The notes beneath the pieces are model-generated. The model saw nothing but the letters and a program-made list of their open reading frames with translations. It searched no databases and was not told the DNA's origin. Source: Minisyncoccota bacterium (lineage in GTDB: Bacteria; Patescibacteriota; Minisyncoccia; Phycocordibacterales; UBA9973). From it: a stretch of 64,000 bases of DNA. The first letter of the stretch is position 1. Every line of letters starts with the position of its first letter. The stretch covers positions 124,029 to 188,028 of the forward strand of contig DASWWS010000002.1 in assembly GCA_036405895.1 (NCBI GenBank). Direction: 5' to 3'. Below are positions 1 through 64,000 of this stretch, one piece after another. A program made the position numbers and the translations under genes.

Positions 1-207
1 GCTCTTTCCGCGCAAAGACGCATTCATGTCCATCATCATAGTTGCCATGTCTGAGCCGTCATTGTGCATCATAGTGCCGTCGGGCATCCTATGCTGCCCC
101 TGGTTAACGGCCAAAGATGCAGTATCCCCGCCCCAGATAATAAATCCTGCGAATACGCCGATAATAAGAGCTCCAAGTGCGCTGAATAGTGTTGTATGAT
201 TTTGCAT
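1..207 (-). CDS. DUF305-like metal-homeostasis protein, N-terminal part (gene continues beyond window start)
   Basis: ATG (rc) at 205-207. A TM helix is followed by an H/M-rich stretch, HRMPDGTMMHNDGSDMATMMMDMNASLRGKS, resembling DUF305 N-termini. Truncated, so absent from the ORF track. Confidence 0.5.
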   Translation of the reverse strand, partial: MQNHTTLFSALGALIIGVFAGFIIWGGDTASLAVNQGQHRMPDGTMMHNDGSDMATMMMDMNASLRGKS

Positions 208-248
208 ATTTTTAGAAGTTAAATAAATAATAAAAGAGCTTTTAAGGA

Positions 249-620
249 CTATGGCGCCTTGGGGTGAAGAATGCCTTGAGAAAAAAGGGTTGTTATGAAA
301 TTTTCACGACATGGCCTCGCATAGTAGCGATTCCTCGCAAGGTTCGGTGGATGAAGCAGTATGAAAAAGGAGACAAAAAAGAGTGGAACAAGAAGAAGCA
401 CTAGCTCCCCAACGGTTCCCGTTATAAGGTTTTTCCATGACACGACATGCTCCGTAAAATTCATTGCACAAAGAGAATGCTGTCCAACCATGAAGGGGCA
501 GTTACTCATGGAGCCCGTTGAGTGCTGATGGAGATATCCCGTAGCAAGAAGGCCGAATACGGCAAGGAATACATACCCTGCCAGAGCGAACGGTGCGACT
601 GTTTGCCTTAAAGCGTTCAT
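249..620 (-). CDS. hypothetical membrane protein with Cys/His/Met motifs (CPFM...H..C.M...H), possible metal handling
   Basis: ORF 249..626. Start moved to the ATG at 620, which sits 6 nt after TGATACAAT. Two or three TM segments. Adjacent to the DUF305 gene. Confidence 0.5.
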   Translation of the reverse strand: MNALRQTVAPFALAGYVFLAVFGLLATGYLHQHSTGSMSNCPFMVGQHSLCAMNFTEHVVSWKNLITGTVGELVLLLVPLFFVSFFILLHPPNLARNRYYARPCRENFITTLFSQGILHPKAP

Positions 621-657
621 ATTCAAATTGTATCAGAAAAAAGAGTGTTTTCTTCAG

Positions 658-1110
658 TTACCACGCCGGATTCATATTTACTCCGAAACAAGACCAATAC
701 GGTGCATTGCTGTTGCACCCGGTATTTGGTTTTCCTTCAAAGTGCACGAACACCACATATCCTTGGCGATCTACCGTTGTCGCATATTGCATGCCGCAAT
801 TGGTTCCTAAAGGATCTACAGGATATGTAGGCAGGAGATTATTGGTCACCAGCGACTGCATAAAGTTATTATTAACAACCGTATACCCTTCGGTTCCCAC
901 ACATTCGTTTTCAGTGATGGGAGGATATGCGCCGTAGGTGTCATAATAGAACTCAAGCGCCGTCTGGATCTGCTTCATATCGGCGAGACGCCTTGTGTCC
1001 CGTGCTTTCACTCGAGCACTGTTGAGGCTCGCCATCACAACGGATGCCAAAATACCGATCACTGCGATGACTACAAGAAGTTCAATAAGAGTGAGCCCGC
1101 GGTTTTTCAC
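658..1110 (-). CDS. type IV pilin-like protein (prepilin N-terminal methylation motif)
   Basis: N-terminus MKNRGLTLIELLVVIAVIGILASV is a class III signal. GTG start 6 nt after TATACT. Paralog of 16537, 17000 and 17546. Confidence 0.85.
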   Translation of the reverse strand: MKNRGLTLIELLVVIAVIGILASVVMASLNSARVKARDTRRLADMKQIQTALEFYYDTYGAYPPITENECVGTEGYTVVNNNFMQSLVTNNLLPTYPVDPLGTNCGMQYATTVDRQGYVVFVHFEGKPNTGCNSNAPYWSCFGVNMNPAW

Positions 1111-1156
1111 AAAAGCAGTATACCGCAGCTTTGGGGGTTGTGGCAGTTTAGAGCCT

Positions 1157-1777
1157 TTATTCAGCAGGAGTGAAGAAGTAAACCGTTTTAAACATTACAA
1201 GTTCTTCATACATTTCATTTTCTACAACGTATTCTTTTCCAAACTGGTTTAGTTCGCTTAAATCAAAATTCTTTGGTATTTGCATTACGACTTTTTCAAA
1301 ATGTTTAAATGCAAGATCAAGTATTTCCTTTCCGGAAGGACTAAAATCTTCGAGAGTAAATTTCTCTTTTTGAGAATAATCAGGTCCGCCCCACGGTGGG
1401 GCTATGAACACTGCTTCCGCCTGAAGCTTTGGGGCTTCTTGGAAGTAGTCGCCAGTGATAAAAGTTACCTTGTCTTCAAGGCCATACACTCTAAGATTGT
1501 TTTTTGCCATTTCAATTCTTTGAGAATCAATTTCGATAGCATAGACATGCTCTGCGTGCTTTGCAAAACCGATTGTATTCCCTCCTATTCCGCAAAAGCC
1601 ATCTACTACAGTTCGAGCTCCGGTCTTTCGAGCATTCTTATCCGCAATATCTTCCGGTCCTACAGAATACAACCCTTCAATATCCGTCTGAATCCCCTCG
1701 TCAAATTTACTGAACTTGTTATATCTTCTGTCCCAGTATTTTTGATATTTTTCTCCAAAAGGATTTTCCTGTTTCAT
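1157..1777 (-). CDS. Tgs1-like RNA (cap) guanine-N2 methyltransferase family protein
   Basis: VVDGFCGIGGNTIGFA SAM motif, VYAIEID, and FIAPPWGGPDY match the Tgs1/PF09445 pattern. Start set at the internal ATG 1777 (TGGTATACT-N6-ATG); the longer ORF overlaps a repeat. Confidence 0.75.
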   Translation of the reverse strand: MKQENPFGEKYQKYWDRRYNKFSKFDEGIQTDIEGLYSVGPEDIADKNARKTGARTVVDGFCGIGGNTIGFAKHAEHVYAIEIDSQRIEMAKNNLRVYGLEDKVTFITGDYFQEAPKLQAEAVFIAPPWGGPDYSQKEKFTLEDFSPSGKEILDLAFKHFEKVVMQIPKNFDLSELNQFGKEYVVENEMYEELVMFKTVYFFTPAE

Positions 1778-1798
1778 ATGTATAGTATACCAAAAGAG

Positions 1799-1950
1799 TT
1801 TGCGGAGTTTCGGTTTATAGTCGCTGTCGTTAAGAGACGAATAAATCGCTTGCGGAGGCATTATGTAGTCGCTAACGCTTCTTATAATGCACTGCGCAAA
1901 ATATGGTCGTATCTTCGATACTCCCTATTTTGCGGGCGTTGTGGCAGGAT
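1799..1950. repeat. ~130-150 bp intergenic module, copy X (paralog of 3351-3500)
   Basis: Long near-identical stretch, cgcttgcggaggcattatRtagtcgctRacgctYcttataatgcactgcgcaaaatatggtcg...cctattttgcgg, shared with 3351-3500. Contains internal TGCGGAG(G)/TAGTCGCT sub-repeats. Confidence 0.85.
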
Positions 1951-1970
1951 GTTGGAACTTATTTAAGCAA

Positions 1971-2447
1971 CTACTCTTCTTTAAATATTCTAGAGTAATC
2001 AGACAACCCGGTATCTTTTAAGTCTTCTTCGATTAAATTCTTCGCTAAATCAAAATTTACAACAAAGCATAAAACTTCCATCGTACCACCCCCAATACTT
2101 CCTCCGTCACAATGACCCAAACCTCTCCATCCGAGAAATTCATTCATCCTACTTTCCAGATTGTGTCGCTTAGTCAAATCATTTTCTGATTCTATTTCAT
2201 CAACCTTGTATTCAATAACAAGCCTTTCTAAAAGTTCATCTGCTACTTCAGTATATCCCTCAATTATTTTCTGATCGTATTCTTTTTGAACTTCTTTTTT
2301 AAAACTTGAGAATATTCCTGAGCTGATTTCTCTCGATTGACCTTCTTCGCCAACCTTACCCCAATGAATAATTCCTGCTCTACCGCTTTTATCCCAAGTT
2401 TCCCAATAGAGTAAGCCGTCTCCAGTTTCTTTATATAGTTTTTCCAT
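1971..2447 (-). CDS. WGR-domain-like protein with uncharacterised C-terminal domain
   Basis: N-terminus LLYWETWDKSGRAGIIHWGKVGEEGQ resembles the WGR motif. TGATATAAT-N6-ATG promoter. AT-rich gene. Confidence 0.6.
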   Translation of the reverse strand: MEKLYKETGDGLLYWETWDKSGRAGIIHWGKVGEEGQSREISSGIFSSFKKEVQKEYDQKIIEGYTEVADELLERLVIEYKVDEIESENDLTKRHNLESRMNEFLGWRGLGHCDGGSIGGGTMEVLCFVVNFDLAKNLIEEDLKDTGLSDYSRIFKEE

Positions 2448-2531
2448 GACAAAATTATATCACGGTATAGCTGCGGGCGTTGTGGCAGAAGTTAGAATCT
2501 TTTTAATCAATTCCAAATTCTAATAACCTTT

Positions 2532-3329
2532 CTATTTAAAAACCGTATCAATCTCTTTCACCAACCAGCTTCCGAGATTCTCTAGAGTATCCACTATTGT
2601 ATTTTTGTCAGAAGTTGGATTAACGGCAAGCTCTAACGCTTTGTACATTTCTTCCTTTTTCTCTGGATAGTATTTTGAGAATTCTTCATAACAAGGATAG
2701 AGGTCGCGTGTGTATTTCTGGGACCGTTCCATCACAAGCTCAAACCCTGAACGTATAATACGCTTCATAATCCAAGTACATCGACGCTTTATCTCTTCTT
2801 CACTACGCTCTTCTTGCAACCACTCTTTCGTCTTATTGATTTCTCGTTCGATGCCTTCAAAATGTTGAGCTGTATCTACGCCCGGCTTTAGAGCCGGAAG
2901 AGTACTAAAAAGATTGTTACCGTACACGCAGATACTTTGGGTCTTGATCATTATTCGATCCCCTTTCGAGTCTGGTATCTCTTCAAGTGGTACGACGCCT
3001 ATTTCTACTCCGACTATAAATGGAAATTGTTTCTTTACTTTTTCTACAAAATCTTTTGACCATTGGATATCAACGTCATCGTATGACACTGTAACAACAG
3101 CGAAACTGTCTATGTCGGAGATGTTGTTTATCGCTTGCCCCTTCGCTACCGAACCTCTTATATAGACACTGTGCAAATGTTCACCAAGGTGTTTTTGATA
3201 TGCATCTTTGACCATTTCAACCGCGGGCATCCATGCCGCCTGAATCTTTTCTGGTGATGTAGTATTGACGATAAAACCATCGGTATCAGTTTGCAAAAAT
3301 GATCCAATGGCTTGTACTTCGTTTTTCAT
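2532..3329 (-). CDS. Pol-beta superfamily nucleotidyltransferase (ANT/KNTase-like)
   Basis: RGSVAKGQAINNISDIDSFAVV is a GS-x(9-13)-DxD NTase motif, followed by a helical C-terminal domain. Start at ATG 3329 (TGATACAAT-N6-ATG); the track start at 3335 is TTG. Confidence 0.75.
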   Translation of the reverse strand: MKNEVQAIGSFLQTDTDGFIVNTTSPEKIQAAWMPAVEMVKDAYQKHLGEHLHSVYIRGSVAKGQAINNISDIDSFAVVTVSYDDVDIQWSKDFVEKVKKQFPFIVGVEIGVVPLEEIPDSKGDRIMIKTQSICVYGNNLFSTLPALKPGVDTAQHFEGIEREINKTKEWLQEERSEEEIKRRCTWIMKRIIRSGFELVMERSQKYTRDLYPCYEEFSKYYPEKKEEMYKALELAVNPTSDKNTIVDTLENLGSWLVKEIDTVFK

Positions 3330-3350
3330 GTCCAAATTGTATCATGGGAA

Positions 3351-3500
3351 AGCTGCGGAGGTGGGTTTATAGTCGCTCTCGCTAAAAACAGAGTGGGTCG
3401 CTTGCGGAGGCATTATATAGTCGCTGACGCTCCTTATAATGCACTGCGCAAAATATGGTCGCACCTACGGTGCTTCCTATTTTGCGGAGGATGTGAGACG
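3351..3500. repeat. ~130-150 bp intergenic module, copy Y (paralog of 1799-1950)
   Basis: Same sequence as copy X, ending in TTTGCGGAGGATGTGAGA. That end duplicates the 3' end (rc) of tRNA-Ser at 3694-3708. Confidence 0.85.
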
Positions 3501-3648
3501 CTGAGCTATTCGCCCGCGAGTCTTTGTTTGATCAGTCACCAAACAAAGCTCTGGGCACCGGCTCAGTAGATTCTTCTGCTGAAGAATCATACTTCCGCCG
3601 TTCTCATCTCAACGTAAACCAAAGCAGTTTGGTTTACTCATCCTCCGC
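3484..3648 (-). ncRNA. tRNA-Ser-derived structured RNA, copy A (unclassified)
   Basis: The ends reproduce the neighbouring tRNA: 5' GGAGGAT and 3' TCTCACATCCTCCGC. There is a closing stem of about 12 bp. Hairpins TAAACCAAA/TTTGGTTTA, GATTCTTC-AGCA-GAAGAATC and CTTTGTTTG/CAAACAAAG are present. The core is shared with copy B. Strand is inferred from sense identity to the tRNA. Confidence 0.55.
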
Positions 3649-3652
3649 GAAT

Positions 3653-3688
3653 AAAAATGGCCCAGATTTCTCTGGGACGCATTTTTAT
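3653..3688. terminator. bidirectional hairpin with A-run and T-run between element A and tRNA-Ser
   Basis: AAAAATG-G-CCCAGA-TTTC-TCTGGG-ACG-CATTTTT. The equivalent hairpin at 4539-4575 has a different, compensating stem (CCGAC/GTCGG). Confidence 0.7.
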
Positions 3689-3693
3689 ACTCG

Positions 3694-3779
3694 CGGAGGA
3701 TGTGAGATTCGAACTCACGGGCCTTTAAGGGGCCGACGGTTTAGTAAACCGTTGATTTAAACCACTCATCCAATCCTCC
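3694..3779 (-). tRNA. tRNA-Ser, class II, apparent anticodon ACU
   Basis: Manual cloverleaf: acceptor GGAGGAT/ATCCTCC, anticodon arm ACGGT-TTACTAA-ACCGT, long variable arm, T-arm GTGAG-TTCGAAT-CTCAC, discriminator G. No encoded CCA. Confidence 0.8.
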
Positions 3780-3835
3780 AGGACACCAATAAGTGTTTTG
3801 ATATCCTACCATACTCGCCTAAATAGAAAAGAAAA

Positions 3836-3866
3836 CAGCCTAACGAGGACCGTCCTCGTTAGGCTG
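3836..3866. terminator. palindromic hairpin (GGAC-N-GTCC family), bidirectional terminator
   Basis: CAGCCTAACGAGGACCGTCCTCGTTAGGCTG, flanked by an A-run and a T-run. Lies downstream of the DoxX gene. Confidence 0.75.
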
Positions 3867-3880
3867 TTTTTAAGTACGTA

Positions 3881-4312
3881 TTAGTACTGAGGCTGAGGCT
3901 CGTGCTTCATCAAGCGCATCAGGTGCGAAAGCGAGTATCGGCCGGGACCCTGCACCAAAAGCGGGATGAGGGCTGCAATGAATACGAGGTTCACTTCCCA
4001 TCCGCCGAGGAATTCCATGTTCATCAAATTCTTTACAACAAATGCAGCAACAATCATGACAATAATAAGGAGGAATGAAACAATCTCGGTTCCAATACCC
4101 ACAATGAGCGCCAGACCGCCGATTGTTTCAACAAGCGTCACAATCCATGCCATGAGTCCCGCAAGCGGGAATCCCCATGCAACGAAGCCTTCCGTTACCG
4201 CCTCAATCCCCATGTTGAACTTCTGCAAGCCATGAAGGAAGAAAGCAATACCGACAATAATGCGGACAATCAACAGCGCTGTATTTATTTTGCCTTTGAA
4301 TATATTTCTCAT
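3881..4312 (-). CDS. DoxX family membrane protein
   Basis: Four TM helices. LLIVRIIVGIAFFLHGLQKF is a DoxX-type N-terminus. TGATACACT-N7-ATG. Confidence 0.8.
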   Translation of the reverse strand: MRNIFKGKINTALLIVRIIVGIAFFLHGLQKFNMGIEAVTEGFVAWGFPLAGLMAWIVTLVETIGGLALIVGIGTEIVSFLLIIVMIVAAFVVKNLMNMEFLGGWEVNLVFIAALIPLLVQGPGRYSLSHLMRLMKHEPQPQY

Positions 4313-4348
4313 GTACTAAAGTGTATCACTGATAGGTATAACAGAAAA

Positions 4349-4371
4349 CTAGCAAGGACGGTCCTTGCTAG
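4349..4371. terminator. palindromic hairpin (GGAC-N-GTCC family)
   Basis: CTAGCAAGGACGGTCCTTGCTAG followed by TTTTTT. Identical 23-mer at 28059-28081. Confidence 0.7.
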
Positions 4372-4383
4372 TTTTTTATTTTT

Positions 4384-4534
4384 GCGGAGACGGCGAGAAT
4401 TTCTCCCTCGCCTCTCGTTGTGTCAGACACACTTCCTCGGGCTGGTCACCAGCTCAGTAGATTTCTTTGCTAAGAAATCATACTTCCGCTGTTCGAATCT
4501 CACCCGCAATGCAGTTTGCATTGCTCGTCTCCGC
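4384..4534 (-). ncRNA. tRNA-Ser-derived structured RNA, copy B (unclassified)
   Basis: 5' GGAGACG and 3' CTCGCCGTCTCCGC are identical to the adjacent tRNA-Ser(GCU). The T-stem GCGAG/CTCGC is retained with a 9-nt loop. Hairpins CAATGCA/TGCATTG and GATTTCTT-AGCA-AAGAAATC covary with copy A. Confidence 0.55.
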
Positions 4535-4538
4535 GAAT

Positions 4539-4575
4539 AAAAATGGCCCGACATTAGGTCGGACTCATTTTTATA
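4539..4575. terminator. bidirectional hairpin with A-run and T-run between element B and tRNA-Ser
   Basis: AAAAATGG-CCGAC-ATTAG-GTCGG-ACTCATTTTT. Confidence 0.7.
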
Positions 4576-4579
4576 CTCG

Positions 4580-4664
4580 CGGAGACGGCGAGATTCGAAC
4601 TCGCGAGGCTGTGACACCTGCCTCCTTAGCAAGGAGGTACAATCGACCACTCTGACACGTCTCC
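4580..4664 (-). tRNA. tRNA-Ser (anticodon GCU)
   Basis: Acceptor GGAGACG/CGTCTCC, anticodon arm CCTCC-TTGCTAA-GGAGG, long variable arm, T-arm GCGAG-TTCGAAT-CTCGC, discriminator G. Confidence 0.85.
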
Positions 4665-4725
4665 AGTACCGCCACTGTATCATGAAAATACAGTTTTTTA
4701 AAGACTACCCTGCTATACTCTATAC

Positions 4726-5025
4726 ATGACCACTACACACAAAGTACTTGTTGGAATTCTTATCATTATTGTTATTGCGCTTCTTGCGCGCTACGTTGTT
4801 TTTAAAGAAAAGTTCGATGAATGGGGTGCAGGACTCCAGCGTATTGAAGACTGGCAGACTGAGTACAAGCAAAAGAACCCAAATGCTTCCAAAGAAGAAA
4901 TGGATGCTGCATTTGAAGCTGGCATGGACAACATCACTGAGTGGAAAGCAGAGTATAAGCGCGATAATCCAGGCGCGACAGATGCCGAGGCGGATGCTGC
5001 ATTTTCCGCAATGTGGAATAACTAA
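4726..5025 (+). CDS. small membrane-anchored protein with tandem W-x-x-EYK-x-x-NP...DAAF repeats
   Basis: N-terminal TM helix, then two copies of a motif of about 28 aa. TGCTATACT-N6-ATG. Confidence 0.65.
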   Translation: MTTTHKVLVGILIIIVIALLARYVVFKEKFDEWGAGLQRIEDWQTEYKQKNPNASKEEMDAAFEAGMDNITEWKAEYKRDNPGATDAEADAAFSAMWNN

Positions 5026-5041
5026 TTCTATTTACTGATAT

Positions 5042-5626
5042 ATGCAACCAACCGGAAAAATTCGACTTGAGGCATTCAGCGACGGAGTATTCGCTATTGC
5101 CATCACGCTCCTTGCGCTCGAGCTCCATGTCCCCGCCTTTCTTGGGACCACTTTCTTAGGTTCTCTCCACGAACTCATCCCACTGATTCCTTCAATGCTC
5201 ACCTTTGTACTCTCATTTATCACCATTGCAATCTTTTGGGTCAATCACCACCAGCTCACCCAAAACTTTAGCACCATCACCAAGCGGCGCATTCTTTGGT
5301 CAAATATCCTCTTTCTCCTCTTCTTAACCCTCATCCCCTTTGTTACCGCTGCCGTAAGCATCAGCCCGACTGCGCCCTTAGCAGTATTCTTCTACAGTTT
5401 AGTATTGCTTGGTTCATCGCTCTCCTTCACCCTTATGCGCTATTTTGTGCACAAAGGCTGCGGCCAAAGCCATATCCCCATGACCCGTAGCCTCATTGGA
5501 CCAATCGTGTACCTCCTTGCGGTTATTGCTTCGATTTTTTCAGTCTGGATTGCCTATTTTCTCCTTGCTATCCCGGCATTATTCTATTTCCTCCCAAAAG
5601 GGAGCCTCAAAGAGACAGATGAGTAG
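5042..5626 (+). CDS. TMEM175/DUF1211 family potassium channel-like protein
   Basis: RLEAFSDGVFAIAITLLALEL signature and six TM helices. Confidence 0.8.
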   Translation: MQPTGKIRLEAFSDGVFAIAITLLALELHVPAFLGTTFLGSLHELIPLIPSMLTFVLSFITIAIFWVNHHQLTQNFSTITKRRILWSNILFLLFLTLIPFVTAAVSISPTAPLAVFFYSLVLLGSSLSFTLMRYFVHKGCGQSHIPMTRSLIGPIVYLLAVIASIFSVWIAYFLLAIPALFYFLPKGSLKETDE

Positions 5627-5727
5627 TCCCCATATCTATTTTTACTCAGTCGTGTTATAGTGGAAAAGTTGTAATGTGCTCCTTTGTTAAAGGTCCGTTG
5701 CAAAATAATAGTAAGTAACAACCAATA

Positions 5728-6027
5728 ATGAACAATAAAGTATTCGTCGGTAGCCTCTCATTCAATACCGACCAGAATGGATTAGCAGCATACTTCGCTT
5801 CAGTCGGCACTGTAACAAGTGCAAACATCATCACTGATAAGATGACTGGACGCAGCAAAGGTTTCGGCTTCGTAGAATTTTCTTCTGACGCTGAAGCTCA
5901 GGCTGCTGTTGATAAACTCAACAACACTGAACTCGACGGCCGCACACTTTTCGTTGACCTTGCACAGCCTCGCGCTGACAAGCCAGCAGGTGGCAACCGC
6001 GAGCGCACTGGTGGCTACAACCACTAA
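5728..6027 (+). CDS. RRM-type RNA-binding protein
   Basis: RNP-2 VFVGSL and RNP-1 KGFGFVEF motifs, with a Gly/Arg-rich tail. Confidence 0.9.
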   Translation: MNNKVFVGSLSFNTDQNGLAAYFASVGTVTSANIITDKMTGRSKGFGFVEFSSDAEAQAAVDKLNNTELDGRTLFVDLAQPRADKPAGGNRERTGGYNH

Positions 6028-6117
6028 TCCTCCAAAAAACCAGTCTTCGGACTGGTTTTTTGTTTGCACAGGTTTTTCTATTATTTTCCTTCCCTTGCCG
6101 TGATACACTACTTATAC

Positions 6118-6600
6118 ATGAATCGACACATCATCAAAAACACGCTCTTTGCACTGGTCAGTATCATTTTTCTTCTCAGCGCTATAGGAAAGTTTGCCGA
6201 CCGCGAGGCAATTGTCGAACTCTTTGCCAATGCTGGCATGGCAGACTATCTTATCCGCTTTGCAGTGATACAGCTGATTATTGTTGCGTGCCTGTGGTAC
6301 AAGCCGCTTCGCAGTCTTGGGGTATTGGTTGCAAGCGCATTCCTCGGAGGGGTGATTGTCATGATGATTAACACAGACTGCAGCCCTCTCTCGGCAGGAC
6401 TCACACTTATCATGCTGTGGATCGCGTACAAGCTTGAATGGTGGGGATACTGGAATCACTACACTGACACCTGTTCCTGCGGGTGGTGCAAGCTCCATGG
6501 AAAAGGGAAGGGCAAAAAAGCCGTCTGCCCCAATCCAAAAGACGAATGCGACTGCGGCAACCACTGTAAATGCCCCAAGGGCAAGTGCACCTGTTCGTAA
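6118..6600 (+). CDS. DoxX-like membrane protein with Cys-rich metallothionein-like C-terminal tail
   Basis: Four TM helices, then CSCGWCKLHGKGKGKKAVCPNPKDECDCGNHCKCPKGKCTCS. Start at ATG 6118 (TGATACACT-N8-ATG). Confidence 0.7.
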   Translation: MNRHIIKNTLFALVSIIFLLSAIGKFADREAIVELFANAGMADYLIRFAVIQLIIVACLWYKPLRSLGVLVASAFLGGVIVMMINTDCSPLSAGLTLIMLWIAYKLEWWGYWNHYTDTCSCGWCKLHGKGKGKKAVCPNPKDECDCGNHCKCPKGKCTCS

Positions 6601-6622
6601 TTGTGCGCTACAATAAAAGAAT

Positions 6623-8794
6623 ATGACGCTTGAGTCACCTATCGAAACATTGATCCGACTCAAGGAAGATACCCGAGCCGGCCTTCGCCGTTTGGGTATT
6701 TTTTCTGTGCGCGACCTTTTGTACCACTTCCCCACCCGCTATGCAGACGCAAGTATCTTTACTTCCATCGCAGGCCTGGTCGAAGGCGAGACGGCGACTA
6801 TCCGCGGAACCGTGAAAAAGATTGCCACGAAGAAATCATGGAAGACAAAAGTCCCTATGAGCGAAGGCGTGATCGAAGACATGAGCGGCACCATTACGGT
6901 TGTATGGTTCAATCAGCCATACTTGGCGCGCATGATTCGCACAGGAAGCGTCGTAGAGCTCACTGGAAAAGTCACGCTTTATAAAGACATGCCGGCATTG
7001 GTAAACCCCACCGCGCGCGAAGAGCGCGTGATGCCGATTGATAGCCACGACTCTTTATTTGGCACAGGCGACGCAAATGAGGGTGGAGTGTTGACGCCGG
7101 TGTATGCCGAAACAAAAGACGTATCGAGTTTGTGGTTCTCCCACACGATAGCGCGAGCACTTTCCACGCTCGATAGTATTCCCGACCATATCCCCAACAC
7201 CCTTCTTGAGCAATACTCACTACCAAGCCTCAAGACTGCGCTCATTTGGATACACAGCCCCAAAAACCACAACGATGCAACAATTGCGCGCAAGCGCTTT
7301 GCATATGACGAGATCTTTTCCATCAATGTTGCCCGCGCGCAAGAACGGTTGCGGGTAAAAAGTCAGCGTGCCTACTCTATCGATATGAGCACCATTGATA
7401 TGAATTATTTTTTAAAGCGCTTTTCTTTTCCTCTTACCACAGCGCAAAACTCTTCCATTGAACACATTCTCAAGGACCTCGAACAAGATGTGCCGATGTC
7501 GCGCCTCTTAGAAGGCGATGTAGGCAGCGGCAAAACCGCAGTTGCAGCAGTTGCAGCATATGCAACCGTCATGAACCGTCCGAGCAACTCTGGAAAAAAA
7601 CAAACGTTTGGAAACCTCCAAGTTGCATATATGGCGCCAACAGAGCTTTTAGCAACGCAGCACTTCGAATCCTTCATCGAGCTTTTTGAAGGAACGGGCA
7701 TTTCGCTTGCGCTCATCACCGGAAGCGGCTGCCGCAAGTATCCGAGCAAGGTCGCGTCGAACACAAAAGGATGGACCACTATTTCCCGCGCCCAGCTTTC
7801 AAAATGGATCGCGAACGGCGAGATACCGATAGTGATCGGCACGCACACGCTCATTCAAAAATCCCTTACCTTCAAGCATCTCGCACTCGCCATCATCGAT
7901 GAGCAGCACCGCTTCGGGCTCAAGCAGCGCCAGGGCCTCGCAAAAAAAGACACGCACTTCCCTCACTTGCTTTCAATGACTGCAACTCCCATCCCGCGCA
8001 CACTTGCACTAACCTTGTACGGCGACCTTGATCTCTCAGTGCTCGACGTATTGCCGGCGGGGCGCAAAAAGATCGAGACCTCGCTCGTCACCATTGATAA
8101 GCGCGAAGCAATGTATGAGGCCATCCGCGCCATTCTTAAAGAGGGCCGGCAGCTTTATGTCATCTGCCCGCGCATCGGCGACCCGGATCCGGATAAAGCA
8201 AAAGCAATACAAGCAAAGTCGGTAACAACAGAAGCGGTGCGCCTCCAGAAAGAAGTCTTCCCGGAATTCCGCATTGGTGTACTGCACAGCAAAATGACGA
8301 AAGAAAAAAAGGAGGACGCCATGAAAAGCTTTGCCAATCATGAAACCGATATATTGGTTGCAACAAGTGTGGTTGAAGTCGGGGTAAACGTGCCGAACGC
8401 AACCCAAATAATCATCGAAGGTGCCGAGCGCTTTGGGCTCTCCCAGCTTCACCAGCTTCGCGGCCGCGTTGCGCGCTCAAGCTACCAGGCGCACTGCTAT
8501 TTGTTTGCGGATGCAAAAACCGAGCGCACGCTCGAGCGCATGAACTATTTCCTGAAAGCAGAGGACGGTTTTGCGCTCGCCGAGTACGACCTCGCAATGC
8601 GCGGTACCGGCGAACTTACCGGCACCAGCCAGTGGGGCATCTCCGACATTGGCATGGAGGCGCTTCGCAACATCAAGCTTGTCGAAGCTGCGCGGCAAAG
8701 TGCGCAGGCGCTTGTTGCAAGCGATCCGACATTGGCCGACCACCCCCTCTTGGTTGCAATTGTTTCCAAATACGAAACCATGCATTTTGAATAA
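6623..8794 (+). CDS. recG: ATP-dependent DNA helicase RecG
   Basis: Wedge/OB N-terminus, Walker A GDVGSGKT, DEQH box, QLHQLRGRVAR motif VI, 723 aa. Confidence 0.95.
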   Translation: MTLESPIETLIRLKEDTRAGLRRLGIFSVRDLLYHFPTRYADASIFTSIAGLVEGETATIRGTVKKIATKKSWKTKVPMSEGVIEDMSGTITVVWFNQPYLARMIRTGSVVELTGKVTLYKDMPALVNPTAREERVMPIDSHDSLFGTGDANEGGVLTPVYAETKDVSSLWFSHTIARALSTLDSIPDHIPNTLLEQYSLPSLKTALIWIHSPKNHNDATIARKRFAYDEIFSINVARAQERLRVKSQRAYSIDMSTIDMNYFLKRFSFPLTTAQNSSIEHILKDLEQDVPMSRLLEGDVGSGKTAVAAVAAYATVMNRPSNSGKKQTFGNLQVAYMAPTELLATQHFESFIELFEGTGISLALITGSGCRKYPSKVASNTKGWTTISRAQLSKWIANGEIPIVIGTHTLIQKSLTFKHLALAIIDEQHRFGLKQRQGLAKKDTHFPHLLSMTATPIPRTLALTLYGDLDLSVLDVLPAGRKKIETSLVTIDKREAMYEAIRAILKEGRQLYVICPRIGDPDPDKAKAIQAKSVTTEAVRLQKEVFPEFRIGVLHSKMTKEKKEDAMKSFANHETDILVATSVVEVGVNVPNATQIIIEGAERFGLSQLHQLRGRVARSSYQAHCYLFADAKTERTLERMNYFLKAEDGFALAEYDLAMRGTGELTGTSQWGISDIGMEALRNIKLVEAARQSAQALVASDPTLADHPLLVAIVSKYETMHFE

Positions 8795-8835
8795 AAAAGC
8801 CACACAATATTACTGTGTGGCTTTCTCTCATTGTG

Positions 8836-9372
8836 TTACTTAATGAGAGTAATAATTTGTCCTTTTGGTACAGGAATCGTAACAATGTGCGATACCCCTG
8901 TATCAAGGTTTCGGTACTCGGCCGTGAGCTCAACGCTTGAGCTCATCTTATTTTCCATTGCCGTACTAATGTCGCTCGTGACAAGAACTTTTTGTGTTCC
9001 ATTTTTGTTTGTGTCGAACGATGAAAAATCAGTACCGCTTTGGGTAGCAACGCGCTTAGACGTGCTCGTTCCTCCCAATGTTACTGCGGACTTAATTGCA
9101 CTGTATGCGATAGGGATTGATTCTTCTTGAAGAAATCGCACCCGGCAAAATAGTGTAATCTCCACATTCTCAGGATTGTTGATCGTTAGATCTCCGGCAA
9201 ACATAAGAATGCCGGCCTGAGGTGTTTTCACTTCAGCGTCGTCATAGGTAGTGCTTTTCTTAAATGAAAATGTCGGCGCCTGAAATGCAGGTTCAACATA
9301 TCCTTCTTCCTTTTCGCAGCTTGTAGCGAAAAACAGGGTTGCCGCCAGGGCGCATAACAATACATTTTTCAT
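8836..9372 (-). CDS. lipoprotein, unknown function
   Basis: Signal peptide with lipobox LFFATSC. AT-rich gene. Confidence 0.65.
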   Translation of the reverse strand: MKNVLLCALAATLFFATSCEKEEGYVEPAFQAPTFSFKKSTTYDDAEVKTPQAGILMFAGDLTINNPENVEITLFCRVRFLQEESIPIAYSAIKSAVTLGGTSTSKRVATQSGTDFSSFDTNKNGTQKVLVTSDISTAMENKMSSSVELTAEYRNLDTGVSHIVTIPVPKGQIITLIK

Positions 9373-9576
9373 GGTCTATTTAGTTTTTATGGTTCAAATT
9401 TACTTTGTTTATTTTTTATATTATATCACTTTATTTATAAAAAGTCAATAGAGCTCCTCTGCCTAAAAATTGTCTTTTACGTCAGGACTGATAGAATCAA
9501 AGGGTTCTCATTTCCGCTCTTAGCTGTTTGGTGTACGGGCCAAGCAAGGTAGGGGTTATAGAAAATCAATATACTT

Positions 9577-9650
9577 CCGCTCTTAGCTCAGTTGGTTAGA
9601 GCGCCGAGCTTATACCTCGGTGGTCCATGGTTCGAATCCATGAGGGCGGA
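9577..9650 (+). tRNA. tRNA with anticodon UAU (Ile, AUA-decoding)
   Basis: Acceptor CCGCTCT/AGGGCGG (one G-U), D-arm TAGCTCAGTTGGTTAGAGC, anticodon arm CCGAG-CTTATAC-CTCGG, T-arm CATGG-TTCGAAT-CCATG. Confidence 0.8.
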
Positions 9651-9744
9651 CATTAAGTAAACAAATATGCAGTATGCCTCTGAGGCAATGGCGTGTAGCG
9701 TTTCGACCCCAGGGAGAGGCGGACAAGTGCTATACTGTACACAT

Positions 9745-10215
9745 ATGAATGAATTTGTAGCAAAGAAACTCGGCGAAGTGCTCGCCTTTAACCAAGTCGG
9801 CACGGACACCTATGAAAAAGGAAAAGAAGCACTCATCGCAGTACTGGGAGCTGAACGTTTTGCGGATATTGAAGACAAGAACCGCATTCACGGAGAAGCA
9901 GTGATGAAGATCGCGACCGACGCGGGCATGATCGACACAACGCTTGCAAAAGCCGAAAAGACCGGAGAGAAGCTCAAGGCTATGCGCGACCTCTATGTTG
10001 GTGACCAATGGGACAATGCCACAGAGCTGATGGAATGGAGCGGATTTTTCGAAGGCGCAGCAATCGTGCACTGGGCGCTGGTGCGCGGTGCGGCAGAAGG
10101 CATGAATGACGAAACCCTCCTCGAACTTTCAAACGAAGGAGTGAATTGGCACTATGAGCTTTTGGAAATGGCTGAAAGCGAACTCGGCACCACCGGACAG
10201 AACAAGGCTTCCTAA
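9745..10215 (+). CDS. hypothetical helical protein (possibly a ferritin-like four-helix bundle)
   Basis: ORF 9667..10215. Start moved to ATG 9745 (TGCTATACT-N8-ATG) so it no longer abuts the tRNA. The functional guess is weak. Confidence 0.55.
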   Translation: MNEFVAKKLGEVLAFNQVGTDTYEKGKEALIAVLGAERFADIEDKNRIHGEAVMKIATDAGMIDTTLAKAEKTGEKLKAMRDLYVGDQWDNATELMEWSGFFEGAAIVHWALVRGAAEGMNDETLLELSNEGVNWHYELLEMAESELGTTGQNKAS

Positions 10216-10219
10216 TAAT

Positions 10220-10278
10220 CAGAAGGACCGTCCTTCTGAAAATAAAAACAACCTAACGAGGACCGTCCTCGTTAGGTT
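10220..10278. repeat. two adjacent GGAC-N-GTCC palindromes acting as a convergent terminator
   Basis: CAGAAGGACCGTCCTTCTG (10220-10238) and AACCTAACGAGGACCGTCCTCGTTAGGTT (10250-10278) followed by TTTTT. Confidence 0.8.
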
Positions 10279-10289
10279 GTTTTTATTGT

Positions 10290-12188
10290 TTAAAGCTCGA
10301 TTTTCTTTAATGGAATGCCGTGAGCGGAAATAATTGCTTCATATTCCGGCTGTTCGAGCGTTTCCACTTCGATTAGCTTTGCGGTGATTGCTTCGAGCAC
10401 ACCCTTGTGTTCGGTAAGAACAGTGCGGGCACGCTCAAATCCTTCTTTCATGATGCGCTGCACTTCGGAGTCGACAAGTGCACTAGTCTGCTCTGAATAT
10501 TCTTTTCCTTTCACTCCTTCGCCGAACATTGCGCGGCCTCCGTCGTTTTCAAGGGCAAGCGGGCCGATGGCATCGCTCATCCCCCATCGTGTCACCATGG
10601 CGCGTGCAAGCGCGGTTGCAACCTGAAGGTCGTTTGAAGGACCGGTTGTCACGTCCCCAAAGATTGATTCTTCTGCAACGTATCCTGCAAGCGACATTGC
10701 AATGTCGTCGAGATATTCTTTCTTGGTGGTAAGCTTTCGCTCTTCAAGCGGAAGCTTCAGCGTGTACCCACCGGCGCGCCCTCGTGCAACAATAGAAACT
10801 TTGTGCACCGGGTCAGCATCCGGAAGAACTGATGCAACAAGCGCATGCGCTGCTTCATGATACGCCGTGATTTTCTTTTCTTTCTTTGTCAGCAAATGGC
10901 TCTTGCGCTCAGGCCCGATCATCACTTTTTCAATGGAGCGTACAAGGTCAAACTGCGATATCTTCTTTCGATTTTCGCGTGCTGCCAAGATTGCACCTTC
11001 GTTCATTAATGAGTAGAGGTCGGCTCCGGAGAATCCGGGTGTGCGCTCTGCTATCACCTTGAGATTCACGTCTTCTGCAAACGGCTTTTTGGTGCTGTGC
11101 ACATTCAAAATGTCTTCGCGGTCGCGACGGTCTGGAAGGTCAAGCATCACTCGGCGGTCAAATCGGCCTGGACGCAACAGTGCTGGGTCCAATACATCGC
11201 TTCGGTTCGTTGCCGCCATCACGATTACCTTGTCGTTCGGTTCAAAGCCGTCCATCTCCACCAATATTTGGTTGAGTGTCTGTTCTCGCTCGTCGTTTCC
11301 ACCGCCATATCCGCCTCCGCGTACGCGTCCTACCGCATCAATTTCATCGATAAAAATAATGGACGGTGCTGCGCGCTTTGCCATCTTGAAAAGGTCGCGC
11401 ACGCGCGATGCGCCCACACCGACAAACATCTCAACAAATTCTGATCCTGAAAGATGGAAGAACGGCACACTTGCCTCCCCCGCTACAGCGCGAGCCAAGA
11501 GCGTCTTCCCTGTTCCTGGTGCACCGGCGAGCAATACTCCTTTTGGAATGCGCGCTCCGATATCCAAAAACTTTTTTGGATTCTTCAAAAAGTCCACAAT
11601 TTCTTTGAGTTCTTCCTTGGCTTCGCGCGCACCTGCAACATCTTTGAATGTTACCCTGTTTGTCGTATCGCTTGGGTCAGTGATGCGCGCTTTTGACTGC
11701 CCGAAATTAAATGCCTGCATGCCAGCACCCTTTGCCTGGCGTGTAAGCATCCAAAAAAAGAATCCAATCAATACTACCGGCAAAAGTATTGGGAGAATGG
11801 TAAGGAAAAAGAATGCGAGGCCTGATGCGCTGGCAACAGTAATGTCGACTGCGCTGATGCGAGGCTCTTCAACACCATATGCTGCCAATGTTTCCACCAA
11901 TGAAGCACTTGGTTCTTTTTTGCTTTCAAGAATTGTCTCGTCTGTTTTTGTAACAGTGAGCGCTTGGTCGTCGATGACAATGCTCTTCACCTCCCCTGCC
12001 TGCACAAGGCGTGCAACTTCTGAAAGGGTCACCACTTCGTTCTTTTCTGTCCCCATACCAGAGACAACAGAGTAGCCGGCAGTAAGGAGTGCGAAGATAA
12101 GGAGGGTTGAAAATATATAGGAAGAAAGAGAGCGCTTGGGAGGCGTCTTTTTTATAGGGTTCGGTGTAGGGATTTCTTGTTTGGACAT
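10290..12188 (-). CDS. ftsH: ATP-dependent zinc metalloprotease FtsH
   Basis: Two N-terminal TM helices, AAA+ Walker A GAPGTGKT, an SRH region, HEAAH zinc motif. Confidence 0.97.
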
Positions 12189-12455
12189 AGGCTTTATTAT
12201 ACATAAAAACGATAAAAACGCCTTTTAGGGGGTATCGACCTCCAGGTTACTAAATATTTTTCAGGGTATCGCCTCACAAATCACTAAGCATAATTCTTCG
12301 CTCCACTCGAATTCTGCCAAGTGTTCGCGAGCCCGGCTCGGTTCCGCCATAGGCGGATACCTGCGCCTTTTCGATACCCACGCAAGACAAGCAGTTGCCC
12401 TGTTCCATCTCCACCTAAAAAACAAAAAACGCCCAAGGGCGCTAATGTTGTTACA

Positions 12456-12841
12456 GGTGGAGATGGGGGTATCGAAACCCCGTGCAAATGATCACGAACA
12501 AGTACTTCTCCATGCGTAGTACGATTTAATTGTTAAGACAGAATCTCAAAACCGTACAAAACGATTCATGTCCGAGCCTCGATTGTTTCGGAGTACTGAC
12601 GAGACACGCAGTACTTCCTACGTTCGATGAATGTTGCCGCGACTACGTTATCGAACATCACGTAGAGCGACACCGGATTGACCTAAATTTAGGCGAATGC
12701 CGGAGCGAAGTTTCCAAAATATGGAGACTTCACTGATGCTGTGCTGTTGCCAGGTAAGCGTTCGGACGAATTTTACGAGATACGTCCATTCTCGGCATGC
12801 ATACAGGCCCGATACATCAAATGTCGAAACCTTTCATCCCC
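12456..12841 (-). ncRNA. ssrA: tmRNA (SsrA)
   Basis: 5' GGGGATGAAAGGTTTCGAC and 3' GGGGTTTCGATACCCCCATCTCCACC, with a G3-U70 acceptor. Internal tag frame 12751-12689 reads GNSTASVKSPYFGNFAPAFA-stop. Lies directly downstream of smpB. Confidence 0.9.
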
Positions 12842-12865
12842 AAAGTTGCAATACAGAGCAACTTT

Positions 12866-13009
12866 GGCGCCAGGAGTCGTTTTCGACATTTGTCGAAAAC
12901 TATCGTGGTGCAAAAATTACTGTGCCCTGCTGAAGCTCCATAACAAATTTGGCGCCAGGAGATTTTTTTAGCTTCGCTAAAAAAATTCGTGGTGCAAAAG
13001 CGCCAGGAG
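12866..13009. repeat. 2.5 tandem modules: GGCGCCAGGAG - variable hairpin - TCGTGGTGCAAAA
   Basis: Unit 1 is 12866-12915 (hairpin GTTTTCGACA/TGTCGAAAAC). Unit 2 is 12951-12999 (hairpin TTTTTTTAGC/GCTAAAAAAA). A partial third flank is at 13000-13009. Located in the smpB-ssrA spacer. Confidence 0.8.
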
Positions 13010-13032
13010 TTCTATTTGGAAAATCACACTCT

Positions 13033-13473
13033 CTATTGAGCCCCTTCGCGCCTTAGCTCCCGATCAAGGTCGCGCGCTTTGAGCGTTTCTCGTTTGTCGA
13101 AGTTCTTTTTCCCTTTCGCTATTGCGATTTGTACCTTTACGATACTCCCTTTATTATACAACGATATAGGCACTACCGTCAAACCCTTGCTCGAAAGCGC
13201 CCGTAACAAATCATAGAGCTCTTTTTTATTCACTAAAAGCTTTCGGGTGCGATACGGATCATACGCCGAAGAAACATTCTTCTCCTGCCAGGCAGGAATA
13301 TGAGCGCCAAGAAGATAGAGTTCTCCCCCGAGCACTTGCACATAGGCCCCATTGAGGCTGCCGTGATTTGCTTTGAGGGATTTCACTTCAGTACCGAGAA
13401 GCTGTATGCCCGCTTCGAGTGTTTCCTCGAAAGAGTAGTCATGCGATGCTTTTTTATTCCGGATAAATTCCAT
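13033..13473 (-). CDS. smpB: SsrA-binding protein SmpB
   Basis: IRNKKASHDY...GTEVKSL...RTRKLL motifs. Start at internal ATG 13473 (146 aa), since the upstream extension is non-homologous. Confidence 0.92.
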   Translation of the reverse strand: MEFIRNKKASHDYSFEETLEAGIQLLGTEVKSLKANHGSLNGAYVQVLGGELYLLGAHIPAWQEKNVSSAYDPYRTRKLLVNKKELYDLLRALSSKGLTVVPISLYNKGSIVKVQIAIAKGKKNFDKRETLKARDLDRELRREGAQ

Positions 13474-13557
13474 ACTAGACCAATCGTACCATGTATGAAC
13501 AAATATTGACATATCCGCATAACATGCGATAATAGTGACAAAACAAAATTGATAACT

Positions 13558-13923
13558 ATGCAAAGTGAACAAAAAACCCGGTATTCCGACTCTGAACTAA
13601 GAGAGTTCAAAGCGCTCATAGTGGAAAAACTAAAAAGCAGCCGCGAAGAATTAGCAGACTTTTTAAGCCAGATGAGCATCGACAACGAAAAAGTTTCGTT
13701 GAGTGACTACAGTGCCGTAACAGAGGAAAAAGAATACCTTGGCAAGCAGGCGGGCCGCAAGAAAACATTTATTCAAAACCTGGAAAATGCACTGATACGC
13801 ATTGAAAACAAGACGTACGGTATCTGCCGGATAACAGGTAATCTGATACCGAAAGGGCGTTTACTTGCAGTACCTCACGCTACGTTATGCATGGAGGCAA
13901 AATTGAAACAATCAGCCGCATAA
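13558..13923 (+). CDS. DksA/TraR family protein with degenerate zinc finger
   Basis: Coiled-coil followed by YGICRITGNLIPKGRLLAVPHATLCMEAK. Only 2 of the 4 canonical Cys are present. Confidence 0.75.
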   Translation: MQSEQKTRYSDSELREFKALIVEKLKSSREELADFLSQMSIDNEKVSLSDYSAVTEEKEYLGKQAGRKKTFIQNLENALIRIENKTYGICRITGNLIPKGRLLAVPHATLCMEAKLKQSAA

Positions 13924-13940
13924 CAACACTCATCGAAAAA

Positions 13941-13964
13941 AGCCAAACCGCATGCGGTTTGGCT
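13941..13964. terminator. bidirectional intrinsic terminator
   Basis: AGCCAAACCG-CATG-CGGTTTGGCT flanked by A- and T-runs, between convergent genes. Confidence 0.8.
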
Positions 13965-13971
13965 TTTGTTT

Positions 13972-14559
13972 TTACAGCTCAAGATCAATTCCAATTCCGA
14001 GCATTACGGCTTTTGGTCCGACAGTTGCCGAAACATTAAACAATCCAAGTGTGTACTGAGTACGAATACCGGTCACCGCTTCCGTTTGGCTATAGAGCCC
14101 GAGCGAAAGCTTCTCTCCTACTCCGTACATCACCGACGTCATTTGGAAAAATCCATACGGGCGAGAATAATACGGATTGGTGTACAGCATAAACTTCCCT
14201 TTCTGGCTCTCCTCTTGTGCATGCGATTCAAAATACGCATATGCATTAAGGCTTGCACTGGTGCGGCCCCGAGCAAAATCAATACCCGGGCCAAGTGAAA
14301 GTTCAACATAGTTATCGCCTGGTGCAAATGCAATCAAGGGCCCAAGAGAGACGCCCAGAAGCCCTGGTTCATTTACAACAAATCCAAATACCCCAACTCC
14401 TCGCTTGTTTGTATGAGCAAACGATGCCCATTGAAAAGTTTCAAGACCTTTTGCATCAAACTGTTTGGTTGCTTGAGCTTCGGCGCTTACAAGAGTTTGT
14501 TGCGCCATTGCTGTACTTGTTGCCACCAAGGCAAGAAGTACTGTGAGTAATTTCTTCAT
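13972..14559 (-). CDS. secreted beta-strand-rich protein (small OMP-like barrel candidate)
   Basis: Sec signal ending AMAQ. Alternating hydrophobic pattern with Gly/aromatic girdles. TGCTATAAT promoter plus an AAGGA Shine-Dalgarno sequence. Confidence 0.6.
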   Translation of the reverse strand: MKKLLTVLLALVATSTAMAQQTLVSAEAQATKQFDAKGLETFQWASFAHTNKRGVGVFGFVVNEPGLLGVSLGPLIAFAPGDNYVELSLGPGIDFARGRTSASLNAYAYFESHAQEESQKGKFMLYTNPYYSRPYGFFQMTSVMYGVGEKLSLGLYSQTEAVTGIRTQYTLGLFNVSATVGPKAVMLGIGIDLEL

Positions 14560-14617
14560 TTTCCTTTGTTAATTTGCGTATATTATAGCACAAATTGAAC
14601 AAAAAATCAAGTATATA

Positions 14618-15391
14618 TTATATGGTGTACTCTCCTATTCGCACTCTCTTAATACGGTACGCAAGGGCTGGAATACCCGCTGTTGCTCCTACAACTTCCG
14701 CAAGGGCTCTCATATATGTACCCGAAGTTGCAGTAATACGAATCGTGATAAAAGGAATTTCTTTTTCTCCCTCTTTTGCAATTACTTCCATCCACTTTTT
14801 TATAATTTCTTCTTGCCGAAAGTCTCCTGCAACATTTTGTATAACAGGCAGTGTTTCCTCAATACCTTCTGCAAGTGTTCTGTATTCTATTCCCTGCAAT
14901 TGAACACCGGTAACCTGCACTTTCTTTGTTGGCACCCTTACCACTGTTCCCGCTCTCGCATGAACAAAAAGAGGCATTCCGTCTACCGTTCGAGAGGAAT
15001 ACAGAGGATATGCAAGTTCAGTTACCCCTTCCAAACTTTTAACAGCATTCTCAATAGATTCTTTTACGATAGCTGTGTCTGTATTAATTGCCGTAACAAG
15101 GCCCAGCATATCCGCCGTATCAGTGCTCACCCCTAATAACACCGTGAGCTCATAGGTTTTATCTAGTCCTAAAAGGTCATCTTTATAAAATCGAGCATCG
15201 CCCTTAAGGATAATCACCACTCCTTCGGCCATTGGATCGAGCCTTCCGGCATAGGTAAGCTTGATTGCATCCGTTAGACCCTGTTCACTGCGAAAGCGCT
15301 CTAAAAGGACTGCAAGTGTCTCGCCGGGGTGCTTCCACACAGCAAAAACATCTTGACTATTTGGGCCTTTTTGGGTATCATGTGAAGACAT
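14618..15391 (-). CDS. truB: tRNA pseudouridine-55 synthase TruB
   Basis: Catalytic motif GRLDPMAEG. Start at ATG 15391. Confidence 0.85.
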   Translation of the reverse strand: MSSHDTQKGPNSQDVFAVWKHPGETLAVLLERFRSEQGLTDAIKLTYAGRLDPMAEGVVIILKGDARFYKDDLLGLDKTYELTVLLGVSTDTADMLGLVTAINTDTAIVKESIENAVKSLEGVTELAYPLYSSRTVDGMPLFVHARAGTVVRVPTKKVQVTGVQLQGIEYRTLAEGIEETLPVIQNVAGDFRQEEIIKKWMEVIAKEGEKEIPFITIRITATSGTYMRALAEVVGATAGIPALAYRIKRVRIGEYTI

Positions 15392-15409
15392 TATTGTACT
15401 ACTATAGCT

Positions 15410-15925
15410 TTGAAGGAACGAATCAACAAACAAATACACGCATCAGAACTTCGCGTCGTTGACGAGGAGGGTGAAAACAAAGGAGTCATGTCTCTGACAG
15501 AGGCATTGGCTTTGGCTGAAAGCCTGGGCGTGGACTTGATTGAGACCGGGCCGAATGCGCGCCCCCCTATTGCAAAGCTTATGGAGTTCGGTAAGTACCA
15601 GTACGAACAGAAGAAAAAGCTCCAAAAAGCACGCACAGGAGCTAAGCCTACGGAAACAAAGTCCATTCAGATTAAGATTGGTACCGGCGACCACGACCTC
15701 GAGCTGAAGGCAAAAACCGCCAGCAAGTGGCTCAAGGAAGGACACCGCATCAAAGTAGAGCTTTTCCTTCGAGGACGCTCAAAGGGCATGGAAGAGCCAT
15801 TTTTAAAGGAACGACTCGACCGGGTCTTGCATTTTATCACCGAACAGTATAAGATTGCGGAACCACATAAGCGCTCTCCTAAGGGTTTGGCTATCGTTAT
15901 CGAACGAGACAGAGCAGCAAAATAG
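15410..15925 (+). CDS. infC: translation initiation factor IF-3
   Basis: INKQIHASELRVVDEEGENKGVMSLTEAL. Non-ATG (TTG) start, as is usual for infC. Part of the infC-rpmI-rplT operon. Confidence 0.92.
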   Translation: MKERINKQIHASELRVVDEEGENKGVMSLTEALALAESLGVDLIETGPNARPPIAKLMEFGKYQYEQKKKLQKARTGAKPTETKSIQIKIGTGDHDLELKAKTASKWLKEGHRIKVELFLRGRSKGMEEPFLKERLDRVLHFITEQYKIAEPHKRSPKGLAIVIERDRAAK

Positions 15926-15934
15926 ACATAATAT

Positions 15935-16126
15935 ATGGCAGCAAAGACCAACAAATCATATACAAAACGCCTTAAGCTTACCAAAACAGGTAAGATTATT
16001 GGACGAAAGCCAGGATTTAACCACTTTAATGCAAAGCAGTCACGAGTACACCAGCTCAACGGCAAGCGAGGCGTCGAATTCCCAATGACTCCGAAAGAGA
16101 TTGGCCTTTTTATCCCTCATCGATAA
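15935..16126 (+). CDS. rpmI: 50S ribosomal protein L35
   Basis: Basic 63 aa protein with a KTNKSYTKRLKLTKTGKI pattern. Operon position supports the call. Confidence 0.9.
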   Translation: MAAKTNKSYTKRLKLTKTGKIIGRKPGFNHFNAKQSRVHQLNGKRGVEFPMTPKEIGLFIPHR

Positions 16127-16144
16127 TAATTTTAATATACCTAT

Positions 16145-16492
16145 ATGACACGAGTAAAACGAGGAACAATTGCAAACAAGCGCCGAAAGAACGTATTAGC
16201 CCAGGTAAAGGGGTACCGTTTTGGCCGCAGCACCAAGGAGCGAATGGCAAAGGATGCTATTGCCCACGCTGGGACCTACGCATTTGCACACCGCCGCGAC
16301 AAGAAAAGCGACAAGCGCCGATTGTGGCAGGTGCAGATCAATGCAGCAGTTCGCGAGCTTGGCCTCACCTACTCTGTGTTTATCGATAAGCTCAAGAAAG
16401 CGAACATCGAAGTAGACCGCAAAATCCTCTCTACTCTTGCACAAAACAGCCCTGCATCATTCAAGCGAATCTTTGATACAGTAAATAAATAA
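16145..16492 (+). CDS. rplT: 50S ribosomal protein L20
   Basis: MTRVKRGTIANKRRKNVL...GYRFGRS. Confidence 0.95.
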   Translation: MTRVKRGTIANKRRKNVLAQVKGYRFGRSTKERMAKDAIAHAGTYAFAHRRDKKSDKRRLWQVQINAAVRELGLTYSVFIDKLKKANIEVDRKILSTLAQNSPASFKRIFDTVNK

Positions 16493-16500
16493 GAATAATA

Positions 16501-16530
16501 AAAAATCTCCCGTTAAACGGGAGATTTTTT
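16501..16530. terminator. bidirectional intrinsic terminator
   Basis: AAAAATCTCCCG-TTAA-ACGGGAGATTTTTT. Confidence 0.85.
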
Positions 16531-16536
16531 ATTATT

Positions 16537-16998
16537 TTATGATGGCCAGTACCCTTCAATAAAACAAGAGTACCCGGAATTTGTGTGATTCTGGTCACAG
16601 CGATTGTTCGGTGCCCAGTTTTCAAATATAGTAAAAATAATGTAGCCCTGATTACTGTTTGTCGGAGCATACTGAAGACGGCACTGTATATTAGCGGGAT
16701 CTTTGGGGTACGCCGGAAGAAACCCCTCTGTCACTAAGCTCTGCATAAAGTTATTGTTCGTTGTTGTATACCCCTCAGTTCCCACACATTCGTTTTCAGT
16801 ATAGTTGGGATAGTATCCATACTTATCGTAATAAAACTCAAGCGCTTTTTGTATTTCCCGAATAGTTGAAACGCGCTGTGCATCACGTCCTTTTGCCCGA
16901 GCACTGTTTAACGACGCGAGAACAACTGATGCCAAAATGCCGATCACTGCGATGACGACGAGGAGTTCGATGAGGGTGAAACCGTTTTGTTTTTTCAT
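16537..16998 (-). CDS. type IV pilin-like protein
   Basis: MKKQNGFTLIELLVVIAVIGILASV. Start at ATG 16998, abutting the stop of the upstream pilin gene. Confidence 0.85.
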   Translation of the reverse strand: MKKQNGFTLIELLVVIAVIGILASVVLASLNSARAKGRDAQRVSTIREIQKALEFYYDKYGYYPNYTENECVGTEGYTTTNNNFMQSLVTEGFLPAYPKDPANIQCRLQYAPTNSNQGYIIFTIFENWAPNNRCDQNHTNSGYSCFIEGYWPS

Positions 16999-16999
16999 A

Positions 17000-17524
17000 T
17001 TACCAATTTGTTCGCTCTGCATTCATCATCGCTCCTGGGGTAAACACTCCCGCTGTACACTGTGTCCCAGACCGGTCAGGGTCATAGAAACCAAAGCTTG
17101 CTGGCAAGGGCGGACACGAGACGCTTTCAATGGTTTGGTGGGCAATAAACTTGTAATCAATGCCATCTGAATTATATAAATAGCAGCCGTGCGTGGTAAC
17201 AGGCTTTGGGTCAAGTGGGAGGACTGGTATGTAGGTTGGAGCCAGGTTTGGAATATATCCGGTCGCACCCATGGTACCATATGAACCATAGGCAGAACAG
17301 TTTCCCCGCCATCCTCCTCCGCTCGAAGGATACACACCATAGTCTGCCATATACAGCTCAAGTGCATTCCTGACCTGTGTCAAATCAGCCTTTCTTTTTG
17401 CATCTCTCGACTTTGCCCGAGCACTGTTTAACGACGCGAGAACAACTGATGCCAAAATGCCGATCACTGCGATGACTACTAACAGTTCAATAAGGGTGAA
17501 ACCTCTTTGGCGAGCGCGAAACAT
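17000..17524 (-). CDS. type IV pilin-like protein
   Basis: MFRARQRGFTLIELLVVIAVIGILASV. The 5' coding region is nearly identical in DNA to 16537-16998. Confidence 0.85.
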   Translation of the reverse strand: MFRARQRGFTLIELLVVIAVIGILASVVLASLNSARAKSRDAKRKADLTQVRNALELYMADYGVYPSSGGGWRGNCSAYGSYGTMGATGYIPNLAPTYIPVLPLDPKPVTTHGCYLYNSDGIDYKFIAHQTIESVSCPPLPASFGFYDPDRSGTQCTAGVFTPGAMMNAERTNW

Positions 17525-17545
17525 GTATCCTCAGTATATCAGCAA

Positions 17546-18016
17546 TTACGAAGGCCACTCGCCTTCCATGAAGCAGGAATATCCTACATCCGTATGTTCC
17601 TGATTGCAGCGGCCGTTTGGCGGCAGTTTCTCAAACTTCACAAAAACAATGTAACTTTGATTGTTAGCATTGTATACGCCGTATTGCACATTGCAGTTTA
17701 CATTGTTGGGATCCTTTGGGTATGCCGGCAAAAACCCTTCGGTGACCAAGCTCTGCATAAAATTATTGTTCACTGTTGTGTACCCTTCCGTACCGACGCA
17801 TTCATTTTCCGTCTCGTGCGGATAATACCCATATTTGTCATAATAAAATTCCAGTCCTTTTTGTATTTCACGGATGGTGGCTGCCCGCTGCGCATCGCGT
17901 GCCTTTCCTCTCGCACTGTTCAAGGATGTCATCACAACGGATGCCAAAATCCCAATCACTGCGATGACGACCAAAAGTTCAATAAGGGTGAAGCCTCGAC
18001 TGGCATTAGATTTCAT
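17546..18016 (-). CDS. type IV pilin-like protein
   Basis: SRGFTLIELLVVIAVIGILASV. TGCTATACT-N6-ATG. Confidence 0.85.
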   Translation of the reverse strand: MKSNASRGFTLIELLVVIAVIGILASVVMTSLNSARGKARDAQRAATIREIQKGLEFYYDKYGYYPHETENECVGTEGYTTVNNNFMQSLVTEGFLPAYPKDPNNVNCNVQYGVYNANNQSYIVFVKFEKLPPNGRCNQEHTDVGYSCFMEGEWPS

Positions 18017-18033
18017 GTAAAGAGTATAGCAAA

Positions 18034-18798
18034 CTATAGCGTCAGAATTTCCGGATACCCTTCGGTATTGATAAGCACTGTATGTTCAAAATGAGCCGAG
18101 CGAGAGTTGTCGGAAGTCTTCAGCGTGTAGCCGTCTTTCAAGAGTATCACTTCTTCGCTTCCGCGCGAGAGCATTGGCTCGATAGCAATCACCATACCGG
18201 GAACTAATTTATCCCCTTTGCCTTTTTTGCCGTAGTTTGGAATGAATGGGTCTTCGTGGATATGGCGCCCTACGCCGTGCCCTGAAAGCCCGCGGACAAT
18301 ACCAAGGCGATATGGCTTCACAAACTCCTGGATTGCATAGCCAATGTCACCTACCGTTGCTCCTGGCACAATAGCTGCAATCCCTTCATCAAGCGCGCTT
18401 TTGGTAATAGAGAGGAGTTGCTTGTCCTTCGGAGAAATCTCTCCAATGCCTACAGTAATAGCGTGATCGAGGTACACTCCTTCGTACTTCAGTCCCAAGT
18501 CGAGCGCGACAATATCGCCCTCCTTCAATACATATTCCCCCGGTACACCATGCACCACTTCACTGTTAACTGAAGTAATCAGGCTCGCCGGATAGGGGCG
18601 GTCGGCGCCTTCAGGCGTGTAGTTGAGAAATGCAGGAGTGCAACCGGCATCAATAATAAGCTTGTGTGCAATCGCATCAAGTTCTTTTGTTGAAATGCCA
18701 ACCTTTGTTTGCTCCGCGACCTCGCGCAAAATACGCGCAAGGATTGGCCCTCCCTTTCGGAGCTTTGCTATCTCTTCTTCTGTTTTGATGATTATCAT
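18034..18798 (-). CDS. map: methionine aminopeptidase type I
   Basis: Pita-bread fold motifs: HGVPG, DxGxxxxGYxxD, HGxGxxxHE. Confidence 0.95.
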   Translation of the reverse strand: MIIIKTEEEIAKLRKGGPILARILREVAEQTKVGISTKELDAIAHKLIIDAGCTPAFLNYTPEGADRPYPASLITSVNSEVVHGVPGEYVLKEGDIVALDLGLKYEGVYLDHAITVGIGEISPKDKQLLSITKSALDEGIAAIVPGATVGDIGYAIQEFVKPYRLGIVRGLSGHGVGRHIHEDPFIPNYGKKGKGDKLVPGMVIAIEPMLSRGSEEVILLKDGYTLKTSDNSRSAHFEHTVLINTEGYPEILTL

Positions 18799-18820
18799 GT
18801 ATAAAAAATTACAGTTGCAA

Positions 18821-19408
18821 TTACAATCCTAAAATGTGGCAAATATCGCTGTGCACTTCTTCAATCGTCTGCTCGCCGGCAATATCGTGAAACCGTATCA
18901 GCGGGCTTTCGCGCAAGAGCACGATTGCGGGCTCAACGCTTTGGTGAAACCATTGAATACGCCCCCATACCTCTTCTTCCACGGCATCGTCCGCGCGGCC
19001 GCGCGCCTTGATATGCTCGTACGACCATTCGTCCGATACTTGGAGATTAATCACATGCGCCTCCCATCCGTAAAATTGAATCGCGGAGAGCAGCAACGGC
19101 ACTTCTTCGGGGACGCGCGGTGTTCCGTCAATAAAGACGGCTCCGGTGCCCGTATAGGCTTCTATAAGGCAGTGTGACCACATATGAACGCCGATAAACG
19201 GCGGCGGCAGCTTTCCTTTCTCTACCATTGATTTCACTTTCTTTCCGGTATAGGTGTCATTTGCAATGAGTTCTCGAAATTTCTTGCCGGTTTCAATAAT
19301 GCACGTGGCTAAAAGTGGATCAATTTGCTTGATCTTTGCTTCAAGGAGTTTTACTTGTGTACCCTTACCAGCACCTGAGCGCCCGATAAAGATATATACA
19401 CCGTTCAT
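18821..19408 (-). CDS. adk: adenylate kinase (short, divergent)
   Basis: P-loop GRSGAGKGTQ. Position is secY-adk-map. Start at ATG 19408, which avoids overlap with secY. Confidence 0.8.
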   Translation of the reverse strand: MNGVYIFIGRSGAGKGTQVKLLEAKIKQIDPLLATCIIETGKKFRELIANDTYTGKKVKSMVEKGKLPPPFIGVHMWSHCLIEAYTGTGAVFIDGTPRVPEEVPLLLSAIQFYGWEAHVINLQVSDEWSYEHIKARGRADDAVEEEVWGRIQWFHQSVEPAIVLLRESPLIRFHDIAGEQTIEEVHSDICHILGL

Positions 19409-19454
19409 ACGAACAAAGTATAGCAGTAAAGAGATGAAGAAGTAATAAAGAAGA

Positions 19455-20726
19455 TTAGTACTCTTGCATTGACACCTGAGCGTCAACGCGGCGAATGAGG
19501 TCAATGATAACTGAGACAGTAATCAACAAAGATGTTCCACCAATTGCAAATGCAGTGATACCAGAGAGATTTTGCACAATGATCGGAAGCACGGCAACTG
19601 TACCGAGGAAGAGCGAACCAACGAGCGTGATGCGGGTAACAACGCTTGCAAGGTAGCTGTCAGTTGCCTGTCCTGGGCGAGTACCCGGGATAAATGCGCC
19701 GTTTTTCTGAAGATTGTCGGCAATCTGTTTTGGATCAAAGGTGACCGCTGTATAGAAGTAGGTAAAGAACACTACAAGAACAAAGTAGATAGCAGCATAG
19801 AGCCATGTGTTCTGCAAAAACGCAGTGAGTCCCTGGCTGACCGCATAGAGCGCTGGCACTGTCGAAGTCTGCAGGAGTGTGGCAATAAACTGCGGGAAAA
19901 GGAGGAATGAAGACGCAAAGATGATCGGCATCACACCAGCCTGAGTAAGGCGAAGCGGGATGTACGAGTCGCTTCCACTAAAGCCACGCACTCCGCGCAC
20001 TTGGCGCGCGTACGTCACATGTACTGGGCGCTCCGCTTCGTAGATATACACCACTCCTGCAATAACGAGAAGTCCGATTGCAAGATAGAGAAGCACTGTT
20101 GGGAGCATGTCTATTGTGAACGTAAAGAGGAATTGTGAAATACTTGTTGGAAGAACGGCCAAGATACCAGCCAAGATGATGATGGATGTACCATTCCCGA
20201 TACCAAACTCATTAATAAGTTCACCGAGCCACAAAAGGAGCATTGAACCTGCAGTGATGATGACGATATTTGTAAGGAGGGATCCTGCTGAAAGAGTACC
20301 AATAGCGCCCTGAGTCTGAAGGTATTTCAAAAAAGCAAAGGCTTGCAGTACGGAAATAGGCAGCGTCAAAAGACGGGTGTACTGGTTAAAAGTACGGCGG
20401 CCCGCTTCCCCGCTCTCCTGCATCAATTCCTTCATTGAAGGAATCATCATGCCGAGCACCTGCATAATGATAGATGCGGTGATGTAAGGAGAAACACCAA
20501 GCATAACGATAGAGAATGAAGAAAGTCCTCCACCAGAGAGCGTGCTAAAGAGCGAGAGAAGCTGGTTGTTTGCAAGAAATTCTGTCAAACGGCTCGTGTC
20601 TACTCCGGGAACCGGGATAGTACCGAGAAGTCGGAAAATAACAAGAACACCGAGCACAAAAAGGATGCGGTTTCGAAGAGACCGATCCATTATTGCTGTT
20701 TTTAGTTTTTTGAAAAAAGTGTTCAT
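19455..20726 (-). CDS. secY: preprotein translocase subunit SecY
   Basis: Ten TM helices, 423 aa, canonical position after rplO. Confidence 0.96.
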   Translation of the reverse strand: MNTFFKKLKTAIMDRSLRNRILFVLGVLVIFRLLGTIPVPGVDTSRLTEFLANNQLLSLFSTLSGGGLSSFSIVMLGVSPYITASIIMQVLGMMIPSMKELMQESGEAGRRTFNQYTRLLTLPISVLQAFAFLKYLQTQGAIGTLSAGSLLTNIVIITAGSMLLLWLGELINEFGIGNGTSIIILAGILAVLPTSISQFLFTFTIDMLPTVLLYLAIGLLVIAGVVYIYEAERPVHVTYARQVRGVRGFSGSDSYIPLRLTQAGVMPIIFASSFLLFPQFIATLLQTSTVPALYAVSQGLTAFLQNTWLYAAIYFVLVVFFTYFYTAVTFDPKQIADNLQKNGAFIPGTRPGQATDSYLASVVTRITLVGSLFLGTVAVLPIIVQNLSGITAFAIGGTSLLITVSVIIDLIRRVDAQVSMQEY

Positions 20727-20746
20727 GGGGCGGATGGATATAATGC

Positions 20747-21187
20747 CTAGCCGAGGACAGTACCTCCAGCTGCTTCAATTTTTGCTTTCGCAATGTCAGT
20801 AATCTGACATTCGCGGATAGTAACTGCCTTGGTGATTTCCCCTCCTGCGAGGATTTTCACAACCGGGATGCGGCCTTGTGAGCGGCGTACGAGACCTGCT
20901 GCAAAGAGTGCTGCTGGTGTAACTGATGCGCCTGCTGTAAATACGCGTTCGATTTGAGACACGTTTACAGGAGATGGCTTGATAGCAAAGGCCTTGTTGG
21001 TGTTCTTGCCGCGACCGCGAAGTTTTGGCAACTTCTTGATCATATCACGAATCATCGGGCGAATCTTGTGACCTGCACGAGCGCGCTGACCTTTGGTACC
21101 GCGACCAGAAGTCTTACCGCGCTTGCTACCGCGGCCGACGAGCTTTGCTTTCTTGTTTTCAGTTGTGCGCTTGATAGTGTTTAACAT
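20747..21187 (-). CDS. rplO: 50S ribosomal protein L15
   Basis: GRGSKRGKTSGRGTKGQ motif. Confidence 0.95.
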   Translation of the reverse strand: MLNTIKRTTENKKAKLVGRGSKRGKTSGRGTKGQRARAGHKIRPMIRDMIKKLPKLRGRGKNTNKAFAIKPSPVNVSQIERVFTAGASVTPAALFAAGLVRRSQGRIPVVKILAGGEITKAVTIRECQITDIAKAKIEAAGGTVLG

Positions 21188-21197
21188 GGTAGTGATA

Positions 21198-21836
21198 TTA
21201 TTTCTTCTCTTGTGGAGCTACAGGAGCTGCTACAAATGTTTCTGCTGGCTTAGGAGCCGTGAACACGTGCTTAGTGCTGATAGTAGAAAGTGCCTTCATC
21301 ACCGCGCGCGCTGTGTTGAGCTTGTTCTTGCTTCCTGAAATTACTTTCCCTGAAACGTCTTTGAGTCCTGCGATAACAGCGATGTCGCGAAGTGCTGCAC
21401 CTACTACAAGCCCCTTACCATTGTTTGGGAAAAGCATCACCTTGCTTGAAGTGTACTTTGCATTCACATCGTGAGGAATAGAGTGCTTCTCTGTGCGCTT
21501 GATTTTGATTGCGTTTTTCTTTGCATCCTTGAGAGCCTTTGCAATAGCGAGGGCTGTGTCATTACCCTTCCCTGTTCCAACACCAACCACTCCGAGAAGC
21601 TTGTCTCCGATAATCATAGAAACGGCAAAACTCATACGGCGACCACCTGCAACCACGCGAGTAACTCGGCGGATATCAAGAATTTTTTGGTCAACGTCTT
21701 TTACGCGCTCTGTAAACGGTTTGCCGTCACGGCGAGGTCCGCGAGGACCTGAGCCACCTGCACCACCAGTGCGAGGACCGCGGCTTTGGTAGCTTGATGT
21801 GTTTGATGGAGTTGTAGGTGTAGTAGGTGTAGTCAT
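21198..21836 (-). CDS. rpsE: 30S ribosomal protein S5 with Pro/Gly/Arg-rich N-terminal extension
   Basis: RVTRVVAGGRRMSF...GVGTGKG core, with an N-terminal extension of about 45 aa. Confidence 0.95.
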   Translation of the reverse strand: MTTPTTPTTPSNTSSYQSRGPRTGGAGGSGPRGPRRDGKPFTERVKDVDQKILDIRRVTRVVAGGRRMSFAVSMIIGDKLLGVVGVGTGKGNDTALAIAKALKDAKKNAIKIKRTEKHSIPHDVNAKYTSSKVMLFPNNGKGLVVGAALRDIAVIAGLKDVSGKVISGSKNKLNTARAVMKALSTISTKHVFTAPKPAETFVAAPVAPQEKK

Positions 21837-21844
21837 AAAAATGT

Positions 21845-22192
21845 TTAGAAGTTAAGTCCCGCTTCTCGAGCTGCGTCAGCTAAAGCTTTCACGCGACCTG
21901 CGTACTTAAAGCCGTTTCGGTCAAACACTACTGTGTCGATTCCTTTTGCTTTTGCAGCTGCTGCAATGCCCTTCCCGACCGTTTGCGCACTTTCCATCTT
22001 TGTTCCCTTTGCTTTTGGAAGATCGTTGAATGCCAAGAGGGTTACTGCTTTTACGTCATCAATAAGCTGAGCGTAGATATGTGTACTTGAACGAAAGACG
22101 CTCAAACGAGGGCGAGTGTCTGTGCCTGAAATAGTAGCACGAATCTTGCGCTTGATGCGGAGTTTCTTCTGTTGTGGCGTTTGTCGTGACAT
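21845..22192 (-). CDS. rplR: 50S ribosomal protein L18
   Basis: [20 protein letters not shown]. Confidence 0.95.
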
Positions 22193-22208
22193 ATAATTGA
22201 TTTATTGA

Positions 22209-22748
22209 TTATGCAGTCTTCTTACCTGCCTTGCGACGAATCACTTCGTTATCGTAGCGGAAGCCCTTACCCTTATATGGTTCTGGCTTTTTCTTTGCGC
22301 GTACTGATGCAGCGAATTCTCCCACAACTTCCTTGTTAATACCAGTGATAGTGATGTTATTCTTCTCTGCTGTTACAGTGAGGCCTTCAGGAATTGCAAT
22401 CACAACAGGGTGAGAGAAACCGAGTGCAAGGTGAAGATCAGTGCCTTTGACTTCGCTCTTAAAACCAACCCCTTCGAGGATAAGCTTTTTCACATACGGT
22501 GTGTTTACTCCAGCAATCATGTTCTTCACGTGTGAAGCATGTGTTCCCCAAATAGCGCGAGCAAATGAATCAGTCCCCTTTTGTTCAAAGGTAACGAGCG
22601 CGTTTGCAGCATCGATGTTGATAGTTACCACTTCAGGAAGATTTTTTTCGAGTGTGCCAAGTGGCCCCTTCACGCGGAGAATGCCTCCTTCGTATGTAAC
22701 TTCAGTATTAGCTGGGATTACCAATTGTTGTTTTCCTACTCTGCTCAT
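22209..22748 (-). CDS. rplF: 50S ribosomal protein L6
   Basis: MSRVGKQQLVIP...PEPYKGKG. Start at ATG 22748. Confidence 0.95.
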   Translation of the reverse strand: MSRVGKQQLVIPANTEVTYEGGILRVKGPLGTLEKNLPEVVTINIDAANALVTFEQKGTDSFARAIWGTHASHVKNMIAGVNTPYVKKLILEGVGFKSEVKGTDLHLALGFSHPVVIAIPEGLTVTAEKNNITITGINKEVVGEFAASVRAKKKPEPYKGKGFRYDNEVIRRKAGKKTA

Positions 22749-22752
22749 ATAA

Positions 22753-23142
22753 TTACCAAATTTTGAATAACGCTTCTCCACCGACCAATTCTTTCTTTGC
22801 CTGCTTGTCGCTGAGGATTCCTTTCGGAGTTGAAAGGATGATAAGACCGTGGCCGTTTTTCACTGGGCGAAGGTCGCGAGTGCCCATGTATACGCGGCGA
22901 GAAGACTTTGAAATACGCGCAACATCCTGAATCTTTGCAACACCGTCTTTGTACAAGAGTCCGATTTCAATAACAGGAATATTGTTCTTTTCTGTCTTCT
23001 TTGAAACATCAGAAACAAAGCCGTGCTCCTTAAGGCACTGTGCGATTGCGTACTTAAGCGCTGAAAAAGGCACTACCACACGGTCTTTTGAAACCATGGA
23101 AGCGTTTTTCATTGTGATGATCATGTTTGAGATTGAATCCAT
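22753..23142 (-). CDS. rpsH: 30S ribosomal protein S8
   Basis: DSISNMIITMKNA...LSTPKGILSD. Confidence 0.95.
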   Translation of the reverse strand: MDSISNMIITMKNASMVSKDRVVVPFSALKYAIAQCLKEHGFVSDVSKKTEKNNIPVIEIGLLYKDGVAKIQDVARISKSSRRVYMGTRDLRPVKNGHGLIILSTPKGILSDKQAKKELVGGEALFKIW

Positions 23143-23155
23143 AAAAATAGTGAGA

Positions 23156-23341
23156 TTACCAAGAAGACTTGCGAATACCCGGAATCATGCCCTCGTTGGC
23201 AAGTTCGCGGAAACAAATACGGCATAGCCCGAAATCGCGCATGTAGCCATGACGACGACCACACTTGAAACAGCGGTTTACAATGCGGGTGCTAAATTTT
23301 GGCGTCTTTTTGGAACGCGCAATAACGGATGTCTTTGCCAT
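23156..23341 (-). CDS. rpsN: 30S ribosomal protein S14 type Z (zinc-binding)
   Basis: 61 aa with CxxC...CxxC ([20 protein letters not shown]). Start at ATG 23341. Confidence 0.93.
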
Positions 23342-23439
23342 ATTGATTGAACGTTCTGTGGAATATCGCGCGTTGCTTTCTTCTGTACTCAAAACTTGGG
23401 TAAAAAAGAGAGAAATGCGGATTACCAAAGAACTCGAGT

Positions 23440-23468
23440 ATCTTATCAAATGAAGCTTCTTTCGTCAA
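23440..23468 (-). promoter_or_regulatory. sigma70-type promoter for rpsN and downstream genes (TTGACG-17-TAAGAT)
   Basis: -35 at 23463-23468 and -10 at 23440-23445 (rc). Follows the terminator of the inserted gene and is about 95 nt upstream of rpsN. Confidence 0.55.
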
Positions 23469-23487
23469 CCCGACTTCCCTATTAATA

Positions 23488-23513
23488 ATAAAAGCCCCTT
23501 ATACAGGGGCTTT
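23488..23513 (-). terminator. intrinsic terminator overlapping the stop of the inserted gene
   Basis: AAAGCCCCT-GTATA-AGGGGCTTTTATTATT on the minus strand. Confidence 0.75.
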
Positions 23514-24050
23514 CGCTTCTTTTTGTAAGGCTATTTTCTGTGAAAAATGCTCATACACTTTTGAGTCCGCAAACAATGGATTTTTTACTATGAGCCATAA
23601 ATTATGGTCATACTCTGTCTCGACCAAAGCAATCACCTTCTCAACCATAGAGGGGGCGAGAAATGCGCCCCTTAAAACAAGAAAAGCATCTGGGGAAAGC
23701 TCTTTTGTTGAATAGCCATGCAATATGGTCAATCGATAGTCGTTTTCGGTTTGATCGATCCACGACTCGAGGTATGGCCCTAATAGCTTAGCAAAGTCAG
23801 AAATAAACCCTCCCGCTTCTTGATAGCATTCGAAAAGCTTGTTGATGTTTCTTAGGAAACCAAAACGCTCATCACTTTGAGGGTGAAGGGTTCCTATTCC
23901 ATATGAAAGAGTACTTTCAACATGAGTTCGTGTTGCCGCTTTTTTCTCTTTCAAAAGGGCTTCAGCATTATGATTCGATTTCAAGTAAAGAACCATTAAA
24001 GGGATTCCTGCGATGAAACCTCCTGTAAAGAAATAAATAATTCCATTCAT
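23499..24050 (-). CDS. hypothetical membrane-anchored protein inserted between rplE and rpsN
   Basis: One N-terminal TM helix and a soluble domain of about 150 aa with no motif I recognise. AT-rich. ATG at 24050 (TTG at 24059 is also possible). Confidence 0.65.
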   Translation of the reverse strand: MNGIIYFFTGGFIAGIPLMVLYLKSNHNAEALLKEKKAATRTHVESTLSYGIGTLHPQSDERFGFLRNINKLFECYQEAGGFISDFAKLLGPYLESWIDQTENDYRLTILHGYSTKELSPDAFLVLRGAFLAPSMVEKVIALVETEYDHNLWLIVKNPLFADSKVYEHFSQKIALQKEAKAPV

Positions 24051-24069
24051 AGTCTTCAATTTTTTCCTG

Positions 24070-24097
24070 ATACTACTCCCTTCCCCTTAAATGTCAA
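24070..24097 (-). promoter_or_regulatory. sigma70-type promoter (TTGACA-16-TAGTAT) for the inserted gene
   Basis: -35 at 24092-24097 and -10 at 24070-24075 (rc), with an AGGAAA Shine-Dalgarno sequence. The -35 overlaps the rplE terminator hairpin AAGACCGCCC/GGGCGGTCTT at about 24097-24122. Confidence 0.6.
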
Positions 24098-24131
24098 AGA
24101 CCGCCCTTGCGGGCGGTCTTTTAGTAAAAAA

Positions 24132-24680
24132 TTATTTCTCTACTTCTTTCTTGAATGGGATTCCAAGGTGTTCGAAGAATGCGAGGGCTTCAGCTTTGGT
24201 CTTTGCAGAAGACACAAGAGTGATAGCAAGACCGAAGACATCGCGGAGGTCTTCGTCGGAAGTTTCCGGGAAGATAGAATGCTCCTTGATGCCGATAGTC
24301 ATGTTCCCGATTGAGTCCACAACCTTGCGATCAATTCCGCGGAAGTCTTTTGTACGAGGAAGCGCAATGTGGATGAGCTTGTCGACAAAGTGGTTCATGC
24401 GAGCGCCGCGAAGCGTTACCGTGAGTCCTACAGGATCCCCTTCACGGATCTTGAAGCTTGCCACTGACATCTTTGCCACGCGAAGCGTAGGCTTTTGGCC
24501 GGTGATGCGCATAAGGCGGTCTGCCACAAGGTTATTTCGTTCGCGGTCCTTCTTCATTCCTGAACCGGTTCCGCTTGAAACTACCACCTTCATGAGCTTC
24601 GGTGCTGCCATCTTGTTCTTGTAGCCAAACGCGCTGAGCGCTTCAGGTACTTTTTCTTGTTGTGCTTTAGTGAGTTGCAT
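24132..24680 (-). CDS. rplE: 50S ribosomal protein L5
   Basis: NKMAAPKLMKVVVSSG...FRGI motifs. Confidence 0.95.
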   Translation of the reverse strand: MQLTKAQQEKVPEALSAFGYKNKMAAPKLMKVVVSSGTGSGMKKDRERNNLVADRLMRITGQKPTLRVAKMSVASFKIREGDPVGLTVTLRGARMNHFVDKLIHIALPRTKDFRGIDRKVVDSIGNMTIGIKEHSIFPETSDEDLRDVFGLAITLVSSAKTKAEALAFFEHLGIPFKKEVEK

Positions 24681-24684
24681 AAAA

Positions 24685-24993
24685 TTATTTTAGAGTCTTA
24701 CCGCTTTTCTTCTCAAATCGAACCTTTTTGCCGTCTTCAGTGCGTACACCGATGCGAGTACCGGTACCGGTCTTACTATCGATAAGCATAACATTTGATG
24801 CGTTGAATGCTACTTCAACTTCAACAATAGAGCCTTTCTCGGTCTTTGAACGAGCCTTGATGTGGCGCTTTGCCTTGTTTACACCGTCAACGATAACGCG
24901 ATTGGTTTCTTTGATAACACGCGCAACAGTCCCCTTCTGACCCTTGTTCTTGCCGGCTGTTACTATTACATTGTCTCCTTTTTTGATCTTCAT
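24685..24993 (-). CDS. rplX: 50S ribosomal protein L24
   Basis: KIKKGDNVIVTAGKNKGQKG (KOW motif). Confidence 0.95.
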   Translation of the reverse strand: MKIKKGDNVIVTAGKNKGQKGTVARVIKETNRVIVDGVNKAKRHIKARSKTEKGSIVEVEVAFNASNVMLIDSKTGTGTRIGVRTEDGKKVRFEKKSGKTLK

Positions 24994-25005
24994 AAAAATT
25001 TTGTA

Positions 25006-25377
25006 TTAGAGGACTTCAGGTGCCAATGACACGATTTTCTGATAGCCAAGTTCACTGATCTCACGTGGGATCGGTCCAAAGATGCGTCCAGCCTTCGGCT
25101 CTTTCTTTCCTTTATCAATGATAACAACAGCGTTGTCGTCAAAGCGGATGTATGAACCGTCCTTTCGGCGAAATGCTGTCTTTTGGCGTACTACTACACC
25201 ATATACCACATCCTTTTTCTTAATCGGCTTGCGAGGTTCTGCAACCTTTACAGAAAGCACTACCAAGTCGCCAATCATCGCATAGCGACGTCGTGAGCCG
25301 CCGAGCACCTTAAAAATCTTACCGATTTTACCGCCGCCGTTGTCTGTGATTTTTACTACTGTTCCTGCTTGTAACAT
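25006..25377 (-). CDS. rplN: 50S ribosomal protein L14
   Basis: MLQAGTVVKITDNGG...IRFDDNA. Confidence 0.96.
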   Translation of the reverse strand: MLQAGTVVKITDNGGGKIGKIFKVLGGSRRRYAMIGDLVVLSVKVAEPRKPIKKKDVVYGVVVRQKTAFRRKDGSYIRFDDNAVVIIDKGKKEPKAGRIFGPIPREISELGYQKIVSLAPEVL

Positions 25378-25387
25378 ATAATTGAAA

Positions 25388-25633
25388 TTATGCTTTTACT
25401 ACTGAAAAGCGCTTGTCTTTTGAAATTGGGCGACCTTCAACAATAGAAACCAAGTCCCCTTTCTTTGCAGCATTGTCTTCGCTGTGAGCCTTGAACTTCT
25501 TTGTAATCTTGAGGTACTTTTTGTACTTCGGGTGCTTCACAAAACGGGTAACAGCAACAACCACCGTCTTGTCCATTTTGTCGGAGACGACTGTGCCTTT
25601 GAGTATTTTGTTTGTAGTGGTTGTTGTAGTCAT
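25388..25633 (-). CDS. rpsQ: 30S ribosomal protein S17
   Basis: [16 protein letters not shown]...HPKYKK. Confidence 0.95.
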
Positions 25634-25682
25634 ATTGCGTGTGTATAGTACTTATTTTTCAGTGTTTGGCAAGTTTGGGCGT

Positions 25683-26099
25683 TTATGCGCGTGCAACGAT
25701 GCGGGTCTTCACAGGAAGTTTTGTTCCCGCTTTGCGAAGGGCTTCGCGAGCGATAGCTTCATCAACTCCGTCTACCTCAAAGAGGATACGGCCAGGGAGC
25801 ACTTCTACGTGGTACCCTTCGAGATCACCCTTACCCTTACCCATCGGCTGCTGTGCAGCTTTTTCTGTAAACGGACGGTCTGGGAATACGCGAATCCACA
25901 TGCGGCCAACTTTTGTAAGGTGGCGAGATGCTGCCTTGCGGGCTGCTTCGATCTGGTTTGAAGTAACGCGGCCCATAGATTCTGTCTTAAGACCAAATGA
26001 TCCGAAGTTCACAAGCGTTCCGCGAGTTTCAACGCGCTCACTCATGTCAGTTCGTTTCTTTTGCCATTTTCGGTATTTTACTTTTTTAGGGAATAACAT
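25683..26099 (-). CDS. rplP: 50S ribosomal protein L16
   Basis: MLFPKKVKYRKWQK...MGKGKG. Confidence 0.96.
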   Translation of the reverse strand: MLFPKKVKYRKWQKKRTDMSERVETRGTLVNFGSFGLKTESMGRVTSNQIEAARKAASRHLTKVGRMWIRVFPDRPFTEKAAQQPMGKGKGDLEGYHVEVLPGRILFEVDGVDEAIAREALRKAGTKLPVKTRIVARA

Positions 26100-26110
26100 G
26101 ATAGTAACTC

Positions 26111-26776
26111 TTATTTCTTAGCGCCGTTAAAGACCATACCCTTGTAAATCCATACTTTGATACCGATACCACCGTATGCGAGGCGTGCTGTTTCGTGTGC
26201 GTAGTCAATATCCGCTCGAAGGGTCTGAAGTGGAACACTTCCGCGCTTTACCACTTCTGTACGAGAAATTTCAGCGCCGCCAAGACGTCCGCCAACATAG
26301 AACTTTGCACCCTGTACTCCGCGAACAGACATCACTTTCTCAATAAGAGTCTTCATAACACGACGGTACGGCATGCGCTTTTCAAGCCCTTCAGCAATCA
26401 TAAATGCAACGATTTTCGCATCCCCTTCTGGGTTTGTTACTTCGATGATTTCAAGCTTGATGTCGTCAGTGACAGTAAGGCCTGCCTGCTTAAGCGCCTT
26501 TACTAAGTCAGTCTTAAGCTTTGTTGCACCTTCACCACTTCGTCCGATAACCATACCTGGGCGTGAGGTGCGGATGATAACGCGGATAGACTTTTGCGCG
26601 CGTTCAAGTTCAACGCTTGATACATAAAAACCGCGAAGACGCTTTTCGAGGAACTGACGAATTGTTACATCAACCGCAAGGTTGTTAACATAGTTCTTGT
26701 CAGTTGCAAACCAGCGTGATTTCCAATCACGGAGGATAACAAGGCGGTGTGCATAAGGGTGTACTACTTTAGACAT
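26111..26776 (-). CDS. rpsC: 30S ribosomal protein S3
   Basis: KVVHPYAHRL...KH domain...GRLGGAEI. Start at ATG 26776. Confidence 0.95.
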   Translation of the reverse strand: MSKVVHPYAHRLVILRDWKSRWFATDKNYVNNLAVDVTIRQFLEKRLRGFYVSSVELERAQKSIRVIIRTSRPGMVIGRSGEGATKLKTDLVKALKQAGLTVTDDIKLEIIEVTNPEGDAKIVAFMIAEGLEKRMPYRRVMKTLIEKVMSVRGVQGAKFYVGGRLGGAEISRTEVVKRGSVPLQTLRADIDYAHETARLAYGGIGIKVWIYKGMVFNGAKK

Positions 26777-26786
26777 ATTATAAAAA

Positions 26787-27131
26787 TTATTTAGATGATT
26801 TCTTAACTGGCGCTTCACCCAAAGTGACGTCGACATGGCTGGTGCGTTTATTGATGCGTTTTGCAACACCCATCGCACGAGCGCGGATACGCTTCATTAC
26901 GAGTCCCTTGTTTACTTCGATATTCTGGATAACGAGAGTAGAGGTGTCGGCACCGAGGTTGTAGGCATTTGCAGCAGCGCTCTTGATAAGCTTCTGGATA
27001 GGCTCAGCAGCGCGCTTTGGCATATATGAGAGCACAGTGTCAGCAGCAGCAAGTGACTTGCCTTTAACAGCGTTCGCTACGAGGCGGACTTTGCGGGGAC
27101 TTTGACGATAGTTAGTGAGTGATGCTTTCAT
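26787..27131 (-). CDS. rplV: 50S ribosomal protein L22
   Basis: YRQSPRKVRLVANAVKG. Confidence 0.95.
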   Translation of the reverse strand: MKASLTNYRQSPRKVRLVANAVKGKSLAAADTVLSYMPKRAAEPIQKLIKSAAANAYNLGADTSTLVIQNIEVNKGLVMKRIRARAMGVAKRINKRTSHVDVTLGEAPVKKSSK

Positions 27132-27155
27132 ACGAATGTGTTAACTGAATAGAGT

Positions 27156-27503
27156 TTATTTCTTCTTAGCGTCTCCGCCTGAAGCTTTTGCTGACTTAGC
27201 AGCAGTGATTTCAGCTTCTTTTTTCTTCTGGTCGATATCCTTCTGCATCTTACCTCCGTGACGGGTAAACTTGCGAGTCGGTGAGAATTCACCCAAGCGG
27301 TGCCCTACCATATCTTCTGTTACGAGGACTTCGAGGTGAGCGCGTCCGTTGTGCACTCCAAAAGTGAAGCCAACCATTTCAGGCGCGATTTGTGAATCGC
27401 GTGACCATGTCTTGATAACGCCTGCAGCCATAGGCTGCTTGCCTTCAATCTTTTTGAGTAATTTTGGGTCAATGTATGGCCCTTTTGCGAGTGATCGTGT
27501 CAT
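27156..27503 (-). CDS. rpsS: 30S ribosomal protein S19 with Lys-rich C-terminal extension
   Basis: [12 protein letters not shown]...GHRLGEF. Start at ATG 27503. Confidence 0.95.
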
Positions 27504-27623
27504 GTGAGAAAAAAAGAGGCTCTTTTTGAGCTCCGCATATCTTAGCAAATTACAGGGCAATGTCAAATATATGCTTTAACTAAAAAATTATTATGGATAA
27601 AAAGAGAAAAACCAAGGAATTAC

Positions 27624-28022
27624 TTACACCAAAAAGAGTAGTTTTGGAATGAAAATGATCGCTCCTATTGAGGCTGCACTGAGAACCGAGATAAGCACAG
27701 CGCCGGCTGCGACGTCTTTGGTATCTTTTGCGTACGGATGATACTCGGGGCTGGTGAGATCGATATCTATCTCAAAGGCGGTATTAATCGCTTCTGTTAC
27801 CAAAACAGCCGCCATCGCCAAAATAAGGATGCACCACTCCACCGGAGCGATGCGTAGCCATACCCCAAGAGCGGTTACAAGAGCTGCTGCGGCAATTTGG
27901 ATCCAAAAGTTGTGCTGGGTGCGCACAATGATGCGAAGTCCCCGTACGGCGTATTTAAAGCTTCGAGCGCGTGCGATAAGCGAGAACCGTTTCTTTTCCG
28001 AAATATGTTTTACAGCATTCAT
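27624..28022 (-). CDS. dgkA: diacylglycerol/undecaprenol kinase family (DgkA-like) membrane protein
   Basis: Three TM helices, FKYAVRGL...EAINTAFE motif. TGCTATACT-N6-ATG. Lies between rplB and rpsS. Confidence 0.8.
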   Translation of the reverse strand: MNAVKHISEKKRFSLIARARSFKYAVRGLRIIVRTQHNFWIQIAAAALVTALGVWLRIAPVEWCILILAMAAVLVTEAINTAFEIDIDLTSPEYHPYAKDTKDVAAGAVLISVLSAASIGAIIFIPKLLFLV

Positions 28023-28058
28023 AGCGTGAGTATAGCAAACAAACAGCAGATACCCCTC

Positions 28059-28162
28059 CTAGCAAGGACGGTCCTTGCTAGATTTGTTTAACGAGGAAAT
28101 TCCCTTCTCTCAGAAGGACTGTCCTTCTGAGAGAACAAAAAACTCCCGAACGGGAGTTTTTT
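28059..28162. repeat. three consecutive hairpins: two GGAC-N-GTCC palindromes plus a canonical terminator
   Basis: CTAGCAAGGACGGTCCTTGCTAG (28059-28081), CTCTCAGAAGGACTGTCCTTCTGAGAG (28107-28133), AAAAAACTCCCG-AA-CGGGAGTTTTTT (28137-28162). Confidence 0.85.
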
Positions 28163-28181
28163 GCGATAGTTACTATAGAGA

Positions 28182-29027
28182 TTATCGAGTGCCGTTTTTG
28201 CGGCGAGTGATAACGTTCTTGTTTGAGTATTTCTTCGGAGTACGAGTGCGAACACCGTATGCCTGCTTACCGTGACGAGTCTTAGGACCTCGGCGAAGAC
28301 CAATACCTTGAACACCCTCACCACCACCGTGTGGGTGGTCAACCGGGTTCATGGCAGTACCACGAACAGTTGGGCGAATACCCTTCCATCGTGAGCGTCC
28401 AGCCTTACCGTACTTCACGAGCTTGTGTTCGTGGTTAGACACTTCACCAACTGATGCCCATGCAATGTCCTGCACGCGGCGAATTTCGGTCGAAGGCATC
28501 TTGAGCTGTGTGTAGCCCTCCTGCTGCGCAACAACTTGTGCGAATGAACCGGCTGAGCGAACCATCTTTGCTCCTGCTCCTGGCTTGATTTCGATATTGT
28601 ATACAAAAGTACCAGAAGGGATTTTGTTCAAAGGAAGGCGGTTCCCTACTTCAATAGGAGCGTTTTCTGAAACGAGGAATGTGTGTCCTGCAGTAACGTT
28701 CTTTGGAACTACTACATAGCGCTTTTCACCATCGGCATAGACTGCAACACCTACGAATGCTGATCGGTTTGGATCGTATTCAACAGTGGTGATTTTCGCT
28801 GGGATATCGTGCTTGTTGTAGTGGAAGTCCACCAAACGGTATAAACGCTTGTTACCACCGCCCTTGTGAGCTGTAGTGATGCGGCCCATGTTGTTTCGTC
28901 CAACAGAGCGCTTGCGACCCATAGTCAAAGACTTCAAGGGCGTGTCTGTTGTGAGAACCTTGCGGTAATCGATCGTAACGGTGTTACGGCGAGACTGTGT
29001 TGTTGGTTTGTATGTTTTCATTGCCAT
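28182..29027 (-). CDS. rplB: 50S ribosomal protein L2
   Basis: GRNNMGRITT...HPHGGGEG. Confidence 0.97.
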   Translation of the reverse strand: MAMKTYKPTTQSRRNTVTIDYRKVLTTDTPLKSLTMGRKRSVGRNNMGRITTAHKGGGNKRLYRLVDFHYNKHDIPAKITTVEYDPNRSAFVGVAVYADGEKRYVVVPKNVTAGHTFLVSENAPIEVGNRLPLNKIPSGTFVYNIEIKPGAGAKMVRSAGSFAQVVAQQEGYTQLKMPSTEIRRVQDIAWASVGEVSNHEHKLVKYGKAGRSRWKGIRPTVRGTAMNPVDHPHGGGEGVQGIGLRRGPKTRHGKQAYGVRTRTPKKYSNKNVITRRKNGTR

Positions 29028-29040
29028 AATAATAACTCGG

Positions 29041-29352
29041 TTAGATTACATCAATCGTTACGCCCTTTGGAAGGAATACGTACGCTTTCTTGGTAAAGTT
29101 CCCGCGACCGACACGTCCACCGCGAACATGAATCTTTGGAAGAGAGTTCACAGTGTTCACCTTGAGGGGCTTCTTGTTGTACTTTGCCTGAAATGCTTTT
29201 GCAATTTCGCTCTTTGTAGAGCCCACTGCTACGTTGAAAAGGTATACGCTGAACTGCGCGTAGCCAGCTGCTTTCTCAGTGATGCGCGCATCTTTGAGGA
29301 TGAGATTCTTTGGAGCTTCGACTTCTTTAGTTGTTGTCTTTTTTGTAGCCAT
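29041..29352 (-). CDS. rplW: 50S ribosomal protein L23
   Basis: Size, operon position, and the ITEKA...FNVA pattern. Confidence 0.9.
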   Translation of the reverse strand: MATKKTTTKEVEAPKNLILKDARITEKAAGYAQFSVYLFNVAVGSTKSEIAKAFQAKYNKKPLKVNTVNSLPKIHVRGGRVGRGNFTKKAYVFLPKGVTIDVI

Positions 29353-29356
29353 ATAA

Positions 29357-30133
29357 TTATTTCATCTTAGCTTCTAGAACTGCTACTGCATCCGACGGAT
29401 TCACCACCACAATTGCGTGGAAGGTTGCAACAACAAGTGCGTTGAGCGCTACAGCTGTCGTAAGTGTTACTCCTGGAAGGTTTGCAAAGCTTAGTGCAAG
29501 CGTGTCATTGGTTTCCGGAAGCACGATAAGAACCCCGGTCTTTTTCTTTGTTGTAAGCTTTTCAAAGCCTGCAATACTAGCGAGAGTAGAGAGTACGCTT
29601 GAAGCGTCTTTTGTCTTGATTGCGTCGAGTGAAAGGGTGTCCACAAAAAGGATAGCACTGTCAGCAAACTTCTTAGAGAGCACAGTATAGAGAGCTTTTA
29701 CGCGCATCTTCTTGTTGATCTTCTGAGAGTAGTCTTTGTCGTTGCGTGGACCGAATGTCACACCACCGCCAACCCAAATTGGGGAGCGATTTGAACCGTG
29801 ACGAGCGCGTCCTGTTCCCTTCTGCTTCCATGGCTTTTTACCGCCACCGCGTACTTCGCTGCGGTCTTTAGTGTGTGCTGTTCCTGCACGCATGTTTGCC
29901 TGCATTCCAACAACAACCTGGTGCACAAGGTCGCCATTCCATTTCAGTCCAAATACTGACCCAGGAAGCGCGATTGTTCCGGCTGCCTTTGCAGACTGGC
30001 TGTAGATAGGAGCTGAAAGTTCAGCAACTGCCTTTTTCTCTTTTGGCACTTTTGCTACAACTGACTTAGGCGCCGCTGTCTTGGCAACTGTCTTCTTCGC
30101 AACTGTTTTCTTTGTAGGAGTTGTTTCTTTCAT
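29357..30133 (-). CDS. rplD: 50S ribosomal protein L4 with Lys/Ala-rich N-terminal extension
   Basis: RGGGKKPWKQKGTGRARHGS. Start at ATG 30133, 4 nt after the rplC stop. Confidence 0.95.
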   Translation of the reverse strand: MKETTPTKKTVAKKTVAKTAAPKSVVAKVPKEKKAVAELSAPIYSQSAKAAGTIALPGSVFGLKWNGDLVHQVVVGMQANMRAGTAHTKDRSEVRGGGKKPWKQKGTGRARHGSNRSPIWVGGGVTFGPRNDKDYSQKINKKMRVKALYTVLSKKFADSAILFVDTLSLDAIKTKDASSVLSTLASIAGFEKLTTKKKTGVLIVLPETNDTLALSFANLPGVTLTTAVALNALVVATFHAIVVVNPSDAVAVLEAKMK

Positions 30134-30137
30134 AAAA

Positions 30138-30761
30138 TTATTTGTTGATCGTCTCAAAAATCTGGACAATAGTGCCTCGACGACCTGGTACTGCTCCGCT
30201 AATAGCAATAGTGTTTGTTGCTACATCCACTGCCACTACTTTGAGGCCTTTTACAGTCACGATATCTCCACCAGTACGTCCTGCCATGCGCATGCCTTTT
30301 ACAACACGTCCGCCAGCGCGTCCTGGACCTCCACCGATAGAACCAGCTTCGCGTTCAGAGTGCTTCTGACCGTGAGAGCGAGGACCTCCTTTAAAGCCGT
30401 GGCGCTTAACCACACCCTGGAAACCTTTCGCCTTTGAAGTACTGGTAACAGTAACATCGTCTCCAGCTTCGAACATTTCTACATTGATAGTGTCGCCAAT
30501 AGCCTGTCCAACTTCGTCTGCACGGAATTCCTTCACTGCTTTGTAGCCTTTGCCGCCGTGCGCGCCAAGAACAGCCTTTGTAACGCGGCTTTCCTTCTGT
30601 TCTTCTGTAGCAAGTGCGATAGCGCTGTAGCCGTCACGTTCAAGCGTTTTGATAGCAGTTACCACGTTAGGCATCGCCTGAATAAGGGTAACTGGGGTGA
30701 CACGGCCGCTTTCATCAAAGCGCTGTGACATATTGATTTTTCTTCCGAGGATATATTTCAT
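30138..30761 (-). CDS. rplC: 50S ribosomal protein L3
   Basis: ILGRKINMSQRF...PVTLIQA...FKGGPRSHG. Confidence 0.96.
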   Translation of the reverse strand: MKYILGRKINMSQRFDESGRVTPVTLIQAMPNVVTAIKTLERDGYSAIALATEEQKESRVTKAVLGAHGGKGYKAVKEFRADEVGQAIGDTINVEMFEAGDDVTVTSTSKAKGFQGVVKRHGFKGGPRSHGQKHSEREAGSIGGGPGRAGGRVVKGMRMAGRTGGDIVTVKGLKVVAVDVATNTIAISGAVPGRRGTIVQIFETINK

Positions 30762-30852
30762 ACTGTTCGTGCCCCTCCGCCCCTTATAAATGCGGGACTG
30801 GAGTTATTGGGTATTGGACCATTGCATATAGTAATACGTGCAAGTGGGTAGG

Positions 30853-30880
30853 ATTATACACGGCTTCAAAAAAAGTGCAA
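30853..30880 (-). promoter_or_regulatory. sigma70-type promoter (TTGCAC-16-TGTATAAT) with ~90 nt leader ahead of rplC
   Basis: -35 at 30875-30880 and -10 at 30853-30858 (rc). Lies directly after the rpsJ terminator. Confidence 0.6.
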
Positions 30881-30900
30881 CTTTTCTTATAAAACCTAAT

Positions 30901-30937
30901 GATGTAAACAAAAAGCCCCCTTTCGGGGGCTTTTTGT
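30901..30937 (-). terminator. strong intrinsic terminator after rpsJ
   Basis: GATGTAAACAAAAAGCCCCC-TTTC-GGGGGCTTTTTGTTTACATC, a long inverted repeat. Confidence 0.85.
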
Positions 30938-31282
30938 TTACATCATCTTAACGTCGATGTCGACACCAGAAGGCATGGATAGGTTCGTCAGAGATTCGAT
31001 TACCTTCGGAGAAGGGTTTTCGATATCGATGAGGCGCTTGTGAACGCGCATCTCGAACTGCTCGCGCGAGTTCTTGTAGATGAACGGAGAGCGGTTCACA
31101 GTGTACTTCTTGATTTCAGTCGGAAGCGGGATCGGACCGCGCACTACTGCGTCATAACGCACTGCAGTGTCGATGATCTGCTTGACTGAAGCGTCAAGAA
31201 TTTTGTTTTCGTAGGCGCGTACGCGAATGCGGAGCATGCTTTGTACGTCGTCTTTTTTAGGTTTTGCTGTTTTTGTTGCCAT
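30938..31282 (-). CDS. rpsJ: 30S ribosomal protein S10
   Basis: LRIRVRAYENKILD...PLPTEIKKYTVNRSP. Confidence 0.96.
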   Translation of the reverse strand: MATKTAKPKKDDVQSMLRIRVRAYENKILDASVKQIIDTAVRYDAVVRGPIPLPTEIKKYTVNRSPFIYKNSREQFEMRVHKRLIDIENPSPKVIESLTNLSMPSGVDIDVKMM

Positions 31283-31381
31283 GTTGTGAAGAGCTCGGTG
31301 AGGGTCGGACTGTCGCAGTGGTGAGTTCTGATGTTTTCACGCTCTACGCCCCGGTTCCGCAAACCATTATTCTAATACTGA

Positions 31382-32575
31382 TTAGGCAATAACCTTAGTT
31401 ACCACTCCGGCACCGACTGTGCGGCCACCTTCGCGGATAGCGAAACGCATTTGGTCTTCAACACCAACTGGAACAACAAGTTTAACGTTGATCTTCACAG
31501 TGTCCCCTGGCATAACCATTTCTGTTCCTGCTGGGAGTGTTACTTCACCGGTAACGTCAGTTGTACGGATGTAGAACTGAGGCTTGTAACCGTTGATGAA
31601 AGGAGTGTGACGACCACCTTCTTCCTTTTTAAGAACGTAGATTTCACCTTCGAATTCTGTGTGAGGTTTTACTGAGCCAGTCTTTGCGAGCACCTGTCCA
31701 CGAGTAAGGTCTTCCTTTTTCACACCACGGAGGAGAATACCTGCGTTGTCACCTGCCATACCTTCAGTCAACTGCTTGTTGAACATTTCGATACCGGTAA
31801 CAGTAGTCTTCATAGTATCTTTGATACCAACGATTTCTACTTCTTCACCAACTTTCACGATACCGCGCTCGATACGGCCAGTTACCACTGTACCGCGACC
31901 TTCAATAGAGAAGATGTCTTCGATCGGCATAAGGAAAGGCTTGTCGATGTCACGTTCTGGAAGTGGGAAGTACGTGTCGAGAGCGTTTGTAAGCTCAAGA
32001 ACCTTCTGTGCCCATTCGTCGTCGATAGAAGTAGCTTCAAGTCCCTTAAGACCTGATCCGCGGATGATAGGACAATCCTTGTCAAAGCCCTGTTTCTCAA
32101 GGATTTCACGGATTTCTTCTTCCACGAGTTCGATCATGTCAGGATCATCAACCATGTCGCACTTGTTGAGGAACACGATGATTTTTGGAACACCCACCTG
32201 CTTCGCAAGGAGGATGTGTTCGCGAGTCTGAGGCATAGCACCGTCAGTCGCAGCAACCACGAGCACAGCACCGTCCATCTGAGCGGCACCAGTAATCATG
32301 TTCTTGATGTAGTCGGCGTGGCCTGGTGCATCAATGTGAGCGTAGTGACGAGACGCTGTTTCGTACTCGTTGTGTGAGATGTTGATAGTAATACCACGCG
32401 CCTTTTCTTCAGGTGCGCCGTCAATATCGCTAACTCCTTTCATTTTAACTTTGTCTCCGTTCATGTTCAAAACATGAAGGATCGCCGCTGTAAGGGTAGT
32501 CTTACCGTGGTCAACGTGACCGATGGTACCTACGTTTACGTGCGGCTTTGAGCGATCAAATGCTTCTGCAGCCAT
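31382..32575 (-). CDS. tuf: elongation factor Tu
   Basis: [27 protein letters not shown]. Start at ATG 32575. Confidence 0.98.
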
Positions 32576-32716
32576 AATAATATACTGATTAATTAAGTAA
32601 TAAGTTCCAAACAAAAACAATCTGCCCGACGCCGTTTAAAGAGCGCGGACGCAAAAATGATTGTGGGCGTATCGTACTATAAATTGGAAGCCTCTGTCAA
32701 ACCACTCTTCTATACA

Positions 32717-32742
32717 AAATCCCCTCTTATGAGGGGATTTTG
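32717..32742 (-). terminator. intrinsic terminator after the small-ORF pair
   Basis: AAAATCCCCTC-ATAA-GAGGGGATTTTGT on the minus strand. Confidence 0.8.
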
Positions 32743-32922
32743 TTATTTTGCTGCAGCAAGCGCTGCTTCTCCTTCTCTAATTTTTGCCAACAATGCTTTT
32801 GATTCTTTGTCGAGATTTTCCTCTCCACCAATGGAGTTTAATTCGGCTTGTATTTCTTGGCTCTGTCGGGCAATTTTCTGATCCAAAGTTTCAGGAGAAA
32901 GGGTTTTTTCAAAATTTTCCAT
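32743..32922 (-). CDS. small acidic helical protein, 59 aa (MENFEKTLSPETLDQKIARQSQEIQAELNSIGGEENLDKESKALLAKIREGEAALAAAK)
   Basis: Hand-translated; below the ORF-track length cutoff. Its ATG is 2 nt after the upstream ORF stop (TAATTATG). A terminator follows. Confidence 0.5.
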   Translation of the reverse strand: MENFEKTLSPETLDQKIARQSQEIQAELNSIGGEENLDKESKALLAKIREGEAALAAAK

Positions 32923-32924
32923 AA

Positions 32925-33086
32925 TTATCCTTGTGCTGCTGTTAATGCGTCCTTTATATTCTTGATATATTTCTTCAATACGTCATAAGAAAAGCTGATT
33001 TCCTGAAGCAGTTCTTCTTGCTCAAGGTCTGTAGCCTCCCCCATTTGTACTTTTTCGATTAGCTCGTCCATTCGTGCCTGATCCAT
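32925..33086 (-). CDS. small acidic helical protein, 53 aa (MDQARMDELIEKVQMGEATDLEQEELLQEISFSYDVLKKYIKNIKDALTAAQG)
   Basis: Hand-translated. Has its own TGCTATACT -10 (33120-28, rc) and a GGAAAGAG Shine-Dalgarno sequence. Sits between the fusA terminator and the second small ORF. Confidence 0.5.
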   Translation of the reverse strand: MDQARMDELIEKVQMGEATDLEQEELLQEISFSYDVLKKYIKNIKDALTAAQG

Positions 33087-33136
33087 AGTGTTGTACTACT
33101 CTTTCCTTGTAATAGCAACAGTATAGCATTTTAAGA

Positions 33137-33161
33137 CAAAGACCGGCATAACCGGTCTTTG
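33137..33161 (-). terminator. intrinsic terminator after fusA
   Basis: CAAAGACCGG-TTATG-CCGGTCTTTG on the minus strand, followed by a T-rich tail. Confidence 0.7.
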
Positions 33162-33168
33162 TTGAGTA

Positions 33169-35310
33169 CTATTTTCGAGATTCGATAATCGTTGCCGCAA
33201 CGTTTTGCGGAACAATGTCGTAGCGGAGGAATTCCATCGTAAACGATGCGCGTCCTTCGGTCATAGAACGAAGCGTTGTCATGTATCCGAACATTTCTGA
33301 AAGAGGAACAATGGCGTTGACCACCTGGTTCATACCGCGAGATTCCATGCCCTCAATGATTCCACGGCGAGATGACATAGAACCCGTAACGTCGCCGAAG
33401 AATTTCTCAGGGGTCACCACTTCCACCTTCATCATCGGTTCGAGGATCACCGGCTTTGCAGCATTTGCTGCGTCTGTGATTGCCATTGAAGCGGCAATTT
33501 TAAACGCCATTTCGTTTGAGTCGACTTCGTGGTAGCTACCGTCATAGAGTTCAACGGAAACATTTTCCATTTTAAAGCCTGCAAGAATACCGCGGTCCAA
33601 GCCTTCCTTGAATCCTTTTTCGATCGGCGGAATGTATTCACCCGGAATCGCACCACCTTTGATAGTGTTGACGATTTCAAGCGTACCGATGCGCTTCACA
33701 TTTTTTGGAAGGTCTTTCGGATCAGCTGACTGATCAAGCGGCTTGATGCGGATTTTTACGTGACCGTAGTTACCCTTACCACCAGACTGTTTGATGTACT
33801 TCCCTTCAGCCTGCGCTTCAGCGGTGATTGTTTCGCGATATGCAACCTGTGGCTTCCCTACATTTGCTTCCACGTTGAACTCGCGCTTCATGCGGTCAAC
33901 AATGATTTCCAAATGAAGTTCACCCATGCCGGCAATAATTGTTTCTTCTGTTTCAGGATCGGTCGACACTTTGAATGTCGGGTCTTCCTGGGCAAGGCGG
34001 TTGAGTGCAAGACCCATTTTTTCTTGGTCTGCCTTTGTCTTTGGTTCAATGCGAAGGTTAATCACGGGTTCCGGGAAGGTAATACGGTCAAGGAGAATTG
34101 GTGTCTTTTCGTCACAGAGTGTGTCAGAAGTGTTTGTCTCTTTAAGACCAACAGCTGCAGCGATTTCACCTGCAAACACTTTTTTCACTTCTTCACGCTG
34201 GTCAGCCTGCATACGAACAATACGGCTCATGCGCTCTTTGTTTCCAGTGCGCGGGTTGTATACATATGACCCTGCTTCAAGTGTACCTGAGTACACACGG
34301 AAGAAGACGAGCTGTCCGACGAACGGGTCAGCCATGGACTTAAACGCAAGCGCTGCAAAAGGAGCCTTGTCGTCGGCTGGGCAAAGCACTTCTTCGTCAG
34401 TGTCAGGGTTCGTTGCACTAACAGGCTTAATATCAGTCGGAGCCGGAAGATAATCGACAACAGCATCAAGCACGAGCTGAACGCCTTTGTTCTTCAAAGC
34501 AGACCCTGCGTATACAGGGAAGATATCGTTGGCAATAACTGCCTTTCGAAGCATTTTCTTAAGGTCAGCGTATGCAGGCTCGTTTCCTTCAAGATATGCA
34601 TTCATCATTGCTTCGTCGTTTTCAACAATGCGTTCAACGAATTCTGCATGGTACTTCTTGGCATCCTCCATCATGTTTTCAGGGATATCCTTTTCGATCA
34701 CTTTATTTCCCATTTCGCCCTCAAAGTAAAATGCTTTCATTTTCAAAAGGTCTACTACCCCTTCGTGGTTTTCCTCAAGTCCTATCGGAAGCTGTGCGCG
34801 AACCGCTTTCTTTGAAAGACGGTCAAGGATGGTTTTGTATGAGTGTTCAAATGATGCACCGGTACGGTCAAGCTTGTTCACAAAACAAATACGAGGAACA
34901 TTGGCCTCATCGGCATAGCGCCAGTTGGTTTCGGACTGCGGTTCAACACCTGCAACACCGTCAAACACCACAACAGCGCCGTCGAGTACGCGAAGTGAGC
35001 GCTTCACTTCAACAGTAAAGTCGATGTGTCCCGGAGTGTCGATAACGTTGAATCGGAAACGACTGTCCTTTGATCCATTTGCGTACGTTGGAATCCAGGT
35101 ACAAGAAACTGCAGCAGCAGTAATAGTGATACCTCGCTCGCGCTCCTGTTCCATCCAGTCGGTAGTTGTTTCGCCGTCGTGCACTTCCCCGATCTTGTGG
35201 CTCTGTCCTGTGTAGTAGAGCACGCGTTCTGAAGTAGTGGTCTTACCCGCATCAATGTGCGCGATAATACCGAAGTTTCTTGTTTTTTCGAGTGAATATT
35301 CCCGTTCCAT
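33169..35310 (-). CDS. fusA: elongation factor G
   Basis: AHIDAGKTT, DTPGH, NKLD, 713 aa. Confidence 0.98.
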   Translation of the reverse strand: MEREYSLEKTRNFGIIAHIDAGKTTTSERVLYYTGQSHKIGEVHDGETTTDWMEQERERGITITAAAVSCTWIPTYANGSKDSRFRFNVIDTPGHIDFTVEVKRSLRVLDGAVVVFDGVAGVEPQSETNWRYADEANVPRICFVNKLDRTGASFEHSYKTILDRLSKKAVRAQLPIGLEENHEGVVDLLKMKAFYFEGEMGNKVIEKDIPENMMEDAKKYHAEFVERIVENDEAMMNAYLEGNEPAYADLKKMLRKAVIANDIFPVYAGSALKNKGVQLVLDAVVDYLPAPTDIKPVSATNPDTDEEVLCPADDKAPFAALAFKSMADPFVGQLVFFRVYSGTLEAGSYVYNPRTGNKERMSRIVRMQADQREEVKKVFAGEIAAAVGLKETNTSDTLCDEKTPILLDRITFPEPVINLRIEPKTKADQEKMGLALNRLAQEDPTFKVSTDPETEETIIAGMGELHLEIIVDRMKREFNVEANVGKPQVAYRETITAEAQAEGKYIKQSGGKGNYGHVKIRIKPLDQSADPKDLPKNVKRIGTLEIVNTIKGGAIPGEYIPPIEKGFKEGLDRGILAGFKMENVSVELYDGSYHEVDSNEMAFKIAASMAITDAANAAKPVILEPMMKVEVVTPEKFFGDVTGSMSSRRGIIEGMESRGMNQVVNAIVPLSEMFGYMTTLRSMTEGRASFTMEFLRYDIVPQNVAATIIESRK

Positions 35311-35420
35311 ATATATTGTGTGTATTTGTTGTGTTAATGCTTGTTATCGTCCGTTAAATAGAGTGTGCATACTATACCGAGAGATGGCTTTTTTCGCAAT
35401 AGCAAAGACTGCATTTGCCG

Positions 35421-35513
35421 AAAATAAAAATCCGCCGGAGTATGAAGCCGGCGGACCTGTTAACCTTTATTAAAACAATGAAAAAGCTTCAAATTCGGCG
35501 TAAGAGCCCTTTC
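35421..35513 (-). ncRNA. candidate ~90 nt small RNA (orphan promoter-terminator pair) in the rpsG-fusA spacer
   Basis: TGGTATAGT extended -10 (35521-29, rc), an internal hairpin, and terminator GGTCCGCCGG-CTTCATACT-CCGGCGGATTTTTATTTT (35421-35457). Only an 8-codon ORF lies inside. Confidence 0.3.
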
Positions 35514-35696
35514 ATATCGGACTATACCACTCTCAAAACAAAAAGCAACCATGGGTGGCTGCTTTTTGTTTTTGTGTAAAAAAAGTGATTACCAAGCGAA
35601 GTGAGGGACTACGACTCTACAGCGGCGTTGCCGCTAAGACCTGCATGCTCCACTTTGCAACTGGAAAAACAAAATCCTCTTGCGGGGACTTGGTTT

Positions 35697-36167
35697 TTAC
35701 CAGGCAAAGTGGGCAAATGCCTTGTTGGATTCTGCCATTTTGTGGGTATCCTTGCGCTTTTTAACCGCATTTCCTTCACCTTTTGCAGCAAGCATCAACT
35801 CATCAGCAAGAGCAATAGATGTTTTCACACCCTTGCGAGCGCGCGCTGAGTCAATAATCCATCGCATTGCGAGTGCATTACGGCGTTCTGTACGAACTTC
35901 GCGAGGAACCTGGTAGTTAGCACCTCCGATGCGACGTGAGCGAACTTCCACCAATGGTCCAGCATTCTTCATTGCTGTTTCAAAAGTTTCGAGAGGGTCC
36001 TCTACCGCTTCCTTTTCCTTGATGATATCCATCGCGCCATACACCACAGTGCGAGCAGTGTTTTTCTTGCCGTCCTGCATGATGCAGTTAATAAACTTCT
36101 CGAGTCTCTCTGAAGAGTACTTGATGTCAGGCTTAACGATATTTCGATTTGTTACTTTTCTTCGCAT
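35697..36167 (-). CDS. rpsG: 30S ribosomal protein S7
   Basis: MRRKVTNRNIVKPD...RRIGGANYQVP. Confidence 0.96.
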   Translation of the reverse strand: MRRKVTNRNIVKPDIKYSSERLEKFINCIMQDGKKNTARTVVYGAMDIIKEKEAVEDPLETFETAMKNAGPLVEVRSRRIGGANYQVPREVRTERRNALAMRWIIDSARARKGVKTSIALADELMLAAKGEGNAVKKRKDTHKMAESNKAFAHFAW

Positions 36168-36173
36168 AATAGT

Positions 36174-36596
36174 TTATTTCTTTGCTGCCTTAGGAAGCTT
36201 GGTACCGTAGAGTGAGCGGCTCTTTCGGCGCTTTTCAATACCCTGAGTATCAAGAACACCGCGTACTACGTGGTAGCGTACACCGATCAAGTCCTTTACG
36301 CGGCCTCCGCGGATCATTACCACTGAGTGTTCCTGAAGGTTGTGCCCTTCACCTGGGATGTAGCCGGTTACTTCCTGACCGTTGGTAAGGCGAATACGAG
36401 CAATTTTTCGAATCGCAGAGTTAGGCTTCTTTGGAGTAGTGGTAGTTACCTTTGTACACACGCCACGCTTAAACGGAGACGGATAGAATACCGGCTTGTT
36501 GTGGATGTGGTTCATGCCGCGCGACAAAGCAATCGCTTTTGGTTTGCGACGGACATTTACGCGGGGTCGTTTGATAAGTTGACTGATTCGAGCCAT
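36174..36596 (-). CDS. rpsL: 30S ribosomal protein S12
   Basis: [20 protein letters not shown]. Confidence 0.97.
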
Positions 36597-36635
36597 GTCC
36601 GAGCATGGTACTACAGGTAGGAAAAAGAATCAAGC

Positions 36636-38564
36636 CTATACGCCAAATCGCTTTCGAAAGAGCCCGGCGCGGGTCGAAAACGGCGCTGTTACCGTACTGG
36701 TTCCCTGCCCTACTACCGCTCCTGGGTCGGAGACAACTGCATAAAAAGTGCCATCCGGCAGGTTAAGATACGCCCGCCCATATACTGAGGAGAGTGCCTT
36801 TACTACCGGAGTATTAGTCTCCTTTTCAAAGACCGTGATAAGCTTCCCGTCAATCGGAAGCTCGGCGGCTTTTGAAAGGAACACGCTCGCATAAGACCCG
36901 AATACTCCCACCGCTCGAAAGAGAGCAACAAGAACATATCCGGCACACAGCAAGAGTGAAACAAGGCTTGGGAAGAAAATGACATGCAATACTGACGCCA
37001 ATAAGCCGATGCCGAAAATGAGAAAGGCTCCATTGGTAAGCGCCACCTCATGATAGAGCAAGAACTCTTTAAATGAAGTAATAACAGGAGCAATGGGCGC
37101 ACCGCCCTGCACTGGAACATCAAATGGCTGTACTGGCTGGTTACCTCGAATAAGGATTGGTTGGTCGCTATATATAGTGTTGTACAAAAGTGGCGCTGCT
37201 GTAGCAAAGCCTAAGGGCGCATTCTGTGCGTCAATGCGAAGCGTGTATGCGCCGTCCGGAACTGCTGCGCTAAACGACCCGTCGCTTTGCGTAATAGCCA
37301 CAACCGCAACCGCACCGTAAGAATTCGTAAGAGTTACGTGCGCAAGCGCGACCGGGCGATGTGTTGCACTGTCATAGACTATCCCCCACGGCTTGACCGC
37401 AGGAGTAATGCCAAGCACCACCAGCAGGTTCTGCCATAAAAGATACGGGAAAAGAAGAAGCTCTTCAGCACCTGCAACTGGTACAACAATAAACAATGCA
37501 AGCGCGAGGGCGATAACAATGATCAGTCCAGCGATAGCAAGAGTACGGAGAAGAGTTTGAACAAAGGGGTCAGCCATCAATTCCGCCAGTGCGCGGTTCA
37601 TTGCATCAAACAGTGTCTGTATCCATGCAATCACCATGCGCAAAAATTCGATGACACGATCACGCGCTTCGGGGAGCTCTATGGTAACAACATTCGTAAT
37701 CGTATCAATGACCGGTGTAATGATAGGGATGCCGGGGTCAGCAGGAGCTGGCTCCTCTATTTCACCGCCGCCTGGGGTAACAGCCCCCGGAGTACCGGGG
37801 GTACCGGGGTTTTGAGAGGGCGGGGTGACAGGAGTGCCCGGTTCTGTTGGCTCTGTAGGATCTATTGGGTAGACAGGGTCAGGATATTCACTGTTTCCTC
37901 CGTCAATACACTCGGGGTCCTCATCATCAACAAATCCATCATTGTCATCGTCAGCGCTGTTGCTGCACTGCGTTACGGTTCCCTCTGGCTGGTCTGGACG
38001 GTAGCGCACAGGACGGTAGTCAGTACGCAAACAGTCGGCTCGAACGGTACAGTTAAATTCGATCCAACCGTAATTCTCGCTCCATGCATACCCAATATCG
38101 CCTCCCACGCCCCTAAAGTATCCCGCTCCATCAATCTGCACTTGCGGTGCATCATTGTTTTCAAACGGACCAAAATTAATCCAGCCGGTATTTTCTCCCC
38201 ATGCAAAACCGTACAGTGTACCGTTTCGGTCAATATCCACTTCAAAGCGCCCGTTCTCATCATTACATCCGCTCGAAGTACTGTCACAGCTCATCACGAT
38301 ATAGCCTGCAATCACCCCCCATGCAAAACCGTACAAGCCGTCATCGGTGATATGGATGTTGTAGTCTTCGGCTGTCGAGAATTTTCCGAAGTTAATTCGG
38401 TCGTCAGTATTGCCGTTGCCCACGTCCGGTGGATTCAAAAAATGAACGAGATAGTTTCCGTCTTCATACGGATCAATCGTACCGTCGTCTACGGCTGCAT
38501 GTGCGCTTGCGCTAAAAAATAATCCGAGAAGGATTAGAAGGAGAGATGCAAGGCGCAATTTCAT
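36636..38564 (-). CDS. large multi-domain surface/membrane protein (WxxxGW repeats, Asp-rich Ca-binding-like module, Pro-rich linker, TM bundles, two CarboxypepD_reg-like domains)
   Basis: Signal MKLRLASLLLILLGLFFSASAHA (start at 38564, TATAAT-N6-ATG). Repeats YGFAWG..GWINF. CSNSADDDNDGFVDDEDPEC. VTLTN...SDGSFSAAVPDGAYTLRI. Confidence 0.75.
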   Translation of the reverse strand: MKLRLASLLLILLGLFFSASAHAAVDDGTIDPYEDGNYLVHFLNPPDVGNGNTDDRINFGKFSTAEDYNIHITDDGLYGFAWGVIAGYIVMSCDSTSSGCNDENGRFEVDIDRNGTLYGFAWGENTGWINFGPFENNDAPQVQIDGAGYFRGVGGDIGYAWSENYGWIEFNCTVRADCLRTDYRPVRYRPDQPEGTVTQCSNSADDDNDGFVDDEDPECIDGGNSEYPDPVYPIDPTEPTEPGTPVTPPSQNPGTPGTPGAVTPGGGEIEEPAPADPGIPIITPVIDTITNVVTIELPEARDRVIEFLRMVIAWIQTLFDAMNRALAELMADPFVQTLLRTLAIAGLIIVIALALALFIVVPVAGAEELLLFPYLLWQNLLVVLGITPAVKPWGIVYDSATHRPVALAHVTLTNSYGAVAVVAITQSDGSFSAAVPDGAYTLRIDAQNAPLGFATAAPLLYNTIYSDQPILIRGNQPVQPFDVPVQGGAPIAPVITSFKEFLLYHEVALTNGAFLIFGIGLLASVLHVIFFPSLVSLLLCAGYVLVALFRAVGVFGSYASVFLSKAAELPIDGKLITVFEKETNTPVVKALSSVYGRAYLNLPDGTFYAVVSDPGAVVGQGTSTVTAPFSTRAGLFRKRFGV

Positions 38565-38571
38565 AGAAGCA

Positions 38572-39195
38572 TTATAACGCAATGCCGGTAAGGAGTGAAT
38601 ACAACTTATACGCAAACGGTATTATTACGGTAAATTTGTATTCCAAAACAATAAGAAGAACAAGTGCGGGGAGACTGTATTGTTCGAGTACTCGCATTGT
38701 TGGGAGTGCGCGCCACGGCAACACCGATGAAAGAAATCGAAAGCCGTCCAGAGGTGCAAGTGGAATGCTATTGAAAATAGCAAGAACAATATTGATAATA
38801 ACAATGATGCTAAGAATTTCAATAACGGGAATAGAAACGTTGTGCGTTGCCATAAGTACACGAATCACTAAGCCGCACACGATTGCAACAGCAAAGTTTA
38901 CAGCGATGCCTGCAATAGCAACCCTTGCCTCGCTTTTTCTTCCATTCCGAAGATTCTCCGCTACATAGGGTACTGGCTTTGCCCAACCAACTACAAACCC
39001 GGTTGGTATTAAAAGAAGGGGTACCAATACAGATCCTACCCAATCAAGATGCTTTAACGGATTAAGGGTGATACGCCCCAGCATACGCGCCGTCGGGTCC
39101 CCTTCCCGCTCAGCAGCAAGCCCGTGCGCCACTTCATGCACAATGATGCTGGCGATTAAAATGAGGAAGTGAAAGACGGAAATTTGCCATGTCAT
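38572..39195 (-). CDS. M50 family (site-2 protease-like) membrane metalloprotease
   Basis: HEVAHGLAAE zinc motif and FNSIPLAPLDG. Start at ATG 39195 (TGTATACT-N6-ATG). Confidence 0.85.
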   Translation of the reverse strand: MTWQISVFHFLILIASIIVHEVAHGLAAEREGDPTARMLGRITLNPLKHLDWVGSVLVPLLLIPTGFVVGWAKPVPYVAENLRNGRKSEARVAIAGIAVNFAVAIVCGLVIRVLMATHNVSIPVIEILSIIVIINIVLAIFNSIPLAPLDGFRFLSSVLPWRALPTMRVLEQYSLPALVLLIVLEYKFTVIIPFAYKLYSLLTGIAL

Positions 39196-39259
39196 GGCAC
39201 CAGTATACATCAAAAAAGGAGTTGCATATCCCTATGCCCTATGGTACTATCTGTCCACT

Positions 39260-39505
39260 ATGGCAAAAGAATGCATGATTACAGGAAAGAGCTCTCAGAT
39301 GGGCGGAAAATACGCAAACCGCACCCGTGCGACTATCTTTACTCCGACGGGCAACCACCGCAAGTATGCAAACCTTCAAAAGAAGCGCGTATACGTGCCA
39401 GAAATCGATAAGACCCTTACTCTTACCGTTTCTACCAAAGGCCTTCGCACTATCCAAAAGAACGGTGCCTACAACGCTCTCCGAACAGCAGGCGTACTCA
39501 AATAA
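39260..39505 (+). CDS. rpmB: 50S ribosomal protein L28
   Basis: MAKECMITGKSSQMGGKYANRTRA... Start at ATG 39260. Confidence 0.9.
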   Translation: MAKECMITGKSSQMGGKYANRTRATIFTPTGNHRKYANLQKKRVYVPEIDKTLTLTVSTKGLRTIQKNGAYNALRTAGVLK

Positions 39506-39601
39506 TTAAAACAAAAGACCCCGCGAATCGGGGTCTTTTGTTTTGAGACTATTTGTCAGTCTGCCTTACTCGTGTTAGAGTGTGGGCAAAACCGAGACCA
39601 C

Positions 39602-39763
39602 ATGAAAAAATTTTTTACTTCCACCGGACTTTTTTTACTCAGTATTCTTCTTCTAGGATTTTTTAAAAAAGAAGAACCGTCCGAACAGCAGCCTGTTTCA
39701 GAGCCTGACAGTACTAAAGAATACACAGGAGAAGCTGCTGGCGAACTCGGTATTGGGGCGTAA
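39602..39763 (+). CDS. small membrane-anchored acidic protein (53 aa)
   Basis: MKKFFTSTGLFLLSILLLGFF anchor. TGTTAGAGT -10 upstream and a terminator downstream. Confidence 0.45.
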   Translation: MKKFFTSTGLFLLSILLLGFFKKEEPSEQQPVSEPDSTKEYTGEAAGELGIGA

Positions 39764-39775
39764 TGCGAATCAATG

Positions 39776-39801
39776 CACTCTTCCACTATGTGGAAGAGTG
39801 C
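39776..39801. terminator. bidirectional intrinsic terminator
   Basis: GCACTCTTCCAC-TA-TGTGGAAGAGTGC followed by TTTTTT. Confidence 0.8.
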
Positions 39802-39806
39802 ATTTT

Positions 39807-40670
39807 TTATTTCATATACCATTTTACCCCGTCGGTCTGAAGCGTTACTGTCCCCTTTTGCTGCGTACTGATGAAGGGGATAGAAAATTGCTCTAACCGA
39901 TTAGTCACTTCTTTTGCCGGGTGTCCGTAGCTATTAGCAACGCCAGCAGAAACAAGGCCGAGCATCGGACTGGTCGCGGTGAGAAATGCTGCACTGGTCG
40001 AAGTTTTTGACCCATGGTGTCCAAGTTTCAAAATGTCCACATCTACTGCCTTCGGATTTTCTGCTGAAAGAAAATGCTCAACAGATGACGGCGAGTCTCC
40101 TGTTAAGAGCATGCTCGTATCCCCCATCTGCAACCTTCCCACAACAGACGAGCTGTTTGTTTCCCAAAATGCCGTAGACCTGTCGGGAAACAGAATACTA
40201 AAATCTGTTTTTAGGAGTGGGTCGCTATCAAGCGCAATATTCATTCCGCGACGCGCATAGTATGCGGGAATAGTTCTCTTCTGCAGTTCTGCAAACAATG
40301 CTCGAAACTGCTCCGTATCAGTCACAGTATTGGGTGTAAGAAACAACCCCACATCATAGCGCGCGAATACAAGCGGAAGCCCTCCAATATGGTCGGCATC
40401 CGGGTGTGTGGCTATCACTACATCAATACTGCGGTCACCTCGCGGCATCACGCGCGCAAGCTCAGTCAATACTTTTGCATCCTTGCCCGCATCAACAAGT
40501 ATTTGCCTTCCGTTTTTTGCCTGTATCAAAAAACTGTCGCCTTGTCCCACGTTGAGCATATAGACCTCTGCCCGGCCGTCCTCTTTTTTCGGAATCATGA
40601 GAATACACCCTAAACCAAGACCGAGTGTGATGAGTATCATCGTTGCCAGTGTTTGAGGTTTACGGTTCAT
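39807..40670 (-). CDS. ComEC-type metallo-beta-lactamase domain protein with N-terminal anchor
   Basis: VGQGDSFLI...ATHPDADHIGG...LKLGHHGS. Start at ATG 40670 (TATACT-N6-ATG). Confidence 0.85.
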   Translation of the reverse strand: MNRKPQTLATMILITLGLGLGCILMIPKKEDGRAEVYMLNVGQGDSFLIQAKNGRQILVDAGKDAKVLTELARVMPRGDRSIDVVIATHPDADHIGGLPLVFARYDVGLFLTPNTVTDTEQFRALFAELQKRTIPAYYARRGMNIALDSDPLLKTDFSILFPDRSTAFWETNSSSVVGRLQMGDTSMLLTGDSPSSVEHFLSAENPKAVDVDILKLGHHGSKTSTSAAFLTATSPMLGLVSAGVANSYGHPAKEVTNRLEQFSIPFISTQQKGTVTLQTDGVKWYMK

Positions 40671-40692
40671 GATAATAGTATATGATGAAAGT

Positions 40693-41274
40693 ATGTATAC
40701 CGAAAAAACATTCACTATTGCTCCGTTTGCAAGTCTGTCCAAGAAATCAATAGAAGAGCACAAAAAGCTGTATGCGGGCTATGTAAAGAACGCAAACCTT
40801 GTTTTGGAAAAACTTGCTTCCTATAAGGATGACGAGTCAAAAGCATATGAGACCGCTGAGCTATATCGCCAATTTTCTTTTGAATTCAACGGCATGCGCA
40901 ATCACGAATGTTACTTTGCACTTCTTGATGGAAAGAGTGAGCTTGATAATGACAGCACACTTCTCGGTGCCATCAGTGCACAATGGGGCGATATGCAAAC
41001 ATTTAAAGACGCATTCCTCACACTTGCGCTTACCCGCGGTATCGGCTGGGCAATGCTCTCATACGACAAAGCGCAGAACAATTTAGTAATGCACTGGGTG
41101 GACGAACAGCACCTTGGACAGCTGCAAGGCACAACTGCAATCATCGCGCTCGATATGTGGGAGCACTCCTATGTTGCCGACTATCAGCCGTCCGGTAAAA
41201 AACAGTATGTAACAGACTTCATTGAGAATATGAACTGGTCTGCGGCAGAAGATTTTTTCGCACGCGCGAAATAA
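40693..41274 (+). CDS. Fe/Mn superoxide dismutase family protein (divergent N-terminal metal motif)
   Basis: FNGMRNHECYF and DMWEHSYV motifs. The canonical HHxKHH region reads EEHKKLY. The 3' end overlaps the convergent comEC-N gene by 56 nt. Confidence 0.8.
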   Translation: MYTEKTFTIAPFASLSKKSIEEHKKLYAGYVKNANLVLEKLASYKDDESKAYETAELYRQFSFEFNGMRNHECYFALLDGKSELDNDSTLLGAISAQWGDMQTFKDAFLTLALTRGIGWAMLSYDKAQNNLVMHWVDEQHLGQLQGTTAIIALDMWEHSYVADYQPSGKKQYVTDFIENMNWSAAEDFFARAK

Positions 41275-42685
41275 ATTCCGAGAGCTCTCCCTTAAAGAGG
41301 GTGAGAAAAAATAAACAGTAGATTCCAACAACACTCCATGCCGAAAGGTCTGGAGTGTTATAGAGAGGAAGCAATGAAAACAATTGGAGTCCCTCTATCA
41401 CTACAGTTCCCACAAATGAAAGCAGTGCGCCTAACGCAGCCGCAACAGGAGCAATAAAAGAGCTTATGAGAACAACGGCTCCTCCTATCATAATCACGGG
41501 GGTAGCAACACCAAGAAAAATATTTGCTGGCACTGACGCAAGCGGAGCTATTCCTGCAAAATACATGAGATATGGCAGCATAAACAACGGCAGTAGCACC
41601 GCAAGCATCACAAGCTCCCGTATATTTACTATTGCGGTTTTTGGAATAAATGAAAACAGCATTTCGGCTTTTGGAATCACAGTGACCATACAAAGCGTTG
41701 CAAGAAATGAGAGATGAAAGCCGGGGTCGTAAAAAACCATTAGGGGCGACCAGAAGAAAAATACTATATAGCTAATAAACAGCGCTCGGAGGGCATTGTA
41801 TTCTTGAAGTCCCATCGTTGCCAAAAGTGCAATAGAACCCATCACTCCTGCACGCACAGCGGCAACCCCGGCCCCGCTGATAAGAACAAGAAAAATGATC
41901 CCAAAAAATGTCAGTACAAGGCGCACTCGAGTAGGAACACTGCGAAACATCACTCCAATAAATCCGCCCAAGAGGGTAATGTTGTAGCCTGAAAGGACTA
42001 ATACATGAAGCACTCCTGTAGTGCGAAAGAGGTCTTCTGTATCTTTTGGTATGCCGCCTTGGTACCCAAGCACCATACCAGAAACAATGCCGTCGACAGG
42101 AAATGAAATATGCCGGACAAATATATCAGAGAGCACATAGCGAGCAGTTGCAGCAACCCGTCGTGCGCTGAGAGCTCCAACGTGAACAAGAGCAATTTCG
42201 CTATCGTACATCACTGCAACAATACCTTTGCTTTCCAAATAATCCTTGTATGCAAAAAGCCTCCCTGTATCAGTAATAAAATCCTGTGGTTGCTCAACAA
42301 TACCGGTGATACTAACAATATCTCCGGGTACTACTGAAAGTGCTTCATATACAGTGACCTGTATTCTTTGGGAATAAGCCTCATCGCGTACTGTAAGGTT
42401 TGTACGGTCAAGCTCTCTGTTAACTGAGAGTACTGTTGCTTCAACTCTTCGCTCTCCAAACAATTCCAGCTGTAGCACCGTTTGCCGACTCCACACCAAA
42501 AGTCCTCCGATGATGCAAAAAATCACTACTGCACTTCCGGCTACCATCCCCTTTTTACTCGATACATACAGCCATGTGCACGCACCGAAAAATATACTAA
42601 TAAGGGCTAATTGTAAAAACGATACTCCAAACACATGGAACAATGCCGCACCGAAAGTAAGAAAAAGTATGGCAATCTCTACCAT
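41219..42685 (-). CDS. comEC: ComEC/Rec2 DNA internalisation channel, N-terminal OB (DUF4131) plus competence TM domain
   Basis: 488 aa polytopic protein with a DUF4131-like N-terminus and a competence-domain TM core. No beta-lactamase domain in this ORF. Confidence 0.8.
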   Translation of the reverse strand: MVEIAILFLTFGAALFHVFGVSFLQLALISIFFGACTWLYVSSKKGMVAGSAVVIFCIIGGLLVWSRQTVLQLELFGERRVEATVLSVNRELDRTNLTVRDEAYSQRIQVTVYEALSVVPGDIVSITGIVEQPQDFITDTGRLFAYKDYLESKGIVAVMYDSEIALVHVGALSARRVAATARYVLSDIFVRHISFPVDGIVSGMVLGYQGGIPKDTEDLFRTTGVLHVLVLSGYNITLLGGFIGVMFRSVPTRVRLVLTFFGIIFLVLISGAGVAAVRAGVMGSIALLATMGLQEYNALRALFISYIVFFFWSPLMVFYDPGFHLSFLATLCMVTVIPKAEMLFSFIPKTAIVNIRELVMLAVLLPLFMLPYLMYFAGIAPLASVPANIFLGVATPVIMIGGAVVLISSFIAPVAAALGALLSFVGTVVIEGLQLFSLLPLYNTPDLSAWSVVGIYCLFFLTLFKGELSEFISRVRKNLLPQTSSYSQ

Positions 42686-42730
42686 ACTTTCACTCTAGCA
42701 AAACCACTATTAAATTTTCTTTAAGAGTAC

Positions 42731-42770
42731 CTAACGAGGACGGTCCTCGTTAGAAGGACCGTTCTTCTGA
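42731..42770. repeat. two abutting GGAC-N-GTCC palindromes
   Basis: CTAACGAGGACGGTCCTCGTTAG (42731-42753), then AGAAGGACCGTTCTTCT (one mismatch). Confidence 0.8.
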
Positions 42771-42773
42771 AAT

Positions 42774-43505
42774 TTAGAGAAGGCTTGCGAGGGTGTACTC
42801 TTGGATAAGTCCTGTTTCTTCACCCTTTGAAAATACCTTTTTATACTTTGCACCCTTCTTTCCTTTCACCCGCGCTTCGCATTCTGCCCATGTCTTATCG
42901 GTGTACACTTTTCCGCCCACCGATGAAACATAGGAGTATGCGGGACCTGTCTCTTTTTTTGCCCCTGGTTTTTTTACAGGCTTTTGCACTGATTTCGGTG
43001 GAGTATCAATCAGCTGTTGCTCGTATGCTTTCAGTGTTCCGTTAAAAAGGGTGTGGGGATTTTTCAACGCAGCCGCAACAGCAAGTTCGTCGCAGCGGTC
43101 ATTGTATTGGTGCCCGCTGTGTCCTTCGACTTTCACCAATTCAAGTTGTTTTCCAAAGTGGTCGCGCAGTTCCAAAAGCGCCTGCCACTGTATTTTGTTT
43201 TCCACGGGCTTTTTTGTTGCCGTGAGCCAGCCATTTCTTTTCCACCCATCGAGCCAGCTCTCAAGGCCACGGAGTACGTAGATCGAGTCGGCGTGCACCA
43301 ACACTTTCGCATCAGGAAAATGCTTCTTTGCATATTCCAATCCCTTTTCTACTGCCAAAAGCTCCATTTGGTTATTGGTCGCAGGGGTAACATTGCCGGC
43401 AAGCTCTACTGCTTTTGTGTCAGTCATCACTATTGCCGCCCACCCCCCGGGGCCTGGGTTTCCACGTGAAGCGCCGTCAGTATAAATCGTTACAGTGTTT
43501 TTCAT
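42774..43505 (-). CDS. rnhA: ribonuclease HI with C-terminal hybrid-binding (RNase H1 N-terminal/caulimovirus VI-like) domain
   Basis: YTDGASRGNPGPGG, NNQMEL, HADS, HSGHQYNDRCDELA. The C-terminus YSYVSSVGGKVYTDKTWAECEARVKGKKGAKYKKF fits the HBD pattern. Start at ATG 43505. Confidence 0.85.
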   Translation of the reverse strand: MKNTVTIYTDGASRGNPGPGGWAAIVMTDTKAVELAGNVTPATNNQMELLAVEKGLEYAKKHFPDAKVLVHADSIYVLRGLESWLDGWKRNGWLTATKKPVENKIQWQALLELRDHFGKQLELVKVEGHSGHQYNDRCDELAVAAALKNPHTLFNGTLKAYEQQLIDTPPKSVQKPVKKPGAKKETGPAYSYVSSVGGKVYTDKTWAECEARVKGKKGAKYKKVFSKGEETGLIQEYTLASLL

Positions 43506-43647
43506 CGAATCATTATATGACAAAAAACAAGAATAGTCCCTGAGAACCGACTAACGGAGCCTGTCTGAGGCGAGTTGGAAGAATTCAACAGCCAGAAAAA
43601 TATGTGTGTGGTTCGAAGGGAGCTATTCTTATTTTTTGGAGTATTTC

Positions 43648-45288
43648 TTATAAAACCTCCCGTATTCTGAGGCGCACTCCGCTTCGAAAGCCTGGTTCGA
43701 GTGTTGCAGTAAAAGAAATGGTTGCGCCTGGAGAACACTGTGCGCACAGTTCATCGCTCGCAAAAAACGTAAACGCTGTCATGCTTGCAGTCGCGTCCTG
43801 CACCACACATTCCAAATGCTCGCGTGTTTTGCCGAACTTTTTCGCACTTACCACTTCAACATCTTTGAACAAAAACAATGGTTCAGGATTTCCTACCCCA
43901 AACGGTGCAAATCTTCTGATAACCTGATGGTGGCGAGTCGTTGCAATAGCAAGTGGGACTTCTATCGGTGTATGCGCAATGACTGCCTTTTCTGTATCCC
44001 CCACAGTTTCAATCGCACCATTGAGCGCATCTTCTAAAAAGTGTACCTGTTCTTTGCTCACAGAAAACCCGCCCGCTGCCTGGTGTCCTCCTGCGTGAAG
44101 AATCGCTCCTTCGGGAAGCGCCTGAAACAAATACGCGGCATGGTGCACTGCAATCATCCGGCATGAGCCTTTGAGGCTTCCGTCCCCCGCCTCGCCCCAC
44201 ACAAAAAAGCTTCGCTCGTACGTTTCCTGCAGCTTGTTTGCAACCAATCCTAAGACTGCTGGGCGCCATGTCGGGTCGCCAATTACCACAATAGCAGGCA
44301 GTTCGCGCGTGGAGAGGCGCGCATGCGCTTCTTTTACAATGCGTGCCACCAAAAGCTTTCGCTCGTTATTTATCTTGTCGAGTTCAGTAACGATAGTCAT
44401 CGCCTCTGATCGGTCCTCAGTTGCAAGCAAATTAAATGCGAGCATCGGGGTACGCATGCGCGACGCAGCATTGAGGCGCGGCGCAACAGTGAATGTCAGA
44501 TCAGTCTCGGAGAGCTTGTCCATCATCAGTCCATTGTTGGCAAAGAGTGTCTTCAAACCAACGCGACGCGTCTTTTTCATCACCATCATGCCGTATGCTA
44601 CAAGGACGCGGTTTTCGCCGGTCAGCGGGACCATGTCTGAGAGTGTTGCGAATCCCACCATGTCGAGGAGCCACTTCTCCCAGCCCGCTACAATGCCGTA
44701 CTCTTTCCCGTATTTTTCCAAAAATGCACGCACAAGCGTGAACGCAACACCTGCTCCGCAAAGGTCTTGATTAGAGTAGGTACCTTTTGCGGGATGCACA
44801 ACAGCGTATGCTGCGGGGTATTCCGGGAGTGGTGCGTGGTGGTCGGTCACTATGCAATCTATCCCGCGGCTTTGCGCGTCTGCAATTTCAGCAAGGGCGG
44901 TAATACCAACGTCCACGGTGAGCATCAGCGTTACTCGCTGTTTTTGCATCTCGTTAATACCAAGCACGCTCACGCCATATCCTTCATCATGGCGGTCCGG
45001 GATATATACTCGTACATAGTCTGCAACACCGAGTGCCTTAAAAAAATCGAGGAGGATTACTGCAGCCGGAATGCCATCGCAGTCATAGTCGGCGTAAATG
45101 CCAATAAATTCTTTCGCATCCACTGCGCGCTTGATGCGTTCAACCGCACGCTCCATGTCCTCAAATTTCCACACGTCGCCAAGGCTGTATGAAGGGAAAA
45201 GGAATTCTTGCTGTGCCTCTGGTGTGAGCCCCATTCGATCAATTAAAATAGCCTGCAATTCATCAGGCGTCGGAGTAGTTGGTTCCAT
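43648..45288 (-). CDS. recJ: single-stranded-DNA-specific exonuclease RecJ
   Basis: DHH motifs (YADYDCDGI, DHH at VTDHH) and a DHHA1 GGHQAAGG motif. Start at ATG 45288. Confidence 0.92.
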   Translation of the reverse strand: MEPTTPTPDELQAILIDRMGLTPEAQQEFLFPSYSLGDVWKFEDMERAVERIKRAVDAKEFIGIYADYDCDGIPAAVILLDFFKALGVADYVRVYIPDRHDEGYGVSVLGINEMQKQRVTLMLTVDVGITALAEIADAQSRGIDCIVTDHHAPLPEYPAAYAVVHPAKGTYSNQDLCGAGVAFTLVRAFLEKYGKEYGIVAGWEKWLLDMVGFATLSDMVPLTGENRVLVAYGMMVMKKTRRVGLKTLFANNGLMMDKLSETDLTFTVAPRLNAASRMRTPMLAFNLLATEDRSEAMTIVTELDKINNERKLLVARIVKEAHARLSTRELPAIVVIGDPTWRPAVLGLVANKLQETYERSFFVWGEAGDGSLKGSCRMIAVHHAAYLFQALPEGAILHAGGHQAAGGFSVSKEQVHFLEDALNGAIETVGDTEKAVIAHTPIEVPLAIATTRHHQVIRRFAPFGVGNPEPLFLFKDVEVVSAKKFGKTREHLECVVQDATASMTAFTFFASDELCAQCSPGATISFTATLEPGFRSGVRLRIREVL

Positions 45289-45329
45289 GCTCTGAGTATA
45301 GCATTTATCAAATTTGCTATACTCAGAGC
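45289..45329. promoter_or_regulatory. perfectly palindromic divergent promoter region (recJ / HIT)
   Basis: GCTCTGAGTATAGCA-N11-TGCTATACTCAGAGC fills the entire 41 bp between the two start codons. Each arm is TGCTATACT plus 6 nt, followed by the ATG. Confidence 0.75.
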
Positions 45330-45722
45330 ATGACGGACACAATATTTGGAAAAATCATTTTGGGAGAAATCCCTTCCACAAAAGTATATGAGGATGGCGA
45401 CTGTCTGGCCTTTATGGATATCAACCCTGTTGCCAAAGGGCACGTATTATTAATACCGAAAGCGCACTTTGTATGGATGCAAGACGTCCCCGATGTACTC
45501 CTTTCTATGCTTTTTATCCGTGCAAAACGACTGATGATCGCAATGAAAGAGTCTTTAGGGTGCGACTATGTACAAGTTTCGGTTGTCGGGAAAGACGTAC
45601 CACACTTTCACATTCACCTTATCCCGCGCTATATGAACGATGAACTGCACGGCTGGCGCACGGGTACGTATGAAGAAGGCGAGGTTATTGAATTTGCCAA
45701 AAAAATAACAACTGCACTGTAA
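45330..45722 (+). CDS. HIT (histidine triad) family hydrolase
   Basis: HFHIHLIPR triad. INPVAKGHVLLIPK. Confidence 0.92.
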   Translation: MTDTIFGKIILGEIPSTKVYEDGDCLAFMDINPVAKGHVLLIPKAHFVWMQDVPDVLLSMLFIRAKRLMIAMKESLGCDYVQVSVVGKDVPHFHIHLIPRYMNDELHGWRTGTYEEGEVIEFAKKITTAL

Positions 45723-45756
45723 AATAAAAATTCCTGGGGTTTGGCCTCAGGAATTT

Positions 45757-46890
45757 TTATTTGAGTGCATCAATCCCAGGCAATGTACCGTTTGAGAGAT
45801 AGTCGAGTGCCGCGCCACCACCAGTTGAGACGAATACTCGTTTTGAAAGTGCAGTATTGCTTGAGAGGATCTTTTCAAGTGCAGCACCAGTGTCCCCACC
45901 CCCAATGACAGCTGTCGCTTTTGATTCCACGATTGCTTGTGCAAGAGAAACAGTTCCTTTGGTAAATCCTTTTTCATACCAACCAGTTGGGCCGTTCCAT
46001 ACGACAAGCTTTGCCTTCTCAATTTTCTTCGCAATGAGTGCAGTGCTCTGGGGGCCAATATCGGCAATAATGTCATCTGCCTCCACTTCGTCGGGAGTCA
46101 GCGTTACTTTTTTAGTGCCTCGAGCGACAATGACATCGATCGGAAGAAGAAGTTTTGGGTTGCCCAGAAGCGGCTTGATTGCCTTGTCATAGCCTTCTTC
46201 TACCACTGACTTCCCTACAGGAAATCCGGCACTCTTGTAGAAATTATTTAAAATAGCGCCTCCTATTACTACATTGTCCGCACTTTCAGCAAAGCGCTTG
46301 AGAAGTGGGATTTTTGTACTGAATTTCGCACCTCCAAGAATAAAAAGAAAGGGGTGCTTTGGCTTTTCTACCACAACAGAGAGCGCTTTTACTTCTGCCT
46401 GCAGAGTGAACCCTGCGTACGAAGGAAGGAATTTTGGCACGCCCACAATGGATGCATGCTTTCTGTGCGATACTGAAAACGCATCATTTACATACGCGTC
46501 TCCATATGAGGCAAGTACTTTTGCAAAAGATTTATCGTTCTTCTCTTCACCCTCATATCGGCGAATATTTTCAAACAGTATCACTGTTCCCTTTGGAACT
46601 TTCGCTACAATATCATGCGTTCGGGAGTCCGCAAGATCGTTATCAATAAATACGATGTTGTAGCGTTTGGAAAGCACTGTTGCAACAGGGCGCAGGCTTC
46701 CCTCTCCGTCGCCCACATGCGCAAGAAGGAGTGGGGTGCCGCCCTTTTTCAATACTGCATCAATACTTCCGTACGCAGCTTCTATGCGACGAGTATCGGC
46801 AACCTTTCCGTTTTTCAGCGGCACATTAAAGTCAACACGGATAAGCACGCGTTTGTTTTTTATTGAGGGAATTTTTTGCAGTGGTGTCAT
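45757..46890 (-). CDS. pgk: phosphoglycerate kinase
   Basis: RVDFNVP...GGGDT..., 377 aa. Confidence 0.95.
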   Translation of the reverse strand: MTPLQKIPSIKNKRVLIRVDFNVPLKNGKVADTRRIEAAYGSIDAVLKKGGTPLLLAHVGDGEGSLRPVATVLSKRYNIVFIDNDLADSRTHDIVAKVPKGTVILFENIRRYEGEEKNDKSFAKVLASYGDAYVNDAFSVSHRKHASIVGVPKFLPSYAGFTLQAEVKALSVVVEKPKHPFLFILGGAKFSTKIPLLKRFAESADNVVIGGAILNNFYKSAGFPVGKSVVEEGYDKAIKPLLGNPKLLLPIDVIVARGTKKVTLTPDEVEADDIIADIGPQSTALIAKKIEKAKLVVWNGPTGWYEKGFTKGTVSLAQAIVESKATAVIGGGDTGAALEKILSSNTALSKRVFVSTGGGAALDYLSNGTLPGIDALK

Positions 46891-46905
46891 ATGGTATTCA
46901 AAAAG

Positions 46906-47658
46906 TTATTGCAGCGATTTAGCGAGCATGCCAAAGCGCTTTGCATCGAGTGAAACGCGTCCTACCAATAGTCCCTGTACAGTGCCTTCCACAACAAACT
47001 GCTTTGCATTTTGCTCATTCACTGACCCGCCGTAGAGGACCGTAATACCTGCAGCAAATTTCTCTCCATGAACATCGCGGATGAGCTTGCGGATATATAT
47101 CACCATTTCTCGGCACTCAAGTGCTGTTGCTTCGCGCTTTGCATCCTTGCCAATTGCCCAGACGGGCTCGTACGCTATCACAATGTTTTTAAATGCAGCC
47201 TTTGAAACGCTTGAAAGCAGCAAGTCGAGTTGGTCTTTTACGACGCTCAAATACCACCCCTGTGCATCGCGCTCGCGCTCTCCGATGCAAACGATAGGGA
47301 TAATCTTTTTTTCGATTAAACGCGTTACTTGAAGATTTACCGTTTCGTTGGTCTCTCCGCGCTCCCGACTCTCAGAGTGCCCTACGATGCAGTAGTCCAC
47401 CCCTATTCCTTTGAGCTGTGTTGCACTGACAAGCCCCGTATTGGCAACTTCTGTTTCAACAGAGACACTTTGTGCTCCAATCAAAAGCGGTGCGTGTGCA
47501 GACTTAACAACAGGAGCTAGGTGCACAAATGAAGGGCACACTGCCACTTTCAGAAATTTTTTGTAGGTGCGTGCAAGTGCTGCTGTCTTTTTCGCAAGTT
47601 CAAGTGCGAGAGAAGGCTTTTCAGGAGCCATTTTCCAGTTTCCGACCAATAGTATCAT
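46906..47658 (-). CDS. tpiA: triosephosphate isomerase
   Basis: GNWKM...GHSERR-like (GHSESRE)...AYEPVWAIG. Confidence 0.95.
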   Translation of the reverse strand: MILLVGNWKMAPEKPSLALELAKKTAALARTYKKFLKVAVCPSFVHLAPVVKSAHAPLLIGAQSVSVETEVANTGLVSATQLKGIGVDYCIVGHSESRERGETNETVNLQVTRLIEKKIIPIVCIGERERDAQGWYLSVVKDQLDLLLSSVSKAAFKNIVIAYEPVWAIGKDAKREATALECREMVIYIRKLIRDVHGEKFAAGITVLYGGSVNEQNAKQFVVEGTVQGLLVGRVSLDAKRFGMLAKSLQ

Positions 47659-47679
47659 TGTCTTAGTATAGCAGATTTT

Positions 47680-49434
47680 TTATACCTCTTTCCACGAATC
47701 AATATTCCATGATCCGCTCGGTCCGCTCGAAAAATTGAGGTTTGCAATTCCACTCTCATAGGTAACAGAGCTGCCTCCAGAAATACTAATGGCATAGCCC
47801 GTCACTTGTTTTGCAGTCACCCCTCCTGTAAGGCTAATAGTTCCGTTCTGGGCGACAAGGATAACCGCCCCTGATCCTCCGTCTTGGGTGATTGCATTGC
47901 TTGCAGTCGACTTCGAAACAAGCAGAATGTAGCTGCCTGTTGTACCGGAACCATTCGCCGTCCCGCCCCCCGAAAGAGCAATTCTACCGTTTACCAAGAC
48001 CGCATCGCTTGCTGTTCCATAGGCGCTCGAGAGCCGTATTGTTGAGCCTCCACTAATCGTCAGTGTCCCCGTTACCCAGAGCGTTCCGTCAAGTATTACT
48101 GTTGACCCACCCGTTACAGTAAGATTGCCAACAATTTTTCTCGGCCCCATATTGACCGTAGTCCCGCTTCCGACAGTAATATTTCCGGTAGTAGTTGTTC
48201 CGAGAACGGCTTTTTCTTCCCATGAAGCAATTGCATCTTCAGATACCGGCCACTCCCCTTCAGCATCAACCGCTCCAGTTGTCGTGCAGGCCTTATTGTT
48301 TCCAGTTCCGCTTTGGCAATGAATGGTTCCACCCACAATGGAATCGTTTACTGTGTACGCCCGCGCATCTCCACCAATGCCCCCTCCTTTTAAGTTATCA
48401 ATCAGTCCGGTGCTTCCCCCCATAAATACGCCAAAATATCCATCCAAACCGTTTGGCGTGGTTGCACTAAAGCTTCCGCCAAATACCCCGACCTTCGCCA
48501 TGCCATTTGCATAGGTGCTGTTTGTCGCACCAAGCGTATAGTACGAGCCATAGGTTGAGCTGGTATCAAGCACTATCCAATACGTGCTCCCTGCATTGAG
48601 TGTAGGAGCGGCTCCGAACGGAACAGAGATGTATGAATACCCGGTTCCTATGTCCTCATGGTCAAGCGTTGCAGAGGCAATTGTTGTTCCCGGATTTCCA
48701 CCACTATTTGCAGTGATGCGCACGGTGATATCTCCCATCCACGCCGCTGAACTTTTTTTAATATATAGCCGGACATTTGAAAGCGTATTGGATTCGGACA
48801 CCTGAAAACTCTGCGCCATGTCGTCGGTGTAGTTCGTCTGCCAGTCCACGCTCCCACCAAAGCGTATCTCTGCCGGAGGAACAGCAGCACCGTCATTTTG
48901 CTGGTTGGCAGTCGGGCTTGAAACAGTAGCGCTCACTGCAGTGCCGCTGATACTGTTTGAGCCGCTGTTGTTTGCGGTGATAGGGCCATTGGAATAGACG
49001 TTACCGACAATGCTCCCGCTCTGAAGCGATATGCCTCCGCGGCCCGCTTGCAGTCCGTATTGAAATGATGCACCCGCGCCCTGCGAAACGGTGACAGAAA
49101 CGCTTCGATTGCGGTCTTTTGCATCCCCCACAGAAGTAATCTGCTTTTCCGTAAGATTGACCGTTGTTACCGTAGTAGTTGTTTCAGCGGTACCTAAAAC
49201 AAGCGTCTCGCTTGCCGAAAGCTGCTTGCCGGTGCGCAGTCGGTACAACACATCCTCAACCCCGCTCTCGGCAATAAAATAGCTTTGCTTTGCCTGAAGC
49301 GAGTCTTCCGCGATGCGGTTTGCGTGCAGCGCCGGCACCACCAGCCCCAATGCAATAGAAAGAGAGAGTGCGACAAAGAGCACCATGGTGATAATCAGAA
49401 CGCTTCCTTGATTATACGAGTTTCTTTTTTTCAT
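47680..49434 (-). CDS. PilX-N-like minor pilin fused to a large beta-helix/Gly-Ser-Thr-rich domain (putative pilus tip/adhesin)
   Basis: N-terminal hydrophobic segment plus QAKQSYFIAESGVEDVLYRL (PilX_N pattern). C-terminal repeats such as TVTGGSTVILDGTLWVTGTLTISGGSTI. Confidence 0.7.
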   Translation of the reverse strand: MKKRNSYNQGSVLIITMVLFVALSLSIALGLVVPALHANRIAEDSLQAKQSYFIAESGVEDVLYRLRTGKQLSASETLVLGTAETTTTVTTVNLTEKQITSVGDAKDRNRSVSVTVSQGAGASFQYGLQAGRGGISLQSGSIVGNVYSNGPITANNSGSNSISGTAVSATVSSPTANQQNDGAAVPPAEIRFGGSVDWQTNYTDDMAQSFQVSESNTLSNVRLYIKKSSAAWMGDITVRITANSGGNPGTTIASATLDHEDIGTGYSYISVPFGAAPTLNAGSTYWIVLDTSSTYGSYYTLGATNSTYANGMAKVGVFGGSFSATTPNGLDGYFGVFMGGSTGLIDNLKGGGIGGDARAYTVNDSIVGGTIHCQSGTGNNKACTTTGAVDAEGEWPVSEDAIASWEEKAVLGTTTTGNITVGSGTTVNMGPRKIVGNLTVTGGSTVILDGTLWVTGTLTISGGSTIRLSSAYGTASDAVLVNGRIALSGGGTANGSGTTGSYILLVSKSTASNAITQDGGSGAVILVAQNGTISLTGGVTAKQVTGYAISISGGSSVTYESGIANLNFSSGPSGSWNIDSWKEV

Positions 49435-49435
49435 A

Positions 49436-49921
49436 CTACTGCGTACGCAACAAAGCGGTCGAATAAAATGACGCAGTCCTGATAACCCCTCCGGTTGCCG
49501 TAAGCGTAAGCTCCACCTTCACTCCTTCCCCAACTGGAGTGGTGATGCGGCGAAAGACCATATTCGTTACAGCTACCTGGCTGGTAGAAAGAATTCCTGT
49601 TGTACTGTTTTCCGTTATAGTAGCTGCGCCATTTGAAACAGCAAACGCAACCGTATCTCCCCCGCTTGCAAGCGTAAGTGTTCCAGGGTGAGTGCCAAAC
49701 GTACCCGTTGAAATGCTTTCGGCGTCGCGCACTTCGCGCGTAATGCGCTCAATGATAAGTTCGCCGTTGTTCTGAAGTCTTCGGAATCCTTGTGCGCTTG
49801 CGTACGTGCGCATCAACACCACCAATGAATGCACCAAAAGAACCGAAATCATGGCAAAAAGCGCGACATAGACCAATAGTTCGAGCAATGAATATCCTTT
49901 GTTTGTATTTTTTATTTTCAT
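49436..49921 (-). CDS. pseudopilin/minor pilin
   Basis: KGYSLLELLVYVALFAMISVLL is a prepilin-type N-terminus. Confidence 0.75.
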   Translation of the reverse strand: MKIKNTNKGYSLLELLVYVALFAMISVLLVHSLVVLMRTYASAQGFRRLQNNGELIIERITREVRDAESISTGTFGTHPGTLTLASGGDTVAFAVSNGAATITENSTTGILSTSQVAVTNMVFRRITTPVGEGVKVELTLTATGGVIRTASFYSTALLRTQ

Positions 49922-49922
49922 A

Positions 49923-50390
49923 CTATTGCCTAATGTTTGCTATATAAAATGCCAAACTTTTTGTTTGCAAGCCGGTTGATGCAGACCAGGAAACAGTTAC
50001 CGTCACAAGCTTTGTTCCCGAATCAGTTGTTCCGCTTGCCGCAATGTCGTCCGTTGCATTTCGGGAAACGTTCGTTACGACAATGCTTCTGGTAAAGCGG
50101 TCAATTACAACAGGAGTTGTGGTAAATACCCACGCGCTTCCATTGTATGACAAATAGTACGTCGTGCCCGGAGTAAGCGAGCTGATGCTGCTCCATGAGG
50201 TATCGCGAATCGCCTTTGTAGCTTCTGCCCCCTCTTCAAGAAGAAATGACGCTTGTGTTCGCTCAAGCGCACGCTGGGAGACTTCTACTGTGTTCTGTAT
50301 TGAACCAATCAATAAAATAAGCACCACCGCAATAACAGACGATGCGATAATCACTTCTATAAGAAAAAATCCGCGTTGTGAAGAATGCAT
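49923..50390 (-). CDS. pseudopilin/minor pilin
   Basis: QRGFFLIEVIIASSVIAVVL. Start at ATG 50390, 2 nt after the upstream stop. Confidence 0.7.
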   Translation of the reverse strand: MHSSQRGFFLIEVIIASSVIAVVLILLIGSIQNTVEVSQRALERTQASFLLEEGAEATKAIRDTSWSSISSLTPGTTYYLSYNGSAWVFTTTPVVIDRFTRSIVVTNVSRNATDDIAASGTTDSGTKLVTVTVSWSASTGLQTKSLAFYIANIRQ

Positions 50391-50391
50391 A

Positions 50392-50841
50392 TTAATTTCG
50401 TGCGACAGTACCAGTGGCGGTAACAGTGATAGTGCGGAGTGTCCCGCTTGGCAATTGCAATTGTAGTGTACCATGATGCGCAGTTGTTCCGCGCAGTCGG
50501 TCAAACGTTATTGTTGACCCCCCGCCGGAAAGAGCAACTGTTCCAAGCACTACAGGTGATTCGTATAAAAAGATTTGATTGGTGGGAGCTGCGCTTTGAT
50601 ATGTTGCCCCGCGAAACAAAATTGCGCGGTCGGCCTCCAGCCGAACGCTGTAGTTCGTGTTCTCGGTCCCCGCAAGCGTTTTTGCGCGCGCCTCATTGAT
50701 GACAGTAAGCACTGCATTGGTCGTATTTTGCAGCGCTTGCTCTCGTCTGAATCGAATAATCGGCAAAGATGCAATACCCATCAATACTCCAACAATAGTC
50801 AGGACAATCAAAAGCTCAATAATGGTAAACCCTTTTTTCAT
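50392..50841 (-). CDS. pseudopilin/minor pilin (GspH/FimT-like)
   Basis: MKKGFTIIELLIVLTIVGVLMGIA. Confidence 0.8.
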   Translation of the reverse strand: MKKGFTIIELLIVLTIVGVLMGIASLPIIRFRREQALQNTTNAVLTVINEARAKTLAGTENTNYSVRLEADRAILFRGATYQSAAPTNQIFLYESPVVLGTVALSGGGSTITFDRLRGTTAHHGTLQLQLPSGTLRTITVTATGTVARN

Positions 50842-50842
50842 A

Positions 50843-52048
50843 CTATTGAATACTGTCCATCAGTGAATACATAGGCGAAAGCATTGAAATGGCAAAAAAT
50901 CCCACCGCGCCTCCGATAAAGATCATCAGTACAGGCTCGATGATAGTAGAGAGATCCTTTGTCTTTGCATCAACCTCCGCTTCGTAAAATACCGCAATAT
51001 CGAGCAGCATGTTTGCAAGCTTCCCCGTCTCTTCTCCGACCGCTACCATTTCGCCAACCATCACCGGATAAAGATTGGTGTGTCGCTGAAGCACGCTCGA
51101 CATCGTTTCACCTTTTTCCACGCGCTCTTCAATTTCGGCAAGCACGCTCTTATAATAGCTGTTTTGCAGCACTTCTTTGGTGATGCCGATTGCGCGCGAA
51201 ATGCTCACTCCTGCAACCAAGAGAGATGAGAGCGTGCGGGCAGTACGGGCTGCATTCACCTCTTGTACCAATACGCCAACCACCGGCACGCGAGTGCTCA
51301 TATAGTCTGAAAACTTCTGCACTGCCGGGCGCTTAAACGCAAAGTAGCCTCCCACCACTATCACTGCAATGCCCAGGAGAAGAAATGCAATATGGTTTGA
51401 AATCATATCCGAAACCCATACCACAATGCGCGTTGAAGTCGGCAGGTCAACATTGAGTTCTTTGAATGTTTTTGTCAGTACTGGCACAACATAAATAAAC
51501 ATGAGTATTCCGATAATGAATATAGCGACAATAATAATCGCCGGGTACATGAGGGCACTTTTTATTTTTCGGTTGAGGTTGTAGCTTTTTTCAAGATTCC
51601 CGCCGACTTCCATTAATGCCTCAGGCAATCCTCCCGACTCTTCCCCTGCTTTCACCATTGCCACAAAAAGGCTGGAGAAAATAGCCGGGTACTTGGAAAG
51701 TCCCGCTGAAAAGGTCTCCCCATTGTCGATACTCGCAATCAGCGACTCAAGAATTGTTTTAAAATAATTGTTTGTTGTCTGTTTTTTCAATACAACAAGG
51801 GCTCGTGCAAGCGGAAGGCCCGCGCGAAGCATGCCGGCAAGGTTTTTTGTGAAAATGATTTTCTCGCTGAGTTTTACGCGCTTGAATATGCCGTCGAGCG
51901 TCAGCGTGCGCTTCTTTTTTTCTGTCACCGTAATCGGTGTAAGGCCGGTCTCGCGCAAGGTAATAATCGCTTCGGTCTTAGTAGGCTCCTCAATCACTCC
52001 CTCAACCAATGCTCCGGTTGTGTTTCGCGCCGTGTAGGTAAATAGCAT
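50843..52048 (-). CDS. pilC: type II secretion/type IV pilus platform protein (GspF/PilC family)
   Basis: Duplicated T2SSF domains and three TM segments, 401 aa. Confidence 0.92.
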   Translation of the reverse strand: MLFTYTARNTTGALVEGVIEEPTKTEAIITLRETGLTPITVTEKKKRTLTLDGIFKRVKLSEKIIFTKNLAGMLRAGLPLARALVVLKKQTTNNYFKTILESLIASIDNGETFSAGLSKYPAIFSSLFVAMVKAGEESGGLPEALMEVGGNLEKSYNLNRKIKSALMYPAIIIVAIFIIGILMFIYVVPVLTKTFKELNVDLPTSTRIVVWVSDMISNHIAFLLLGIAVIVVGGYFAFKRPAVQKFSDYMSTRVPVVGVLVQEVNAARTARTLSSLLVAGVSISRAIGITKEVLQNSYYKSVLAEIEERVEKGETMSSVLQRHTNLYPVMVGEMVAVGEETGKLANMLLDIAVFYEAEVDAKTKDLSTIIEPVLMIFIGGAVGFFAISMLSPMYSLMDSIQ

Positions 52049-52116
52049 AGGATAAGTGTAACAGATTTATAATAAAAAAAGCGCTCCCCTGGGGAGCGCA
52101 AAGTGCAAAAAAATAA

Positions 52117-52548
52117 TTATTTGAAGAGTGTTCGATACTTTGTCGGACTGGTTTCGTTTTCAAGCTCAAGCGAGGTTGCTGTCAAAGTGATAATTCCGTA
52201 CGTAATGGTGCTATTAGAAGCTTTCAGTACAATTTTAGTATCGTTTGCAGTCGGCTCCCAGGTGCCATTAAAACTTCCGCTTCCTCCAAATTCAACATAG
52301 GAAAATGTTTTGTCGGACTTAAAGGTGTAGGTATCCTTTTTTTCTTCCACGGACAGAGGGTCGTTAACACGAGTGCCGGAAACAATTTGCGTCGCAGAAA
52401 CAGGTGTCCACGTTTTTACCAAGAGCAGTGCTTTTGCACTAAGGCCGGGTTGTTCTGTTTTCGGAGTAGGGTTGTCTTTTTTGCAAGAAACAAAAGAAGA
52501 ACTGATAATCATTACCAATCCCGCTAAATAGAGAGAAATCTTTTTCAT
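52117..52548 (-). CDS. lipoprotein (lipocalin-like beta-rich) between pilB and pilC
   Basis: Lipobox SSFVSC. AT-rich. Own promoter (TTGACA...TAGTAT) and terminator GCGCTCCCC/GGGGAGCGC (52081-52099). Confidence 0.65.
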   Translation of the reverse strand: MKKISLYLAGLVMIISSSFVSCKKDNPTPKTEQPGLSAKALLLVKTWTPVSATQIVSGTRVNDPLSVEEKKDTYTFKSDKTFSYVEFGGSGSFNGTWEPTANDTKIVLKASNSTITYGIITLTATSLELENETSPTKYRTLFK

Positions 52549-52627
52549 TGTTTTTATTTTTATGTGAAAGATAAGTGATTTTCAATACTATGCACCCTAT
52601 GCAATATTTTGTCAACCCTTTGGAGCA

Positions 52628-54373
52628 CTATTCGCTGACAACTCGCAATACGTCATCAATGGTTGTTTTTCCTTGAGCAGCCTGGAAAATGCCATCTTCA
52701 AGCATTGTCATCATCCCCTCTTTTTTTGCTTGTGCTTCCACTTCGTCCGCGGTGCCATTGCGTAAAATAATTTCCTTGATTGTCGGCGTGATTTTCATTA
52801 CCTCATGAATGCCGATACGGCCCTTGTATCCGTCTTCGCTTTCTTCTGAGGCCTTTGGTTTATAAAAGGGAATCTTCTCCCATGGCATACCCTTTTCAAT
52901 TATGTGCTCAGCTTCCAAAAACTTTCTCATTCGATCAAGGTCAAGCGAGTGCCCGAGCGTTGAAACTTCCACTGCGGTAAGAAAATATGTTTCTTTAGCA
53001 GCAGTCAGACGGCGCACCAAGCGCTGTGCCAAAATGGCTTTTGCGGTCGAAACGATAAGAAACGGCTCAACGCCCATATCAATCAATCGAGGGATAGCGC
53101 CAGCGGCTGAGCTTGTGTGGATAGTGGAGAGCACCAAGTGCCCGGTAAGGGCCGCATTCACTGCCAAGTCTGCAGTTTCGCCATCGCGCACCTCTCCAAC
53201 CATGATGATGTTGGGGTCTTGTCGCAAAAGCGCACGCAAGCCGTTGGCAAAGGTCATACCGATGTCAGACTTTACTTGCGTTTGATTGATGCGCGGCATC
53301 TGATACTCGATCGGGTCTTCAACGGTTGAGATGTTTACCTCCGGCGTATTTAAAATATCGAGCAATGTATAGAGCGTAGTAGTTTTTCCGCTTCCAGTCG
53401 GCCCTGACGCCAAGATAATGCCTGAGTGCTGGCGAAGTGCTTCGTGGATTGCTTCGAGCCCGCTTCCATGAAAGCCTAAGCCTTCAAGCGTAAAGCCGTG
53501 CGTGCTTTCGCGCAAAATACGGACTACTGCCTTTTCGCCATAGTATGTTGGAATGGTCGAGACACGAAACGATACGGGCGTCTCATCAAGCACCATTTTA
53601 AAGCGCCCATCCTGCGGCAAGCGCTTCTCGTCGAGCTTAAGACTCGAGAGCACTTTGATTCGCGCCGTAATTGCCGGAGCTGCACCCTTTGGCAAAGTCA
53701 TTGCGTCATGAAGAATGCCATCGATACGGTAGCGGATTATCATTTCATTTTCTCCGGGCTCCATGTGGATGTCAGACGCGCCCTGCATGATAGCGTGCGA
53801 AATCAATGAGTCCACAATCTTGATTACCGGCAAGTCTTCAGCAAGGGCCTTGAGGTCTCCCACTGATGCGTCCGCATTCACTTGCGGAACATTCTTCAGC
53901 GACAATGCTTCAGTTTGAATAATAGAGTCGAACTCTGCTTGGAGGCTCTTTCGATACTGCTGGAGCACGGCTTTGATAGTTTCGGTATCTGTCAGGCGCG
54001 GCAAGATGCGGAGCTGCGTCTTTTTTTTGATAAAGTCGATAGCGGGCAAGTTATCGATGTCGAGCATTGCAACCTCCAAATCGCTTCCCGACTTTTTATA
54101 CGCAACAATATTGTAGCGGCGCGCGATTGATTCAGGAATCAGCGCAAGCGTGTCCGGGTCGAGACGCTCTTTTGTCAGCCCAATAAATGGAATACCCAAT
54201 ACATATGCCTCTAATCGCTTGATCTCGCTTTCTTTCACTTTTCCCGCATTCAAAAGGAAGTCTGAAAGCGACTGATCTTTATTTTCTCGAGCATCGTAGG
54301 ATTCAATGTCGGCAAGAGATGCGATATTTGCATCAAGTACAAGATTGCGGAGTTTTATTTGATCGATCACCAT
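52628..54373 (-). CDS. pilB: type IV pilus/T2SS assembly ATPase (GspE/PilB family)
   Basis: Walker A GPTGSGKTT, Asp box, Walker B, His box, N-terminal T2SSE_N domain, 581 aa. Confidence 0.95.
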   Translation of the reverse strand: MVIDQIKLRNLVLDANIASLADIESYDARENKDQSLSDFLLNAGKVKESEIKRLEAYVLGIPFIGLTKERLDPDTLALIPESIARRYNIVAYKKSGSDLEVAMLDIDNLPAIDFIKKKTQLRILPRLTDTETIKAVLQQYRKSLQAEFDSIIQTEALSLKNVPQVNADASVGDLKALAEDLPVIKIVDSLISHAIMQGASDIHMEPGENEMIIRYRIDGILHDAMTLPKGAAPAITARIKVLSSLKLDEKRLPQDGRFKMVLDETPVSFRVSTIPTYYGEKAVVRILRESTHGFTLEGLGFHGSGLEAIHEALRQHSGIILASGPTGSGKTTTLYTLLDILNTPEVNISTVEDPIEYQMPRINQTQVKSDIGMTFANGLRALLRQDPNIIMVGEVRDGETADLAVNAALTGHLVLSTIHTSSAAGAIPRLIDMGVEPFLIVSTAKAILAQRLVRRLTAAKETYFLTAVEVSTLGHSLDLDRMRKFLEAEHIIEKGMPWEKIPFYKPKASEESEDGYKGRIGIHEVMKITPTIKEIILRNGTADEVEAQAKKEGMMTMLEDGIFQAAQGKTTIDDVLRVVSE

Positions 54374-54470
54374 TGCTTGTAGTATAGCAACAACACTGCA
54401 AGTATGCGCAATAAAAAAACCACTTCCGTGTTGAAAGTGGTTTTTTTATTTTTTCTACAATGCCCGCAAA

Positions 54471-55667
54471 TTATGGATTAAGAGTAATGTCGATAATAGT
54501 GGCACTTCTGTCGATATAGTAGTCAAAATTTGCTTTTATACCTCCAAAAAGTCCTCCACGCCATGACATACCGTACAAGTATGCATAGAGGTCAACTGTG
54601 TCTCCCGGCTGAAGTACTATCGTTTTTTCAAAGCTGAAATTATACGGAACATCTCCAAATGACTTCCATTTATTCACCTGACTCAAAGAATATTGTGCGT
54701 AGAAATAATTATCCACTGGAACATCTTCGCCTGGTTGGTTGTTCCAGATATCGTAAAATCCTGATCCTACTGGAGCGAGAGGGTAATGGTCATTGTTGAT
54801 TTTTACAAAGAAATTTGTATTTCCAAATGCTATCGCACTGTTATACCTATTCTTAAGCCCCATAGAACCTCTTGCACTGATTTTGATCGAGTATGTTCCT
54901 GCCTCTTGAACTGTTAAGAGACGTCCCTTGTCGAGAGCAAACTCTGTTTTACTGATACCAGGAAGAGTATCAATAATAACACCCTCAGGCCTACTGTTAT
55001 CAATACCTATTTTGCCAATATAAGGAACAGTAACAAATTTCTGTGTCCATGCATGGTTAGGGCTTGGTCCATCTATTTCAACCCACTGTCGAAGAGTAGG
55101 GAAGGTAAAATCTTGACGCTTATATGATGGAGCTACTGAATAGAAACGCTTGAGAGTAGGGGCGTTACAAGTGCCGTCTGAAGAACGGGTATGACCCTGC
55201 GGGATAGTATACTGGTGCCCAGAAATGTTTGAACACAAGTCATCAGTACACAAACCAATAACTCCGCTACCATCCGCACATAATCGCGAGTTATCCGGAT
55301 TGGCGACAAATTGATTTTGTATATAATCTGCTGCTGCAAGATTACCACTGATAGCCGCATCGGTCACAGTACTCATAGGAACACTACCGAGCTGAAGGGT
55401 GCTTGTAGTATCAAGAGGGGTTCCTCCTCGTACTGTCCCCCGAAGCGAAAGGTCTTGCTCGAATGAAGCGTTTTGCGAAACAATAAAATTATTAACAGAG
55501 AGTCCTCCTGTCTTTATTTGAGCTGGGCCCACATGGATTGGTATACCCGTATTGCTTCCATAGGGAATGCTTGCGGGTGCTGTCCACTGAGCAAGAGTAC
55601 TTGCAGCAAATGCGAGCGTTAGACCGAAAGCGATATATTTAAGGTTGGTGAGGAGTGTTTTTTTCAT
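54471..55667 (-). CDS. secreted protein P1, unknown family (shared N-terminal module plus unique C-terminal beta domain)
   Basis: Sec signal MKKTLLTNLKYIAFG (DNA-identical to P2). QIKTGGLSV...RGG.P module, LCADGSGVIGLC knot, LCSNISGHQYTIPQGH repeat. Confidence 0.75.
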   Translation of the reverse strand: MKKTLLTNLKYIAFGLTLAFAASTLAQWTAPASIPYGSNTGIPIHVGPAQIKTGGLSVNNFIVSQNASFEQDLSLRGTVRGGTPLDTTSTLQLGSVPMSTVTDAAISGNLAAADYIQNQFVANPDNSRLCADGSGVIGLCTDDLCSNISGHQYTIPQGHTRSSDGTCNAPTLKRFYSVAPSYKRQDFTFPTLRQWVEIDGPSPNHAWTQKFVTVPYIGKIGIDNSRPEGVIIDTLPGISKTEFALDKGRLLTVQEAGTYSIKISARGSMGLKNRYNSAIAFGNTNFFVKINNDHYPLAPVGSGFYDIWNNQPGEDVPVDNYFYAQYSLSQVNKWKSFGDVPYNFSFEKTIVLQPGDTVDLYAYLYGMSWRGGLFGGIKANFDYYIDRSATIIDITLNP

Positions 55668-55671
55668 ATAA

Positions 55672-56445
55672 TTAACAGTTCAATTCAATAATGTAAGCAT
55701 CTCCTGGATTAAGATAAAAGTCTGTTGCACCACCTGGCAAAGGAACAGGAGACCATCCTGGCAAGCAACTAATGTCAGACGAGGTGATGTTATAGCTGCC
55801 CGGGTCCACTTGATATACATCCGACATACCCATATTGGTTCCTAACGGTAATTCGATAGTATACATATTCGCATTATCACTGTTGCGAATAACTACATTA
55901 GTTCCAACCTGCATTGATCCGTTAACATACAGTCTCACAACCGTTTCAACAGTAGCAACAGGAGGGGGCGGAGGAGGTATTACGGTTACAGTTGAATCAC
56001 ATAATACAAGTGTTCCCGATTCATCAGCGCAAACACCCGCATTTATAGGGTTGGCTAGTTGAGCGCTTTGTACTGTATATACAGTGTTGGCGACTCCCCC
56101 AGAAATAGCAACATGCGCCATTGCGCCATCTGCACCAAATTCCACCGTTCCCCGCTGCTCAGTAGGATTACCCCCTCGAAGTGCTCCAGTAAAAAATGAT
56201 TGACCATCAATCTGTGCGTCTGCCATCGCCATAAACCATCCACCCAAGGAAAGTGAACCCTCCTTGATCTGGTCAGCACTACCGCTCGTAATTACAGTCG
56301 GCGCATTATTGTTAGGGAACGAAGCGCTTGGTCCTGTATAAGAATTGGAAGGTGTCCCCCAACTTGCGTGGGCATAGCTTGCAAGTGTCGCCAAAACAAT
56401 GCCGAAAGCGATATATTTAAGGTTGGTGAGGAGTGTTTTTTTCAT
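55672..56445 (-). CDS. secreted protein P2, paralog of P1 (N-terminus) and P3 (C-terminus)
   Basis: Same signal as P1. VCADESGTLVLC, poly-Pro linker, and a C-terminal domain ...GTNVVIRNS.NANMY.IELP...SSDISCLP.WSPVPLPG...LNC shared with P3. Confidence 0.75.
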   Translation of the reverse strand: MKKTLLTNLKYIAFGIVLATLASYAHASWGTPSNSYTGPSASFPNNNAPTVITSGSADQIKEGSLSLGGWFMAMADAQIDGQSFFTGALRGGNPTEQRGTVEFGADGAMAHVAISGGVANTVYTVQSAQLANPINAGVCADESGTLVLCDSTVTVIPPPPPPVATVETVVRLYVNGSMQVGTNVVIRNSDNANMYTIELPLGTNMGMSDVYQVDPGSYNITSSDISCLPGWSPVPLPGGATDFYLNPGDAYIIELNC

Positions 56446-56449
56446 ATAA

Positions 56450-57187
56450 TTAACAGTTCAAGGTAATAATAACGTGCTCTCCTTCATTAAGGACAAAGTC
56501 TGTTGCAGCACCGGGCAAAGGAACAGGAGACCATGTCGGCAAGCAACTAATGTCAGACGAGGTGATGTTATAGCTGCCCGGGTCGACACGATATGGATTT
56601 GACATACCCATATTGCTTCCTATTGGAAGCTCGATGTTGTACATATTCGCATTATTACTGTTGCGAATAACTACATTAGTTCCCACCTGGTTTGTATTGT
56701 CGACATAAAGACTGACTTGGCCATATGGAGTTTGAGAGGGTGGTGGTACTGCCGGAGGTTGGGGCGCCTGATCTCCGCAAAGAAAGAATGTTCCGTCTTG
56801 ATTTGCGCATACCGGCTTTTTTCCTCCCCCTGAAGCGAGCGAGTTTGATTGTATTGTCCCTTTTGTACTGATAGAACCGTTGATCAGTGCGTTTACTTTA
56901 TAACTTGAGTCTCCAACAGCAACAGTACTAGTGCCGTTTCCTTGTATGTTACCCCCCGTTATCACTCCTTTAACAAAAGTGTCCTGACTGAAAAGTGCGC
57001 TTCCGCGACCATAAAATGTCCCAACAGAAAGTCCTCCTGTCTTATCTTGATTAATTGCCGTGATATTAAGCGGTGCGTCAGTATTTGCACCAAATGCACC
57101 AGTTGTCGGAGGGGTATATGCAGAAACCACTCCTGCAACACCGAGCAAGATTCCAAGTGCAATAAGGCGATAGTAGGTGGTTTTCAT
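56450..57187 (-). CDS. secreted protein P3, paralog of P2
   Basis: Signal MKTTYYRLIALGILLGVAGVVSA (start at ATG 57187). DKTGGLSV module, VCANQDGTFFLC. The C-terminal domain is nearly identical to P2 over about 85 aa. Confidence 0.75.
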   Translation of the reverse strand: MKTTYYRLIALGILLGVAGVVSAYTPPTTGAFGANTDAPLNITAINQDKTGGLSVGTFYGRGSALFSQDTFVKGVITGGNIQGNGTSTVAVGDSSYKVNALINGSISTKGTIQSNSLASGGGKKPVCANQDGTFFLCGDQAPQPPAVPPPSQTPYGQVSLYVDNTNQVGTNVVIRNSNNANMYNIELPIGSNMGMSNPYRVDPGSYNITSSDISCLPTWSPVPLPGAATDFVLNEGEHVIITLNC

Positions 57188-57188
57188 A

Positions 57189-57521
57189 TTACTGGTTAAA
57201 ACTGTTAAGCATTTGTAATCGATCACTTGAAGTTGTCGTTGTCGGCGTAGAAGTAGATCCAAGAAGTTGTCCTTGTGCATACGTGTTCTGTACGTCTTCA
57301 TTTACGGGAAGAGAAGATTCTCTCAACCGCTCGAGGACACCTTCCGGGGTCTTCTCTTTTTGCTTTGCAATAAAATACCATACCCCCAAAAGAATCAACA
57401 CAATAACCAAAATAATAGCAATCATGGTGCGCTGTTTTTTCTGGTCGTAATCACTGGGAACACCGTGCTCTTCAAGAACGCGAGGGTTATAGTTATTGTT
57501 TTGTGCAACAGATGTGGGCAT
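57189..57521 (-). CDS. single-pass membrane protein
   Basis: Central TM helix IAIILVIVLILLGVWYFI and a Thr-rich tail. Its stop abuts the P3 start. Confidence 0.6.
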   Translation of the reverse strand: MPTSVAQNNNYNPRVLEEHGVPSDYDQKKQRTMIAIILVIVLILLGVWYFIAKQKEKTPEGVLERLRESSLPVNEDVQNTYAQGQLLGSTSTPTTTTSSDRLQMLNSFNQ

Positions 57522-57534
57522 GATGATAAATATA

Positions 57535-59019
57535 CTAGAATTCTATGAATATTGGCTTCTTTTTCTCGATTGCAACTGTAGCCGCCGCTTCGCTTCCACA
57601 TTGTACCGTGACAGAGGTTATTGCGGGAGGAACTATAATGTCGCTCATTATGCTCCATATACCACTGTTGCCTTGCTGCACCAGGTTTACAGTACGAGTG
57701 CTCGCACCCCATGTAATATTACAACTTGCGCCTGCACCGATGCGAGAAATGATAATTCGCTGTCGACTTCCTGGGGTGGTACCAACCGGACAAGCAGAGA
57801 GGCCGCCAGCCGGAATAGGAGAACCATCAGGACAGTATGGATCATGGGCAACTCCATCACATCCCGTACAATTTGGACCAGGATCAGGAAGAACAGTAAT
57901 GGTTGTTTTTACACACATTCCTCCTTCGAGAATATAGCCGGTAGGAATCGTCTGTTGTGCACCGTCGATATTAGGACACATATCGTCTTGAACACAATTA
58001 GCACCTGATGCCGTGTATCCGTACGGGATGGTTGTCTGCGTACCGTCTATGTTTGCACACATATCAGGCGGTGTTATTTCACAACTAAAGCTTGTACTCA
58101 CCGCATCTGAGAAAAATGGTGCAGTTGCAGGACTTCGGGAGTGCGCCCATGCACCATAGCTCGCTCCTGGAATGCCGGCGGTAGTATAGCTCGTTGCGGC
58201 CCCTTCCCAACAGCTGTCTCCTGGATTATTACAAGGACCTGCACCTTCTTCCCATCCGTTTGCAAGATTATTAACACGGAAACTGTACCAATCGGCACCC
58301 GATACTGGAGCAACTGTTACAGTAATTTGATCTCCTGGAGCTGGACATGATGCAGTAATAGCAGGCACCGGAGGGCGGCACTGGAATGAAGGGTCAACAG
58401 TGGGCGCTCCCTGTGACCACACAGTCCCAGCCGGACAAGAGACACTTCCTACAGATCCATTCACACTTGTCCACCCTATCACTTCAGACCCCCATAGAGA
58501 GCCAGTGAGTGTGCGTGTCCCACCACTATCGGGCCCCAGTGTAAGGCCGTACCCGCTTCCCGAAAGGGAAAGAAAGCCATCCCAGTCTCCCAAATAAGCA
58601 TTATTTGCCAAGGCACCACTACACCCTGAAGCAAAAACAGAACAAGCGCGAGCCCATCCTTTTATTCCATATGATCCGTCAGGACCTGGATATGCCAAGT
58701 CTACATAGGCGCCTTGCGTGCAGCCACTCGTCGGACATCCAGCCGGAGAAAAAGTGATCCATCCGATATTTGAAGACCACGCGGTCCCTGAAATAGCTCC
58801 ACTTGCCGGATCAACAGAAACGCCATAGTCAGAACCGGTACAGGAGGAGGTATTGGTTGGGTCAGTACAGTTATTGAGCGATATCCACCCGATATTTGAA
58901 GACCACATATTCCCACTTGCATTGCTATTGGTACCAGCGCGCAATGATGATGCAGCAAAGAGCGCAAGAGTGGTCATAGTGGCGAGAGCGATGAGAAGTA
59001 CTTTGGTGCGAGTCTTCAT
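57535..59019 (-). CDS. secreted Cys-rich repeat protein P4 (WSSNIGWI repeats and C-x-N-I-D-G-x-Q-x-T-I-P-x-G-Y repeats)
   Basis: Signal MKTRTKVLLIALATMTTLALFAA (start at ATG 59019). Promoter TTGCAC-18-TATACT. Repeats MWSSNIGWISL, AWSSNIGWITF, DMCANIDGTQTTIPYGY, DMCPNIDGAQQTIPTGY. Confidence 0.75.
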   Translation of the reverse strand: MKTRTKVLLIALATMTTLALFAASSLRAGTNSNASGNMWSSNIGWISLNNCTDPTNTSSCTGSDYGVSVDPASGAISGTAWSSNIGWITFSPAGCPTSGCTQGAYVDLAYPGPDGSYGIKGWARACSVFASGCSGALANNAYLGDWDGFLSLSGSGYGLTLGPDSGGTRTLTGSLWGSEVIGWTSVNGSVGSVSCPAGTVWSQGAPTVDPSFQCRPPVPAITASCPAPGDQITVTVAPVSGADWYSFRVNNLANGWEEGAGPCNNPGDSCWEGAATSYTTAGIPGASYGAWAHSRSPATAPFFSDAVSTSFSCEITPPDMCANIDGTQTTIPYGYTASGANCVQDDMCPNIDGAQQTIPTGYILEGGMCVKTTITVLPDPGPNCTGCDGVAHDPYCPDGSPIPAGGLSACPVGTTPGSRQRIIISRIGAGASCNITWGASTRTVNLVQQGNSGIWSIMSDIIVPPAITSVTVQCGSEAAATVAIEKKKPIFIEF

Positions 59020-59208
59020 GAATACATAGAGTATAGTGCACATACGACAACACGTGCAAGCGTTGTAAAGAAAATGTGTGGATAAAAAGTTTTTCTCCTC
59101 TGTCTTGCGTCCTGTAGCGAGTATGCTATACATATATATGTACATGTCCCGGGCACACCTATGGGGCATTTTTAGTAAATTAGTAGGACAAAATAATAAC
59201 AATCACAT

Positions 59209-60501
59209 ATGTTAGACATCAAAGCATTAAAATTAGCACTCGAACAATTGGAAACTGAACGCCGCATCGGCCGCGACAAGCTCGTCGATGCGATCGAGCA
59301 GTCACTCGCAGCAGCGTATAAGAAAGAATACGGCAAAAAGGGCCAGGTCATCCGCGCGATGATCGACCTTGATGCAGGCGCTGTTTCATTTGAACAAGTA
59401 AAGACCGTTGTTGACGACACGCTCGTGCGCTTTTTGGCAGAAGACGAGGAGATTGCAGAAGACGATACAGATCTTCGCGAGCGCTTCAACGAAGAGAAGC
59501 ATATTCTTCTCGACGACGCCCAGATGATTAAAGCTGGCGCCACTATCGGCGACGAGCTAGTATTCACTCTCGAACCAAAAGACGATTTTGGCCGCATTGC
59601 TGCACAAACTGCAAAGCAAGTCATCATGCAGCGCATCCGCGAAGCGGAACGCACCAGCATCATGGAAGAGTTCGGCGGAAAAGAAGGCGATATTATCTCA
59701 GGCTACATTCAAAAAGTTGACCGAGGAAGCGTATTCGTGGACTTCAACCGCGCAACAGGCATTATCCCGATTAGCGAGCAGATTCCCGGCGAGCGCTACG
59801 TTCGCGGTGCCCGCATTCGAGCATACCTCTACCATGTCGAAGACACTCCTCGCGGAATCACCCTTCGCCTCTCCCGCACTCATCCAAAATTCCTCGAAAA
59901 GCTCTTTGCGCTTGAAAGCCCAGAAGTTGCAAGCGGCGTAGTTGAAATCAAAGCAATTGCTCGCGAACCAGGAAGTCGTTCGAAAATTGCTGTATGGACA
60001 GACGACGCAAACATTGACCCAGTTGGTTCATGTGTAGGCCAGAAAGGTGTGCGCGTTTCAACTGTAATGAACGAGCTCGGGGGTGAAAAAATCGATATCA
60101 TCGAATGGTCTCCTGAGACTGCAGAGTTCGTGCAGAAGTCTCTCTCACCTGCGAGAGTACTCGACCTTGAGCTCAACGATGAAGAACACAAAGTAAGCGT
60201 TGAAGTTACTCCCGACCAACTCTCTCTTGCAATCGGTAAGGGTGGACAAAACGTGCGCCTTGCAGCAAAGCTCACTGGCTGGAAAATCGACATCAAGGGC
60301 TCTGAAGCAGAGGTAACCGAAGAGAGTGAAAGCACAGAGGGCGACGACTTTGTTTCACTCAAAGATCTCGCCGTGTCTGACACGGCAACAGAAGAATCTT
60401 CTGAAGAAGTTGCAGAAGAAACTGTAACAGAAGCTGAACCAGTTGCAGAAGAAACAACTGAAAAAGTTGCTGACGAAGTATCAGAAGAAGAATCAAAATA
60501 A
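59209..60501 (+). CDS. nusA: transcription termination/antitermination factor NusA with acidic C-terminal tail
   Basis: N-terminal domain, S1, two KH domains (GKGGQNVRLA), 430 aa. Confidence 0.95.
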   Translation: MLDIKALKLALEQLETERRIGRDKLVDAIEQSLAAAYKKEYGKKGQVIRAMIDLDAGAVSFEQVKTVVDDTLVRFLAEDEEIAEDDTDLRERFNEEKHILLDDAQMIKAGATIGDELVFTLEPKDDFGRIAAQTAKQVIMQRIREAERTSIMEEFGGKEGDIISGYIQKVDRGSVFVDFNRATGIIPISEQIPGERYVRGARIRAYLYHVEDTPRGITLRLSRTHPKFLEKLFALESPEVASGVVEIKAIAREPGSRSKIAVWTDDANIDPVGSCVGQKGVRVSTVMNELGGEKIDIIEWSPETAEFVQKSLSPARVLDLELNDEEHKVSVEVTPDQLSLAIGKGGQNVRLAAKLTGWKIDIKGSEAEVTEESESTEGDDFVSLKDLAVSDTATEESSEEVAEETVTEAEPVAEETTEKVADEVSEEESK

Positions 60502-60505
60502 TTCT

Positions 60506-61036
60506 ATGAATCTCCTTCACGAAATTACTGCAGGAAACAATGTGCCCGACATCATCAATGTCATCATTGAAATTCCAAAAGGTTCAAAAAATAAATACGA
60601 AATCGACAAGGAAACCGGCCTCATCATGCTCGACCGTGCAATGCACACGAGCCAAGACTATCCTTTCGACTACGGCTTCATGCCGCAAAGCCACTGGGAA
60701 GACGGCGACCCATTGGATGTTGTAGTCCTCACCACCTATCCGCTCGCGCCCGGCATCTTGGTAAAGGTTCGCCCAGTCGGGATTGTAAACATGATCGACG
60801 ACGGCGACTCTGATGCGAAGATCATCGCAGTGCCTGACAAGGATCCTCGATTCGACCATGTACAAGACCTCTCTGACGTAAACAAGCACACCATCAAAGA
60901 GATCGAGCATTTTTTTCTGACGTACAAACAAATTCAGAAGAAAGACGTTTCGATTGATGGAATCGGGAACAAGGCAGACGCTCAAGCTGCAATCCTCAAA
61001 AGCCAAGAACTCTACAAAGAAAAGTTTCAGAAATAA
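60506..61036 (+). CDS. ppa: inorganic pyrophosphatase (family I)
   Basis: IEIPKGSKNKYE...DGDPLDVVVL...DDGDSDAKIIAV. Start at ATG 60506. Confidence 0.95.
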   Translation: MNLLHEITAGNNVPDIINVIIEIPKGSKNKYEIDKETGLIMLDRAMHTSQDYPFDYGFMPQSHWEDGDPLDVVVLTTYPLAPGILVKVRPVGIVNMIDDGDSDAKIIAVPDKDPRFDHVQDLSDVNKHTIKEIEHFFLTYKQIQKKDVSIDGIGNKADAQAAILKSQELYKEKFQK

Positions 61037-61060
61037 TCAAACCAATAGGTTTATACAAAA

Positions 61061-61085
61061 ACGAGCAAGGACGGTCCTTGCTCGT
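61061..61085. terminator. GGAC-N-GTCC family palindromic terminator
   Basis: ACGAGCAAGGACGGTCCTTGCTCGT flanked by AAAA and TTTTT. Confidence 0.8.
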
Positions 61086-61171
61086 TTTTGTATTACATAA
61101 GAAATCCCAGCAAAAGCAAGTAATACCCTTCCCTTTCGGTCGTCTCTATGCTATAAATACCTATATATAGT

Positions 61172-61630
61172 ATGAAATACCTTATTACTACATTCGCCCT
61201 TGTTATCGGCCTCATGGCACCAACGGTAACACTTGCACAAACAACCCAACCGGCTCCTGCCCCAACCCTTTTTGACGTTAATGCAAATGCGCCCCTTTCA
61301 GCGCGCAAGGTCTATGTTGAGACCAATCTCCGCGACCTTTTGACACAGCTAAGCGATATCCGCTTTCGCGTCCAGACAGCGAGCAATCGCCTTGCCCAAA
61401 ACGGCATTAACGTAAACGCATCGAATACAAGTCTCAATCTTGCGCACGCAGCGCTATTGACTGCACAAACAAATCTCGACATTTTTGCACAAACCCCTAT
61501 TGATGAAAGCCCTGCTACCGTTGCAACCCTTCGCGCACGTGCAAAGGCTGCTGAAGACTCCCTTAAAACAGCGCGCGCAAGCCTTATTGAAAGCATTGCA
61601 ACGCTCAAGCTTACGCTCAGCTCACAATAG
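61172..61630 (+). CDS. secreted helical protein, unknown function
   Basis: Sec signal ...APTVTLAQ followed by Ala/Leu-rich helices. Confidence 0.6.
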   Translation: MKYLITTFALVIGLMAPTVTLAQTTQPAPAPTLFDVNANAPLSARKVYVETNLRDLLTQLSDIRFRVQTASNRLAQNGINVNASNTSLNLAHAALLTAQTNLDIFAQTPIDESPATVATLRARAKAAEDSLKTARASLIESIATLKLTLSSQ

Positions 61631-61656
61631 CCAATACTGGGGTATACTAAGAGTAT

Positions 61657-61935
61657 ATGGATAACACAACTCTCGGCCACACCTCTTTCGAACATATCCC
61701 CCACGAAGTTTTGCACCCAAAACGCAAGACCAATCGCCTGTGGACCCTTGTTCTTATTCTTATAATACTCGGATTATTCGGAACATTTTGGTATATCAAG
61801 CGCGATGAAATCATGGCAACCCCCGCGGCCGTTGTTTCTGTTTCCCCGGCTACAGCAACTGAATCACCAAGCGTAACCGATCTTGAAAGCGACCTTGCGA
61901 ACACCACAATTGCGGACTTTCACGAGGTGCTCTAA
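61657..61935 (+). CDS. membrane-anchored small protein
   Basis: TM helix LWTLVLILIILGLFGTFWYI. TATACT-N8-ATG. Confidence 0.55.
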   Translation: MDNTTLGHTSFEHIPHEVLHPKRKTNRLWTLVLILIILGLFGTFWYIKRDEIMATPAAVVSVSPATATESPSVTDLESDLANTTIADFHEVL

Positions 61936-61989
61936 GAGATTTTTCATACCCTCGTCATAGCGGAGTGCCTGTGTTAGAATGCCCCCACT

Positions 61990-63039
61990 ATGGCTACAGA
62001 AAAACAATACACAATCGAAACAACCAAACTTCCCGGAAGCCTTGTCGAAATGAAAGGCGAATTGTCTTGGGAGGCATTTTCAGCATTTGAAGATAAAACA
62101 TTTAAAGACATTGCAAGCCAGCTCGCTGTAGACGGATTCCGCAAAGGAAATGTTCCTGAAGCGGTTGCAAAGAAGCATATCGACGACGACATGTTGCTTG
62201 CTGAAATGGCACAACGCGCTATGGAGGAGTACTATCCAGAAATCGTGAAGGAACAAAAGCTCGACCTCATCGGACGCCCCGACCTTTCTATTACCAAACT
62301 CGCCCGCGGTAATGCGCTTGGTTTTACTATTCGCGCTGCAGTACTTCCTGATATCACTTTGCCTGACTACAAGGTACTTGCAAAAAAAGCATCTCCTGTT
62401 GAAACAGTAGAAACAACAGAAGAAGATATCGACAAAGTTGTTGAAGACCTCCGCCACATGCGCGCATACGGACACGTGCACAAAGGCGAAGACGCCCACA
62501 CTCACGGCCACACCGAAGAGCTTCCTGAAGTGAATGATGAATTTGCAAAATCATTCGGAAGTTTTGAAACGGTTGCATCAATGCGCGAAAAAATCCGCGA
62601 AAACATCACCCGTGAAAAAGGCCAAGAAGCGCAAGATAAACGCCGCATTGCGATCATGGAGAGTATTATCGCCGAGACATCATTTGATGTTCCTGACCTG
62701 GTGCTCAAAAGCGAACAGGAAAAAATGCTCTCTCAAATCGAAGCCGATGTAGCGCGCGCAGGATTTACCCTCGACGCGTACCTTACCCAAAGCCAGAAAA
62801 CAAAAGAAGGATTGCTTGAAGAATTCAAGCCCGAAGCCGAGAAGCGCGCGCGCTTCCAGCTCGTGATTAATGCAATTGCACGTGACGCAAAGATCATGCC
62901 AACAGATGAAGAAGTTGAGAAAGAAGCGGACCGCATGATGGCAACCTACCCCGGCGCCGACAAGGCCCGCGCCATGGCCTACGCTGACATGCTCCTAACC
63001 AACGAGCAGACACTCTCCCTTCTGGAGTCCGAAAAATAA
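61990..63039 (+). CDS. tig: trigger factor lacking the PPIase domain
   Basis: GFRKGNVP ribosome-binding signature and a C-terminal chaperone arm. Only 349 aa. A His-rich linker GHVHKGEDAHTHGHTE sits where the FKBP domain should be. Confidence 0.85.
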   Translation: MATEKQYTIETTKLPGSLVEMKGELSWEAFSAFEDKTFKDIASQLAVDGFRKGNVPEAVAKKHIDDDMLLAEMAQRAMEEYYPEIVKEQKLDLIGRPDLSITKLARGNALGFTIRAAVLPDITLPDYKVLAKKASPVETVETTEEDIDKVVEDLRHMRAYGHVHKGEDAHTHGHTEELPEVNDEFAKSFGSFETVASMREKIRENITREKGQEAQDKRRIAIMESIIAETSFDVPDLVLKSEQEKMLSQIEADVARAGFTLDAYLTQSQKTKEGLLEEFKPEAEKRARFQLVINAIARDAKIMPTDEEVEKEADRMMATYPGADKARAMAYADMLLTNEQTLSLLESEK

Positions 63040-63074
63040 AATAAAAAGGCCCCCGCTCACGCGGGGGTTTTTTG

Positions 63075-63395
63075 TTAATTGAATGCCGGAGTAAGTTCTT
63101 CACATTTTTTCCAGGCAACAATTACATGATCTTTTCGTTTTCGCTTCAATATCCGATTACATAAACGATGCAATCCTTGTGCTCGATGAGGTGAACGGGC
63201 TATAAGAGCAGCGAATAGCATTTTCACTCTAATGCAATACTGCGTTCCACTTTCACATTCTTCACTAATAACAGTAATTGATCGCAGTGCCTGAGCAAGT
63301 TTGAAGGGAATAATTTTTTTAAGAGCTGGGAGGGCGCATGAAACGTTTATCGTCCGTTCGCTTGCAGGTAGTTCTTTCATATAAAAGGGTTTCAT
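63075..63395 (-). CDS. hypothetical basic protein between tig and clpP
   Basis: ORF 63075..63398 (GTG, then ATG at 63395), with no recognisable motif. Coding status is uncertain. Confidence 0.35.
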   Translation of the reverse strand: MKPFYMKELPASERTINVSCALPALKKIIPFKLAQALRSITVISEECESGTQYCIRVKMLFAALIARSPHRAQGLHRLCNRILKRKRKDHVIVAWKKCEELTPAFN

Positions 63396-63522
63396 CACAG
63401 TCTAGTACACATTTTCCAATAGTCAATAGAGCTTCCGATTTTTATAAAAAATCGCTATAGTACAGGAGTCAGCATTCAGTCATTGCCGCATTCCCTTTTT
63501 AGTTTTAATTTATTTTCACACC

Positions 63523-64000
63523 ATGTTAATCCCAACCGTTATCGAAAAAACAGTCGGCGGCGAGCGCGCCTACGACATCTACTCACGCCTACTTAAGGAC
63601 CGCATTATTTTTCTTGGAGGGCCGATTGATGACCACACCGCAAACCTTGTTATTGCACAACTTCTCTTTTTGACCAACGAAGACTCCAAAAAAGATATTT
63701 ACCTCTATATCAATTCTCCAGGAGGAGTTATTACATCCGGCATGGCCATTTATGACACCATGCAATTCATCAAACCCGACGTAGCAACTATTTGCATCGG
63801 TATGGCGGCATCAATGGGGGCATTTCTCCTTGCAGGAGGGGCCAAAGGAAAGCGCTTTGCACTTCCAAATTCTGAAATTATGATTCACCAGCCATCCGGA
63901 GGCGCCGAAGGTCAGGCAACTGATATCGAAATCAGCGCGAAGCGCATTTTGAAAATGCGTTCAAAACTCAATCAGATTATGGCAAAAAATACTGGCCAAA
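63523..64000 (+). CDS. clpP: ATP-dependent Clp protease proteolytic subunit, N-terminal 159 aa (runs off window end)
   Basis: [33 protein letters not shown]...[11 protein letters not shown] (catalytic Ser)...IHQP (catalytic His). Confidence 0.95.

What the first reader, a model, noticed from the sequence alone, without database searches (positions are those of the whole stretch)
23488..24122. Self-contained unknown gene (promoter, gene, terminator) splitting the spc operon between rplE and rpsN
rplE ends in a terminator hairpin that overlaps a TTGACA-16-TAGTAT promoter. An AT-rich 183-aa membrane-anchored protein with no recognisable motif follows. A terminator then overlaps its stop codon. 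A fresh TTGACG-17-TAAGAT promoter with a ~95-nt leader restarts rpsN-rpsH. Insertions at this position in one of the most conserved operons are rare. The leader may carry a new autoregulatory site.
Basis: partly seen in the sequence, partly recalled or inferred. Interest (0 to 1): 0.5.

Follow-up and report, generated by a model that had tools for sequence, protein, structure and literature searches.

The report
Orphan gene in ribosomal-operon cargo slot
A real but orphan membrane-protein gene sits in a gap of the ribosomal-protein gene cluster that, in this group of ultra-small bacteria, is a regular parking place for extra genes. Just after it lies a conserved RNA leader that looks like a self-regulation site for ribosomal protein S8.

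Summary
On the minus strand the order is rplE, a strong hairpin, TTGACA-16-TAGTAT, a 183-aa ORF, a terminator over its stop codon, TTGACG-17-TGATAAGAT, a ~92-nt leader, then rpsN-rpsH.

The interpretation needs correcting.
1. The gene did not split the operon. The closest relative (L5 99% identical) lacks the ORF. It still has the hairpin, the promoter and the leader.
2. Insertions here are the rule in this clade. Of 72 informative Paceibacteria species, 53 carry 0.3 to more than 4 kb of unrelated cargo between rplE and rpsN.
3. The ORF is a real gene. Its only homologue among 1.84 billion representatives (29% identity) sits in the same slot. That copy's non-coding flanks are about 82-93% identical, while the coding sequence evolves at about the neutral rate. 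The protein has an N-terminal membrane anchor plus an all-helical domain and matches no family or fold.
4. The leader is a conserved, covarying structured RNA, present in 48 sources and always just upstream of rpsN. Its internal loop has the topology and invariant bases of the S8 binding site of 16S helix 21. It is absent from Rfam. It is probably an S8 autoregulatory operator that arose independently of the E. coli one.

The parts
24132..24680 (-). rplE (uL5), the last gene of the upstream transcription unit
   Evidence: ORF list. Pfam Ribosomal_L5 and L5_C on the identical gene in L001.
24096..24121 (-). Hairpin after rplE (AAAGACCGCCC-GCAA-GGGCGGUCUUU). Probably a partial terminator, because its U-tract is short and runs into the -35 box.
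   Evidence: -21.5 kcal/mol, z -7.0. The orthologous hairpin is present in L007 and L087. My crude filter flagged 37 of 80 relatives as having a hairpin (at most -8 kcal/mol) plus a T-run just after rplE, and by eye more do. The terminator scan did not call this one.
24070..24097 (-). Promoter of the orphan gene: TTGACA-16-TAGTAT
   Evidence: 10/12 consensus match. Both hexamers and the spacer length are identical in L087, although the coding sequence has diverged.
23499..24050 (-). Orphan gene of 183 aa: N-terminal transmembrane helix (about residues 3-23) plus an all-alpha domain (residues 26-180)
   Evidence: - ORF list.
- One homologue, P0002: 29-30% identity, E 9.5e-9 over 1.84e9 proteins. 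It sits in the same slot in L087.
- AF2 pLDDT 72, with 4 of 5 models agreeing.
- No family or fold match.
- dN 0.77 against neighbours' dS 0.16-1.0.
23490..23514 (-). Intrinsic terminator of the orphan gene. The stop codon lies in the loop, and the last 4-5 codons are encoded by the 5' arm.
   Evidence: Called by the terminator scan. -16.7 kcal/mol, z -4.05. Conserved in L087, with TGA in the loop.
23440..23468 (-). rpsN promoter: TTGACG-17-TGATAAGAT (extended -10)
   Evidence: TGnTAnnAT lies directly upstream of the leader in 47 of 47 species. In 39 of them TTGAC lies a further 16-17 nt upstream.
23347..23438 (-). Structured rpsN leader.
- P1: 23433-23425 pairs with 23361-23353.
- S8-like loop: 5' UAAUC 23424-23420, 3' GAUAUU 23367-23362.
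- Invariant A at 23364.
- P2, an internal loop, P3 and a variable tip.
   Evidence: - CM R1 hit of 76 bits, the only hit in the window.
- 48 hits in 82 sources, always upstream of rpsN.
- Covariation.
- Each sequence folds to the same shape on its own.
- z -3.1.
- Core composition.
23156..23341 (-). rpsN (uS14, 61-aa Zn-ribbon type with CxxC...CxxC)
   Evidence: Translation. tblastn across relatives.
22753..23142 (-). rpsH (uS8), the proposed ligand of the leader, 14 nt downstream of rpsN
   Evidence: ORF list. Pfam Ribosomal_S8 on the identical gene in L001.

Best explanation
In this Paceibacteria lineage the spc cluster is cut into two transcription units between rplE and rpsN.

- rplE ends in a hairpin.
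- rpsN-rpsH and the genes after them restart from a conserved extended -10 promoter.
- The transcript of that promoter begins with an 85-110-nt hairpin-shaped leader.

- a U-A and a C-G closing pair;
- a 2-nt bulge holding an invariant A;
- two Watson-Crick pairs, one of which covaries;
- one unpaired 5' base.

Inferred step: surplus S8 binds this loop and locks the basal helix P1. The 3' strand of P1 carries the only Shine-Dalgarno-like tract and ends about 8-19 nt before the rpsN start codon. Binding would therefore repress translation of rpsN and of the genes coupled to it.

The rplE|rpsN gap lies between a terminator and a promoter, so genes can sit there without polar damage. It has become a cargo slot that different species fill with different accessory genes, mostly for membrane or secreted proteins.

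In this genome the slot holds one orphan gene with its own promoter and terminator. It encodes a membrane-tethered protein whose helical domain is probably cytoplasmic. Selection keeps the reading frame open. The amino-acid sequence changes at about the neutral rate, while the regulatory flanks are conserved.
For: Shown:
1. Anatomy.
2. L007 (L5 99% identical) lacks the ORF but keeps the hairpin, the promoter and the leader. Its promoter aligns as a hybrid of the window's two promoters.
3. Junction survey of 81 relatives: 19 compact (127-248 nt), 38 with 0.34-3.8 kb of cargo, 15 with no rpsN within 2.8-4 kb, 9 uninformative.
4. The cargo is heterogeneous: PG_binding_1 x14, pilin N_methyl x7, DUF2177 x6, Rce1-like x6, RuvB x3 and others.
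5. Leader search: 48 CM hits in 676 kb, all directly upstream of rpsN, and 9 of them outside the seed.
6. Leader pairing: 81.8% of cells paired, against 64% in shuffles (0 of 500 as high) and at most 49.7% in slid controls. The core helix is 97.8% paired, and 6 of its 8 pairs show double changes.
7. Core composition: A at the 642-equivalent in 47 of 47. The 596/644-equivalents are A-U in 38 distinct sequences and G-C in 8, never unpaired. The 598-640 and 599-639 equivalents are invariant.
8. The published S8 site matches this pattern: a 7-nt loop, invariant A642, a (597-643)-641 triple that tolerates isosteric changes, and a 596-644 pair that is A-U in E. coli and C-G in Thermus (PMC4176348).
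9. The extended -10 is present in 47 of 47.
10. P1 ends 8-19 nt before the ATG in 36 of 47.
11. The gene is real: one homologue, in the same slot, with conserved UTR, terminator and promoter and a consistent AF2 model.
Against: - There are no expression data and no binding data.
- The leader has A-U at the 597-643 equivalent. E. coli helix 21 and helix 21 of a Paceibacteria lineage (32-520) both have G-C there.
- Three leaders have A opposite C at that position.
- The 595-equivalent base is not conserved.
- The leader has an extra 1-nt bulge next to the core.
- The leader CM does not find helix 21 in Paceibacteria 16S genes.
- In 8 of 47 species the leader lies 61-145 nt from the ATG, so simple start-site occlusion cannot be universal.
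- The window's own P1 3' strand (CCACAGAAC) is a poor Shine-Dalgarno sequence.
- The rplE hairpin has a weak U-tract, so read-through into the ORF is likely.
- The function of the orphan protein is not established. Its topology rests only on the positive-inside rule.
- The evolutionary-rate argument rests on one pair of sequences.
Confidence: 0.6

Rival explanations
1. One reading: a rare, one-off insertion of a self-contained gene broke an otherwise continuous spc operon. The promoter and leader in front of rpsN arose to compensate for that break.
For: The gene is flanked by its own promoter and terminator, and a second promoter follows. The spc order is continuous in model bacteria (PMC3616713).
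Against: L007 lacks the gene but has the hairpin, the promoter and the leader. The promoter and leader are conserved in 47 species with many different upstream contents, including 13 compact junctions. 53 of 72 informative species have the junction occupied or broken.
Confidence: 0.04
2. The leader is a real conserved RNA structure, but its ligand is not S8. It could bind another protein of the downstream unit (uS14, uL6, uL18, uS5 or uL15). It could also be only a 5' stabilising or processing hairpin.
For: - The 597-643 equivalent is A-U, not G-C.
- The 595-equivalent is variable.
- There is an extra bulge.
- The CM does not detect helix 21.
- The strongly conserved UUUCUC / GAGAAA internal loop and P3 have no counterpart in the S8 site.
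- 8 leaders lie far from the start codon.
Against: The loop topology and 8 of 10 core positions match E. coli helix 21, including the invariant A and a covarying 596-644 pair (PMC4176348). S8 is encoded second in this transcript. It is the only protein of this gene set known to autoregulate spc mRNA (PMC10931766).
Confidence: 0.3
3. The 183-codon ORF is a spurious open frame in an AT-rich spacer, not a gene.
For: It has no family, domain or fold match. Its GC content is low. It has no clear Shine-Dalgarno sequence. It is absent from the closest relative.
Against: - A full-length homologue lies in the same slot, with the same start context and the stop inside the terminator loop.
- By my own estimate from base composition (inference, not a tool result), a 183-codon open frame at this GC content has a chance of about 7e-6.
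- By the same kind of estimate, neutral drift at the observed divergence should have introduced several stop codons in each lineage.
- The hydrophobic N-terminus is conserved.
- Four of five AF2 models agree at pLDDT about 70 from only two sequences.
- The promoter and terminator frame the ORF exactly and are conserved.
Confidence: 0.04
4. The extreme divergence of the orphan coding sequence reflects cassette replacement. An old, distant allele would have been swapped in by recombination in the conserved flanks, as at loci under frequency-dependent selection. The alternative is fast evolution in place.
For: Identity drops abruptly from 86% to about 40-60% at the start codon and recovers to 82-93% at the terminator. 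The ORF's own synonymous sites look saturated (pS 0.78), against 0.15-0.56 in the neighbours. The slot turns over between species.
Against: A dN of 0.77 and 29% identity are about what dN/dS near 1 would give at the neighbours' dS of 0.5-1.0 (my calculation). Evolution in place therefore suffices. The apparent saturation at synonymous sites may be an alignment artefact at 29% identity. Only two alleles are known.
Confidence: 0.3

Closest known systems
E. coli S8 operator on spc mRNA (translational feedback at the rplE start)
   Same: An RNA helix within the spc gene set whose internal loop mimics 16S helix 21. Extra bulged bases lie next to the core, and S8 is encoded on the regulated transcript (PMC3616713; PMC4176348; PMC10931766).
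   Different: - Location: the 5'UTR of rpsN behind a dedicated promoter, not overlapping the rplE start codon.
- rplE and the genes upstream of it lie outside the regulated unit.
- There is no sequence or CM similarity (no Rfam hit).
- The 597-643 equivalent is A-U.
- The phylum is different. The E. coli element is confined to Gammaproteobacteria, so this would be an independent origin.
S8 binding site of 16S rRNA helix 21
   Same: The 3+4-nt asymmetric loop topology is the same. U598-A640, C599-G639, A596-U644, U641 and the invariant A642 are identical to E. coli. The 596-644 pair covaries A-U to G-C, as it differs between E. coli and Thermus (PMC4176348).
   Different: - G597-C643 is replaced by A-U.
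- The 595-equivalent is not conserved.
- A 1-nt bulge lies distal to the core.
- Helix 21 of a Paceibacteria lineage reads AAGUU/AAAACU, so the mimicry is structural and not literal.
Ribosomal-protein leaders in general (for example the 20 candidates of Eckert and Weinberg 2020)
   Same: A conserved structured 5'UTR in front of r-protein genes, supported by covariation and by fixed genomic context.
   Different: That paper does not mention rpsN, rpsH or Patescibacteria. This leader is not in Rfam 15.
Variable gene islets between conserved core genes (integration or replacement hotspots)
   Same: The core flanks are fixed (rplE and rpsN). The content differs from species to species. The cargo is enriched in envelope and secreted proteins and has lower GC than its surroundings.
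   Different: The slot lies inside the ribosomal-protein super-operon. No integrase, transposase or terminal repeat was seen. The slot is bounded by a terminator and a promoter, and the same TTGAC box follows the rplE hairpin whether or not cargo is present.

Membership tests
S8-binding RNA site (helix 21 type) | A helix interrupted by an asymmetric internal loop of 7 nt (3 on the 5' side, 4 on the 3' side) | tested here: met
   5' N-A-A and 3' U-A-U-U lie between P1 and the U-A/C-G pairs in all 47 full-length leaders. The definition is from PMC4176348.
S8-binding RNA site (helix 21 type) | An invariant adenine at position 642, bulged and preceded by nucleotide 641 | tested here: met
   A4 column 118 is A in 47 of 47. 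Column 117 is U in 43, C in 3 and A in 1.
S8-binding RNA site (helix 21 type) | A Watson-Crick 596-644 pair (part of the 595 triple) | tested here: met
   Columns 18-120 are A-U in 38 distinct sequences and G-C in 8, with none unpaired. The third base of the triple (595-equivalent) is variable: U28, A11, C5, G1.
S8-binding RNA site (helix 21 type) | A (597-643)-641 triple: G-C with U, or an isosteric combination | tested here: inconclusive
   A-U with U641 in 42 sequences, G-C with A641 in 1, and A opposite C with C641 in 3. Whether (A-U)-U is an accepted isostere could not be checked, because the SELEX papers are not held.
S8-binding RNA site (helix 21 type) | Specific binding of S8 | not testable with these tools
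   This needs EMSA or filter binding. The window's S8 keeps the S-T motif as LSTPKG. In E. coli and Bacillus the motif is S-T-S (PMC4176348).
E. coli-type spc operator (S8 leader of Gammaproteobacteria) | Overlaps the rplE translation start | tested here: not met
   The element lies in the rpsN 5'UTR, about 790 nt downstream of rplE.
E. coli-type spc operator (S8 leader of Gammaproteobacteria) | Detectable sequence or structure homology to any curated RNA family | tested here: not met
   cmscan of 22600-24800 at E up to 10 gave only terminator-like noise. The gathering-threshold scan of the window found only tmRNA and tRNAs.
Intrinsic (rho-independent) terminator | A GC-rich hairpin followed directly by a U-tract | tested here: met
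   The ORF terminator 23514-23490 has 10 pairs and is followed by UUUUAUUAUU. The rplE hairpin has only UUU before GACA and the scan did not call it, so it is inconclusive.
Sigma-70 promoter with extended -10 | TTGACA-like box, 16-18 nt spacer, TGnTATAAT-like box, conserved in position | tested here: met
   rpsN promoter: 47 of 47 have TGnTAnnAT 1-13 nt before the leader, and 39 of 47 also have TTGAC. ORF promoter: 10/12 match and identical in L087. Transcription starts were not tested.
Any curated protein family for the orphan ORF (Pfam, NCBIfam, PHROGs, PADLOC, PDB) | A significant profile or fold match | tested here: not met
   - No hits at E up to 10 (Pfam, NCBIfam) or E up to 1 (PADLOC).
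- One PHROG hit at E 0.16, to the homologue only.
- Best PDB sequence match E 0.13.
- Foldseek E at least 0.23.
Mobile element or integron-like cassette | An integrase or transposase nearby, terminal inverted repeats or target-site duplication | tested here: not met
   No flanking repeats beyond short chance matches. No integrase or transposase family appears in the top-25 family list for 108 cargo ORFs. No tRNA lies at the junction.

The most novel reading that the evidence does not exclude
Paceibacteria evolved their own S8-responsive operator, independently of the gammaproteobacterial one. It sits at a new place (the rpsN 5'UTR) and is coupled to a dedicated promoter. The resulting terminator/promoter seam inside the ribosomal super-operon works as a standing expression slot. 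In that slot, accessory envelope genes are swapped or evolve at neutral speed while using conserved, ribosome-linked regulatory flanks. These genes include hyper-divergent orphan membrane proteins like this one. Cargo may even be gained and lost by recombination between the two copies of the promoter.
Probability: 0.4. Interest if true: 0.75.

Novelty: new variant of a known kind. Interest (0 to 1): 0.58.

Why it matters

A covarying leader with an S8-site-like loop, in 47 species of an uncultivated phylum, gives a concrete candidate. It can be tested with one recombinant protein and one ~90-nt RNA. If confirmed, it would be a second, independent invention of S8 mimicry.

The survey also shows that one of the most conserved gene orders in bacteria has a tolerated break in Paceibacteria, and that accessory genes accumulate there. 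This matters for:
- using ribosomal-protein synteny in binning and phylogenomics of CPR genomes;
- annotation, since rpsN is skipped and antisense ORFs are called over the leader in public assemblies;
- finding lineage-specific envelope proteins of episymbionts.

The orphan gene itself is of modest interest until more alleles or expression data exist.

Tried and rejected
- Family searches for the ORF in Pfam, NCBIfam, PADLOC and PHROGs found nothing.
- A word-seeded search of 5.8e9 proteins found only the protein itself with the single sequence. With a two-sequence profile it found only the two known members.
- The PDB sequence profile gave nothing below E 0.13.
- Foldseek against PDB and BFVD was not significant.
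- The afdb50 library was unavailable.
- jackhmmer and hhalign between the orphan family and the other TM-anchored ~200-aa cargo proteins of the same slot showed no relation. The hhalign probability was at most 1%.
- Rfam had no family for the leader.
- The leader CM was run with filters off on 13 Paceibacteria 16S loci to see whether it detects helix 21. It does not, and the best hit (E 0.81) lies outside helix 21.
- A search for terminal repeats or target-site duplications around the cassette found only chance-level matches.
- The MAFFT and RNAalifold consensus missed P3, because two subgroups are shifted by one column. P3 support therefore stays weaker, at 75% paired.
- Merianos 2004 and Wu 1994 could not be read because they are not held.
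- The own 16S of this MAG is not in the window. A FISH-probe sequence from PMC9763046 was used to fetch 16S genes of another Paceibacteria lineage instead.
Full report
**1. What is in the sequence**

The ribosomal-protein cluster runs on the minus strand. In order:
- rplE, 24132-24680.
- A perfect 11-bp hairpin, 24121-24096 (-21.5 kcal/mol, z -7.0). Its U-tract is only UUU before it runs into TTGACA.
- TTGACA-16-TAGTAT, 24097-24070.
- A 183-codon ORF, ATG 24050 to TAA 23499.
- A canonical terminator, 23514-23490, with the stop codon in its loop.
- TTGACG-17-TGATAAGAT, 23468-23440.
- A ~92-nt untranslated leader.
- rpsN, 23341-23156 (61 aa, Zn-ribbon type).
- rpsH, 23142-22753.

Promoter-like hexamers as a class are not enriched over shuffled sequence (17 found against 16.1 expected). 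I therefore judged them by conservation.

**2. The ORF is a real but orphan gene**

- Pfam, NCBIfam and PADLOC give nothing. PHROGs gives only one E 0.16 hit, to the homologue P0002.
- A word-seeded search of 5.8 billion proteins finds only the protein itself. NCBI calls it a hypothetical protein of a Candidatus Paceibacterota MAG. It occurs on 10 contigs from one run series, and all 6 places examined have 100% identical protein.
- An exhaustive phmmer over 1.84 billion representatives finds one more protein, P0002 (193 aa, 29-30% identity, E 9.5e-9). A profile of the two finds no third member.
- P0002 is encoded in exactly the same place, rplE | X | rpsN-rpsH, in another MAG (L087).
- In L087 the hairpin, both ORF-promoter hexamers, the short 5'UTR, the terminator (with TGA in its loop), the rpsN promoter and the leader are all present and about 82-93% identical to the window. 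Identity inside the coding sequence falls to about 40-60%.
- Nei-Gojobori estimates: neighbours have dS 0.16-1.0 and dN 0.015-0.054. The ORF has dN 0.77, and its synonymous sites look saturated.
- My reading (inference): amino-acid sites change at about the neutral rate, yet both frames stay open at similar length, and the hydrophobic N-terminus is conserved. So the ORF is maintained by selection with very little sequence constraint, or under diversifying selection. Replacement by an older allele cannot be excluded with only two sequences.
- AlphaFold with the two-sequence alignment gives pLDDT 72, with four of five models agreeing. It predicts an all-helical domain over residues 26-180 behind a hydrophobic N-terminal segment.
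- Basic residues follow the hydrophobic segment in both homologues and none precede it in the window protein. By the positive-inside rule the helical domain is probably cytoplasmic (inference).
- GC content is 39.9% against 46.8% for the window.

**3. The gene did not split the operon, and the position is a hotspot**

I fetched the rplE neighbourhood from 80 species-level genomes (L5 58-99% identical) and added L087 from the homologue look-up.

The nearest relative, L007 (L5 99%, flanking DNA about 95% identical), has no ORF. Its 200-nt rplE-rpsN spacer still contains the orthologous hairpin, a TTGACT-17-TGCTAAGAT promoter and the leader. In the alignment, L007's -35 matches the window's ORF-promoter -35, and its -10 matches the window's rpsN-promoter -10. 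This fits a deletion between the two promoter copies, or the reverse duplication (inference).

Across the 81 loci:

| Junction state | Loci |
|---|---|
| Compact, 127-248 nt | 19 |
| 344-406 nt | 2 |
| 0.5-1.4 kb (one gene) | 17 |
| 1.4-3.8 kb (several genes) | 19 |
| No rpsN within 2.8-4 kb | 15 |
| Contig ends too early | 9 |

The cargo is heterogeneous and mostly membrane or secreted:
- 450-aa secreted proteins with PG_binding_1 (14);
- pilin-like N_methyl proteins (7);
- DUF2177 (6);
- Rce1-like proteases (6);
- RuvB (3), a desaturase, MsrA, a PLD-domain protein, and many orphans with an N-terminal TM helix.

None of these is detectably related to the window's ORF. I found no integrase or transposase family in the top-25 list and no terminal repeats.

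A strong hairpin right after rplE is common in the relatives. My crude filter flagged 37 of 80, and by eye more qualify. It is often followed at once by TTGAC, with or without cargo.

**4. The rpsN promoter and leader are conserved, and the leader is a structured RNA**

- Upstream of rpsN, sequences from about 40 species align to a common pattern.
- Each sequence folds on its own into the same long hairpin. From base to tip: basal helix P1; an asymmetric loop; AUC/GAU; a 1-nt 3' bulge; helix P2; a conserved UUUCUC / GAGAAA internal loop; helix P3; a variable tip.
- RNAalifold recovers P1 and P2, with compensatory changes in 10 of 12 pairs.
- A covariance model (R1, 89 positions, 22 pairs) was searched over the window plus 81 loci (676 kb, both strands). 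It gives 48 hits at E up to 0.01. There is never more than one per source, every hit lies directly upstream of rpsN, and 9 were not in the seed. The window has a single hit, 23438-23347, at 76 bits.
- On the model-based alignment, 81.8% of cells pair. Shuffles give 64% (0 of 500 as high) and slid controls at most 49.7%. The covariation score is 0.49, against at most 0.19 in the slid controls.
- The core helix is 97.8% paired, and 6 of its 8 pairs show double changes. That alignment is fitted to the model. The independent MAFFT and single-sequence results agree for P1 and P2. P3 is less secure, at 75% paired.
- All 47 leaders are preceded within 1-13 nt by TGnTAnnAT. 39 also have TTGAC a further 16-17 nt upstream. 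So the transcript should start at the foot of P1.
- In 36 of 47, P1 ends 8-19 nt before the ATG. The only purine-rich, Shine-Dalgarno-like tract lies in the P1 3' strand. In 8, the spacer is 61-145 nt.

**5. Resemblance to the S8 site**

The published site has these features (PMC4176348):
- a helix with an internal loop of seven conserved nucleotides;
- a triple (G597-C643)-U641 that tolerates isosteric replacements;
- an invariant A642;
- a triple A595-(A596-U644), which is G595-(C596-G644) in Thermus.

E. coli helix 21 reads 5' UAAGUC / GAUACU 3'. I verified this fragment as 100% identical to 16S rRNA in all 5,426 E. coli genomes.

Leader core, 5' N-A-A-U-C / G-A-U-A-U-U 3' (whole alignment):

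| Position (E. coli numbering) | Leader composition |
|---|---|
| 598-640 | U 48 / A 47 |
| 599-639 | C 48 / G 47 |
| 642 | A in 47 of 47 |
| 641 | U 43, C 3, A 1 |
| 596-644 | A 40, G 8 / U 39, C 8 (perfect covariation) |
| 597-643 | A 47, G 1 / U 43, C 4 |
| 595 | variable |

The topology is the same as in helix 21: one unpaired 5' base and a 2-nt 3' bulge holding the invariant A. Eight of ten core positions equal E. coli.

Differences:
- A-U instead of G-C at 597-643.
- Three A-opposite-C cases, in which 641 also changes to C.
- No conserved 595.
- An extra 1-nt bulge. The E. coli mRNA site also carries extra bulged bases, which lower its affinity (PMC3616713).

16S genes of another Paceibacteria lineage were fetched with a published FISH probe. 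Their helix 21 reads UAAGUU / AAAACU, which is canonical with G597-C643. The leader is therefore a structural mimic and not a copy. The leader CM does not pick up helix 21.

S8 is the second gene of the transcript. It is the only protein of this set known to repress spc mRNA. I put S8 as the ligand at about 0.55-0.6.

**6. Comparison with what is known**

- The E. coli operator overlaps the rplE start and is confined to Gammaproteobacteria (PMC3616713).
- Regulation of spc elsewhere is described as unknown (PMC10931766).
- Rfam 15 has no matching family.
- The paper describing 20 r-leader candidates does not mention rpsN, rpsH or Patescibacteria.
- A full-text search turned up no listed paper that links r-leaders with Patescibacteria.
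- The leader is therefore best filed as a new variant of a known kind: an rRNA-mimic r-protein leader that is not a member of the E. coli family.
- The orphan gene belongs to no known family.

**7. Verdict**

- Observation: confirmed.
- Interpretation: partly right.
- The orphan gene is real but, on its own, ordinary accessory cargo.
- The more valuable results are the ancestral break of the spc cluster in this clade, its use as a cargo slot in about three quarters of species, and the conserved candidate S8 operator.
- All functional steps (termination, promoter use, S8 binding, repression, protein topology) are inferred and not shown.

Noticed in passing
window 27624-28022 (-); also L001, L002, L004 and L087: A diacylglycerol-kinase-family gene (Pfam DAGK_prokar, 132 aa) sits between rplB and rpsS. 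It is a second non-ribosomal membrane-protein gene inside the S10/spc cluster, and it is conserved in the L087 relative.
   Followed up: partly
window 25634-25682 and 21188-21197: There is no rpmC (L29) ORF between rplP and rpsQ (49-nt gap). There is no rpmD (L30) between rpsE and rplO. Both genes are missing from their usual places.
   Followed up: no
window 30762-30944 (-): A very strong 20-bp hairpin (30944-30901) lies at the end of rpsJ. About 140 nt of untranslated sequence follow before rplC. This may be another terminator or leader break in the cluster.
   Followed up: no
L005 3030-3200 (-), L087 6883-7083 (-), L001 4850-5205: Gene callers in public assemblies skip the 61-aa rpsN. Instead they call spurious antisense ORFs across the rpsN leader.
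   Followed up: partly
L087 6689-6788: A run of N has the first ~60 nt of the leader repeated on both sides. It looks like a scaffolding artefact in that MAG, not biology.
   Followed up: no
L007 4560-4640 compared with window 24125-24070 and 23470-23440: The single promoter of the cargo-free relative aligns as a hybrid. Its -35 matches the window's ORF promoter and its -10 matches the window's rpsN promoter. This suggests cargo loss or gain by recombination between the two promoter copies.
   Followed up: partly
L041, L046, L058, L059, L061, L066, L070, L084 (leader to rpsN ATG): In eight species the leader lies 61-145 nt from the start codon instead of 8-21 nt. What fills this spacer was not examined.
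   Followed up: no
L018, L023, L029 (leader core): These three leaders read GACACU instead of GAUAUU. The 641- and 643-equivalent bases change together (U to C), as expected if they take part in one base triple. They may share a single ancestor.
   Followed up: no
window 12455-12841 (-): A tmRNA gene (Rfam, 108.7 bits). ARAGORN did not report it.
   Followed up: no
L020 4619-5245, L026 5340-6017, L030 4946-5614, L031 5271-6008, L024 1663-2238: A second family of ~200-aa proteins with an N-terminal TM anchor occupies the same slot in other species. It is not detectably related to the window's ORF. hhalign links the four-member family and L024 at 65% probability.
   Followed up: partly

What the first reader, a model, noticed from the sequence alone, without database searches (positions are those of the whole stretch)
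32717..33161. Two translationally coupled micro-ORFs (53 and 59 aa) forming their own transcription unit between fusA and tuf
The fusA terminator (33137-33161) is followed by a TGCTATACT -10, a GGAAAGAG Shine-Dalgarno sequence, and a 53-aa ORF (32925-33086). A 59-aa ORF (32743-32922) starts 2 nt after its stop (TAATTATG), and a terminator follows at 32719-32738. Both products are acidic and predicted all-helical, with heptad-like spacing. The second ends in an Ala-rich tail (EAALAAAK). They were missed by the 60-aa ORF cutoff. A complete promoter/terminator frame and tight coupling argue for real genes. The location between the two elongation-factor genes is striking. The function is unknown; a small two-component pair or a translation-associated factor are both possible.
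Basis: partly seen in the sequence, partly recalled or inferred. Interest (0 to 1): 0.55.

Follow-up and report, generated by a model that had tools for sequence, protein, structure and literature searches.

The report
Conserved small-protein gene pair in Patescibacteria
The two tiny genes between the EF-G and EF-Tu genes are real and conserved and encode two small acidic helical-hairpin proteins found only in Patescibacteria, but their function is unknown and their position next to the elongation-factor genes is not good evidence for a role in translation.

Summary
On the minus strand, orfA (53 aa, 32925-33086) and orfB (59 aa, 32743-32922) lie 2 nt apart between fusA and tuf. Both flanking hairpins are present in every relative with different stem sequences, so they are real terminators. 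TGCTATACT is this genome's consensus promoter box.

Both ORFs are real genes: orfA dN/dS is 0.05-0.18 and orfB is 0.10, with synonymous sites near saturation. About 19 loci, all in Patescibacteria contexts where the source is named, carry the A+B pair. orfA keeps its length (53-59 aa). orfB is always coupled but ranges from 59 to 286 aa and shares only a helix-hGG-helix core.

Most pairs sit between fusA and tuf. Four sit elsewhere, one beside VirD4-like and ArdC genes. Other genes have also been inserted into the fusA-tuf spacer, so the position looks permissive rather than functional.

The proposed Shine-Dalgarno sequence is not supported. It lies 12 nt from the ATG in a genome that is mostly leaderless and shows no Shine-Dalgarno sequence upstream of most genes. 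However, it is the core of a nearly invariant 27-nt leader of unknown role.

Neither protein matches Pfam, NCBIfam, PHROGs, PADLOC or PDB. AlphaFold2 predicts a helical hairpin for each. The best guess is a heteromeric helical bundle. Function remains unknown.

The parts
33169..35310 (-). fusA (EF-G, 713 aa), upstream neighbour
   Evidence: ORF. Pfam domains of the orthologues.
33136..33162 (-). Intrinsic terminator hairpin after fusA (ACAAAGACCGG-TTA-CCGGTCTTTGT), with an A-tract and T-tract flank
   Evidence: -18.6 kcal/mol. Eleven loci have perfect stems of different sequence.
33120..33128 (-). Extended -10 promoter box TGCTATACT of the orfAB unit; no conserved -35
   Evidence: The TGnTATACT form (TG-N-TATACT) is invariant in 11 loci. 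The same 9-mer precedes 9 leaderless genes in the window.
33087..33113 (-). Predicted 27-nt 5' leader (AUUACAAGGAAAGAGUAGUACAACACU), nearly invariant. It contains the conserved purine motif GGAAAGAG (33099-33106). A weak hairpin (UAUUAC/GUAGUA) could display AAGGAAAGA in its loop.
   Evidence: The leader is identical in 10 of 11 close loci, while 37 of 50 third-codon positions in orfA vary and fusA dS is 0.66-1.6. The motif is kept in the divergent loci L027, L028 and L033. The fold is not significant (z = 0.13). The transcription start is inferred by analogy with the leaderless genes and has not been mapped.
32925..33086 (-). orfA: 53-aa acidic helical-hairpin protein, the conserved component (invariant LLQE-x-SFSYD-x-L core)
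   Evidence: dN/dS 0.05-0.18; pLDDT 92.7; helices 3-14 and 20-51.
32743..32922 (-). orfB: 59-aa acidic helical-hairpin protein. It starts 2 nt after the orfA stop and is the minimal form of a variable partner family (59-286 aa) that shares a helix-hGG-helix core.
   Evidence: dN/dS 0.10; pLDDT 85.8; helices 13-30 and 39-58; IGG in the turn; hhalign E = 6.7e-4 against the long forms.
32714..32743 (-). Intrinsic terminator hairpin after orfB; it overlaps the last base of the stop codon
   Evidence: -21.3 kcal/mol. Stems of different sequence are present in 11 loci, including the pairs outside fusA-tuf (L016, L021).
32671..32700 (-). Separate tuf promoter (TTGACA-N18-TACGAT)
   Evidence: It is conserved in 8 loci and is retained in L008 after pyrF was inserted upstream.
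31382..32575 (-). tuf (EF-Tu, 397 aa; true start is the ATG at 32575), downstream neighbour, preceded by a conserved leader of about 95 nt

Best explanation
SHOWN. orfA and orfB are two real protein-coding genes that form a self-contained bicistronic operon: a consensus extended -10 promoter, a 27-nt leader, orfA, a 2-nt gap, orfB, then an intrinsic terminator. They belong to an uncharacterised, rare A+B gene pair found only in Patescibacteria contexts where the source is named.
- A is a conserved 53-59-aa acidic helical hairpin.
- B is always coupled downstream and evolves fast. It keeps only a helix-hGG-helix hairpin core. This genome has the minimal 59-aa form. Relatives add 60-230 residues, some with a Gly/Ala-rich hydrophobic segment and a basic tail.

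INFERRED. Coupled translation (termination-reinitiation, as expected in a genome that shows no Shine-Dalgarno sequence upstream of most genes) delivers A and B in fixed proportion. The two hairpins probably pack into a heteromeric four-helix-type bundle. In this model A supplies the conserved interaction surface (SFSYDVL) and B supplies the lineage-specific part.

The pair has stayed for a long time in the fusA-tuf spacer of one Paceibacteria clade, most likely because that spacer is transcriptionally insulated and tolerates insertions, not because the proteins act with EF-G or EF-Tu. In that clade the unit gained a nearly invariant leader with a GGAAA(A)GAG core. That leader is probably a post-transcriptional control or ribosome-recruitment element rather than a classical Shine-Dalgarno sequence. 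The cellular function itself remains unknown.
For: Coding status:
- orfA dN/dS is 0.05-0.18 with dS from 0.6 to saturation. Variable columns by codon position are 18/11/37.
- orfB dN/dS is 0.10 (window versus L001) and 0.11 (L008 versus L019).
- Reading frames stay open despite many length changes.

Operon anatomy:
- Covarying terminators.
- Promoter 9-mer shared with 9 leaderless genes.
- The unit is intact at unrelated loci, each with its own -10 box and terminator.

Pairing: all of about 19 loci carry a coupled downstream ORF.

B-family core: the hGG motif is shared. hhalign of short versus long forms gives E = 6.7e-4, against 0.12-0.33 for the A-versus-B controls.

Hairpin folds.

Permissive spacer: pyrF is inserted in L008 and L028, and a 112-aa ORF in L027. 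Pairs also lie elsewhere.

Leader constraint.
Against:
- Homology between short and long B forms rests on a weak profile match (hhalign probability 27%), a 3-residue motif and conserved gene position.
- Retention of the pair between fusA and tuf, while orfA diverged to 34-40% identity, is long enough that a functional link to translation cannot be excluded.
- The transcription start, and so the leader length, is inferred and not mapped.
- No expression data are available.
Confidence: 0.6

Rival explanations
1. Translation-associated factor pair. A and B bind EF-G, EF-Tu or the ribosome (for example as acidic modulators), and the conserved leader couples their synthesis to translational status. 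On this view the position between fusA and tuf is functional.
For: - The pair sits between fusA and tuf in about 14 lineages, including divergent ones. L027, L028 and L033 have orfA at only 34-40% identity to the window, while EF-G and EF-Tu are 88-94% identical.
- The orfAB unit is the only one of the 10 TGCTATACT promoters in the window that carries a leader, and that leader is nearly invariant.
Against: - Terminators and separate promoters insulate the pair from both neighbours.
- Homologous pairs lie in unrelated contexts in Saccharibacteria and other contigs.
- Unrelated genes also occupy the same spacer.
- The family is very rare (about 20 clusters among 5.8 billion proteins), which is unlike a core translation factor.
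- orfA evolves much faster than EF-G, EF-Tu, S7, S10 or S12.
Confidence: 0.12
2. Domesticated remnant of a mobile two-gene cassette. This could be toxin-antitoxin-like (acidic A neutralising a B effector that carries a hydrophobic and basic tail), or an anti-defence or DNA-mimic module from a conjugative element. In this lineage the effector part of B has been trimmed away.
For: - The unit has its own promoter and terminator and is found at variable loci.
- In L016 it lies beside a VirD4/TrwB-like ATPase, an SRAP protein, ArdC and an SLFN/AlbA gene. In L031 it lies near Hypoth_Ymh and HTH genes.
- Gene order and coupling resemble type II toxin-antitoxin loci.
- B shrinks stepwise from 286/177 aa to 59 aa, while A keeps its length.
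- Some long B forms have a borderline transmembrane segment (Kyte-Doolittle 19-residue window 1.5-1.75) and a basic tail.
- orfA of L027 is closer to the Saccharibacteria type than to the window type, which is compatible with horizontal transfer.
Against: - No match to any toxin-antitoxin, defence or phage family in Pfam, PADLOC, PHROGs or NCBIfam.
- No tblastn hit in 72,556 plasmids or 50,697 phages and none in viral contigs.
- A has no recognisable DNA-binding domain.
- The putative 'toxin' is the less conserved partner, which is the reverse of most toxin-antitoxin pairs.
- The 59-aa B is still under purifying selection (dN/dS 0.10), and the pair has been kept vertically at one locus for a long time.
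Confidence: 0.2
3. orfB is a precursor with a double-glycine processing site. It would be cleaved after the conserved hGG by a C39-type peptidase or exporter to release the variable C-terminal part as a secreted peptide or protein, with orfA as chaperone or immunity partner.
For: - The only well-conserved B motif is h-x-x-h-G-G, preceded by a helix.
- The region after GG is hypervariable in length and sequence. In some lineages it is Gly/Ala-rich, hydrophobic and cationic.
Against: - The hydrophobic residues are at -3 and -6, not at the -4 and -7 positions of the classical leader consensus. That consensus is from my own knowledge of double-glycine leaders, not from a tool.
- AlphaFold2 places GG in the turn of a compact hairpin.
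- The post-GG part in this genome is acidic and helical.
- None of the ten largest window ORFs, scanned against Pfam, is a peptidase-containing ABC exporter. This covers only part of the genome.
- No Pfam leader family matched.
Confidence: 0.05
4. The ORFs are fortuitous, and the conserved sequence is really a non-coding RNA or regulatory spacer for tuf.
For: - The ORFs are small, have no known domain, and sit in an intergenic position.
- The leader is more conserved than the coding sequence.
Against: - dN/dS is far below 1 with a third-position excess in both ORFs.
- Frames are preserved through many indels.
- The amino-acid motif is conserved down to 30-40% identity at unrelated loci.
- No Rfam match and no significant RNA structure.
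Confidence: 0.02

Closest known systems
UPF0291 / DUF896 (B. subtilis YnzC, PDB 3bhp and 2jvd)
   Same: Both are small, acidic two-helix hairpins of about 50 residues with a 'G-x-(L/A)-T-x-x-E' type turn. YnzC is the best Foldseek hit for the orfA model (probability 0.92, TM 0.63, rmsd 1.6 Å over 40 columns, 28-35% identity). The function of YnzC is also unknown.
   Different: The Foldseek E-value is only 0.63. There is no sequence-level support: Pfam scans of 18 family members and a profile search against PDB sequences did not recover DUF896 or YnzC. From my own knowledge, YnzC is not described with a coupled B-type partner. Hairpins of this size match many unrelated proteins.
WXG100 / ESAT-6-like pairs (EsxA/EsxB)
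   Same: Two adjacent, co-transcribed small genes each encode a helix-turn-helix hairpin with a Gly-containing turn. In WXG100 proteins such hairpins pair into a four-helix bundle (my own knowledge of the family). This is the architecture I infer for A and B.
   Different: A and B are half the size (53 and 59 aa versus about 100). Neither has a W-x-G motif (A has Q-x-G-E; B has h-G-G). There is no Pfam match. A and B are not detectably paralogous. No type VII secretion genes were seen. This is a resemblance in layout only.
Type II toxin-antitoxin-style bicistronic cassettes
   Same: A small acidic first gene is tightly coupled to a second gene. The unit has its own promoter and terminator, occurs at variable genomic locations, and is sometimes in mobile-element-like neighbourhoods.
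   Different: Neither protein matches any known toxin or antitoxin family. The upstream protein, not the downstream one, is the conserved partner. The downstream protein here is a 59-aa acidic hairpin that is unlikely to be a toxin.

Membership tests
UPF0291 / DUF896 (YnzC) | Significant match to the family profile or sequences | tested here: not met
   No DUF896 hit for any of 18 orfA-family members at E <= 10. Profile and single-sequence searches of PDB sequences did not find YnzC.
UPF0291 / DUF896 (YnzC) | Same fold (N-terminal two-helix hairpin) | tested here: inconclusive
   Foldseek top hit 3bhp_B: E = 0.63, probability 0.92, TM 0.63. A 50-residue hairpin is too simple a fold to be diagnostic.
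WXG100 (ESAT-6-like) | About 100-aa helical hairpin with a central W-x-G motif and a PF06013 match | tested here: not met
   Lengths are 53 and 59 aa. The turns read QMGE and SIGGE, with no Trp. No Pfam hit.
WXG100 (ESAT-6-like) | Adjacent co-transcribed gene pair encoding two hairpins | tested here: met
   2-nt gap, one promoter and one terminator. Both models are hairpins.
WXG100 (ESAT-6-like) | Heterodimer formation and a type VII secretion ATPase in the genome | not testable with these tools
Only 64 kb of the genome is available.
Type II toxin-antitoxin system | Either protein matches a known toxin or antitoxin family or fold | tested here: not met
   Pfam, NCBIfam, PADLOC and PHROGs gave only sub-threshold noise. 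Foldseek against PDB was insignificant.
Type II toxin-antitoxin system | Small bicistronic, translationally coupled, autonomously transcribed cassette | tested here: met
Type II toxin-antitoxin system | Toxicity of one partner that is neutralised by the other | not testable with these tools
   Needs expression experiments.
   GGAAAGAG ends 12 nt from the ATG, and its AAGGA core ends 17 nt away. Spacing varies from 8 to 15 nt among relatives, and the GGA is lost in L012. fusA, tuf, rpsJ, rpsG and rpsL lack any SD; only rplC has a GGAGG-like motif, about 12 nt upstream. Nine TGCTATACT promoters give leaderless starts and upstream regions across the window are mostly AT-rich. The 16S 3' end is not in the window.
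Rho-independent (intrinsic) terminator | GC-rich hairpin followed by a T-run, with the stem kept by compensatory change | tested here: met
   Both hairpins (33136-33162 and 32714-32743) are followed by TTTGT. Eleven loci each have perfect stems of different sequence.
Double-glycine leader peptide (bacteriocin or PCAT substrate) | Leader consensus with hydrophobic residues at -4, -7 and -12 before GG, and a cognate C39-peptidase exporter | tested here: not met
   Hydrophobic residues fall at -3 and -6. GG lies in a hairpin turn. No such exporter is among the ten largest window ORFs scanned against Pfam (this covers only part of the genome).
Known RNA family (Rfam) | Covariance-model match at or above the gathering score in 32400-33300 | tested here: not met
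   The gathering-threshold scan found only tmRNA and tRNAs elsewhere in the window. The permissive scan gave only sub-threshold hits on the terminator hairpins.

The most novel reading that the evidence does not exclude
The A/B pair is a Patescibacteria-specific regulator tied to translation. It has been kept for a very long time exactly between the EF-G and EF-Tu genes. It is the only unit among the window's consensus promoters that carries a leader, and that leader is nearly invariant and holds a GGA-type motif in a possible hairpin loop. That layout resembles a binding site for a CsrA-like or other RNA-binding regulator (my recollection of the CsrA consensus, not tested here). On this reading the two acidic hairpins would modulate EF-Tu, EF-G or the ribosome, and the leader would provide feedback control. 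This would be a new translation accessory system in organisms with reduced ribosomes.
Probability: 0.1. Interest if true: 0.7.

Novelty: new variant of a known kind. Interest (0 to 1): 0.38.

Why it matters
The finding adds a validated small-protein family pair, about 55 aa each, to the large uncharacterised proteome of Patescibacteria. The pair comes with clear boundaries, a defined promoter and two terminators, so it can be cloned and tested directly.

The analysis also shows that position next to fusA and tuf is a poor guide to function here. In addition, it exposes how this genome starts its genes: a TGCTATACT box 6-8 nt before the ATG gives leaderless mRNAs. Against that background, the nearly invariant orfAB leader and the structured tuf leader stand out as candidate regulatory RNAs.

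If the proteins turned out to act on translation or on host or phage interaction, that would matter for understanding these ultra-small episymbionts. As it stands, this is a solid but modest result: real genes, new family, unknown role.

Tried and rejected
- Known protein families. Pfam, NCBIfam, PHROGs and PADLOC scans of A, B and the long B forms gave nothing above threshold.
- Solved structures by sequence: nothing.
- Foldseek. The orfA model gave only the weak YnzC hit against PDB and nothing significant against BFVD. The orfB model gave nothing against PDB. The afdb50 library was unavailable.
- A and B as paralogues: rejected (hhalign E = 0.12 and 0.33).
- Upstream mini-ORF starting at the predicted +1 AUU (I-T-R-K-E-stop). 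It looked conserved in L012, L028 and L033 but is rejected, because in L027 the frame has no stop and a different peptide.
- Structured leader RNA. The MFE is no better than for shuffled sequences (z = 0.13), so the small hairpin is only a possibility.
- C-terminal Ala-rich tail of B as an ssrA-like degron. The likely tmRNA tag ends ...GNFAPAFA. B ends in -AAAK, -ALAK, -LAA or -IAA depending on lineage. This is not consistent enough to claim.
- Plasmid, phage and viral-contig searches for A and long B: no hits.
- Literature searches on Patescibacteria small proteins with fusA/tuf, on novel ribosomal proteins, and on leaderless mRNAs in the Candidate Phyla Radiation: nothing relevant.
- RNAalifold on the terminators was noisy because the stems are not in register. 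It was replaced by per-locus folding.

Full report
OBSERVATION

On the minus strand the window reads, in order: fusA (33169-35310), a hairpin, TGCTATACT, 33 nt, orfA (32925-33086, 53 aa), TAA-TT-ATG, orfB (32743-32922, 59 aa), a hairpin, and then a TTGACA-N18-TACGAT promoter with a leader of about 95 nt before tuf, whose ATG is at 32575.

ARE THE ORFS REAL GENES?

A search of 5.8 billion proteins found 10 clusters for orfA at 69-94% identity, almost all 53 aa long. It found 2 clusters for orfB. The named sources are Paceibacterota and Patescibacteria MAGs, where the proteins are already deposited as 'hypothetical protein'.

I fetched the encoding contigs. They show the same order, rpsL-rpsG-fusA-orfA-orfB-tuf-rpsJ, in L001, L003, L006, L010, L012 and L014 and in L019, L023 and L025.

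- orfA: dN/dS is 0.05-0.18. Variable columns by codon position are 18, 11 and 37.
- Divergence of the genomes: the flanking fusA has dS of 0.66-1.6 against the same genomes, so they are well diverged at silent sites.
- orfB: dN/dS is 0.10 between the window and L001 (dS 0.70), and 0.11 between L008 and L019.

Both ORFs are therefore under purifying selection as proteins. The non-coding alternative is rejected. It is also contradicted by the absence of any Rfam match.

TRANSCRIPTION UNIT

Each of 11 loci has a perfect 11-15 bp hairpin after fusA and another after orfB. The stems differ in sequence between loci and are always flanked by ACAAA and TTTGT. That is strong comparative evidence for two intrinsic terminators.

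TGCTATACT occurs 10 times in the window. The other nine copies lie 6-8 nt upstream of an ATG that opens an ORF of 99-581 aa. More genes have TGnTAnnnT boxes at the same distance. This genome therefore starts many genes as leaderless mRNAs from an extended -10 promoter, and the box upstream of orfA is a consensus promoter.

There is no conserved -35 element. L014 even has a 12-nt insertion between the terminator and the -10 box.

tuf keeps its own promoter in all loci. That includes L008, where pyrF has been inserted between orfB and tuf. It has not been mapped experimentally.

THE PROPOSED SHINE-DALGARNO SEQUENCE AND THE LEADER

GGAAAGAG ends 12 nt before the ATG. Genes with secure starts (fusA, tuf, rpsJ, rpsG, rpsL) have AT-rich or CA-rich upstream regions with no Shine-Dalgarno motif; upstream regions across the window look similar. 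Only rplC has a GGAGG-like motif, also about 12 nt upstream of its ATG. A classical Shine-Dalgarno role is therefore not supported.

The 33 nt between the -10 box and the ATG are nevertheless almost invariant. Ten of 11 close loci are identical except at the first base, while orfA third-codon positions are nearly saturated.

The core GC(T)ATTA(C/A)-N-(A/G)GGAAA(A)GAG survives in the divergent fusA-tuf members L027, L028 and L033, at 8-15 nt from the ATG. In these loci orfA is only 34-40% identical to the window, while EF-G and EF-Tu are 88-94% identical.

By analogy with the leaderless genes, +1 should be the A at 33113, which gives a 27-nt leader. A small hairpin (UAUUAC/GUAGUA) could present AAGGAAAGA in its loop, but the fold is no better than shuffled sequence. 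An upstream mini-ORF was considered and rejected. The role of the leader is unexplained. This is the most unusual feature of the locus.

THE PROTEIN FAMILY

A profile search of 1.84 billion cluster representatives found only 10 proteins. They include a more distant type...GELTxxEELxLLKEINFSYDVLNKFLEELK..., of 54-71 aa.

The contexts of these distant members are as follows.
- L028 (with pyrF inserted), L033 and L027 lie between fusA and tuf.
- L016 lies beside a VirD4/TrwB-like ATPase, an SRAP protein, ArdC and an SLFN/AlbA gene.
- L021 (Saccharibacteria) lies downstream of rplJ-rplL, with other genes in between.
- L030 follows a NUDIX gene.
- L031 lies near Hypoth_Ymh and HTH genes.

In the four loci outside fusA-tuf, a -10 box sits 6-7 nt before the orfA ATG, so these units are leaderless, and a terminator follows the second gene. 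Every locus has a coupled downstream ORF, with a gap of -4 to +7 nt.

The partner is 59, 62-66, 78, 122, 132, 158-163, 168-177 or 286 aa long. The 286-aa form in L027 contains the module twice. The shared features are:
- an acidic N-terminus (ME(Q)FP in the close clade);
- a helix-hGG-helix core;
- in longer forms, a GLENxKQxLWFNP-like motif;
- in some lineages, a Gly/Ala-rich hydrophobic segment (Kyte-Doolittle 1.5-1.75) and a basic tail.

hhalign of short versus long forms aligns the hGG region with E = 6.7e-4. The A-versus-B controls give 0.12-0.33. The window's orfB is thus the minimal core of a variable partner family.

STRUCTURE AND KNOWN FAMILIES

AlphaFold2 predicts a two-helix hairpin for each protein.
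- orfA: helices 3-14 and 20-51, pLDDT 92.7.
- orfB: helices 13-30 and 39-58, with IGG in the turn, pLDDT 85.8.

Foldseek's best PDB hit for orfA is YnzC/UPF0291, with E = 0.63 and probability 0.92. No sequence-level test supports membership of that family. orfB has no PDB hit. BFVD hits are insignificant. Pfam, NCBIfam, PHROGs and PADLOC give nothing. Plasmid, phage and viral-contig searches give nothing.

INTERPRETATION

What is shown: this is a real, autonomously transcribed, translationally coupled pair of small acidic hairpin proteins. It belongs to a rare A+B family found only in Patescibacteria contexts where the source is named. A is conserved and B is variable.

What is inferred: the two hairpins form a heteromeric helical bundle made in fixed proportion, and B carries lineage-specific additions that this genome has lost.

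The position between fusA and tuf is old within one Paceibacteria clade. However, three facts favour a permissive, well-expressed slot over a functional link to elongation factors: the unit is insulated from both neighbours, other genes have entered the same spacer, and the pair occurs elsewhere. I give the translation-factor reading about 0.12, a mobile-cassette origin (toxin-antitoxin-like or anti-defence) about 0.2, and a GG-processed precursor about 0.05.

VERDICT

No described family accommodates the pair. The layout resembles other coupled small-protein cassettes, so I rate it a new variant of a known kind, of moderate interest (0.38). The nearly invariant leader is the most promising thing to follow up.

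Noticed in passing
window, e.g. 18016-18031(-), 28022-28037(-), 47658-47673(-), 54373-54389(-), 4711-4728(+), 9728-9747(+): The 9-mer TGCTATACT occurs 10 times in 64 kb. Nine copies lie 6-8 nt upstream of an ATG that opens a long ORF, and many more genes have TGnTAnnnT at the same distance. This Paceibacteria genome appears to use leaderless mRNAs widely, and most genes show no Shine-Dalgarno sequence upstream.
   Followed up: partly
window 32576-32670 (-): tuf has its own TTGACA-N18-TACGAT promoter and a highly conserved leader of about 95 nt. The leader has an outer CACAATC/GATTGT pairing and an inner hairpin with two compensatory pairs (GUCCG...CGGGC versus GUCUA...UAGAC). The inner hairpin is deleted in L027. 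There is no Rfam match. It is a candidate uncharacterised tuf leader element.
   Followed up: partly
window 45288-45332: A perfect 18-nt inverted repeat, CATGCTCTGAGTATAGCA-N11-TGCTATACTCAGAGCATG, forms two divergent, identical leaderless promoter-plus-start modules. One serves the RecJ-like gene on the minus strand and the other a 130-aa ORF on the plus strand.
   Followed up: no
L008 1899-2756; L028 3027-3896; L027 2703-3041: The fusA-tuf spacer collects other insertions in relatives. pyrF (OMP decarboxylase) lies between orfB and tuf in two lineages, and a 112-aa ORF on the opposite strand lies between fusA and orfA in another.
   Followed up: partly
L006, L010 versus window: Identities are mosaic along the str operon. 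L006 has fusA at 99% but tuf at 94% identity to the window, and L010 has fusA at 90% but tuf at 98%. tuf dS (0.1-0.46) is much lower than fusA dS (0.66-1.6). This suggests recombination and/or strong codon constraint on tuf.
   Followed up: no
window 12455-12841 (-): Rfam finds a full-length tmRNA (108.7 bits), but ARAGORN does not detect it. The likely tag reading frame ends ...GNFAPAFA*.
   Followed up: partly
window 9577-9651 (+): ARAGORN calls a tRNA-Ile with anticodon TAT (UAU). From my own knowledge this is uncommon in bacteria, which usually decode AUA with a lysidine-modified CAU tRNA.
   Followed up: no
P0025 (181 aa, from the representative library): The orfA profile hit a protein with five repeats of VTFTYDVLK(Q/R), which resembles the SFSYDVLKK core. 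It looks like a translated DNA repeat array rather than a relative.
   Followed up: no
window 32674-32680, 33166-33172 and 8 other sites: ATAGTAC occurs 10 times in the window, against 3.3 expected. Conserved copies lie at the fusA stop codon and in the tuf promoter, and a related GTAGTAC lies in the orfA leader. The meaning is unknown.
   Followed up: no
L027 3320-4180: The orfB homologue here is 286 aa and contains the module twice. Each copy ends in ...HEWRLKRHEAK.
   Followed up: no

What the first reader, a model, noticed from the sequence alone, without database searches (positions are those of the whole stretch)
54471..59019. Five-gene operon of modular secreted Cys-knot/repeat proteins upstream of pilB, with recent paralog exchange
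P4 (57535-59019), a single-pass membrane protein (57189-57521), P3, P2 and P1 are packed with gaps of 13 nt or less, or overlaps, and share one terminator (54420-54440). P1, P2 and P3 share a mature N-terminal module. It reads: after the signal W/Y-T-x-P, then Q/D-x-K-x-G-(G/S)-L-S-(V/L), then G-x-(I/V/L)-(R/T)-G-G-x-(P/I), then a (L/V)-C-A-(D/N)-x-x-G-x-x-x-L-C knot. P1 and P2 have DNA-identical signal-peptide regions (55620-55667 versus 56398-56445). P2 and P3 share a near-identical ~85-aa C-terminal domain ending ...LNC (about 55675-55940 versus 56453-56720). P1 and P4 share the C-x-N-I-x-G-x-Q-x-T-I-P-x-G-(Y/H) repeat. This mosaic pattern implies module shuffling within the operon. None of the domains matches a family I can name. 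Position and secretion signals suggest a surface fibre, adhesin or cell-contact apparatus working with the pilus.
Basis: partly seen in the sequence, partly recalled or inferred. Interest (0 to 1): 0.6.

Follow-up and report, generated by a model that had tools for sequence, protein, structure and literature searches.

The report
Patescibacterial surface-fibre cassette with swappable tips
Five tightly packed genes next to the type IV pilus genes of an ultra-small (Patescibacteria/CPR) bacterium encode an uncharacterised, widely conserved set of secreted proteins that most likely form cell-surface fibres whose outer tips are exchanged between genes and lineages, which makes them candidates for recognising host cells.

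Summary
On the minus strand, 54471-59019 carries five genes with gaps of 13 nt or less: P4, a 110-aa single-pass membrane protein, P3, P2 and P1. A strong terminator hairpin follows them. The window comes from a Candidatus Paceibacterota MAG.

- **N-module.** P1-P3 share a ~115-aa module directly after the signal peptide. It defines a large unnamed family (1317 cluster representatives), almost all in Patescibacteria. It has no Pfam, NCBIfam, PHROG or PDB sequence match.
- **Conserved trio.** P4-type, membrane-protein and N-module genes occur together in most related loci. pilB-pilC follows directly in about half of them. In others the trio sits at the same NusA/TIM-PGK site with no pil genes.
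- **Folds.** The P1 model has an extended stalk and a C1q/TNF-like head, the fold found at the tips of trimeric fibres. The P4 model has a soluble 8-stranded beta-barrel and Ig-like domains, and the protein ends in a conserved P-[IV]-[FY]-x-E-x motif.
- **Exchange.** The two "paralog exchanges" are one ~315-nt tract across a gene junction. Tip domains and N-modules have discordant relationships between genomes, so tips do move.

Corrections: the "Cys-knot" is a single disulfide hairpin, and cooperation with the pilus is plausible but unproven.

Best reading: a Sec-exported modular fibre/adhesin system, a new variant of a known kind.

The parts
57535..59019 (-). P4, 494 aa, secreted multidomain protein with 22 Cys. 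Signal peptide 58936-59019. Conserved N-terminal 8-stranded beta-barrel built from G-x-A-W-S-S-N-I-G-W-I-x-F repeats, 58444-58935. Ig/FN3-like middle, 58081-58443. Two Cys-bounded C-x-N-I-x-G-x-Q-x-T-I-P repeats, 57916-58080. C-terminal beta domain, 57565-57915. Terminal motif KKKPIFIEF, 57538-57564.
57189..57521 (-). Small single-pass membrane protein, 110 aa. TM helix 57369-57425. Conserved extracytoplasmic motifs TP-E-L--L---S-PV and a C-terminal (D/E)(R/K)L--L-SL.
   Evidence: Homologues sit beside P4-type genes in L001, L003, L005-L009, L011, L012, L016, L018, L020, L022 and L034. No family match.
56450..57187 (-). P3 (slot 1), 245 aa. Signal peptide 57119-57187. N-module 56771-57118. Pro-rich linker plus ~85-aa Cys-terminated tip domain, 56453-56770.
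55672..56445 (-). P2 (slot 2), 257 aa. Signal peptide 56365-56445. N-module 55993-56364. Pro-rich linker plus the same tip type as P3, 55675-55992.
54471..55667 (-). P1 (slot 3), 398 aa. Signal peptide 55590-55667. N-module 55242-55589. One Cys-bounded C-x-N-I-x-G-x-Q repeat, 55164-55241. C1q/TNF-like jelly-roll head, 54474-55163.
55624..55938 (-). Copy A of the duplicated tract: P2 tip domain, stop codon, 4-nt spacer and the first 44 nt of P1.
   Evidence: Repeat families D1 and D2 have identical 778-nt spacing. Base-by-base alignment.
56402..56716 (-). Copy B of the duplicated tract: P3 tip domain, stop codon, 4-nt spacer and the first 44 nt of P2.
54410..54450 (-). Intrinsic-terminator-like hairpin between P1 and pilB. 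It is symmetrical, with A-run and T-run flanks.
   Evidence: inverted repeat I1. (-22.9 kcal/mol, z = -6.0).
47680..54373 (-). Adjacent type IV pilus block, which is context and not shown to be part of the cassette. pilB 52628-54373. Lipocalin-like lipoprotein 52117-52548. pilC 50843-52048. Three N_methyl pilins in 49436-50841. Large pilin-like protein 47680-49434.
   Evidence: Pfam labels of the orthologues.

Best explanation
The five genes encode a Sec-exported cell-surface fibre or adhesin system specific to Patescibacteria. It is built from three protein families that have no characterised homologue.

**Fibre proteins (P1, P2, P3).** Each has a signal peptide followed by a conserved ~115-aa N-module that ends in a disulfide-stapled hairpin. 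A short Pro-rich or Cys-bounded linker follows, and then a variable distal tip. The P1 tip is a C1q/TNF-like head, which by analogy is trimeric. P2 and P3 carry a small Cys-terminated beta domain.

**Inferred assembly.** The conserved N-module is inferred to be the attachment and/or oligomerisation end. It would hold the fibres on the cell through P4 and the small membrane protein, while the variable tips point outward and bind ligands on other cells.

**Tip exchange.** Tips are exchanged by recombination at the module boundary, both within the operon and between lineages.

**Relation to the pilus.** The cassette is often, but not obligatorily, placed directly upstream of pilB-pilC-pilins. The two surface systems therefore probably act in the same process, contact with a host cell, without being one machine.

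**Shown:** gene structure, family membership, conservation of the trio, the fold of the P1 head and of the P4 barrel, and the tip-exchange pattern.

**Inferred:** signal-peptide cleavage, trimerisation, which component anchors which, and the binding function.
For: **The N-module family**
- An exhaustive profile search finds 1317 cluster representatives at E <= 1e-3 and 255 at E <= 1e-10. In the listed hits the module almost always begins about 20-40 residues from the N-terminus, directly after a hydrophobic leader.
- Of 152 representatives, 26 are module-only, 121 have C-terminal extensions of more than 60 aa, and 24 carry the P1-type head.
- Almost none of these extensions match a Pfam family.

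**Conserved trio**
- P4-type, TM and N-module genes are adjacent in most related loci, in lineages with GC from 0.31 to 0.57.

**Structure**
- Full-length Foldseek hits are viral collagen/C1q, peptidase S74 and tail-fibre proteins at E = 1e-7 to 1e-5.
- The N-module is modelled with pLDDT 70-86 but has no intrachain secondary structure. This is what a chain taken out of an intertwined fibre looks like.
- P1-P4 have even cysteine counts, and their Gly+Ala+Ser+Thr content is 33-45% against 25% for the TM protein.
- A divergent relative (L033 9250-10479) continues from the first part of the N-module into segments with motifs I recognise from phage tail fibres, such as DAATKGYVD (the motif recognition is my own knowledge).

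**Tip exchange**
- N-modules group by gene slot across genomes: 58-76%, 49-67% and 48-60% identity within slots against 30-48% (mostly below 43%) between slots.
- The W_P2 tip is 85% identical to that of L003 slot 2, although their N-modules are only 49% identical. It is 41% identical to the L001 slot-2 tip, whose N-module is 67% identical.
- The W_P3 tip is 72% identical to the W_P2 tip but only 40% identical to the tip of its own slot orthologue in L001.
- L003 slot 1 carries a P1-type tip instead.

**Recent conversion in this lineage**
- Sixty consecutive nucleotides spanning the gene junction are identical here. The same codons carry 7-8 differences, which leave the MKKTLLTNLKYIAFG peptide almost unchanged, in L001 and L003.
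Against: - There is no experimental or multimer evidence for trimerisation or for any interaction among P4, the TM protein and the N-module.
- The N-module fold is effectively unknown. The single-chain model cannot distinguish an intertwined stalk from a poorly modelled compact domain.
- Module-only proteins (~140 aa) have no tip, so they cannot be adhesins in the same sense.
- P4 is conserved at both ends, which does not fit a simple "anchored N-terminus, exposed C-terminus" picture.
- The Foldseek viral hits have low TM-scores (0.2-0.3) and large rmsd, so they show resemblance of architecture, not homology.
- The P2/P3 tip fold was not modelled.
- Patescibacterial taxonomy is known for only 27 genome loci, not for the 1317 representatives.
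Confidence: 0.55

Rival explanations
1. The proteins are non-canonical accessory or tip components of the adjacent type IV pilus. One example would be an adhesin/priming complex that the PilB-PilC machine loads onto the pilus, as with PilY1 and the minor pilins.
For: - The cassette lies directly upstream of pilB-pilC-pilins in the window, L001, L003, L005, L016, L022, L026, L027 and the P0164 contig. A P4-type gene with a divergent N-module gene does the same in L033.
- These loci span lineages with GC 0.37-0.47 (not computed for L033 or the P0164 contig) and N-module identities around 30%.
- Conserved N-terminus with variable C-terminus is also how pilins are built.
- The leader MKKTLLTNLKYIAFG is unusually conserved.
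Against: - There is no class III signal (G|F-x-x-x-E). Pfam N_methyl matches only the downstream pilins and none of P1-P4.
- The leaders end in A-x-A-like signal peptidase I sites.
- A strong terminator separates P1 from pilB.
- In L006, L010, L012 and L034 the cassette sits between NusA and TIM-PGK with the whole pil block absent. L014, L018, L020, L024, L025, L029 and L031 also lack pilB in the downstream flank.
Confidence: 0.2
2. The genes encode general envelope or S-layer-type structural proteins of the Patescibacteria cell surface and have no role in recognition. The variable domains would simply drift or evade phages.
For: - The chromosomal position is conserved among housekeeping genes: NusA, pyrophosphatase, trigger factor, TIM and PGK.
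- The proteins are secreted, Cys-rich and GAST-rich.
- The family is widespread.
Against: - C1q/TNF-like heads are ligand-binding modules rather than lattice formers. So, by general knowledge, are the PKD, CARDB, laminin-G, TSP1 and chitin-binding domains fused to P4 homologues.
- The proteins are small, and 1-3 paralogues with exchanged tips resemble receptor-binding repertoires.
- No S-layer family matches.
Confidence: 0.12
3. The cassette is a domesticated or remnant phage tail-fibre module, or a polymorphic-toxin-like delivery system with exchangeable C-terminal effectors.
For: - There is fold and architecture resemblance to phage fibre proteins.
- The C-terminal swapping pattern is present.
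- Hint or PT-HINT domains occur in 3-4 of 150 family members.
Against: - tblastn of P1 and P4 finds no match in 50,697 phage records, and there are no PHROG matches.
- No phage genes lie nearby, and the locus is stable in the chromosome across lineages.
- No toxin or immunity domains are detectable in P1-P3, and the downstream genes are paralogues, not immunity genes.
Confidence: 0.08

Closest known systems
Mosaic adhesive trimer (MAT) fibre proteins of Bdellovibrio bacteriovorus (PMC10769870)
   Same: - A signal peptide is followed at once by a conserved N-terminal domain of about 130 aa that has no PDB homologue.
- C-terminal tips are variable and include TNF/C1q-like domains.
- Tip swapping among paralogues was inferred there too.
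- The organism lives on other bacteria.
- The authors raised a possible interplay with type IV pili.
   Different: - MATs are about 1000 aa with long beta-helix or beta-prism shafts, and many end in an S74 chaperone-protease. The proteins here are 140-630 aa, have no long shaft, and show no S74 hit in 150 members.
- Homology of the two N-terminal domains was not tested.
- MATs are scattered in the genome, not in a cassette with P4-type and TM partners.
C1q/TNF-headed fibres: gC1q proteins, Bacillus BclA and the F-BclA tip fibrillum of endospore appendages, viral collagen-like C1q proteins
   Different: - The stalk has no Gly-X-Y collagen repeats (directly visible in the sequence).
- There are no Pfam C1q, TNF or collagen hits.
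- Sequence identity to the hits is 8-17%.
Phage tail fibres and receptor-binding proteins
   Same: - A conserved N-terminal attachment part is joined to an exchangeable C-terminal receptor-binding part, with recombination at the junction.
- There are fold-level hits to fibre tips.
- A divergent relative shows tail-fibre-like sequence motifs.
   Different: - The locus is a stable chromosomal one among housekeeping genes.
- The proteins have Sec signal peptides.
- No sequence similarity to any phage record or PHROG was found.
Type IV pilins and minor pilins
   Same: They share genetic neighbourhood with pilB/pilC, and the design of a conserved N-terminus with a variable C-terminus ending in a disulfide-bonded element.
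   Different: There is no prepilin (class III) leader or N-methylation motif. The linkage to pil genes is not obligatory.

Membership tests
C1q/TNF superfamily (P1 C-terminal head) | Compact jelly-roll beta-sandwich with gC1q/TNF topology | tested here: met
C1q/TNF superfamily (P1 C-terminal head) | Sequence membership (Pfam C1q or TNF models) | tested here: not met
   P1 has no Pfam, NCBIfam or PDB sequence hit.
C1q/TNF superfamily (P1 C-terminal head) | Homo- or heterotrimeric assembly | not testable with these tools
   Only single-chain prediction was available.
Collagen-like fibre proteins (BclA, C1q) | Gly-X-Y triple-helix repeats in the stalk | tested here: not met
   The N-module sequence has no GXY periodicity, and there is no Collagen Pfam hit.
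Type IV pilins / pseudopilins | Class III leader with G|F-x-x-x-E and the N_methyl motif | tested here: not met
   N_methyl matches only 50392-50841, 49923-50504 and 49436-49921. P1-P4 have no hit. Their leaders end in A-x-A-like sites.
Type IV pilins / pseudopilins | Obligatory linkage to pilB/pilC | tested here: not met
   pilB lies directly downstream in 10 of about 21 informative loci. The cassette is present without it in L006, L010, L012, L034 and others.
Bdellovibrio MAT fibres | Signal peptide followed directly by a conserved N-terminal domain, with variable C-terminal tips that include TNF-like ones | tested here: met
   compared with the description in PMC10769870.
Bdellovibrio MAT fibres | Sequence or fold homology of the N-terminal domain to the MAT N-domain | not tested
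   No MAT sequence or model was available, and the AFDB library was offline.
Bdellovibrio MAT fibres | Long beta-helix/beta-prism shaft, with an S74 chaperone-protease in many members | tested here: not met
   The proteins are 140-630 aa, and none of 150 members has a Peptidase_S74 hit.
Phage tail fibres | Phage genomic context or sequence similarity to phage proteins | tested here: not met
   No PHROG hit below E = 0.1. tblastn of P1 and P4 against 50,697 phage records finds nothing. The neighbours are NusA, PPase, pil genes, TIM and PGK.
   The N-module has only two Cys (C-x9-C), and the model shows a beta-hairpin.
Sortase-dependent (LPXTG) surface proteins or pilins | C-terminal LPXTG motif, hydrophobic segment and basic tail | tested here: not met
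   The C-termini read ...ITLNP...ELNC...TLNC and ...KKKPIFIEF.
Outer-membrane 8-stranded beta-barrels (OmpA/NspA-like), considered for the P4 N-domain | Lipid-facing hydrophobic belt on the strands | tested here: not met

The most novel reading that the evidence does not exclude
The trio of P4-type barrel protein, small membrane protein and N-module fibre proteins is a previously undescribed surface apparatus found across Patescibacteria. It is assembled through the Sec pathway. It would be the primary host-recognition device of these epibionts, with host range set by horizontally exchanged tips. It would be functionally coupled to type IV pili, with the fibres choosing the target and the pili pulling the cell in.
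Probability: 0.3. Interest if true: 0.8.

Novelty: new variant of a known kind. Interest (0 to 1): 0.6.

Why it matters
Patescibacteria make up a large share of bacterial diversity. All cultivated members live attached to other microbes, yet apart from type IV pili the molecules that recognise the host are largely unknown (PMC11623550; PMC10849945).

This analysis defines three unnamed protein families that travel together across the group. One has more than 1300 cluster representatives. It shows that one paralogue ends in a C1q/TNF-type binding head, and it gives sequence evidence that the tips are swapped between genes and lineages.

That yields concrete candidates for experiments:
- tagging or deleting the genes in cultivable Saccharibacteria or relatives;
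- glycan arrays with recombinant tips;
- using tip types as a genomic marker for predicting host range in metagenomes.

Tried and rejected
- **Family libraries.** Pfam, NCBIfam and PHROG scans of P1-P4 and the TM protein gave nothing significant. PDB sequence searches with the N-module, full-family and P4 profiles also gave nothing.
- **Word-indexed search.** A search with the N-module profile found only 2 extra proteins. The exhaustive HMM search was needed to reveal the family.
- **Genome scan.** A narrower one worked.
- **AFDB.** The AFDB Foldseek library was unavailable, so the N-module and P4 barrel could not be compared with predicted structures, including Bdellovibrio MATs.
- **Diversity-generating retroelement.** I considered this for the 239-nt repeat. 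It is rejected because the mismatches are not adenine-specific.
- **Membrane-embedded P4 barrel.** Rejected because the strands are polar.
- **TM protein as PilN/PilO.** No support.
- **Intermolecular cross-linking by the C-terminal Cys of P2/P3.** Not favoured, because each protein has an even number of Cys.
- **Literature.** Searches found no description of this cassette. The FESNov paper mentions only that unknown transmembrane families lie near pilB/pilC/pilM in Patescibacteria.

Full report
**What is there**

The window is from a Candidatus Paceibacterota MAG. The public names of the identical proteins P0001, P0008 and P0157 say so.

Five genes lie head to tail on the minus strand:
- P4, 57535-59019, 494 aa
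- a 110-aa single-pass membrane protein, 57189-57521
- P3, 56450-57187, 245 aa
- P2, 55672-56445, 257 aa
- P1, 54471-55667, 398 aa

The gaps between them are 13, 1, 4 and 4 nt. A perfect 16-nt inverted repeat at 54410-54450 follows P1. It folds at -22.9 kcal/mol (z = -6.0) and is followed by a U-run.

Downstream lie pilB, a lipocalin-like lipoprotein, pilC, three N_methyl pilins and a 584-aa pilin-like protein, then TIM and PGK. NusA lies upstream and is transcribed divergently.

The shared N-terminal module of P1-P3 is real. The C-x-N-I-x-G-x-Q-x-T-I-P repeat shared by P1 and P4 is real too.

The two "exchanges" are one event in geometric terms. The repeat families D1 (239 nt, 84%) and D2 (69 nt, 96%) have the same 778-nt spacing. 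Base-by-base alignment shows a single tract, 55624-55938 vs 56402-56716. It covers a tip domain, the stop codon, the 4-nt spacer and the first 44 nt of the next gene.

In L001 and L003 the corresponding P1 and P2 starts encode almost the same peptide but differ at 7-8 positions in the first 45 nt. The 60-nt block of perfect identity in the window is therefore recent homogenisation, not just constraint.

The "Cys-knot" is a two-cysteine C-x9-C hairpin. These are the only invariant columns in 150 family members. The model places two short strands there.

**The N-module is a large unnamed family**

No Pfam, NCBIfam, PHROG or PDB sequence match exists for P1-P4. P1 has only six full-length homologues.

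An exhaustive profile search with the N-module finds 1317 cluster representatives at E <= 1e-3 and 255 at E <= 1e-10. In the listed hits the module almost always starts about 20-40 residues in, directly after a hydrophobic leader.

Among 152 representatives:
- 26 are the module alone (~140 aa).
- 121 have C-terminal extensions of more than 60 aa.
- 24 carry the P1-type head.
- 51 of the 121 extended proteins have a Cys in their last three residues.

Pfam recognises almost nothing in these extensions. A few have Hint domains.

A pattern scan of one genome per GTDB species returned 27 confirmed loci:
- 21 are labelled Nomura-, Paceibacter-, Sacchari-, Taylor-, Kaiser-, Parcu- or Patescibacteria.
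- 4 are unclassified.
- 2 are labelled Alphaproteobacteria.

**A conserved three-family cassette**

HMM and phmmer scans of the ORFs of all fetched loci show that N-module genes are nearly always adjacent to a P4-type gene. A homologue of the small membrane protein is usually there as well.

The gene order is either P4-TM-Nmod(x1-3) or TM-P4-Nmod. This holds in loci with GC content from 0.31 to 0.57.

*P4 family.* P4 homologues number more than 459 in the word-indexed search. They share only the first ~190 residues. After that come different adhesion-type domains: PKD, CARDB, laminin-G, TSP1 and chitin-binding. 81 of 120 end in P-[IV]-[FY]-x-E-x-COOH.

*TM family.* It has one helix and conserved motifs on its C-terminal side.

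**Linkage to the pilus genes**

pilB-pilC-pilins follow the cassette directly in the window, L001, L003, L005, L016, L022, L026, L027 and the contig of P0164. In L033 they follow a P4-type gene and a divergent N-module gene.

In L006, L010, L012 and L034 the cassette sits in the same place, with NusA on one side and TIM-PGK on the other, and the entire pil block is missing. Seven further loci also have no pilB in several kb of downstream flank.

The association is far above chance and spans deep lineages, but it is not obligatory. In the window a terminator separates the two units.

**Structures**

*P1.* The AF2 model used a 150-sequence alignment and has mean pLDDT 77.
- An N-terminal helix spans residues 2-24.
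- Residues 25-128 have pLDDT mostly 70-86 but no DSSP secondary structure.
- The disulfide hairpin follows.
- The rest is a beta-sandwich.

Foldseek against viral models aligns nearly the whole chain with collagen-repeat/C1q proteins, peptidase S74 proteins and tail fibres, at E = 1e-7 to 1e-5. The TM-scores are low, so this is only a resemblance of architecture.

**Tips move**

| Comparison | N-module identity | Tip identity |
|---|---|---|
| Slot 1 orthologues across genomes | 58-76% | n/a |
| Slot 2 orthologues across genomes | 49-67% | n/a |
| Slot 3 orthologues across genomes | 48-60% | n/a |
| Between slots | 30-48% (mostly below 43%) | n/a |
| W_P2 vs L003 slot 2 | 49% | 85% |
| W_P2 vs L001 slot 2 | 67% | 41% |
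| W_P3 vs W_P2 | 39% | 72% |
| W_P3 vs L001 slot 1 (its own slot orthologue) | 76% | 40% |

The three paralogue classes therefore predate the divergence of these genomes. Tips do not follow the N-modules. In addition, L003 slot 1 carries a P1-type tip. The switch falls just after the C-x9-C hairpin, at a Pro-rich linker.

**Interpretation**

The best-supported reading is a Sec-exported modular fibre/adhesin system. A conserved N-terminal part attaches and/or oligomerises the proteins at the cell surface, and exchangeable distal parts bind ligands.

The closest functional analogue in the literature is the MAT fibre family of Bdellovibrio. It has a conserved ~130-aa domain directly after the signal peptide, variable tips including TNF-like ones, tip swapping and a lifestyle on other bacteria. 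Phage receptor-binding proteins and C1q/BclA-type fibres share the same logic.

Membership in any of these families is not established:
- There are no collagen repeats, no S74 domain and no long shaft.
- There is no sequence similarity to phage proteins.
- Homology to the MAT N-domain could not be tested.

Which partner anchors which, whether the leader is cleaved, and whether the fibres are trimers all remain inferences.

**Rivals**

- *Non-canonical pilus component.* It is kept alive by the frequent adjacency to pilB and by the oddly conserved leader. It is weakened by the absence of a prepilin signal, by the terminator, and by cassettes that have no neighbouring pil genes.
- *Purely structural envelope role.* It fits the housekeeping neighbourhood but not the ligand-binding folds or the tip exchange.
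- *Phage remnant or polymorphic toxin.* The evidence for it is thin.

**Verdict**

The system is uncharacterised and widely conserved in a group whose host-recognition molecules are largely unknown. Its general design is already known from predatory bacteria and phages. I rate it a new variant of a known kind, with interest about 0.6.

Noticed in passing
window 36636-38615 (-): A 659-aa protein carries partial copies of the P4-type GW-repeat barrel domain (profile E = 1e-16). It also has an acidic double-disulfide repeat, a Pro-rich linker and a polytopic membrane region with a CarboxypepD_reg domain. It may be a membrane-anchored relative of the P4 N-domain.
   Followed up: partly
window 55590-55667 and 56365-56445; L001, L003, L005: The leader MKKTLLTNLKYIAFG of the slot-2 and slot-3 proteins is conserved across genomes whose mature N-modules are only 30-50% identical. 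53 of 152 family representatives have N-phi-K-phi-phi in their first 22 residues. This is unusual for an ordinary Sec signal peptide and is unexplained.
   Followed up: partly
window 57538-57564; P0157-P0276: The P4 family has a conserved extreme C-terminus, P-[IV]-[FY]-x-E-x-COOH, in 81 of 120 members. Distant members have LPxW+E[VI]xPF followed by an amphipathic tail. No known sorting signal that I can name matches it.
   Followed up: partly
window 52117-52548 (-): A lipocalin-like lipoprotein (Pfam Lipocalin_4) lies between pilB and pilC. The equivalent small gene lies between the P1-like gene and pilB in L001, and between pilB and pilC in L003.
   Followed up: no
L001 5902-6789 and 1-933: A relative has a second protein (295 aa) with two thrombospondin type-1 repeats. 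It shares with P4 the C-x-N-L-x-G-x-Q repeat, the C-terminal domain and the ending KKKPIFTEF, but it lacks the P4 N-terminal barrel domain. A reverse-transcriptase (RVT_1) gene lies at the edge of the locus.
   Followed up: no
L018 (964-kb contig) and L031: Two hits are in MAGs labelled Alphaproteobacteria and Hyphomicrobium, with GC 0.54 and 0.59. L018 has a complete TM-P4-Nmod cassette. L031 has a lone N-module gene among unrelated genes. The cause could be misbinning, mislabelling or horizontal transfer; this was not resolved.
   Followed up: partly
N-module family members in alignment A3: Three or four of 150 members have Hint, Vint or PT-HINT domains, and four have DUF4215, in their C-terminal extensions. 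This hints that some tips are autoprocessed.
   Followed up: no
window 47680-49434 (-): The large pilin-like protein at the end of the pilus block contains a choice-of-anchor R domain (NCBIfam NF041539, E = 2.7e-11). Its N-terminus is hydrophobic but has no clear prepilin motif.
   Followed up: no
L033 9250-10479: In a Campbellbacteria MAG the gene between the P4-type gene and pilB starts like the N-module (AAWTEPS...NPPVNVGSGSQVKSGD). It then continues into tail-fibre-like sequence, including DAATKGYVD. The N-module HMM misses it, so the family is wider than the 1317 representatives.
   Followed up: partly
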